Below are positions 1-29,078 of a stretch of 29,078 nucleotides of DNA, one piece after another. Under the pieces are notes generated by a model that did not search any database, was not told the DNA's origin, and saw only the letters and a list, made by a program, of their open reading frames with translations. A program made the translations under genes and the position numbers. The stretch's first letter is position 1, and each line of letters opens with the position of its first letter. The stretch is from Candidatus Woesearchaeota archaeon (GTDB lineage: Archaea > Nanobdellota > Nanobdellia > Pacearchaeales > GW2011-AR1): NCBI GenBank assembly GCA_964530955.1, contig CAZHCL010000012.1:1-29078 (forward strand), read 5' to 3'.

Positions 1-2
1 GA

Positions 3-161
3 GGCAATATTGTTGCCCATGCTTCTACTTACAGAATGTATTTCAGAAGAGGAAAACAGGGAAGTAGAGTTGCAAAACTTATTGACAGTCCAAACCTTCC
101 AGATAATGAAACTGTGTTCTTCTTGACTGAGAAAGGTATCAGAGACGAAGAAAGCGAGTAA
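3..161 (+). CDS. radA: DNA repair/recombination protein RadA, C-terminal fragment (gene starts before the window)
   Basis: Hand translation from nt 3 gives [52 protein letters not shown], matching the RadA/Rad51 C-terminus (GGxxxAHxxxxR...R.A.LxDSP.LP..E..F.IT..GI.D). Not in the ORF track. Confidence 0.93.
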
Positions 162-167
162 GATTTT

Positions 168-509
168 TTATTTAGTCTTAGCAAATCCTTCAAAATGAAT
201 AGTTGAGTCACTTAGGGAATAAACTTCGCAAATTCTATACGCTCCTTTCGTGTAAGGTCTGTTGTTTTCTAATAAATGAGTAGTTTCTAAGATGATTATA
301 CTAGCTAGAGGTCTAGATAATTGTTGGTTACCGTTTGTTTCAACTAAAGGTATTTCTCCTTCTAACCAATAGTTTCTTTGACCTTCTTTTTTGAAAGGAT
401 ATGTTTTTCCTTTTTCGAGTTTAGCAGGCAAACATTCTTCTTTTTCTCTCCCCAGAGTTCCAAAACTTCTTAAAGCTAAATCTGGATTGAACTCGACTTT
501 TATTCCCAT
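168..509 (-). CDS. Hypothetical protein (113 aa)
   Basis: Fills the gap between radA and tRNA-Arg, has globular composition and an AT-rich TATA-like upstream region. No motif recognised. Confidence 0.75.
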   Translation of the reverse strand: MGIKVEFNPDLALRSFGTLGREKEECLPAKLEKGKTYPFKKEGQRNYWLEGEIPLVETNGNQQLSRPLASIIILETTHLLENNRPYTKGAYRICEVYSLSDSTIHFEGFAKTK

Positions 510-571
510 TAAAAATCAGCGGTTGTTGTATTTAAAAGAATTTGTATATTTAAGCAATAACTGGTTTGTTA

Positions 572-645
572 CGCCCCTACTCGGATTTGAACCGAGGTTT
601 TAACCTCCGCAAGGTCATGTTCTATCCAGGCTGAACTATAGGGGC
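572..645 (-). tRNA. tRNA-Arg(GCG)
   Basis: The reverse complement folds as a cloverleaf: acceptor GCCCCTA/TAGGGGC, D arm GTTC..GAAC, anticodon arm TGACC-TTGCGGA-GGTTA, T arm CTCGG-TTCAAAT-CCGAG. CCA is not encoded. Confidence 0.95.
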
Positions 646-688
646 ATGGACTGCAGTGATAAGCTTGCTGGATTTAAAGCCTTTGGGT

Positions 689-1258
689 TTAGAAATGTTT
701 GTCAAGCTCTTTCGCATATTTATGAAGTTCTTTATTATCAAACCAAAGTGAAATTTCTCTTTTTGCATTTTCCACTGAGTCAGATGCATGTATGAGGTTG
801 CGGAGAACTCTCTTCTTTGCGTCTGCTAACTGATAAGATTCTAAAATTGCGAAATCTCCTCTTATTGTTCCAGGAGCTGACTGTCTAGGTTCTGTTGAAC
901 CAACCATTTTTCTTACAAGTTCAACTGCATGCGGACCTTCAAGAACAATCGCTATGACTGGCCCTTCTCTTAAGAAATTCATATTCCAGGATTGGATTGT
1001 TTTTCCGAAATCAAGATGGCTAGTGTATTGGAACTTCTTTCCCTCTTTTTCATAGGCTAGCTTTGTCTTGTCATAAACATTCTTTGCCCAGATTTCATCT
1101 AATTGATAATGTTTCTTTGCTAATTCTTCAGTTGCCCAGGCCATTTTCATTGCCGATATTTTGAAGCCCGCTTGTTCAAATCTTGAAATTATTTTTCCAA
1201 CTATTCCTCTTTGCACTGAATCATGCTTTAGAAGGATGAGTGTTTGTTCTATTAACAT
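689..1258 (-). CDS. ndk: Nucleoside diphosphate kinase
   Basis: TLILLKHDSVQRGIVGKIISRFE, GPVIAIVLEG, PGTIRGDF and the catalytic NLIHASDS motif. Confidence 0.97.
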   Translation of the reverse strand: MLIEQTLILLKHDSVQRGIVGKIISRFEQAGFKISAMKMAWATEELAKKHYQLDEIWAKNVYDKTKLAYEKEGKKFQYTSHLDFGKTIQSWNMNFLREGPVIAIVLEGPHAVELVRKMVGSTEPRQSAPGTIRGDFAILESYQLADAKKRVLRNLIHASDSVENAKREISLWFDNKELHKYAKELDKHF

Positions 1259-1353
1259 AAAGTGTTCTGGAAAAGAGGCTTTTTAAGATTAATTGTGGGG
1301 AGTTTTTACTGTTCAGAGAATAGTTTTATTAATCTGAATAATTTATTTATATA

Positions 1354-1932
1354 ATGGAAGTCGATGTTATTCAATTAGCTAAAGATACTGAAATATGCAG
1401 GAACTGCATAAATGTTGTAGTTGGAAAGGGAAATGAAAAAGCAGAGATATTATTTGTGGGCGAAAGCCCTGGAAGGAATGAAGATGAGCAGGGTCTGCCT
1501 TTTGTTGGTGCTGCGGGAAAAAATCTTGATAAACTACTTCAGGAAGTTGGACTTAGTTTAAATGATATTTATGTGACTAATATATTGAAATGTAGACCTC
1601 CTGAAAATAGAGCTCCGTTGCCTGATGAAATTAGGGCTCACACGCCCTGGCTTGTTAAGCAGATAAAAGAGATGAAACCTAAAATTGTATGTTCTCTCGG
1701 AAATTATGCCACTAAGTTTTTCCTTGCGAATGGAGAGGTTGACAAAATGGAAGAGCAACCTGGAATTACTAAAGTACATGGGAAAATTAAAATAATGAAT
1801 TTTGAGGGTTTGCAAATAAAACTCATTCCTCTTTTTCATCCTGCTGCAATAATATACAATAGAGCATTAGTTACTGAATGGGAGAAGGATATGGAGATTG
1901 TTAAAAATGAGATAAAAATCAATAATCATTGA
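1354..1932 (+). CDS. udg: Family 4 (Fe-S type) uracil-DNA glycosylase
   Basis: Motif A GESPG, DEQGLPFVGAAG, NILKCRPPENR and motif B FHPAA. Confidence 0.93.
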   Translation: MEVDVIQLAKDTEICRNCINVVVGKGNEKAEILFVGESPGRNEDEQGLPFVGAAGKNLDKLLQEVGLSLNDIYVTNILKCRPPENRAPLPDEIRAHTPWLVKQIKEMKPKIVCSLGNYATKFFLANGEVDKMEEQPGITKVHGKIKIMNFEGLQIKLIPLFHPAAIIYNRALVTEWEKDMEIVKNEIKINNH

Positions 1933-2057
1933 GTAGAGTTATTAGCGTTTCTTATTTTGATAAACTTGTAATGAGCTGATTTTGTTTCAGTCTTGCATTT
2001 TGGGCAGATATCTTTCATAGTGTAGGTAGAACAGGAAGGGCATTTATTTATTTTCAT
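1926..2057 (-). CDS. nop10: H/ACA RNP protein Nop10 (short, 43 aa)
   Basis: Hand translation: MKINKCPSCSTYTMKDICPKCKTETKSAHYKFIKIRNANNSTQ*. It has a CxxC-x(8)-CxxC zinc ribbon and lies immediately downstream of eIF2-alpha, the canonical archaeal position. Below the ORF-track length cutoff. Confidence 0.85.
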   Translation of the reverse strand: MKINKCPSCSTYTMKDICPKCKTETKSAHYKFIKIRNANNSTQ

Positions 2058-2058
2058 T

Positions 2059-2760
2059 TTAAATGATTTCTTTTACTTCAAAGAATGCTTTCTTTTCTTT
2101 TGCTTTGATTTCCATTTCTTTTATTGCGTTGTTAAGTAGAAGTTCTGCTTCTTTGTAATCTCTTGCTTTTGCTTCGACCATGAAATTGGAAGAACCGAGA
2201 TAATGCATTCCAACACCTTTAACATTCATAATTTCTTTTATATCTGTTAAACCAGATTCCGAATCGCTTCTTAATATTATTGTCTTTTTTATTATTTTTT
2301 CTCTGTCTTTTCTGTCTGCAAGAGATTTTGTAATTGCTTCATATTCACTTTTCTTAAGGTATTTTTCTAACAGAGAAGAATTTTCCTTGACTTGGTCAAA
2401 GAAGTCCCAGATTTCATATTTTTCTTTTATCTTTGAGATTACTGCCAGATAGTCTGGGCAGATTGCTTTTATCATATTTTGGAAGATTTTTTCTTTCTTG
2501 AATCTTTCCTGGATTTCTTCTCTTTCTTTGCCGGTAACTCTTCTAAGACTTAACTCTACATGGTCTGGATATATTTTAAGGACCTTACAAACTATTTTCT
2601 TTTCAGGATGGACATATTCTCTTATGTTTCTTATTCTTCCTGCAGCTATTTCAGAGAAGACTATTGAGCCTGACTGCTTGTCCTCTGTTTCAATGAATAC
2701 TGTTGTTCCATCTACCTTCTTGACAGTGCACATTACTACATCATTTTCTTTTAATGCCAT
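2059..2760 (-). CDS. eif2a: Translation initiation factor aIF2 alpha subunit
   Basis: N-terminal S1 domain (VVMCTVKKV...FSEIAAGRIRNIREYV...CKVLKI...ELSLRRV). Start moved to the ATG at 2760, which overlaps the rps27e stop; the ORF-track extension to 2844 overlaps rps27e. Confidence 0.9.
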   Translation of the reverse strand: MALKENDVVMCTVKKVDGTTVFIETEDKQSGSIVFSEIAAGRIRNIREYVHPEKKIVCKVLKIYPDHVELSLRRVTGKEREEIQERFKKEKIFQNMIKAICPDYLAVISKIKEKYEIWDFFDQVKENSSLLEKYLKKSEYEAITKSLADRKDREKIIKKTIILRSDSESGLTDIKEIMNVKGVGMHYLGSSNFMVEAKARDYKEAELLLNNAIKEMEIKAKEKKAFFEVKEII

Positions 2761-2951
2761 TATCCTAGTATCTCCTTGATGGGTGCTCTGACTTTTGCTT
2801 TGCCGCCACCCGTCTTTAATAGAAGGTAATTGCAGCCTCCGCATTTAACCTTGATTGAAGATTTGCCGAATATAATTTGTCTGTGTCTGCATCTAGGGCA
2901 GGAGATTTTGAGGAACTTTCCTTTTTCGTCGTTTTTTGCTTGATTCATCAT
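2760..2951 (-). CDS. rps27e: 30S ribosomal protein S27e (eS27)
   Basis: KFLKISCPRCRHRQIIF...VKCGGC...TGGGKA zinc ribbon typical of eS27. Confidence 0.95.
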   Translation of the reverse strand: MMNQAKNDEKGKFLKISCPRCRHRQIIFGKSSIKVKCGGCNYLLLKTGGGKAKVRAPIKEILG

Positions 2952-2975
2952 GAATTTTAGTGCGAATAAGAGGTT

Positions 2976-4292
2976 TTAAACTTTTACCAACTCCAATTCA
3001 AGGGTTTTTTGCAATTCCTGGATAAATAAGCTTTCCTGGTCCTTGGATATGAGACAGCCGGCTGCATTTGGGTGCCCTCCGACTTCTCCTCCTAGAGGAA
3101 CTACTACCTGATTGAGAACTTCACGAACATTTCTGCCTTCTCTTCCTGCAAGCCTTGCTGAGACCTTAATTTTGTCTTCATTGTAGGCAAGGGCGACTAT
3201 TATGGTTCCAGTTTCGTAAAGAGGAGATTGTGAAATTATTGATGCGACTGTTCCTATTATTGTATCTTTAACATTGTCTTTTGCGTTTATTATTGCATAC
3301 TTTTTTCCCTGTATTTTTTGAGAGTCGGAGACAAATTTTAGCGCGGAAATAAGATGGTGCTTGTATTCTACATATATTTTTTCAGCTTCTTCCTTACATT
3401 TTTTGTTTCCCATGCAAAAACCAAGAGAGATTTCAGGCCTGTCCATTCTGCTACATGCATTTATGAGTGCTGAAAATTCTCTTGCATCTTCTAATTTATT
3501 AAAGAATTTTACGAGATAGAGATTGCCAAGCATTGAGGAAAGTTTATGCTGTTCAACTCCTCTCAATGCAACTGAAGTGACTAAATTTGACATTTCTTCT
3601 TCCGTTAATTCATGGAGGGATTTGAATCTTCCATCTACTCTAGGTATATTTGCATCTCTTAATAGATCAATAACTCCTTTGTAATCTCCAGTTACTCCCG
3701 GGATATATGGATTTGAAGAATATTCCAAAGCCTTATCCAGAGGGCGAGTTGAAGGATAGAGCAATAGGCCTTTCTTTATTGTTGTTCCAGAGTCTTTTAT
3801 TATTTCTTCATATGTTTTGTTTAAATTTCTGTCTAACATATCGCCCACCATTCCAATTACTGCCAAGTTCGCAAGGTCTATATTATTGTGATTGAGCTCC
3901 TTTGCGAAGAGATAGCATATTCCCGCTGCCGATACAAGGTCGCTCTTGCTTACTAAAGGATTAATCATTAAAACATTGGAGGGTACTTCTTGTATTATTT
4001 CATGATGGTCTAAAATAATTATATCATTTTTCTTTTCCTTCAGATAATTCAGAGAGCCTGATGCGAGGTCAAGAAATATTAGAAGAGCATCTTCCGGAAG
4101 AGATTTTATTATATCTCCTTCAAGATTTTTAACTATCTGGAGAGAAAATTTCTTGTTCCATCTCTGCATTGCTTTTGAGAATATTGCTGCCGAAGTTATA
4201 CCATCTGCATCGAAATGACTTATTACTTTTATGGGCTTATTTTCTGGCAGAGAATTTATTTTTTCTATTGCCTCTTTTATTTTTTCCTGCAT
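2976..4292 (-). CDS. recJ: RecJ/GAN-like DHH family nuclease (Cdc45 homologue)
   Basis: Motifs SHFDADG, DLASG, DHH, GMVGD and a DHHA1 domain ending in GGHPNAAG. Lies directly downstream of rps15. Confidence 0.9.
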   Translation of the reverse strand: MQEKIKEAIEKINSLPENKPIKVISHFDADGITSAAIFSKAMQRWNKKFSLQIVKNLEGDIIKSLPEDALLIFLDLASGSLNYLKEKKNDIIILDHHEIIQEVPSNVLMINPLVSKSDLVSAAGICYLFAKELNHNNIDLANLAVIGMVGDMLDRNLNKTYEEIIKDSGTTIKKGLLLYPSTRPLDKALEYSSNPYIPGVTGDYKGVIDLLRDANIPRVDGRFKSLHELTEEEMSNLVTSVALRGVEQHKLSSMLGNLYLVKFFNKLEDAREFSALINACSRMDRPEISLGFCMGNKKCKEEAEKIYVEYKHHLISALKFVSDSQKIQGKKYAIINAKDNVKDTIIGTVASIISQSPLYETGTIIVALAYNEDKIKVSARLAGREGRNVREVLNQVVVPLGGEVGGHPNAAGCLISKDQESLFIQELQKTLELELVKV

Positions 4293-4407
4293 TTTTTACC
4301 TCTTCACTACTTAAAAATTTAAGTGTTAATTTAAACCTTTTGATTTTGTAAAGGTTATATTAGATTTCAGGTCTGTTTACTAAATTTAAAATTTAAAAGA
4401 ATATATT

Positions 4408-4779
4408 TTACTTAAGCTTCTTGACGGCCCAAAGGCTTTTAGTTAATGAACGCTTTGCAGTGTAATCGTGCTTATGCTTTGCTATGTGGGTGTTTAGAGA
4501 AGTTATTTTATCCTCAGACATTTTCTTTTCTGTCAATGGAAGAAGTTTGTTATCTTTCAATATTTTGGTTATTCTTTTTCCTATTAACTTTGCTTTTGGA
4601 ATTCCATGTTTATCTCTTAGCATCAAACCTATTTTTGCAGGAGAACTGCTTTCTTTGTGCAATTCGACTATTAATTTTTCTACTTCTGCTGGTTTCATTT
4701 TCATCCATTCTGATTTGCTTTCTGTCATGTCTTTTTCTGTATTAGAAGGGTTAAAAAGCTTACGGTTGGGTTTTTTCAT
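4408..4779 (-). CDS. rps15: 30S ribosomal protein S15 (uS15/S13e), shortened
   Basis: W.KMKPAEVEKLIVEL...KIGLMLRDKHGIP core and HIAKHKHD..AKRSL. Start chosen at 4779 (alternative 4728) from the TATA-like TTTTTAAAG at about 4807-4815 on the minus strand. Confidence 0.85.
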   Translation of the reverse strand: MKKPNRKLFNPSNTEKDMTESKSEWMKMKPAEVEKLIVELHKESSSPAKIGLMLRDKHGIPKAKLIGKRITKILKDNKLLPLTEKKMSEDKITSLNTHIAKHKHDYTAKRSLTKSLWAVKKLK

Positions 4780-4909
4780 TTTTTTCTGCGGGAGGAAAAC
4801 AGCAAGCTTTAAAAAGCGTTTTTGCCCTGAATTTATACTTCCTAATAGGAAGATGCTCACCCCCAGACTCACTGGTCTGTCTGAGGCTAGCGCTTTTGAC
4901 CTGATTAAC

Positions 4910-5239
4910 ATGAAATTACCGAAAGAAACTACAAGATACTGCCCATACTGCAGGAAACACACTCCTCAGACAGTCATGACTCAAAAACAGAAGTCAAGAT
5001 CTGCTTCTCATCCTTTATCCAGAGGTTCTAATTCTAGAATGAGATTAAGGGGACTTAGAATTGGTTATGGAAACCAGGGTAAATACTCTAGAAAGGGTCC
5101 TAAAGATTGGAAGATGAAGACAAAGGCTACCAAGAGAATTACCATTCAATTTAAATGCAAGACCTGCGGAAAGATAAAGGGAATGAGCAGTGCAATAAGA
5201 GCATCAAGAATAGAAATAGGAGAAAAGGTATCCAAGTAA
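4910..5239 (+). CDS. rpl44e: 50S ribosomal protein L44e (eL42)
   Basis: MKLPKETTRYCPYCRKHT...GYGNQGKYSR...KATKRITIQFKCKTCGK with two CxxC pairs. An in-frame upstream ATG at 4853 is an alternative start. Confidence 0.93.
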   Translation: MKLPKETTRYCPYCRKHTPQTVMTQKQKSRSASHPLSRGSNSRMRLRGLRIGYGNQGKYSRKGPKDWKMKTKATKRITIQFKCKTCGKIKGMSSAIRASRIEIGEKVSK

Positions 5240-5240
5240 A

Positions 5241-5930
5241 ATGGCAAAAGCAAAAAAACTACAGAAGAAAATATTTTTTGAGGTTTCATCTAGTTTGACT
5301 GCTTCTAAGATATCTCTTTATGCTGCTTCGGCTGAAGAGCTCAACGGAAGAATTATCAAACTGGATCTTACAAGAAGTCTTCGTGGCAAAGGTCTTGAAT
5401 TAAGACTTAGAGTAAAGGCTGAGAATGGAGTTTTAAGCTGTGAGCCTGTTAGTCTTGAATTAGCAGGTTCTTACATAAGAAGGGCATTCAGAAAGGGAGC
5501 AGATTATGTTGAAGATTCTTTTGTTGCTGACTGCAAGGATGTAAAGGCAATTGTTAAATCATTTATGCTTACAAGAAATAAAGTATCCAGAGCAGTAAGA
5601 AGAGAACTTAGAAATACTTCGAGGGAATTTTTAGTAGGTCATCTTAAGATGAGAACTTCCAAGGAAATATTTAATGAAATCATGACTAACAAGATTCAGA
5701 AAGAACTTTCCTTGAAACTTAAGAAGATATATCCTCTTGCTTTCTGTGAAATAAGGATATTTGAAGTGATTGGAGAAAAGCCTGCTTTGAAGATTTCTGA
5801 GAAGGCTGAGAAAAGAGAAGAGCTAAAGGCTGAATCTGAAAAGGAAGCTAGGTCTGAGGCAGCAGTGGTTGCTAATGCTGCTGAAGAGAAAAAGGCTTCC
5901 AAAAAGGCTAAGGCTGAGAAGAAAGAGTAA
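5241..5930 (+). CDS. rps3ae: 30S ribosomal protein S3Ae (eS1)
   Basis: LELAGSYIRRAFRKGADYVEDSF...KKIYPLAFCEIR, with a charged Ala/Glu/Lys C-terminal tail. Confidence 0.92.
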   Translation: MAKAKKLQKKIFFEVSSSLTASKISLYAASAEELNGRIIKLDLTRSLRGKGLELRLRVKAENGVLSCEPVSLELAGSYIRRAFRKGADYVEDSFVADCKDVKAIVKSFMLTRNKVSRAVRRELRNTSREFLVGHLKMRTSKEIFNEIMTNKIQKELSLKLKKIYPLAFCEIRIFEVIGEKPALKISEKAEKREELKAESEKEARSEAAVVANAAEEKKASKKAKAEKKE

Positions 5931-5948
5931 ATTTTAATTTTTATAAAA

Positions 5949-6021
5949 TAGCCCCTCCCGGATTCGAACCGGGGCCACAGGCGCCAAAGGCCTGTATCCT
6001 TGACCACTAGACTAAGGGGCT
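5949..6021 (-). tRNA. tRNA-Gln(TTG)
   Basis: Acceptor AGCCCCT/AGGGGCT plus A73, anticodon arm CAGGC-CTTTGGC-GCCTG, T arm CCCGG-TTCGAAT-CCGGG. Confidence 0.95.
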
Positions 6022-6051
6022 GCTCGTATTCTGATAGGGATTTTAGTTAAT

Positions 6052-6837
6052 TTATAATGGTTTGGGTTTGATATTATCTATTTCTTGGGCATTTTTCCAG
6101 CTAGTGAGAAAATATTGATTCATCGCACTTGCCAGAGAGTTGTCTAAGACCCTAATATTAAATCTTTCTGGCAGGGTTTTGTCTTTCAAGGTTATTTTAC
6201 ATTCTTCTCCATCTCTGATAAATATGGAAAAATTATTCAGTGGAAGATATTTTATTTTTATACCTTCTGCTTGGTAATCTTCTATCAAGTCTGCTTTTTT
6301 TTCGGCAGGATTTGAGCCAATGAGAATAATTCTCACATCTATTTTTTTCTTTATTAGATTCTTGAGATGCTTCAAAACATTATACTTATCATCTACTTGG
6401 TCGAATCTCCAACCTAATATATAGAATGTCTTTTTGGTTTTCTTCATTGCCTCAAAATATATTTCTGAGGAAATATCTTTTCCATAGGTAACTGATAGAA
6501 CTTCCTTTTCATTAGATTTATCTTTACTTCCTTCTTTCGGCAGAGAAAGCGCGTATTTTATTGCTTTTTCTCTTATGCTTAGAAATTCTTTTTCTTTTTT
6601 TTCAAAAAAGTTTCTAATTGCAATGTCTGACTGAATCGATTCGAAAAGAGATATTTTTCCTTTTATCTCTTGTATAAGCTGCTTTTCTATCAATGACTTA
6701 AGTGCAGGATAAACTGCGGTTTGTGGCACTAGGGATGCTCTAGATATGTTGCCCGCATCGGATATTCCTATCTTTAACAGAGTCTCATAAACTAAGGACT
6801 CATACTTTGTCAGACCTAGCTCCCTAAATATTTCCAT
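6052..6837 (-). CDS. TrmB family transcriptional regulator (wHTH plus PLD-like effector domain)
   Basis: LGLTKYESLVYETLL...AGNISRASLVPQTAVYPALKSLIEKQLI is a TrmB wHTH. The C-terminal domain contains IDVRIIL and IFIRDGEE. Confidence 0.88.
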   Translation of the reverse strand: MEIFRELGLTKYESLVYETLLKIGISDAGNISRASLVPQTAVYPALKSLIEKQLIQEIKGKISLFESIQSDIAIRNFFEKKEKEFLSIREKAIKYALSLPKEGSKDKSNEKEVLSVTYGKDISSEIYFEAMKKTKKTFYILGWRFDQVDDKYNVLKHLKNLIKKKIDVRIILIGSNPAEKKADLIEDYQAEGIKIKYLPLNNFSIFIRDGEECKITLKDKTLPERFNIRVLDNSLASAMNQYFLTSWKNAQEIDNIKPKPL

Positions 6838-6840
6838 TAA

Positions 6841-6870
6841 TAATTTATAATTAATACTAATTTATAAAAC
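6841..6870. promoter_or_regulatory. Compact divergent promoter (trmB / NT5C) with a TAATTTATAA direct repeat
   Basis: 54-bp intergenic gap. TAATTTATAA occurs at 6841-6850 and 6858-6867; the second copy lies about 20-30 nt from both ATGs. Confidence 0.55.
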
Positions 6871-6891
6871 TTACTATAATCTTGTCTTCTC

Positions 6892-7434
6892 ATGATAGTG
6901 CTTGTGGATATGTATGGTGTTATTGCAAATTTTGAGGGGGGAGTTCTTGAAAAAATTGCCAAAAAATACCCAAAAGAAAAGCTTATAGCTCTTGAAAATA
7001 GAACAACATTTCATATTAAGGATCAGTACCCTCAAGATATGCGGGCAGACATTGAATCAGTATATTTTTCAGAGGGATTCTTTTTTGGACTAAAGCCGAT
7101 TAACGGGTCTCTAGAAGGTATTTCTAATCTTTCAAGAACTAATAATGTTTTTATCTGCACATCCCCAATATCCCAATACGAATATTGCATCAAAGAAAAA
7201 TATGATTGGGTTAACAAATGGCTTGGAAAGGAATGGGTAAAAAAGATTATTTCATGCAATGATAAGACCTTAATACGTGGAGACATACTTATTGATGATA
7301 AACCGGAGGTGACTGGAGTTATGGATTCTGTCTGGAAACATGTATTATATTCACAGCCATATAATCGAGATTCTAGAAATACAAATAGGATGGTTTGGAA
7401 TAGTGGATATATGGATATTCTTCTAAATGTCTAG
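6892..7434 (+). CDS. 5'(3')-deoxyribonucleotidase (NT5C, HAD family) with altered DxD motif
   Basis: VLVDMYGV (canonical DMDGV), ICTSP, KYDWV, KTLIRGDILIDDKP and QPYN. Confidence 0.88.
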   Translation: MIVLVDMYGVIANFEGGVLEKIAKKYPKEKLIALENRTTFHIKDQYPQDMRADIESVYFSEGFFFGLKPINGSLEGISNLSRTNNVFICTSPISQYEYCIKEKYDWVNKWLGKEWVKKIISCNDKTLIRGDILIDDKPEVTGVMDSVWKHVLYSQPYNRDSRNTNRMVWNSGYMDILLNV

Positions 7435-7490
7435 AATAGTTATACATTAAGCACCATAAACATTATATATCTATAGCTTTCACTTTTATT

Positions 7491-8414
7491 ATGCAAACGC
7501 AAACTTTGGAGGGGGATAAATATACACTTAATGAAAGATTGGGAATGACTGAGCTAAATACTGAAGTTTCAAAGTTTACTTTCGCTAATGATATAGAAAC
7601 TTTGGGAAGATTCGGATTCAATACTTCTGGAATAGAAGATGCAGTTAGAGCACTTATTTCTATTAATGGTTCTTCTCAACCCGAAAGGTTTGTATCTGTT
7701 AGAGGCAATGAGCCTGTTCAATGGAGACCTTATAATATAGGAATGGAAAGAAAAGAAGAAGAGGAGTTTAGCAAAAGAATGCAAGAGCCTGTTGAAGTTT
7801 ATTTTTGGGACTTTAATGCTGGAATGGTTAATCCAAATAAATTTGGTAAAGAGCCTTGGCATAATTTAATGCGAAATAGATTTTTACCATTGGTTAAAGA
7901 TGTCATAAGCGGAGGACCAATAAGATACGATTATGGAACTGGAGAGTATTCTAATAAGATAGTTACAGAATTTAAACCTGATAAGGATAGAGAGAAAACT
8001 TGGCAAATCTGGGCACCATTTTTTGATAATGCTCTGACTGCTTACTCATGTTTTGTTAATGGTGGCATTTCTATCAATTCTTGGAATTATACTGGGCATC
8101 CTACCTATGAACGATATGGTCATAGTCGTATTGGAGTATGGAAAGGCAAAATATGTGATTTTGTTAAAAATGCAAAGACAATTGAGAATGCACTTAGGAC
8201 TCTTAATCCTTCTGCATCTGGAGGATCATTTGGAGAGGTTAAAATGATTCATCCTGATTTGGGGATGATTGTCATGAGGTCTGAGGGAAAGAGATACGAA
8301 GCTTTTCACCCCGAGTTTTATCTTAGAGCTGAGCGTAGATATGTTAATGCTCCAAAAACAATGATATTTGGAAAATATGCTTTTGCTGAATTATTAAAAG
8401 ATTTCAGCAGATGA
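7491..8414 (+). CDS. Hypothetical protein (307 aa)
   Basis: Long open frame with a TATA-like element upstream. No family recognised. Confidence 0.8.
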   Translation: MQTQTLEGDKYTLNERLGMTELNTEVSKFTFANDIETLGRFGFNTSGIEDAVRALISINGSSQPERFVSVRGNEPVQWRPYNIGMERKEEEEFSKRMQEPVEVYFWDFNAGMVNPNKFGKEPWHNLMRNRFLPLVKDVISGGPIRYDYGTGEYSNKIVTEFKPDKDREKTWQIWAPFFDNALTAYSCFVNGGISINSWNYTGHPTYERYGHSRIGVWKGKICDFVKNAKTIENALRTLNPSASGGSFGEVKMIHPDLGMIVMRSEGKRYEAFHPEFYLRAERRYVNAPKTMIFGKYAFAELLKDFSR

Positions 8415-8478
8415 TTGATATTTTATTTGATTAATAGATTAACTAAATAATTTTAAACTCTATTTTTCCTTTAATTCT

Positions 8479-8838
8479 ATGTTCACTAAAGATGATGTTA
8501 GGTATGTAAGAAGTTTTATAGAATTGCATGGAAATTTAGAATATGCGAAGAGGTTTGCAAGGTCGTTCAAAAAGTGTTTATCTGCTTTTTATATGGACGC
8601 AAGAGAAAAAAGTCCAGATTACGAAGAAAATGCTAGAAGGTTTTGGCATGAAGTTTGTTCAGTAGAGGGAGTGGTCTTTTCTGAAGGATTAATTGATAAA
8701 TTATCTGGAGATAAAGATAGCCCTGCCGTTTATCATGGAATAATTATGGGTGAGATTTCAGAAAGAGGTTATAAGGGTGGAGATAGAGAGATAGATGATT
8801 TATGCAATGATTTAGCTTCTGGTGGAGCACTTAGTTAA
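8479..8838 (+). CDS. Hypothetical protein (119 aa)
   Basis: Helical-looking soluble ORF whose stop overlaps the bud32 stop. No motif recognised. Confidence 0.7.
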   Translation: MFTKDDVRYVRSFIELHGNLEYAKRFARSFKKCLSAFYMDAREKSPDYEENARRFWHEVCSVEGVVFSEGLIDKLSGDKDSPAVYHGIIMGEISERGYKGGDREIDDLCNDLASGGALS

Positions 8839-9437
8839 TACTGTGCTTTGTATCTTCCTCTTTGTTCTACTGCCTCAAGGCGTTTCAAAACATCCCTTGA
8901 ATTAACTGAGCTTTTGTAGCCTTTCAAAACAGAACTGAAAAGTTTTTCAAAATATTTGTAATGTTTTGCTTCTAGGGCTTCTTTTATCAAATGCAGATCC
9001 ACTGCTTTGTCTTCTATCTTGTTTGATTCAAAGCCTAGGCCAAAATCGATGAAATAAACTTCATTATTTTTTAAAATCATATTTGAGGTTGTTAAATCTC
9101 CATGAATTATGTTTGCATCATGCAGTTTTGCAATGTTTATACCTATTTGCTGGCTTATTTTTTCTTTGTTCTTTAATTTGTCAAGAGCTTCTGAGAGCTT
9201 TTTACCTTTTATCAGTTCAAGTTCAATTTTGTATTCACCTGATTTGATTATTTTTGGAACTTGAATTATTTTTGATGCTTTTTCAAGCAATCTTATTTCT
9301 TTTCTTGTTCTTTGCCTTCTCAGCTTTTCATCTAAAAAAGGAAGGCGATAGGATTTCTTTATTCTGTCTTTTATTATTTTATTTCCTGACTTGCTTATTA
9401 TTGCTTCTGCTCCCTGCGCTATTACTTTGTTTGACAT
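8835..9437 (-). CDS. bud32: KEOPS complex kinase Bud32
   Basis: QGAEAII, RIKKSYR...D..LR..RT..E, IHGDLTTSNMIL, IDFGL, EDKAVDL and RGRY at the C-terminus. Confidence 0.95.
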   Translation of the reverse strand: MSNKVIAQGAEAIISKSGNKIIKDRIKKSYRLPFLDEKLRRQRTRKEIRLLEKASKIIQVPKIIKSGEYKIELELIKGKKLSEALDKLKNKEKISQQIGINIAKLHDANIIHGDLTTSNMILKNNEVYFIDFGLGFESNKIEDKAVDLHLIKEALEAKHYKYFEKLFSSVLKGYKSSVNSRDVLKRLEAVEQRGRYKAQY

Positions 9438-9490
9438 CTTGCTCTTATCTGGTTAGTTATCTTTATAAAATTTGATTTTCTTGTCAATCT

Positions 9491-10252
9491 ATGACTGAGT
9501 GGGTCTTTTGGGGAGATAGAAGAATAGAAGGCGTTTATGAAAATATATACTTAAGAACATTTACTGAGGATTGGTTTGAGATTGTTAAAAAGGTAGCATT
9601 GCAATTTAAAGGAAAATACTTTCTAGATGTCGGATGTGGGGAAGGACATACAACAAAGCAAATACTTGACAGAGTTGATGGAGAGTATACTTGTGATATA
9701 CTTGAACCTGATAAAAAAGCTATTAACTTAGCAGAGGAATTTCTTAAATTTGAAAATAAAATTGGAGATTCTTTCGCCAATACATTAAAAGAATTTACGC
9801 CTAAAAAGAAGTATGATATAGTATTTACTTCTCATACTAATTATTACTGGTCTGACAATGAAAAAGATTATAATAAACAATTAGATAAAGCTTTTTCTTT
9901 GATTAAGAAGGATGGCAGATTATTAATATTAACTCTTCCTAAAAAGAGCGATCATTATAATATAATGTTATCACAGGTTTATCCTTCTTTTACCTATTCA
10001 GAGTATATCAAAAGTTATTATGAGAAAAAAGGATTCAAAGTTAATTCTATAAAATTTAGGATGAGAATGTTTGTGGGAGATATATTAACAAATAAAAATG
10101 TTTATGATTTATGTAATTTTTACAAGTTTATCCATAATGCTGATAAAATTCCAAGCAGAGAAGACTCTTTGAAATTTTTAGAGAAGATAAAAACTTATCA
10201 AGAGAAAGGATATTTGGACTTTAAGGATGAATTATTAATTATCTCTAATTAG
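9491..10252 (+). CDS. Class I SAM-dependent methyltransferase
   Basis: Motif I FLDVGCGEG, acidic post-I LEPD, KYDIVFTSH and LIKKDGRLLI. Substrate unknown. Confidence 0.88.
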   Translation: MTEWVFWGDRRIEGVYENIYLRTFTEDWFEIVKKVALQFKGKYFLDVGCGEGHTTKQILDRVDGEYTCDILEPDKKAINLAEEFLKFENKIGDSFANTLKEFTPKKKYDIVFTSHTNYYWSDNEKDYNKQLDKAFSLIKKDGRLLILTLPKKSDHYNIMLSQVYPSFTYSEYIKSYYEKKGFKVNSIKFRMRMFVGDILTNKNVYDLCNFYKFIHNADKIPSREDSLKFLEKIKTYQEKGYLDFKDELLIISN

Positions 10253-11604
10253 AACTTGAGTTTCCTGCCGTATTTCCTTGCTAGTTTCATCATTGTTTTT
10301 TGGTCCATACCTTTTTCTGATATTTGAGACTGGGATTTTATCATGTCACTAATCATTTTCCATTGCTTTATCAGAGCACGAATATCTGATGTGGTTGTGC
10401 CTGAACCTTTCGCTATTCTTTGCATTCTTGAAGTCTGTTTTTCAAGAACTTCTGGGTTTTCTATCTCTTCTTTTGTCATTGACGAGATTGCGTGCTTCCA
10501 GCGCTTGACTTTTTCCTGTTGGCTTTGCATTGCTTCTTCAGGTATCTTTGCCTGTCCAAGTCCTGGAATCATAGACATTAATTTATCCCATGAGCCGAGA
10601 CCTTCCATTGAGTCAAGCTGGGCCTGAAGGTCTTTAAGAGTAAATTTACCTTCCTGCATTTTTTTCTGGGCATCTTCTATCTGGTCTTTATTAACCACTG
10701 ATTGTATCTTTTCCATAAGCGCTTTAAGATCCCCCATTCCTAACAATCTACTAAGGAAGGATTCAGGGTCAAATGATTCTAAATCAGAAGGCTTCTCTCC
10801 TGTTCCAATAAATATTACGGGCGCTTTAACTTCTGCACAGGCAGTAAGCGCTCCTCCCGCTTTTGCAGTTGAATCCATTTTTGTTATTATCACTCCTGAG
10901 ACGCTTACTGCTTCTTTGAATGCTTGTGCCTGCTTTTTTGCCGTTTGGCCTACATCTGCAGACATAACTAGAATAATTTCAGTTGGTTTTGCTATTTTTG
11001 ATATGTCTTTTATTTCTTTTATTAAATCAGAGGAAAGAGCATCTCTTCCCGCAGTGTCAATTAAAATAAGATTGTATTTTTTCAGTTCGGATTCATATTT
11101 TTTCCATATTTTCTTTGGGTCTTTTTCTTTTGCATCTATAAAGCAGGCAACTCCAAGCTTATCACAGAGTTGCTTTAATTGCTCTGATGCAGCAGGTCTG
11201 TGAACGTCAAGCCCTATTGCGCAGACTTTGCTTCCTCTTTTTGAGTAGTAGGAGGCTAGCTTGCTGATAGATGTTGTTTTTCCCTGTCCATACAGACCAA
11301 GCATCATGAATACATTGTTTTTTTGAAGTTCAATTTCTCTTTTTTGTCCTAGAATAGAAACCAGTTCATCATGTAACAATTTGATAATGTGCTCTTTCTT
11401 TTCTATTCCGCTTATTCTTTCATCAAGTGCTGCTTTTTTTATCTTCTGGGTTATTTCAAGGACAAGTGAGACATTTACGTCTGCTTCTATCAATGCTCTT
11501 TGAAGGTCTTTTACTATCTGGTCAACCAGATTTTTATCAAGGAATATGGCATTCGCTATTTTATCTGTTGTTTTTTTCAGTGCTGATGATAGCTTTTCAA
11601 GCAT
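10249..11604 (-). CDS. srp54: Signal recognition particle protein SRP54
   Basis: LIEADVN, GLYGQGKTT, DVHRPAA, DTAGR, TKMD..AKAGG, and an M domain with FTLKDL and SRMQRIAKGSG. Confidence 0.97.
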   Translation of the reverse strand: MLEKLSSALKKTTDKIANAIFLDKNLVDQIVKDLQRALIEADVNVSLVLEITQKIKKAALDERISGIEKKEHIIKLLHDELVSILGQKREIELQKNNVFMMLGLYGQGKTTSISKLASYYSKRGSKVCAIGLDVHRPAASEQLKQLCDKLGVACFIDAKEKDPKKIWKKYESELKKYNLILIDTAGRDALSSDLIKEIKDISKIAKPTEIILVMSADVGQTAKKQAQAFKEAVSVSGVIITKMDSTAKAGGALTACAEVKAPVIFIGTGEKPSDLESFDPESFLSRLLGMGDLKALMEKIQSVVNKDQIEDAQKKMQEGKFTLKDLQAQLDSMEGLGSWDKLMSMIPGLGQAKIPEEAMQSQQEKVKRWKHAISSMTKEEIENPEVLEKQTSRMQRIAKGSGTTTSDIRALIKQWKMISDMIKSQSQISEKGMDQKTMMKLARKYGRKLKF

Positions 11605-11659
11605 AAGAAAGGGAGCATATGGCGGGTTAATAAATTTGTGGTTTTGAGAATATAAATAA

Positions 11660-12466
11660 TTACTCTCTTTTTTCAGTCAACCAAAGAATACCTTCTTCTC
11701 CGCCTCTTTCTATAACAATTTCTCTCCAGAAATCATAATGCGCGAGCCCTGTTTTCTGTTGAATTGATTCTCTTGTGTGAGGTTTCCCTTTGTTCAATAT
11801 CCTATGAACGTCTATCGTTTCTGGCCATCCACCAAATAGGGGATGATGGTAGTTATTTTCTATAAGAGGCAATAGAAATACCGATCTATCTCTATTCTTT
11901 TTAAATTCTGAACCTCTAGTAGGAGGTCTAATTCCATTGAAACCACCTGCATAAAATCCCTTATTACCTGCAAATATTTCATGCAAAGATTGACATAGAC
12001 CATCAAGGTCATTCATAGCACTTACAAGTTGTGCTTCTACAGAATATTTTTTTACAGTGCTAATTAAAAGGTCAGGGTAGTCATACCCATTCAATTTTTC
12101 TGGCCAGACCTGGGATAAGAATTCTATATTCTCGTCTTCTTTTTTAGTTCCATTTTCACTTCCATTATTTACAGCAAATTGAACGGCATTTCTGGAGGGG
12201 CTAGATTTTCTTGAACCGCCAGGTAATAGTTTATAATCATCATGGACTAGTGCAAGGGTGCGTGCTTTTTTTTGATCGAAATTGTCTATACGGGAGGAAA
12301 TCATAGGGGCAAGATAATCACATATCCACGCTACTCTTAAAGTATGTCTATAAAGATTGGATCTATAGAAGACTGTACTAAAATCTCCATAGCGGACTCT
12401 TCTTCTCAATAGTTCAGTTCTTCCTTTAAATCCTTGCTCTTCAATTAATTCATGACTTTGGTCCAT
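11660..12466 (-). CDS. HD-domain protein (YfbR-like, divergent)
   Basis: SNLYRHTLRV...ALVHDD...NDLDGL gives the H...HD...D spacing of the HD superfamily. Confidence 0.7.
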   Translation of the reverse strand: MDQSHELIEEQGFKGRTELLRRRVRYGDFSTVFYRSNLYRHTLRVAWICDYLAPMISSRIDNFDQKKARTLALVHDDYKLLPGGSRKSSPSRNAVQFAVNNGSENGTKKEDENIEFLSQVWPEKLNGYDYPDLLISTVKKYSVEAQLVSAMNDLDGLCQSLHEIFAGNKGFYAGGFNGIRPPTRGSEFKKNRDRSVFLLPLIENNYHHPLFGGWPETIDVHRILNKGKPHTRESIQQKTGLAHYDFWREIVIERGGEEGILWLTEKRE

Positions 12467-12558
12467 TGGATTTGCTAAATTAGGGTATTTTTAAAGTTTA
12501 CTGCGATTAATTTATTTCTATAGTAAGGTTATTTAACAGGTACCATTTTATTTATTAC

Positions 12559-13029
12559 ATGGTAAAGGAAAGTGCGGGATTGTTAATGTATAAGATTTAT
12601 GAGGGTAAATTGAAAGTATTTATCGTTCATCCGGGAGGACCTTTCTGGAAGGACAAGGACTCTGGAGCATGGAGCATTCCAAAAGGAGAGCTAAAGGGAG
12701 GAGAGGGGTTTCTTAATTGTGCTATCAGGGAGATGAAAGAAGAAACTGGAGTTGATGCTTCCGGAAGAGAGTTTATTGAACTTGGAATGGTTGTTCAAAA
12801 GTCTGGTAAAAAGGTTTATTGCTGGGCTTTTGAGGGGGATTGGTCTGGTTTATTGATTTGCAAAAGCTATGCTACAATCGAATGGCCTTATAAATCTGGA
12901 AAGATGATTAAGTTTCCTGAGGTTGATAAGGCAGGATTCTTTTTTGTTGAGGATGCTGGGAAAAAGATAAATCCTGCACAGAAAGAGTTTATTGAAAGGT
13001 TGAAGGAAAAACTTGGGAAAGGCGATTAA
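12559..13029 (+). CDS. NUDIX hydrolase (predicted NTP pyrophosphohydrolase)
   Basis: Complete Nudix box G-x5-E-x7-REMKEETG, plus SAGLLMY, HPGGPFW and FPEVD. Confidence 0.93.
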   Translation: MVKESAGLLMYKIYEGKLKVFIVHPGGPFWKDKDSGAWSIPKGELKGGEGFLNCAIREMKEETGVDASGREFIELGMVVQKSGKKVYCWAFEGDWSGLLICKSYATIEWPYKSGKMIKFPEVDKAGFFFVEDAGKKINPAQKEFIERLKEKLGKGD

Positions 13030-13069
13030 ATCATTATTCACTTTTAACAACAACAATTCTTATTAATGG

Positions 13070-13384
13070 TTGTTTTATCCTTTTTTTATGGAAAATGAAG
13101 AGAAATTAGCAGGCGGTAACGGGCAAATACGAAATGTATTTTCTGGATGGTATGCTGGAGATTATAATTTCTATCTTCCTTTTAAGGGTGAGGAATCTGC
13201 TTATCTTGCCATACCTTCTTCTATTGTCTCTGTTTCTTTGGTAAGCGTCAAAAGGTTAGGACATCTAGATTCGATTCCAGTTGACGTTACTCGCGAAGAA
13301 ATTTTATCTGTTGCGGAGAGATACAAATCAGATATAATTGCTCGTGGAGCAGGATCTTACAGAAAAAAATCATTGGATTTTTAA
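13070..13384 (+). CDS. Hypothetical protein (about 100 aa)
   Basis: Co-oriented with the NUDIX gene. No motif; the start may be the ATG of MENEEK. Confidence 0.6.
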   Translation: MFYPFFMENEEKLAGGNGQIRNVFSGWYAGDYNFYLPFKGEESAYLAIPSSIVSVSLVSVKRLGHLDSIPVDVTREEILSVAERYKSDIIARGAGSYRKKSLDF

Positions 13385-13556
13385 AAGAAAGTATTTTTAT
13401 TTACCCTCTAGTAAAACGGTGAATGAAGTAATTGATTTTAGTGATGAAATTTGCTTTCCTTCTCGCATATCCAGTAAAAAAAGAAGTTCTCTGCTTTATT
13501 TTTTGCTTACAGTCAATGATACAAACGCCTTGGAAGAGATAAGCAAAAGATGCGAG

Positions 13557-14756
13557 TTATTCTAATCCTAGATTCTTCAGGACTGCTTTCTTGGTGAATG
13601 GTAGCAGGTCAGGATAGTTCTGTCCAGTGCCTAGGAAGTAAATTGGCTTCTTTGTTATATGCGAAACTGAAAGTATTGTTCCTGCTTTTTCATCCACATC
13701 TGCTTTGCTTAGAATTATGCCATCTATACCTATGGTTTCATTGAATGTTTTTGCCTGGTCTATAACATCATTTCCAGTTATGCTTTCTCCGACGAATATT
13801 TTTAGGTCTGGCTTTGATACTTTCACTATTTTTTCCATTTCTTTCAGAAGATTTGCCTTTGTGTACATTCTTCCTGCGGTGTCAATAAGAACTACTTTTA
13901 TTTTATGTGCCGAGGCGTATTTCTTTGCGTCAAAGGAGACAGAAGCAGGGTCTGCCCCGTATTCTGAAGAGATGATAGGTACTTTTATTTTGTCTGCATG
14001 GGTGTTTAGCTGTTCAATTGATGCGGCTCTGAAAGTATCTCCTGCAGCTAGGACACAGGAAATTCCTTCCTTTTTGAGCATATGTGCCAGTTTTGCTATG
14101 GATGTTGTTTTTCCAGTTCCATTTATTCCAAAAAAGATTATTGTATAAACTCCTTCATGCTTTTTTATTTGTTCTAGTAAATTTGGAGGCTCTGTAAGAA
14201 CTGAAAGTATGGCATCTTTAAGCGCCTGCAGAATTCTTGCTTCTGCTTCTATCTTTTTCATCTGCTGATTAACCAAGTCATTCGCTAGGTTTTCTTTTAT
14301 TTTATTAACTGCTTCTAGAGCAACATTGTTTTCTAGAAGAGTTATTTCAAATTCTTGGAATATTTCATCAAAATCTTCTCTTGAAAGTTTGGAAGAGGTT
14401 ATTTTTTTAATAAGTCTTGTAAAGAAATTGCCTTTTTCTTCTGTTTCTGGTTTTATTTCTTCAGGTTTTTCTTCTGGGAGAATTTCAGCTTCTTCTATAA
14501 GTTCATTAACTTCTTTTCTTGTCTCTTTTTCATCTTTTGTGAGGTTTTTTTGTTCCCTTTCAACTTCTTCTTGACTTATTACAATTTCTTTCTTTATTTT
14601 TTTAAGAGTTTCCTTGTTCTTTACAGGTTTTTCTTTCTTTTGGTCCTTGGATTTCTTTTCTTTTGTCTTTTTTTCAGCCTTTTTCTTTTCTTTCTTAGGT
14701 TTTTCCTTATCACTACCTATCCAGGAGCTTATTTTTTTCTTGAGAAAGTCGAACAT
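13557..14756 (-). CDS. ftsY: SRP receptor FtsY
   Basis: MFDFLKKK N-terminus, Lys/Glu-rich A domain, LLENNVA, GINGTGKTT, GDTFRAA, DTAGR and SKAD..EKAG. Confidence 0.96.
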   Translation of the reverse strand: MFDFLKKKISSWIGSDKEKPKKEKKKAEKKTKEKKSKDQKKEKPVKNKETLKKIKKEIVISQEEVEREQKNLTKDEKETRKEVNELIEEAEILPEEKPEEIKPETEEKGNFFTRLIKKITSSKLSREDFDEIFQEFEITLLENNVALEAVNKIKENLANDLVNQQMKKIEAEARILQALKDAILSVLTEPPNLLEQIKKHEGVYTIIFFGINGTGKTTSIAKLAHMLKKEGISCVLAAGDTFRAASIEQLNTHADKIKVPIISSEYGADPASVSFDAKKYASAHKIKVVLIDTAGRMYTKANLLKEMEKIVKVSKPDLKIFVGESITGNDVIDQAKTFNETIGIDGIILSKADVDEKAGTILSVSHITKKPIYFLGTGQNYPDLLPFTKKAVLKNLGLE

Positions 14757-14802
14757 AGAAATATGAGTTTTATGGTAGTTTAAAACTTTTTGGATTTGTG
14801 GA

Positions 14803-15489
14803 TTAGGCTTTTATGGTATATTCATAGACTTTGTCATAGGGGATGGTCCAGGAGCAGGCATCCTTAGGGTTTGCTTTTTCCATTATTTTTCTAAACATTC
14901 TTATTGAATTTCCATGCGCTGAAATTGCGACATTGCATTTTTCTTTCTTCATCATTTTGATTAAATTCTTAATAAATGCAGAGACTCTTTTTTCAACCAT
15001 TGCGAAGCTCTCTCCATGAGGGGGTGGAACGTTGTATCCTCGATGAATGAGGTTATACTCTTGTTCTCCAAGAAAATTTTTAACTTCTTTCTTGCCTTCT
15101 TGAGGTAAATCGTGAATTAAATCTCCTTGAATTTCTAATTTATAGAGCTTCTTTCCCATTTTATTTATGAAATCTTTATGTGTAGAGCCGTTCAAATCAC
15201 CGTAATTTCTTTCAATCATTCTATCGTCTTTTATAAGCATTAGACATTCTGGATGATACTTTAGAATTTCCTTCAATGTTTGCTGTGATCTTGATAATCT
15301 TGTGAATATCGCAACTTCGAACTTCTTTTTTTTAAGTTTTTTTGCTACTGTTCTTGCTTGTTTTATCCCTAACTTTGTCAGTTTTGGGTCGTCAAAGCCA
15401 GTAAATCTTCCATCCCTATTATAGGTTGTCTGGCCGTGTCTGAAAAGATAGATATGTAGTTTGTTCACCATTTTTTGATATGTATTCAC
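14803..15489 (-). CDS. Histidine phosphatase superfamily protein, 2,3-BPG-dependent phosphoglycerate mutase-like
   Basis: LFRHGQT..N, ERNYGDLNG, PPHGES and SAHGNSIR. Confidence 0.85.
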   Translation of the reverse strand: MNTYQKMVNKLHIYLFRHGQTTYNRDGRFTGFDDPKLTKLGIKQARTVAKKLKKKKFEVAIFTRLSRSQQTLKEILKYHPECLMLIKDDRMIERNYGDLNGSTHKDFINKMGKKLYKLEIQGDLIHDLPQEGKKEVKNFLGEQEYNLIHRGYNVPPPHGESFAMVEKRVSAFIKNLIKMMKKEKCNVAISAHGNSIRMFRKIMEKANPKDACSWTIPYDKVYEYTIKA

Positions 15490-15537
15490 TTATTAGAGTA
15501 TAATCATTTTTATAAACTTTCTTTTATGAGGATTTTT

Positions 15538-16098
15538 ATGCTAACATATAATGATTTGTATGAAACACTTCGTAAGGAGAAGAATAATGAGACTTTGCAG
15601 CAGCTTCCAAAGTCGTTTGTAGAGGATGTTTCAGAGTATTTGCATGATAAAAAAGGGCAATCTCTTAAGGAAGATGACATGTTTATTGACGCTGTTGCTA
15701 AATCAAAGAAGCAGCTTGAGAATTCAATCTCAATATTCAAGGAACTCATACTCAGAAGGAAAAAGAAGCTTCTTAGTCTAGTTTTTGTGGCTGCAGAGAC
15801 AGGTATAATGAAAAGAGATTATGATAATATGCTTGTTTTTGAGAAAGAAGTTTTTGATAAACTAGTAAGGGCGTTTGAAGAGGGAGATAGGGAACTTCTT
15901 AAGATGATGAATGGTAAGAAAGAAGAGGTAAGGGAGTCAAAGAAAATGATTTTATTCAGTCAGAATGTTGATCAGTTTGCAGACATGTCTGGAAATATAA
16001 TTGGTCCTTTCAATTCAGGCGAACTTGCAAATCTTGATTCGCAGGTTTCTGAGATTTTGGTTGATGGTGGGAAAGCTCAGTTTGTGGATGAGAAATAG
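15538..16098 (+). CDS. DNA replication complex GINS family protein (Gins51-like)
   Basis: Helical A domain (LTYNDLYE.LRKEK...LQQLP..F...ELILRRKKK), then a C-terminal B domain (GNIIGPFNSGELANL...EILV..GKA). Start moved to MLTYND. Confidence 0.75.
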   Translation: MLTYNDLYETLRKEKNNETLQQLPKSFVEDVSEYLHDKKGQSLKEDDMFIDAVAKSKKQLENSISIFKELILRRKKKLLSLVFVAAETGIMKRDYDNMLVFEKEVFDKLVRAFEEGDRELLKMMNGKKEEVRESKKMILFSQNVDQFADMSGNIIGPFNSGELANLDSQVSEILVDGGKAQFVDEK

Positions 16099-16101
16099 AA
16101 A

Positions 16102-16365
16102 TTAATCTTTTCTTTTGACTAATGAAAAAATCCCACAAGAAACTAAGTATAAAATTAATATGTCTATAATTGCACTAACATAATGAATTTTACTCCAGCC
16201 ACTTCCCCCTAACTGACTTGCTCCTCTTTCATAATATAATAATGGAAAACCTCTGGCAAAATACTCTCCGCCTGGAAAAACTGCTAAAAACCAAACTCCT
16301 AAACAGAGAATTATAAAAATAATAATCTTCAAAAGTGTTGGTTTGAAAAATATTTTCCAATTCAT
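16102..16365 (-). CDS. Small membrane protein (87 aa, two TM helices)
   Basis: Two hydrophobic segments flanking a GFPLLYY loop, with a basic C-terminus. Confidence 0.75.
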   Translation of the reverse strand: MNWKIFFKPTLLKIIIFIILCLGVWFLAVFPGGEYFARGFPLLYYERGASQLGGSGWSKIHYVSAIIDILILYLVSCGIFSLVKRKD

Positions 16366-16431
16366 ACTAGAGAGAATTGATGATTAATATATAAAGGTAT
16401 TCAAGACTTCAATTTTGTTTGAAGGTACCAA

Positions 16432-16845
16432 CTATTTCAGAAAACTCTTTAGCTCATTAATCAGTCTTTTTAGTTCGTTGATACACTCCTTAGAGTCTGC
16501 GAGGGATATACTTTCTCCGTAATAATTGATAGAATTCCTTAATAGCCTTAATCTATCAAATCTCTCAGCTAAATTTATGTTTCCAATTATTTCTTTGAGA
16601 AATCCAACATAACATTCGTGATTGTATATTTTATAACCTTTATTTATTGCTAATGCTTCAAGCAATTCTCTTACGGAGTCATAATATAATGAGATTTTTG
16701 ATATTGAAGTGGTTTCATTTAACTGAAGTAAATCTGCGCTGAGTAGCTTGTTTTCAGATGTGTGTTTTAGTGATTTTATAAGCTCTAAATCCGTCTGTGC
16801 AGGACGTGCAATTTTCTTTGCAATACATTCTTTCCAGTCCATCAT
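16432..16845 (-). CDS. HEPN-like protein, partner of the MNT
   Basis: All-helical, with YYDSVRELLEAL, YNHEC and RLLRNSINYYG (R-N motif with Tyr where His is usual). ATGA overlap with the upstream MNT gene. Confidence 0.75.
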   Translation of the reverse strand: MMDWKECIAKKIARPAQTDLELIKSLKHTSENKLLSADLLQLNETTSISKISLYYDSVRELLEALAINKGYKIYNHECYVGFLKEIIGNINLAERFDRLRLLRNSINYYGESISLADSKECINELKRLINELKSFLK

Positions 16846-17327
16846 TCAATAGGAACTCCTTTTTCAATATTATTTTTAAGATTATCGTTTTTTAGGCTGT
16901 TTTTAAAGTGAACCTGCACTTTTCTTTTTAGTTTATTTTCTATCTTTTTAAAATTAATTTCTCTTTTGTCAATATCTATAAAGAGGTCTATATCTGAGTC
17001 AATGGTGTTCTCTGCTTTGGCAATTGAGCCGAACAGGATAGGTTTCTTAAAAAGAAAGTCTTTGCTTATTTCATTAATAGGCTGTTTTAATTTAAGTCTC
17101 CAGTAAGTTCTTGCCAGGTCTTTAAAGAAGGAAGAGTCTCTGTTTGCCCGATAATAAATATATATTCCCTGCTTTTTTAACAATAGCAATCCTTGCTTTT
17201 CCGCTTTTTTGAGAAAGGTTGAGGCCGTGGGTGGAGATATTTTAGATATTCTCCCATATTCTCTAACAGAGTACTCTCTATGAGTATCTTCAAAAAATGG
17301 ACCAAGTCTGTTTAATAATTCTAACAT
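16842..17327 (-). CDS. wHTH-fused minimal nucleotidyltransferase (MNT)
   Basis: N-terminal HTH (YSVREYGRISKISPPTASTFLKKAEKQGLL) and LFGSIAK.E....SDIDLFID. Confidence 0.88.
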   Translation of the reverse strand: MLELLNRLGPFFEDTHREYSVREYGRISKISPPTASTFLKKAEKQGLLLLKKQGIYIYYRANRDSSFFKDLARTYWRLKLKQPINEISKDFLFKKPILFGSIAKAENTIDSDIDLFIDIDKREINFKKIENKLKRKVQVHFKNSLKNDNLKNNIEKGVPIE

Positions 17328-17347
17328 GTGTTAAATTATATTAACAC
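17328..17347. promoter_or_regulatory. Palindromic operator candidate GTGTTAA-N6-TTAACAC
   Basis: Perfect 7-bp inverted repeat directly abutting the MNT ATG, downstream of a TATA-like TTTAAATA (17351-17358, minus strand). Confidence 0.65.
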
Positions 17348-17392
17348 TTGTATTTAAATCTTTTGGATAGCCTAACTAACTATTTAGTAAAC

Positions 17393-18144
17393 TCAATTAT
17401 TCAGAGTTAAGCTTATTGGGCAATGGTCGGAGCCGAAATAATTTTTCAATATCTTAGATTCGCTGAGCTTGTTTTTTAAACTTGCACTTACAATAAGGTA
17501 ATCTATTCTCCATCCGATATTTCTTTCTCTTGCATTGTTCATATATGGCCACCAAGTGTAATTTTCTCCTTCTTTTTCAAATTCTCTAAATGTATCAATA
17601 AACCCTTCTTTAGTAAATTGTCAAATCATTCTCTTTCTTGTGGGGTGAAACTTGCATTACTCATATTTGATTTAGGGTTTTTCAAGTCAATTTCTTTGTG
17701 GGCGACATTGAAATCTGATGCAATTATTATTGGTTTTGTTTTTTCTAATTTTTTACAAAAGTCTAGAAAGTTTTTGTTAAACTTCAATTTAAAATCTAAT
17801 CTCTTTAATTCTCTGTGAGAATGAGGAAAATATACATTAATAACAAATAAATCTTCAAATTCCAATCCTATTATCCTTCCCTCATCATCGAACTCTTTAA
17901 TTCCTATGCCTTCGATAACGTTAATAGGTCTAATTTTAGAATATATTGAAACTCCACTATAACCTTTCTTTTTAGCGAATGAATGAAATGAATAATATTC
18001 TTCAAAAATCTTAGGAATATTCTCTTTTTGGGATTTGACTTCCTGAAAGCAATAAATGTCTGCGCATTCTTTTTTTAATAATTCAATAGCTCCTTTATTA
18101 GTGCATGCATTAATACCATTAACATTCCATGAGATTATTTTCAT
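17393..18144 (-). pseudogene. xth: Exodeoxyribonuclease III / AP endonuclease pseudogene
   Basis: SWNVNG, QEVK, KKGYSGV, D.EGR and DFNVAH, then TGA at 17626-17628 (expected TGG) and a 1-nt deletion in an A run (17609-17611). The shifted frame resumes GFIDTFR...YTWWPY...GWRIDY...GSDHCP. Repaired length is 250 aa. Confidence 0.92.
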
Positions 18145-18245
18145 AACTAAATTAGATTCATTATGGATAAAAAGATATCCTTTTTAAATAAAGCTCATTT
18201 CTTTTGCTAAAATAATAAATAGGTTATTTACTTTGATGTTGAGTT

Positions 18246-18743
18246 TTATCTTACCCAGTTTGTTGCAATATTTTCATCGTAATATTTGCAGTCTACAGCT
18301 ATGTTATATTTAAAAAAATACTGATGGCTAATGGTTTGATTTATACATGTTCCGTTGGAACATATTGTAGCATTGTATTCATCTTTTTCGTTAACCTTCA
18401 CTATTTTGAACTCTCCAGTTTTGGGATAGGTAGTATTTGTATATTTAATCTTTAGAAAAGATTCTACATCTGATATAGGCGTGCTTTGATTGTTTTTAAA
18501 GTTCTCTTGCGAAAGAGGAGTCACGCTGCTTAACGCGTAACATTGTGTACGAATTCCTACACACTGATTAACTCCCCAAAGGAAACTTCCTTTTGTTAGA
18601 CCTATACAATCACAAGCGGGAACACCTCCAGACCAGGTATGTCCTCCGCAATAAGGATATTTTAATGGAAGATAAAATAAAATTGCATAAATTAAAATCA
18701 AGCCGATGACTATTCCTCCAGTTATATAAAAAGACTTTTTCAT
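18246..18743 (-). CDS. Membrane-anchored Cys-rich extracellular protein
   Basis: N-terminal TM helix, 8 Cys and 5 N-x-S/T sequons. Confidence 0.8.
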   Translation of the reverse strand: MKKSFYITGGIVIGLILIYAILFYLPLKYPYCGGHTWSGGVPACDCIGLTKGSFLWGVNQCVGIRTQCYALSSVTPLSQENFKNNQSTPISDVESFLKIKYTNTTYPKTGEFKIVKVNEKDEYNATICSNGTCINQTISHQYFFKYNIAVDCKYYDENIATNWVR

Positions 18744-18788
18744 GTCTCGGTGATGTTCTTATTCTTAATAAACATATTCTTATGTAAA

Positions 18789-18879
18789 AGCCTCTAGGGG
18801 GGATTGAACCCCCGACCCTTGGTTAGTTTGGGTTTTTAGACCGTACAAAACCAATGCTCTACCACTGAGCTATAGAGGC
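18789..18879 (-). tRNA. tRNA-Thr(TGT) with a 19-nt intron at 37/38 (18825-18843)
   Basis: Acceptor GCCTCTA/TAGAGGC, anticodon stem TTGGT/ACCAA, T arm GGGGG-TTCAATC-CCCCC. The intron CGGTCTAAAAACCCAAACT forms a strict BHB: exon TTTG pairs with intron CAAA, with 3-nt bulges TAC and CTA. Confidence 0.93.
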
Positions 18880-18966
18880 ATGCAAATATTATTGGGCTTT
18901 GGTTTTTAAACATTACAGTTAGCGAAAAAGCTTATATAGCCTTAATTATTTGCCCTTAAATCAGCA

Positions 18967-19037
18967 GGCCCCATAGGCTAATGGTAGACCGGATCTTTGA
19001 CGTGGATCATGCCCAAGTTCGATCCTTGGTGGGGCCA
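18967..19037 (+). tRNA. tRNA-Val(GAC)
   Basis: Acceptor GGCCCCA/TGGGGCC plus A73, anticodon arm GATCT-TTGACGT-GGATC, T arm CCAAG-TTCGATC-CTTGG. TATA-like CTTATATA lies about 25-35 nt upstream. Confidence 0.85.
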
Positions 19038-19068
19038 TTTTCTTTCAAATTGTTATTTTCTATTCGAC

Positions 19069-19084
19069 AAAAAGGTTTATATAT
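19069..19084 (+). promoter_or_regulatory. BRE/TATA promoter AAAAAGGTTTATATAT (copy 1)
   Basis: Purine-rich BRE followed by TTTATATA, upstream of the 19128 gene. The same 16-mer occurs at 20245-20260. Confidence 0.7.
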
Positions 19085-19127
19085 GAGTCTAACATATATA
19101 TTGTATTGCTATGGTCGTTTAGATACG

Positions 19128-19658
19128 ATGAAAAATACAAACGGTGTGGTATTCGCATTGGTTGTTTCTATTATAGTTGTTAGTGTGCTTTTCTATTCTG
19201 TAGGTGCTTCAAATGAGAATGATACGATGATTGTTGAAGCCAATGTTTTTGCTAACTCTTCTTTGGGAGGGTCTAATTTATCTATTGTTAGTGTGCAGGT
19301 TCCTGATTATCTTTTCTTTGGCAATTTGACAAAGGGGCAGAAGTCTGATGAATTCCAAGTTTATATTAATAATACTGGAAATGTGGACATAAATGTCAAA
19401 CCTCAACTTACTAATGCAACTGAAGATATATTTTCATATCTTTTCTTCAGGAGGTTTAAGACAAGTAATGGAACAGCTGTTCCATTTACAAGAATAGGTA
19501 ATTTCAGCCTTAATATCACCAAGCCTGCTTCTGGTGATACTTATAATGATGAATACTTTTACGTGACTCTTGACCTTACAAATTATACCAAACAGATAAA
19601 CAAAGATATGGTGGGACACAAAGCTAATGTCAAATTCATTGCGGTTGCAAGGTATTAA
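19128..19658 (+). CDS. Secreted beta-rich surface glycoprotein (176 aa)
   Basis: Signal peptide MKNTNGVVFALVVSIIVVSVLFYSVGA, 10 N-x-S/T sequons and FGNL..G / INNTGNVDINV beta motifs. The ORF-track start at 18981 lies inside tRNA-Val and is rejected. Confidence 0.85.
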   Translation: MKNTNGVVFALVVSIIVVSVLFYSVGASNENDTMIVEANVFANSSLGGSNLSIVSVQVPDYLFFGNLTKGQKSDEFQVYINNTGNVDINVKPQLTNATEDIFSYLFFRRFKTSNGTAVPFTRIGNFSLNITKPASGDTYNDEYFYVTLDLTNYTKQINKDMVGHKANVKFIAVARY

Positions 19659-20226
19659 TTCGCTTAAATTTTATTTCTTTCTAGCTTTATTTGTAATTGT
19701 TTGCTCCGAGTTTGCTTCTTCCTTAGATGTTGGAGTCTCTCCTTCCTCAGTTGATTTTTCAGCAGTTGAAGGTGAGCAGGATTGTGAGGAAATTAACGTT
19801 TTTTCTTCTAGACTTGGCCTTTACCTGGAGCTATATGATAAATGGAATCCTAAATCGGACAATAGTAGAGATATTGAAAAATATGTTATTAATGCTTATG
19901 CTCTTAATATTTCTCTAGACTACCAGAAAAATATCAGAGTTGGGAGAAATGCTACTATTAATGTATGTTTTAGGGCTACAAAAGCAGGAAGATATAATGG
20001 TTTGTTGATAGTTGATGTGGTCAATGGAAGTGCTTCTCTGGGGGTGTGGCTCAATGCAGAGTCAAAATCTTCTACCAACAAGGGAATTACTTCATTTGCA
20101 ATTAAAGAAGTTCCAGCAGGAGTTTTACCTATTCTGCTTTTTAATTTACTTCTTTTTGGGCTTCTTTTACTACTCTTAATAAGGATGAAAAAACAAGCTC
20201 TGAGAGAGAAAAGTAGAGAGTTATAG
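19627..20226 (+). CDS. Membrane-anchored Ig-like surface protein
   Basis: Signal peptide, then GVSPSSVDF...G.YNGLLIV Ig-like pattern, then a C-terminal Leu-rich TM helix and a basic tail. Start codon uncertain (overlaps the upstream gene). Confidence 0.8.
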   Translation: MSNSLRLQGINSLKFYFFLALFVIVCSEFASSLDVGVSPSSVDFSAVEGEQDCEEINVFSSRLGLYLELYDKWNPKSDNSRDIEKYVINAYALNISLDYQKNIRVGRNATINVCFRATKAGRYNGLLIVDVVNGSASLGVWLNAESKSSTNKGITSFAIKEVPAGVLPILLFNLLLFGLLLLLLIRMKKQALREKSREL

Positions 20227-20244
20227 AATTATATTCTCTATTCA

Positions 20245-20260
20245 AAAAAGGTTTATATAT
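20245..20260 (+). promoter_or_regulatory. BRE/TATA promoter AAAAAGGTTTATATAT (copy 2)
   Basis: Ends 20 nt before the ATG at 20281, consistent with a near-leaderless transcript. Confidence 0.75.
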
Positions 20261-20280
20261 TCGGTTTTATTGCTTAAATA

Positions 20281-22131
20281 ATGCTTAACATGGAGGGAAA
20301 AAGAGGCCAATTAGCTCTTATTGTTATTGTTGCAATAGTGATAGTTGCAGCCGTTGTTATTTATTTTGTTTCTACTTCAAATGTTGCAAGTTCTTCTGTT
20401 CCTGCTGAATTAGCTCCAGTTTACAATTATTATCTTTCGTGCATTCAAGAGCAGGCTCAACAGGCTATAGATATTGCTGGAAGTCAGGGAGGGCACATTT
20501 ATGTAAACAGCTATTCTCCTGCAAGCGATTATTCTCCATTTTCAAGTCAGCTTAATTTTCTTGGGCTCCCCATACCTTACTGGTATTATATCACAGGCAA
20601 TGGACTTGCAAAAGAACAGGTTCCAAGCAAGACGGATATCCAGAATGATATTTCAAGATATATATCTGAAGGAATCGGTAAATGTGATTTTGAACAGTTT
20701 TATTCACAGGGATTTTCTATTTCTTTTACTAAACCTACGGTTACAACGAGTATTAGTGATGGTTCCGTAAGTGTTGATGTAATTTCAAATGTTAATGTTA
20801 CAAAAGGAACAAGTTCTGCGATAAAGAGCGAACATAAAATCGCTATAACAAGCAAACTTGGAAAGTTTTACAATATTGCATTGCAGATTTATAATAAGGA
20901 AAAGAGCGATTCTTTTCTTGAGAATTATAGTGTCGATGTTCTGAGGCTGTATGCTCCTGTTGATGGAGTTGAAATAGGATGTTCTCCTAAAATATGGAAG
21001 ACTCCTGATGTTATTAGCGCATTGAAACAAGGTTTAGTTAATAATATTGCAGCTATAAAATTCCAGAGTAGCAGTCTTTTAGGAGGGAATGCAAGCAACA
21101 AATATTTTGATGTTAATCTTCCCGTTAATGAGAATGTCAATCTTCTTTATTCTCAGAGCTGGCCTACTAAGATAGATATTTCTGGAAATGGGGTTGATAA
21201 TTCATTAATGGTTGCTGATACTGTTGGAACTCAGCCAGGTCTTGGAGTTTTAGGTTTCTGTTATGCGCCTTATCACTTCGTGTATGATATAAGCTATCCT
21301 GTTCTTGTGCAGGTTTACAACGATCAGGAAATTTTCCAGTTCCCAGTTGGAGTTGTAATCAGCAAGAATCTTCCAAGGCAGGGAATTCCTTCTGAAATAG
21401 ACGGAAATCAGAGCGTTGATTTATGCGCTTTCAAAACTCAGGATGTATCAGTTAATGTTTATGATGCGCAGTTAAAACCTGTCAATGCTGAAATAAGTTA
21501 CGGATGCTTTGACCAGAAATGTCATTTAGGAAAGACTGTTAATGGAGTTTTCAGTGGAAAGGCTCCTGCATGCGTTAATGGATATATTTATGCAGATGCA
21601 GATAATTATACTGAAGTCAAGCAGATATTTTCAAGCAATAATGAAAGTTCTGCGAATATGGTTCTTGACAAAGAGTATAATGATTTAATTAATGTCAATG
21701 TTGGTGGGCAACCACTTGATGGACAAGCAATTGTTTTGTTTACTGGGCAAAAAACTGCAAGTGCTACATTGCCTACAACTAATAATGTTCAGCTTTCTGA
21801 AGGATTATACAATATAAGTGTATATATTTATGGAAATTCAAGTTTGACTATTCCGGCAAGCACTAAAACGCAATGCGTTCAGGCTGCTCAATCAGGCATA
21901 GCAGGATTGTTTGGCGCAACAAAAGAACAATGCTATGATGTTACTTTACCTGCAACTAATATAACCTATGCACTTATAGGTGGAGGACAGTCAGAAGCAT
22001 ATATTCTTGAAAGTGATTTACAAAAAGGAAATATCACTTTGAATGTAGATAAGTTTAAAGTTCCTGCAACACTGGAAGATTTGCAATTTAATTATGAATC
22101 ATTTGACCAATCGGGAGTGGTCGTAAATTAA
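20281..22131 (+). CDS. Large class III signal peptide (type IV pilin-like N-terminus) protein, 616 aa
   Basis: KRG/QLALIVIVAIVIVAAVVIYF: basic residues, Gly at -1, then a hydrophobic helix, followed by a Cys-containing beta-rich extracellular region. Confidence 0.85.
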   Translation: MLNMEGKRGQLALIVIVAIVIVAAVVIYFVSTSNVASSSVPAELAPVYNYYLSCIQEQAQQAIDIAGSQGGHIYVNSYSPASDYSPFSSQLNFLGLPIPYWYYITGNGLAKEQVPSKTDIQNDISRYISEGIGKCDFEQFYSQGFSISFTKPTVTTSISDGSVSVDVISNVNVTKGTSSAIKSEHKIAITSKLGKFYNIALQIYNKEKSDSFLENYSVDVLRLYAPVDGVEIGCSPKIWKTPDVISALKQGLVNNIAAIKFQSSSLLGGNASNKYFDVNLPVNENVNLLYSQSWPTKIDISGNGVDNSLMVADTVGTQPGLGVLGFCYAPYHFVYDISYPVLVQVYNDQEIFQFPVGVVISKNLPRQGIPSEIDGNQSVDLCAFKTQDVSVNVYDAQLKPVNAEISYGCFDQKCHLGKTVNGVFSGKAPACVNGYIYADADNYTEVKQIFSSNNESSANMVLDKEYNDLINVNVGGQPLDGQAIVLFTGQKTASATLPTTNNVQLSEGLYNISVYIYGNSSLTIPASTKTQCVQAAQSGIAGLFGATKEQCYDVTLPATNITYALIGGGQSEAYILESDLQKGNITLNVDKFKVPATLEDLQFNYESFDQSGVVVN

Positions 22132-22132
22132 A

Positions 22133-25100
22133 ATGAAACAAACAAGAAAATTATTTGGGATGTTGCTTCTTTTTTTGGCTGGAGCTGTTTTATTTACTAG
22201 CAATGTATTGAGTGATACTAGCTTTTCAGGAGTAAGTTATGGGACGAATTATGTTAATCCTGCTGGATATCAGACTGCCTATCAGACCTATTATTCTCCA
22301 CAGGATATAAGTAATTATTGGCCAATTCTTGATCAACAGAATAATTGTCAGGCGAGACAGGATTTGATACTTCAGGTTCCTCCAGGGGGATGCCAGCCAA
22401 GTGTTGTTACGAGTGATTTGCTTCAGAGTCAAAATGTTCCTGTCTTCTGCCAGATTGATGCTTTGAAATTAAATCCTTTAATTGATATAAGCTCGATAAA
22501 TTCTATAAGTTTCACTCAGAAATATCCTGCAGGAGTTTCTGGAATAGGATTTCATCCTGCAAATGCAGCTCTTAGAACTGGGGACGCATTACTTGGTAGT
22601 CCCGTATTGAATAATATTGGATATGCTGTTGTCATATTGAAGCAAAATCCAAATCAGAGTTCCATGCCTTCCCTTATTGTGGCCAATCTTACTGGTTCGA
22701 TAACTTATGATGCTGGAAATGCTCTCGGAATAGGAAGTGCTGATTTTATTTTGAGCCCTATGGATGATCAGACATGGGCATCCCAGAAAAGCAGACAGAG
22801 TTTCTGGCAGGGTAGATATTATGTAAGACTTGATAGTGCAGATCCTCAAAATGCTCAGGTTTCAATTTATCAGGGCGATAATAAAATTACTTCAACAAAA
22901 GTTACTGCTGGAAAGACTTCTTCTCAGATATATCTTCCAGGATTTTATTGTCAGGCGAGTCTACAGGTAGAATATGATGGATTCACTACTGCTGAAAATA
23001 AGGCAAGACTTGAAATTGATGGAGACACCCTAGATGTTTATGCTGGAAGTAATATTTTGAATGGAAAATGCAGAGTAGATAGCATAACTATCGACAATGG
23101 ATTGTCAATTGGTAGTCAGGTTACTTATAATCCTGCAAGTGGAATAATCAAGGCAACAGTAACCAATGTTAATTCTGATGGGACTTACAATATTATTGAC
23201 TCAAATAGGAAATCTTATTTGAATGTTAAAATATCTCAATTAAATTCAGACTCGGCAATAAATGGTTTTGGAAATGTATCAATAAGCTGTGGTTTTTCCA
23301 ATAAAATAAGTTTGAGTAGAGAGCCACTAAAATCTAGCTCTGCTAATTCACAGCAGCCAAGTTTTGCAACATATATTTTAAGTAACTATTACTTTAGATA
23401 TAATACTGTCTATAGTTTTTGGGAATGGTCTAATGATCAGGTGAACTGGAATTCTGTGAGTTCTGAAACTATTTCTGTTCCTTCTACTATTAATAATGTT
23501 GTTTCTCAGTTGCAGTCCACTGATGGAGTAACTGGGGGCACCGCAGTAGTTAAAGCTGGAGGAAAGTTAGTTACTACAAAACAAACTCTTCAGGATAAAG
23601 TTCAAAGCGATGTCAATGCTGAAAATGCAGTTAATGATGCAATAAAATCCTATCAGGCAATTGCTGATCAGTATCCTCAGGAAAAGCAAAGTGCAGACCT
23701 TGCTTCTACAATTCCTACCTACGGAGAAACGGCATTAGGTGCTGCGGTTGATTTGGCTGATAAGTATCAAAAGTTTGCGACTGAGGCAAGTTTGATAAAC
23801 AAATTTATTCAGTTATATCCTAATTCTGCTTTAATAAATTCTTACAATTTAAGGTTGCAAGGATTTTACAGTGTTGATTCGAGTCAGGCGAGTAATCTCG
23901 TTTATATTGACAATAAATACCGAAGTATTAAGCTGGTTGATTTGGAATCTCCTGCTAAAAAGGCAGGAGCTTACTTGGTTATAGGAAATAATCCTAATTC
24001 GGTATTGCTTGAAAAGGGAAATTCTCTTGATTTGTCTGCTTCTGCTGCAAGTGCGGGAAAGGCAGCTATTCCTGCTGGAACAATAACTCTTACTTCATTA
24101 ACTGCAGATACTGCTGTAATCAGTGCTGTTTGCGCGCAGACTGTTAATGCACAGAAAGTACAATCTGGAGGTTCTGCTTCAACATATACTTTCAGGCTTG
24201 GGCAAACTCAAGCACCAGGTCAACAAGTCCAGACAACTCAGACTATTTGCGGGCAGCCTATAAAGTTAGATAGAATTGATATGGAACAACTTGCAATAAT
24301 CAAGCTTTTGCCGAATGCGAATAATGTTCAAAGTCAGGTTAATGTTTCAATTGGAATAGGAATTGAAAAAAGTGCTATTCAGTTAAGTCCTGATAAGACA
24401 AAAGAAATGATAGCAACTATTAATCAGAGCATACAAAAATGGCAGAGCATAAATAATAATATAGGAAATTTAGTTTCTGGACTTAAGGCTGCTTGCTTCG
24501 CTACTTCTGCAGTGCTTACTGCAAAGAGTTTCATCAATGGAGTGAATGGTGAAGGAATTGCGAGGCAGATGGTGATGACTGGGGATAATGGATGGAATGT
24601 TAAATGTCAACAGATGGTTGCTGCTGGTCAGTATAAAAGCGTAAATGAATGCTACAGCTCAAACAGTGCTAATATAGATTCTGATGTTGCTGTTAGGACT
24701 GCCGCTATAAATAAGATAAATACTGATATGGAACAGATAGGCAGTTGCAAAGCTCAAAACACTGGAGTATTAAATTCATTATTCGGCTCTGCAAATATGA
24801 TTGACAGAAATAAATGTGCAACAGATTATTATAATTATGTCAAATCTACCTATGGAGGTAACACTGTTAATCTTGCTGGAGCTAAAATTTCTCCAGGAGA
24901 TATAATATATTATCAAGGACAGAAAATAACTGTAAGTTCTGCAAATGTTAATCCTGACGGAACTTATAATATAGTTGGTTCAGATAAAAAAGCATATTCA
25001 AATGTTAAAGGAAGCGATTTGACTACAACCGTTAATGATATGCTAACTTTCAAGCAGGGAGCAGACTATAACTCTGGTGCTTACACTCTGGATGAATTAA

Positions 25101-28100
25101 AGAATATTGAATTAAATATTCAGAGTGGCCAAGCTGCTGGCGCTTCAGACACCATTAAGGCAAATAGTAACTCTGCTCTTAGGACAGTTTACCAGCAGAT
25201 TGGAGATAACAAGAATATTTACAATCAGGTTTTGGATTCTCAGAAACTAGCTAAGTTTGGAATTCCTGATGATTCAAGCACAGTTCTTTCAGCGCCGGGC
25301 CAGCAGACGGTTTATAAGAATGTAGTTCCAATTTCAAGTGTCAGCGGGATTACCGGATTTAATTTCAATTCTAATACTGTGGCTGTTACAAAATTTGTTG
25401 TTCCAAGCACAACGACAAGTGTGCAAGGTTCATCTGGCCCAGCAGGGAGAAATAATAACGCAGCAATTCCGGGAGGGACTTATGTTGCTGGATTGGCAAA
25501 GAGCTCCGGTCAAAATGCTTATACTATTAATGAATTATATTTAGTTGACACTTCTTCCGCTACTGCTCAGACATCTTATTCATCTTCGGGGCAAACTACT
25601 CAAATAAACACTCCTGCTTTCATAGGACAGTTTAGCGATGCATTTAAGATAAAGAACATTGTTTCACAGGATCAGATATCCTATGCGAATAATTATATTA
25701 ATCCGCAGATAAAATATTTTGAGACTGAGCCTTACAAAGGAATGCCTGCGATTGTTCCTTTCGACATTCAGAATGGATGGTATGCTGCGACTAAACAGAC
25801 TTTGCCAGCATTTGGAGGACAGGGAGCATTCGATGCTTCTGGGAAAGTTTCAAGTTTCTGGCTTTGCAATGTAGGACCTAATCATGTTAATAATTTTGAG
25901 GAAGGACTTGGAGATGATATTTGCGAGCAGATGAATATGAATACTGGTCAGGCTACAAATCAATTCCCTGGTTTGAGTGCTTCGCAAGCTCAGACTCTGG
26001 CTACAAAAGCGATAAAGGCATTAAATGATGCTTCTAATCAATATGGAAGTGGCAAAGGACCTGTTAAAATAACTGGTGTGGATGTCCCTGTTCAGAGGGG
26101 GAGTCCTGCTTTGAATATTCCTTCTGCCCAGTGTCAGGATTTCATGAGTCCAAGTGATTGCAATTTATTATTTAATGTCTGTGATCCAGTAATATGCCCA
26201 AGTTCAAGATGTGATTTGGGAGGAGCATATCCTGTTGCTAATGTTGTTCAGACGGGAATAATTGGAAGTGTAGCTTTATGCTTACCAAACTTTGGAAATC
26301 CTTCAAAGGGAGGAGTAGCTATTCCAGTTTGCCTTACTGGAATAAATGCTGGACTTGATAGTTATATTTCTGTTTTGAAGGCGGGAAGAGATTGTTTGCA
26401 AAATAGTCTTGATACTGGAAGCATGGTTGGAATTTGCAATGAATTGACTTCTATTTATACGTGCGAATTTTTCTGGAGTCAGGTTGCTCCATTTGCTAAT
26501 TTGCTTCTTCCTAAGATTATTGAATTGGCTTATACTGGAGGACAACCAAGAGGCGGAGGAGAATATATGACTGTGATTGGTGCTTGGCAAAATACAAAAA
26601 ATGCAATTGACTATTTCACTAATATGTATGCAGTAAATTCATTGACTTCATTTAAAGCAAGGTCGATAGAAGAGGCTGGTTCAACTTTCTGTAAGGCTTT
26701 TGTTTCTGCAAGTGCGCCTACCTCGATAAAAACACTGATAGAACCTGATAGTCCTCCACAGTTTAGTGCGTGGTTTAGCTCAACTCCTTACACTACTGTG
26801 ACTTTGCCTGCAACTTCACAGTATAAAGTATATTATCACATATTTGGAGGAAAGGATTCGGGAGTTTATTATAATGTTTATCTTAAGAGCAGTGCAAATA
26901 CTGGATATTATTATTCATCTCCTATACTCACTGTTGCTTCGGGATTCATAAACAGAGGGAATTATGCTGACCAGACAAAGGACTTTACTGCTCCTACAGG
27001 ATATCAGGAGCTTTGCGTCGACATAAATGGACAATCTCAATGCGGATTCAAAGAAGTTTCAACTTCATTTGCTGTAAATTATCTTTCTGATTCCTATGCA
27101 CAGAGTCAGATTAATCAGACAAATATAAATTCTGAAAGCGGTTGTGTCAGTGGAAGTGCGAATGCTGCAGGATTACTTACTAGCCCTAATCCTCAATCAG
27201 CTATACAGAATTCTTTGTTGCCTCAGGATTACAATACTGGAATTACAAGAATATGTGCTACAAGCAATCCGGGAAGTTCAACTGATCCTACAAGATATGT
27301 TGCTGTTGGAAACTGTGGAGATTCAAAAGTGATTTGCTGGCTTGATAAAAATAGCGCCAACAATGCCATAAGTCAGGCAGATGTCGGAATTAAAAATGCA
27401 ACTTTAAGTGATTTGCAGGCGATACAACAGCAGGCATTGGCACAGCAGCCGGGAATGCTTGCTAATCCTCAGGCAAGCATTGATCAGGTTAAACAGGATG
27501 TTGATACAATTGTAAACACTTATTCAACTGATACTTTGCAGAATACTCTTTCAAAGGTTACTAATGAGCTTGCTCAGATTGACAATATTTTTGGTCCTAA
27601 TTTACAAAATATTATTTTGAATTCAGATAAGGCACAGGTTCTTTACTTGAAAGCTAGATTGAAAGGTGTTCTTGCGCAGGCTTATTATAATTCTCTTCCA
27701 CAAGGGTCTGGTAATTCTGGGACCACTTCAACAAATACTAATGGTGCGGCTGGAAATTCTCAGGCAACGGGTCAGCAGAACACACAGTCTCAAATAAGTC
27801 CTCTTTACTCATTTACGCAAAGTCCGTTTGCAACAATTTACTTTAGGGATGATGGAACTGGAAATAGTTGGCAGTTTTCTATAGATAATCAGGTTACATG
27901 GACTTCTGTATCATCAACAAGCATTCCAAGTAGTATATCTAGCAGTTATTCGCAATTAATAATTGATTTAAGGAGTAAAAATTATAATGACGGAGTTTCT
28001 TATCTTCTTAACAATGGTGTGACTACTGTGCAGACTACTACAAATTCGAATACGCAGCAGACATCTTCTTCAGGAACTGGAGTAAATGGTGTTGCAATAG

Positions 28101-28111
28101 GGGCTAAATAA
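22133..28111 (+). CDS. Giant secreted Cys-rich protein, 1992 aa
   Basis: Uninterrupted 6-kb ORF starting 1 nt after the upstream stop. Signal peptide MKQTRKLFGMLLLFLAGAVLFTSNVLS, about 30 Cys, S/N/G/Q/T-rich, internal repeats and no C-terminal anchor. Confidence 0.92.
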   Translation: MKQTRKLFGMLLLFLAGAVLFTSNVLSDTSFSGVSYGTNYVNPAGYQTAYQTYYSPQDISNYWPILDQQNNCQARQDLILQVPPGGCQPSVVTSDLLQSQNVPVFCQIDALKLNPLIDISSINSISFTQKYPAGVSGIGFHPANAALRTGDALLGSPVLNNIGYAVVILKQNPNQSSMPSLIVANLTGSITYDAGNALGIGSADFILSPMDDQTWASQKSRQSFWQGRYYVRLDSADPQNAQVSIYQGDNKITSTKVTAGKTSSQIYLPGFYCQASLQVEYDGFTTAENKARLEIDGDTLDVYAGSNILNGKCRVDSITIDNGLSIGSQVTYNPASGIIKATVTNVNSDGTYNIIDSNRKSYLNVKISQLNSDSAINGFGNVSISCGFSNKISLSREPLKSSSANSQQPSFATYILSNYYFRYNTVYSFWEWSNDQVNWNSVSSETISVPSTINNVVSQLQSTDGVTGGTAVVKAGGKLVTTKQTLQDKVQSDVNAENAVNDAIKSYQAIADQYPQEKQSADLASTIPTYGETALGAAVDLADKYQKFATEASLINKFIQLYPNSALINSYNLRLQGFYSVDSSQASNLVYIDNKYRSIKLVDLESPAKKAGAYLVIGNNPNSVLLEKGNSLDLSASAASAGKAAIPAGTITLTSLTADTAVISAVCAQTVNAQKVQSGGSASTYTFRLGQTQAPGQQVQTTQTICGQPIKLDRIDMEQLAIIKLLPNANNVQSQVNVSIGIGIEKSAIQLSPDKTKEMIATINQSIQKWQSINNNIGNLVSGLKAACFATSAVLTAKSFINGVNGEGIARQMVMTGDNGWNVKCQQMVAAGQYKSVNECYSSNSANIDSDVAVRTAAINKINTDMEQIGSCKAQNTGVLNSLFGSANMIDRNKCATDYYNYVKSTYGGNTVNLAGAKISPGDIIYYQGQKITVSSANVNPDGTYNIVGSDKKAYSNVKGSDLTTTVNDMLTFKQGADYNSGAYTLDELKNIELNIQSGQAAGASDTIKANSNSALRTVYQQIGDNKNIYNQVLDSQKLAKFGIPDDSSTVLSAPGQQTVYKNVVPISSVSGITGFNFNSNTVAVTKFVVPSTTTSVQGSSGPAGRNNNAAIPGGTYVAGLAKSSGQNAYTINELYLVDTSSATAQTSYSSSGQTTQINTPAFIGQFSDAFKIKNIVSQDQISYANNYINPQIKYFETEPYKGMPAIVPFDIQNGWYAATKQTLPAFGGQGAFDASGKVSSFWLCNVGPNHVNNFEEGLGDDICEQMNMNTGQATNQFPGLSASQAQTLATKAIKALNDASNQYGSGKGPVKITGVDVPVQRGSPALNIPSAQCQDFMSPSDCNLLFNVCDPVICPSSRCDLGGAYPVANVVQTGIIGSVALCLPNFGNPSKGGVAIPVCLTGINAGLDSYISVLKAGRDCLQNSLDTGSMVGICNELTSIYTCEFFWSQVAPFANLLLPKIIELAYTGGQPRGGGEYMTVIGAWQNTKNAIDYFTNMYAVNSLTSFKARSIEEAGSTFCKAFVSASAPTSIKTLIEPDSPPQFSAWFSSTPYTTVTLPATSQYKVYYHIFGGKDSGVYYNVYLKSSANTGYYYSSPILTVASGFINRGNYADQTKDFTAPTGYQELCVDINGQSQCGFKEVSTSFAVNYLSDSYAQSQINQTNINSESGCVSGSANAAGLLTSPNPQSAIQNSLLPQDYNTGITRICATSNPGSSTDPTRYVAVGNCGDSKVICWLDKNSANNAISQADVGIKNATLSDLQAIQQQALAQQPGMLANPQASIDQVKQDVDTIVNTYSTDTLQNTLSKVTNELAQIDNIFGPNLQNIILNSDKAQVLYLKARLKGVLAQAYYNSLPQGSGNSGTTSTNTNGAAGNSQATGQQNTQSQISPLYSFTQSPFATIYFRDDGTGNSWQFSIDNQVTWTSVSSTSIPSSISSSYSQLIIDLRSKNYNDGVSYLLNNGVTTVQTTTNSNTQQTSSSGTGVNGVAIGAK

Positions 28112-28147
28112 AAACGAAAAATGATTTTATCCTAAGAAGATTAGTTT

Positions 28148-28942
28148 TTAGTGGGAAACTGTGCCATTTACTGCTCTAACGGGAGCGTTTGTTGGATTAA
28201 CTTTTGGCTTTCTTGCTTCCAAATCTCCAAGAGTTGTCTTTCCAAATCTGTAAATAGGGCCATTCACTTGTAGGCTTGTCTGCCCACCGAAGAAGTTATA
28301 CTGTCTAGTATCTATTCTCTGCGCCAAGAAACCTGTCTCGCTTGGTGAACCGAAAGACAATTTGTCCTGAGGCAACGCATAATCTGCTCCATTTATTCTG
28401 TAAGTATTCAAAAAGTGGTCTTGGACTATGCTTGTTTTCTTACCAACTGAATTATAAGAACCTGAGCTGAGTCTTCTCGCTCCTATTCCGTCTGTTCCGT
28501 CGTTATCATAGAAAACAGAGGACTTGTTTGTAAGAACGTTTCCAACATAAGCTGTTGATTCAGGGGCAAATACTGCAGTTCCGTTTGTTTGAAGCAAGAC
28601 TGAAGCTCTTTCTTCAGGAACTAATACGAATGCAGATTCTGAATCTAGACCATTTGTATTAACAATTGTGAAGAATTTTTCATTGTCTCTGACGATGAAT
28701 GGGGCAACGACCTCATTTGTTCTTTGGTCTGCAATGAATTCAAGAGAAGTTGTTCCATTCTGGGAAATTGATGAATAGGTGTTTCTGTTTGTCGAACTGG
28801 AGACTGTGTAAGGGTCAGGCTGCTGTGCAATAACTCTTGATTTTGGAGAATTATTAAAGTGAGGAATGTAATGACTTACTGTTGAGCATCCTGCTGACAA
28901 AGCTAACAAACCTGCTAATCCAAGTGAACCTAAGTTTTTCAT
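28148..28942 (-). CDS. Putative lipoprotein (264 aa)
   Basis: MKNLGSLGLAGLLALSAG-C lipobox. The ORF-track start at 29053 lies inside the tRNA and is rejected. Confidence 0.8.
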   Translation of the reverse strand: MKNLGSLGLAGLLALSAGCSTVSHYIPHFNNSPKSRVIAQQPDPYTVSSSTNRNTYSSISQNGTTSLEFIADQRTNEVVAPFIVRDNEKFFTIVNTNGLDSESAFVLVPEERASVLLQTNGTAVFAPESTAYVGNVLTNKSSVFYDNDGTDGIGARRLSSGSYNSVGKKTSIVQDHFLNTYRINGADYALPQDKLSFGSPSETGFLAQRIDTRQYNFFGGQTSLQVNGPIYRFGKTTLGDLEARKPKVNPTNAPVRAVNGTVSH

Positions 28943-29024
28943 GATAGGATATTGATTTGTTCTAGCTTTATAAATCTTTCTTTTTGTAGTAACTTGAGAG
29001 TTAATATTAATTTGCTTAGAAATA

Positions 29025-29078
29025 TGCGGGGAACAGGATTCGAACCTGCGCAAGCACTAAGCTACGACGGCCTTAACG
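29025..29078 (-). tRNA. tRNA-Leu, partial (5' part outside the window); anticodon AAG if intronless
   Basis: Reverse complement: T arm GCAGG-TTCGAAT-CCTGT, 3' acceptor TCCCCGC plus A73, and a long variable arm AGC-TTAGT-GCT. A type II tRNA with A73 indicates Leu. Confidence 0.85.

Follow-up and report, generated by a model that had tools for sequence, protein, structure and literature searches.

Few uncultured archaea of groundwater and sediments are as abundant as Pacearchaeota and Woesearchaeota, which are believed to rely on other cells; to our knowledge, no molecule mediating this contact has been described. Surface assemblies from other prokaryotes offer points of comparison. In bacteria, some minor pilins recruit a secreted partner or a tip adhesin, as in CofB-CofJ, TcpB-TcpF and the minor pilins with PilY1. 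The sugar-binding proteins of the Sulfolobus 'bindosome' are surface proteins with class III signal peptides that are not filament subunits, and archaeal S-layer proteins are typically glycosylated. Within the Pace-/Woesearchaeota lineages themselves, giant extracellular lytic-transglycosylase proteins have been described (Castelle et al. 2021, PMC8204110).

Here, we analyse two adjacent genes, A and B, located in a window of 29,078 nucleotides (the whole stretch of DNA that was analysed). The pair is a strong candidate for a cell-contact apparatus of a tiny, probably partner-dependent archaeon of the Pacearchaeota type. We favour a reading, with a probability of about 0.5, in which A serves as a membrane stalk with a pilin signal and keeps B in place as a scaffold for contact with partner cells. 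We infer that the two proteins interact, that B is retained at the surface and that the pair has a role in partner contact.

A tightly linked gene pair and its distribution

20245-20260, + strand: candidate archaeal promoter, a purine-rich BRE-like stretch and TATA-like TTTATATA, read from the sequence
20281-22131, + strand: gene A (ORF A), 616 aa, membrane-anchored, with a class-III-type (prepilin-like) N-terminus
22113-22135, + strand: A-B coupling region, with GGGAGTGG as a Shine-Dalgarno-like motif within the 3' end of A, then TAA-A-ATG
22133-28111, + strand: gene B (ORF B), 1992 aa, exported giant with a Sec-type signal at about residues 1-27

The preliminary description of this DNA had placed the two genes 1 nt apart, and both the ORF coordinates and the junction TAA-A-ATG bear this out. 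The Shine-Dalgarno-like motif lies 13-20 nt upstream of the B start, and in relatives the two genes either overlap by 4 nt or are separated by 1 nt. B might thus be made in step with A by translational coupling, and would then be exported by the Sec route. The purine-rich stretch and the TATA-like element, 21-36 nt upstream of the A start, may act as the promoter, and this spacing would give a leaderless or very-short-leader transcript. The preceding ORF ends at 20226, leaving a gap of just 54 nt; a small RHH or winged-helix ORF that is found 5' of A in some relatives is missing from this gap, and tblastn of the genome gave no match to it. On the other side, the gene 3' of B is convergent here and varies among relatives, and comparison of the downstream neighbours in relatives revealed no third conserved gene after B. 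Together the two genes fill 27% of the window, and they account for about 1% of the genome.

The linkage of the two genes is conserved in relatives, whereas its absence had been named at the outset as a finding that would speak against a contact apparatus. Indeed, A is followed by B, adjacent and on the same strand, in 18 of the 18 loci fetched, a pairing that is far beyond chance. When tables were compared by hand, adjacency was found in about 80 of the 87 genomes having both genes, the exceptions being at contig ends, and 5 further genomes have adjacent NCBI locus tags for A and B. Both families are large and restricted to Pace-/Woesearchaeota-type archaea: A has over 2128 homologs, each about 615 aa long, and is present in 349 of the 401 genomes of the class, and B has 702 homologs of 1100-3500 aa (36-68% identity; source names Pacearchaeota or Nanoarchaeota), with 1056 cluster representatives matching its core. 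The pair is found in nearly every genome of the order and B is present in one copy per genome, which makes A-B a prime candidate for the contact molecule of Pacearchaeota and Woesearchaeota. Its neighbours are housekeeping genes, e.g. rps3ae and GINS. A mobile-element or viral origin was rejected, since this housekeeping neighbourhood is conserved, the pair is single-copy and its inheritance is apparently vertical.

Neither A nor B gave anything above the cut-offs in Pfam, NCBIfam or PHROGs, and neither matched PDB sequences in single-sequence and profile searches. The claim that no characterised family could be recognised is therefore true for curated libraries, but the family of the giant probably appears already in the literature, as far as the main text of PMC8204110 describes it.

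The A family extends beyond the reach of B. In distant lineages without the B family, an A homolog and another giant form the coupled pair: the match of the A-family profile ends at about residues 450-510, the B-family profile finds no match in the giants that follow, and these giants begin with Fn3/Ig-like domains. Moreover, the first ~215 residues of the A ectodomain recur as small stand-alone paralogs, including two of 253 and 268 aa on contig C1 (hhalign 99%), and small paralogs of the A N-terminal module flank other large Cys-rich secreted proteins. The recurrence of the module and the C-terminal mismatch in distant lineages fit a generic anchor module joined to a partner-specific part.

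Protein A and the type IV filament machinery

20281-20373, + strand: A residues 1-31, short basic leader, putative prepilin-peptidase site KRG-Q (G9/Q10) and 21-residue hydrophobic helix
20413-21360, + strand: A residues 45-360, conserved alpha/beta ectodomain without known fold (model and fold search)
21433-22080, + strand: A residues 385-600, tandem beta-sandwich domains (model and fold search)

The class III signal proposed for A has its expected layout, MLNMEGKRGQ and then 21 hydrophobic residues, and this layout is conserved. The N-terminus, MLNMEGKRG followed by QLALIVIVAIVIVAAVVIYFV, combines a short basic leader, a [KR]-[GA] site, Q/A/S and about 20 hydrophobic residues, as is required of such a signal. 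A [KR][KR]GQ-hydrophobic N-terminus is kept across 83-120 A homologs, and the conservation of both G9 and Q10 is at least 90% among 83 homologs. A would be exported via this prepilin-type signal and is probably cleaved between G9 and Q10 by the A24 peptidase of the genome, and the N-terminal hydrophobic helix would keep it in the membrane, from which it may display the alpha/beta domain and the beta-sandwich 'stalk' domains. The protein has 10 invariant Cys and 10 N-glycosylation sequons. Its residues 385-465 are transthyretin / CarboxypepD_reg / CnaB-like (Z 10.7-9.0, rmsd about 2 Å over 75-81 residues), and the ESM Atlas holds only unnamed relatives of A, plus weak CarboxypepD_reg-type structural neighbours. 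CnaB/transthyretin-like sandwiches are of a type that serves as stalks in surface proteins. The sole fold match of the N-domain, the gp25-like 'tail lysozyme' 2ia7, was set aside as a sign of kinship because its Z of 6.6 is too weak.

With such a signal, A could be a large minor pilin in the tip of a type IV filament and B a secreted adhesin carried by it, as the preliminary description had proposed. The conserved signal and the beta-rich C-terminal domains of A would suit this role, and the genome has a prepilin peptidase (Peptidase_A24), two T2SSE-type ATPases and two TadC/T2SSF-type genes for the platform. In addition, about 10 small ORFs with similar, prepilin-like [KR][GA][QE] starts cluster next to the peptidase on contig C6. 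However, a prepilin peptidase is present in 387 of the 401 genomes of the class, so that its presence here carries no information, and type IV filament genes lie beside A-B neither in the window nor in any of the 18 loci. In the AlphaFold model of A, the membrane helix (residues 7-33) gives way to a low-confidence, flexible linker and then to a separate alpha/beta domain, where a pilin would have one unbroken helix packed against its head domain. The score of A against the archaellin/pilin N-terminal model TIGR02537 is 10.8 bits (E 0.27), below the cut-off of 20, and there is no pilin among the fold matches of A, though one domain filled the match lists. The class III signal and the linkage of the two genes stand, but a role in a filament is not supported, and we regard a pilus-tip complex as rather unlikely.

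The giant protein, its tails and its glycosylation sites

22295-23077, + strand: B residues 55-315, conserved N-terminal domain with 5 Cys (conservation profile)
23108-23236, + strand: B residues ~326-368, small beta module, copy 1
24293-24652, + strand: B residues 721-840, second conserved block (GIEK..., ACFAT...ARQ...GW)
24887-25015, + strand: B residues ~919-961, small beta module, copy 2
25685-27412, + strand: B residues 1185-1760, conserved core of the family, 19 Cys
26129-26743, + strand: B residues 1333-1537, most conserved stretch (CDPVxCPxSRC, YxCEFFWxQxAP, RGGGEY)
27413-28111, + strand: B residues 1761-1992, short 232-aa variable tail without enzyme domain

B had been characterised as an anchorless protein with a Sec-type signal and about 30 Cys. 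The Sec-like signal was confirmed and the Cys count is 32; beyond the signal, the maximum over 19-residue Kyte-Doolittle windows is 1.44 and there is no C-terminal hydrophobic segment, such a segment being found in 1 of 216 B homologs. Two other features fared less well. Duplicated modules can be recognised by eye as two short pairs (~326-368 / 919-961 and ~418-455 / 1900-1940), but BLAST self-comparison finds none at E<=0.01. The TPR-like segments were not upheld, as the matches to TPR proteins in the profile search reach only E 0.17-0.59 and are not significant. A LemA assignment was discounted as sub-threshold (E 0.2, 11.9 bits vs a cut-off of 26.2). The two copies of the first module have in common the motif VN-DGTYNI...K-Y-NVK, and both fall in stretches missing from about 90% of homologs (gap fractions 0.87 and 0.90 for copies 1 and 2, respectively). 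The N-terminal domain has a window identity of about 0.5-0.7 to 119 homologs, and residues 777-795, inside the second conserved block, are moderately hydrophobic. Four parts can be made out in the model of the core: one beta domain, one helical part rich in Cys, one Ig-like sandwich and one small alpha/beta domain. Searches with this model by Foldseek and VIA-align returned only generic Ig-like sandwiches (best Z 7.6), the ESM Atlas gave no usable named match for the core, and comparison with the BFVD viral structures gave nothing informative. A confident match of the giant to an S-layer or hydrolase family, which had been named as evidence against a contact role, was not obtained.

The B family consists of a conserved scaffold and a variable C-terminal tail. 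The tails range from 58 to 1890 aa in 236 relatives (median 398). The tail of the copy studied here is built from a helical segment, a linker of low complexity and one small beta module, the last of which repeats residues ~418-455. In the 40 long-tailed relatives that were scanned, tail domains were SLT (3), DUF1615 (3), Trypsin (2), and Amidase_3, Phage_lysozyme2, GH3, Ank and LRR (1 each); only 3 of 120 close B homologs have any precomputed Pfam domain. A Pfam search did not find an SLT domain in B, and neither SLT nor Amidase_3 was found anywhere in the genome, which is 83% complete. The tails of relatives (peptidoglycan hydrolase, protease, protein-binding repeat) suggest contact with, and remodelling of, the envelope of another cell, often a bacterial one. 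With the small beta module as its sole tail, the copy studied here would bind rather than cut, and its lack of an enzyme indicates that the family has a core function other than cutting bacterial cell walls. Since neither an enzyme nor a binding domain can be recognised in this copy, the partner-cell idea draws on a minority of relatives.

Under the reading of A as a stalk and B as a contact scaffold, A and B would form a two-component cell-surface complex that may be a core feature of Pacearchaeota-type archaea. A would hold B non-covalently, and B, folded with many disulfides and presumably unglycosylated, would be a long scaffold in which the conserved core performs a common job and the variable C-terminal tail faces the partner cell.

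Glycosylation sites bear on what kind of surface protein B might be. B has 7 N-glycosylation sequons vs 31.5 +/- 4.8 expected (0/2000 shuffles), although AglB is present in the genome, and six other large proteins of the genome (906-3039 aa) have 51-210 sequons, i.e. 1.8-2.6 times the expectation. This depletion, set against the roughly twofold enrichment in the other giants of the genome, argues against an S-layer role. In a two-component S-layer, A would be a membrane stalk (SlaB-like) and B an outer canopy (SlaA-like) over the whole cell. An anchor and a large secreted protein that lacks one, combined in a single-copy operon that is near-universal in the order and set among housekeeping genes, agree with this, as does the superposition of the A beta-sandwich on the SlaB domain 8qox_B (Z 9.0, rmsd 2.1 Å, 81 residues). 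However, the fold behind this match is very common. PDB sequence searches gave no SlaA/SlaB match for A or B, and no fold relation to SlaA/SlaB was seen for the core model of B. Heavy glycosylation, for which sequon density is taken as a proxy, is not indicated for B; its core, 50-73% identical across genera, is unusually conserved for an S-layer protein, and the tails of relatives bear enzymes, ankyrin and LRR domains. An S-layer is for these reasons quite improbable.

A more speculative proposal concerns the most conserved stretch of the core, residues 1333-1537, which contains three moderately hydrophobic helices with pLDDT <50 in the model. This invariant, Cys-rich stretch could act on membranes, inserting into the partner envelope or opening it once the variable tail has engaged that envelope, in which case A-B would be an archaeal contact-dependent penetration device and the glycosylation avoidance of B might be explained by a need to refold or oligomerise at the membrane. 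If this were true, the pair would be the long-sought molecular basis of the cytoplasmic or nutrient bridges between DPANN and their partners, but we consider it a distinctly improbable prospect. Finally, B is very improbably a released polymorphic effector set free with exchangeable lytic or toxic heads, for which A would be an export, folding or release factor: the variable hydrolase-bearing tails on a constant scaffold and the strict coupling of a ~600-aa membrane protein to a giant, formally like two-partner secretion pairs, would agree with this, but A has one membrane helix only and no transporter-like, solute-binding or other Pfam domain, no immunity-like gene follows B, and the B copy here has no effector domain.

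Comparison with known systems

In the reading that we favour, with A as the stalk of a contact scaffold, three elements can be told apart: the anchor module with its pilin signal is generic, the giant scaffold is constant and the outer tail is exchangeable. This layout and the glycosylation avoidance of B lead to concrete, testable hypotheses.

What A-B has in common with CdiB/CdiA-type pairs is a membrane partner of ~600 aa beside a giant whose body is constant and whose C-terminal modules can be exchanged, but the resemblance is one of design, not homology: A-B has no Omp85-type transporter, outer membrane or immunity gene, and the heads of its family are wall hydrolases or binding repeats, whereas those of the CdiB/CdiA type are intracellular toxins. 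SlaA/SlaB of Sulfolobales (PDB 8qox) likewise pair a membrane-held beta-sandwich stalk with a large secreted protein that has no anchor, and the two are encoded together. However, A is anchored at its N-terminus via the class III signal and SlaB by a C-terminal helix, the gene order is reversed, and B, unlike the SlaA/SlaB canopy, is poor in glycosylation sites and has relatives that carry enzyme heads.

In the CofB-CofJ, TcpB-TcpF and PilY1 complexes, as in A-B, a pilin-signal protein with extra beta-rich domains is combined with a Sec-exported non-pilin partner, which in these complexes mediates adhesion. In contrast to A-B, these complexes are encoded within pilus operons; B is several times the size of their secreted partners, and they do not appear among the fold matches of A, whose lists were filled by one domain.

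The B family fits the giants of Castelle et al. 2021 (PMC8204110; fam00969-type) by lineage, size, export and SLT tails, as these are given in the main text: both come from the same lineages, reach up to ~3000 aa and are exported. The published giants have SLT, which in the B family occurs in 3 of the 40 homologs scanned, other peptidoglycan hydrolases being found on the same scaffold, and the B copy here differs from them in having no SLT or other enzyme domain. The main text of that paper describes no coupled partner of 616 aa, no conserved core rich in Cys and no depletion of sequons.

As for A itself, it resembles the bindosome proteins of Sulfolobus in being large and extracellular, with a prepilin-type signal, a PibD-type cut (predicted for A) and an N-terminal hydrophobic hold on the membrane. 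It differs from them in having no solute-binding domain and in being coupled to a giant partner.

A conserved gene pair in a housekeeping neighbourhood

The two genes considered here encode a 616-aa protein with a pilin-style N-terminus (A) and an exported giant of 1992 aa (B), and they lie exactly at the positions assigned to them in the preliminary description. They are joined by a TAA-A-ATG junction and are listed below with the neighbouring features of the window, which corresponds to contig 12 in an assembly of 761 kb with a completeness of 83%.

Features of the window around A and B
17393-18144, minus: apparently split exonuclease III-type gene (172-aa ORF and separate downstream 49-aa ORF)
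18789-18879, minus: tRNA-Tyr, 91 nt
18967-19037, plus: tRNA-Val, overlapping the start of a long ORF call at 18981
19128-19658, plus: small exported protein just 5' of A, 176 aa if started after tRNA-Val
19627-20226, plus: 199-aa protein just 5' of A, with signal peptide and C-terminal membrane helix
20245-20260, plus: purine-rich stretch, then TTTATATA, 21-36 nt 5' of the A start
20281-22131, plus: ORF A, 616 aa
13-20 nt 5' of the B start, plus: GGGAGTGG, a Shine-Dalgarno-like motif read from the sequence
22133-28111, plus: ORF B, 1992 aa
28148-29053, minus: convergent lipoprotein-like gene with a lipobox-like LSAGC motif, 36 nt past the end of B

Judged from sequence, the purine-rich stretch with TTTATATA would be consistent with a BRE/TATA promoter of archaeal type, whose transcript would be leaderless or carry a short leader. 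The remaining genes of the window are archaeal housekeeping genes (SRP54, FtsY, GINS51, ribosomal protein S3Ae, RIO kinase). The 176-aa and 199-aa proteins found no match in 20 related loci at E<1e-5 and are therefore placed outside the conserved pair. A lipoprotein-like gene occupies the same place downstream of B in one relative (L008, 7083-7880); overall, this downstream neighbour is not conserved. The 172-aa ORF of the split gene spans positions 1-172 of 225 of Pfam Exo_endo_phos and the 49-aa ORF 3' of it bears a C-terminal SDHCP-type end; a frameshift or a pseudogene is possible. Because of its length, tRNA-Tyr probably contains an intron, and the overlap with tRNA-Val places the true start of the ORF called at 18981 further downstream.

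Among 401 genomes sampled from the class, A-like proteins are present in 349 and the core of B (residues 1185-1760) in 90, as a single copy in each. By hand comparison of the two tables, about 80 of 87 genomes have a B match 3-6 kb 3' of the A match, with contig and strand shared; the exceptions are located at contig ends. These counts take in some unpublished genomes, five or six in number (G243, G244, G322, G333, G360, G396), on which no particular claim depends. Of the 20 loci fetched, none of which comes from those unpublished genomes, 18 have the B family, and in every one of these B comes immediately after A, the two genes overlapping by 4 nt or lying 1 nt apart. Five further genomes carry the two on adjacent NCBI locus tags. 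The pairing put forward in the preliminary description is thus conserved in relatives. Housekeeping genes again surround it, with rpl44e, rps3ae and GINS often on the upstream side and TFB on the downstream side. In some other orders, a protein of about 245 aa with one N-terminal membrane helix lies 3' of B on the same strand (L020, 13471-14211; L021, 5768-6499; L022, 13520-14269), overlapping B by 4 nt in L021 and following it after 3 nt in L020; it is absent from the window and may be a lineage-specific third component.

Protein A and the type IV filament machinery

Protein A begins with MLNMEGKRGQ, after which come 21 hydrophobic residues; it has no second hydrophobic segment along its sequence and contains 10 Cys and 10 N-glycosylation sequons. 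Its homologs number more than 2128, of about 615 aa each (49-71% identity in the best 120); all are without protein names and are labelled Pacearchaeota or Nanoarchaeota by their sources. Their N-termini carry [KR][KR]GQ and a hydrophobic run, with G9 and Q10 conserved at 90% or more, and all 10 Cys are invariant. The curated N-terminal model TIGR02537 scores A under its cut-off; the layout is of archaeal prepilin type, and conservation of [KR][KR]GQ with the hydrophobic run in homologs bears out the class III signal layout previously assigned to A.

The window's own genome encodes one A24 prepilin peptidase, two T2SSE-type ATPases and two T2SSF-type genes. Processing of A is therefore possible, the peptidase being little informative since it is found in 387 of the 401 genomes. 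One cluster of this machinery, on contig C5, has canonical K-K-G-L-S-type pilin starts, and the cluster listed below may be a multi-pilin filament or bindosome-like assembly system.

Second cluster, possibly for a filament, contig C6 of the same genome
30563-42973: whole cluster (ATPase, about ten small ORFs, A24 peptidase)
within the cluster: T2SSE-type ATPase, 752 aa
36447-41895: about ten small ORFs with prepilin-like [KR][GA][QE]-type starts
42110-42973: A24 peptidase

The preliminary description saw in A and B a pilus-tip complex, which would draw on the prepilin-type signal and on machinery of this kind; no type IV filament genes lie beside the pair in the fetched loci, and we regard this proposal as unlikely.

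Protein B, its glycosylation sites and its tails

Protein B carries a Sec-type signal and 32 Cys but lacks a membrane anchor, in agreement with the anchorless protein of about 30 Cys initially described; hydropathy inside the protein peaks at 1.44 over 19-residue windows, and a hydrophobic C-terminus occurs in only one of 216 homologs. That no characterised family was recognised is likewise correct for curated libraries: Pfam, NCBIfam, PHROGs and the PDB sequences contain no match to B. Its 702 homologs measure 1100-3500 aa, and an exhaustive search with the core matched 1056 cluster representatives (911 at E <= 1e-30). Conservation is blocky, residues 55-315, 721-840 and 1185-1760 being conserved and 320-480, 840-1160 and 1761-1992 (the tail) variable. 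The duplicated modules already noticed form two pairs: 326-368 and 919-961, of about 43 residues each and within stretches missing from about 90% of relatives, and a short module at about 418-455 that recurs in the tail. The core model (pLDDT 69) comprises a confident beta domain, an Ig-like sandwich and a small alpha/beta domain, and fold searches with it returned generic Ig-like matches only. Conservation peaks at 1333-1537, a stretch modelled at pLDDT <50. Its motifs are CDPVxCPxSRC, YxCEFFWxQxAP and RGGGEY, and it accounts for 10 of the 19 Cys in the core as well as for three moderately hydrophobic helices; this Cys-rich hydrophobic part is a candidate, albeit a doubtful one, for a membrane-active module.

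B contains 7 N-x-S/T sequons, whereas its composition predicts 31.5 +/- 4.8 (0 of 2000 shuffles as low), and the median observed/expected ratio in its family is 0.54. The same genome encodes AglB/STT3, and six of its other large proteins (906-3039 aa) carry 51-210 sequons each, 1.8-2.6 times expectation; A itself reaches about 1.5 times. This deficit points to B being selectively kept glycan-free, which would fit a surface for tight protein contacts, oligomerisation or refolding. It argues against B as a glycosylated S-layer canopy, and a two-component S-layer made of A and B is likewise unlikely, slightly more so than a pilus tip. Four giants of this genome, of 2208-3039 aa (C11, 15184-31538; C7, 135-7358; C9, 29394-36020), with 118-210 sequons each and about twofold enriched, are perhaps stronger candidates for an S-layer or glycocalyx than B is; an MVHK...YGPY motif opens two of them (C11 15184 and C9 29394).

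Past the core, the tails of 236 homologs range from 58 to 1890 aa (median 398). Pfam domains on 40 long-tailed homologs include the wall-related SLT (3), Amidase_3 (1) and Phage_lysozyme2 (1), as well as GH3 (1), DUF1615 (3), trypsin-like peptidases (2), ankyrin (1), LRR (1) and DUF4347 (2). Castelle et al. 2021 (PMC8204110) describe giant extracellular proteins of lytic-transglycosylase type from these lineages, which the tails fit. The range of lengths and domains makes B a scaffold that stays constant while its outer end is exchangeable. The window's B has a short tail of 232 aa with no recognised domain, and the rest of this 83% complete genome yielded neither SLT nor Amidase_3. Since only 3 of 120 close relatives have a recognised domain, the common function must reside in the scaffold; a released effector carrier, which such tail domains might bring to mind, is the least probable alternative.

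A putative two-part surface complex with a modular anchor

The best-supported reading, to which we give a probability of about 0.5, is that A and B together make up a surface complex in two parts. The stalk, anchored N-terminally and bearing a pilin signal, would be A; B would be a disulfide-rich scaffold, held non-covalently, that would project its variable tail towards a partner cell.

In two distant lineages, an A homolog is coupled by a 4-nt overlap to another giant (1680 or 1520 aa) that begins with Fn3/Ig-like domains and is not matched by the B-family profile; the A-family profile match there ends at about position 450-510. The genome of the window also encodes two small paralogs, of 253 and 268 aa, that match A over its first ~215 residues (hhalign 99%) and flank other large Cys-rich secreted proteins. 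These partners, profile ends and paralogs make the N-terminal module of A look like an anchor or adaptor of general use, with the C-terminal half apparently specific to the partner. The two paralogs belong to a second surface cluster (C1, 94475-104575, locus L028), where they flank Cys-rich proteins of 1169 and 510 aa, a signal peptide being seen only on the latter; the cluster continues with an ORF of lipoprotein type and a 786-aa protein that matches Big_13 weakly.

The AlphaFold model of A (mean pLDDT 78) has four parts.

Parts of the A model, in residues
7-33: helix
between this helix and the alpha/beta domain: low-confidence linker
45-360: alpha/beta domain
385-600: beta-sandwich domains

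The alpha/beta domain gave no convincing fold match. The first sandwich has a transthyretin / CarboxypepD_reg / CnaB-like fold (Z 10.7 to 9.0, rmsd ~2 A, 75-81 residues), which is also present in SlaB and is frequent in the surface-protein stalks and pilins of Gram-positive bacteria.
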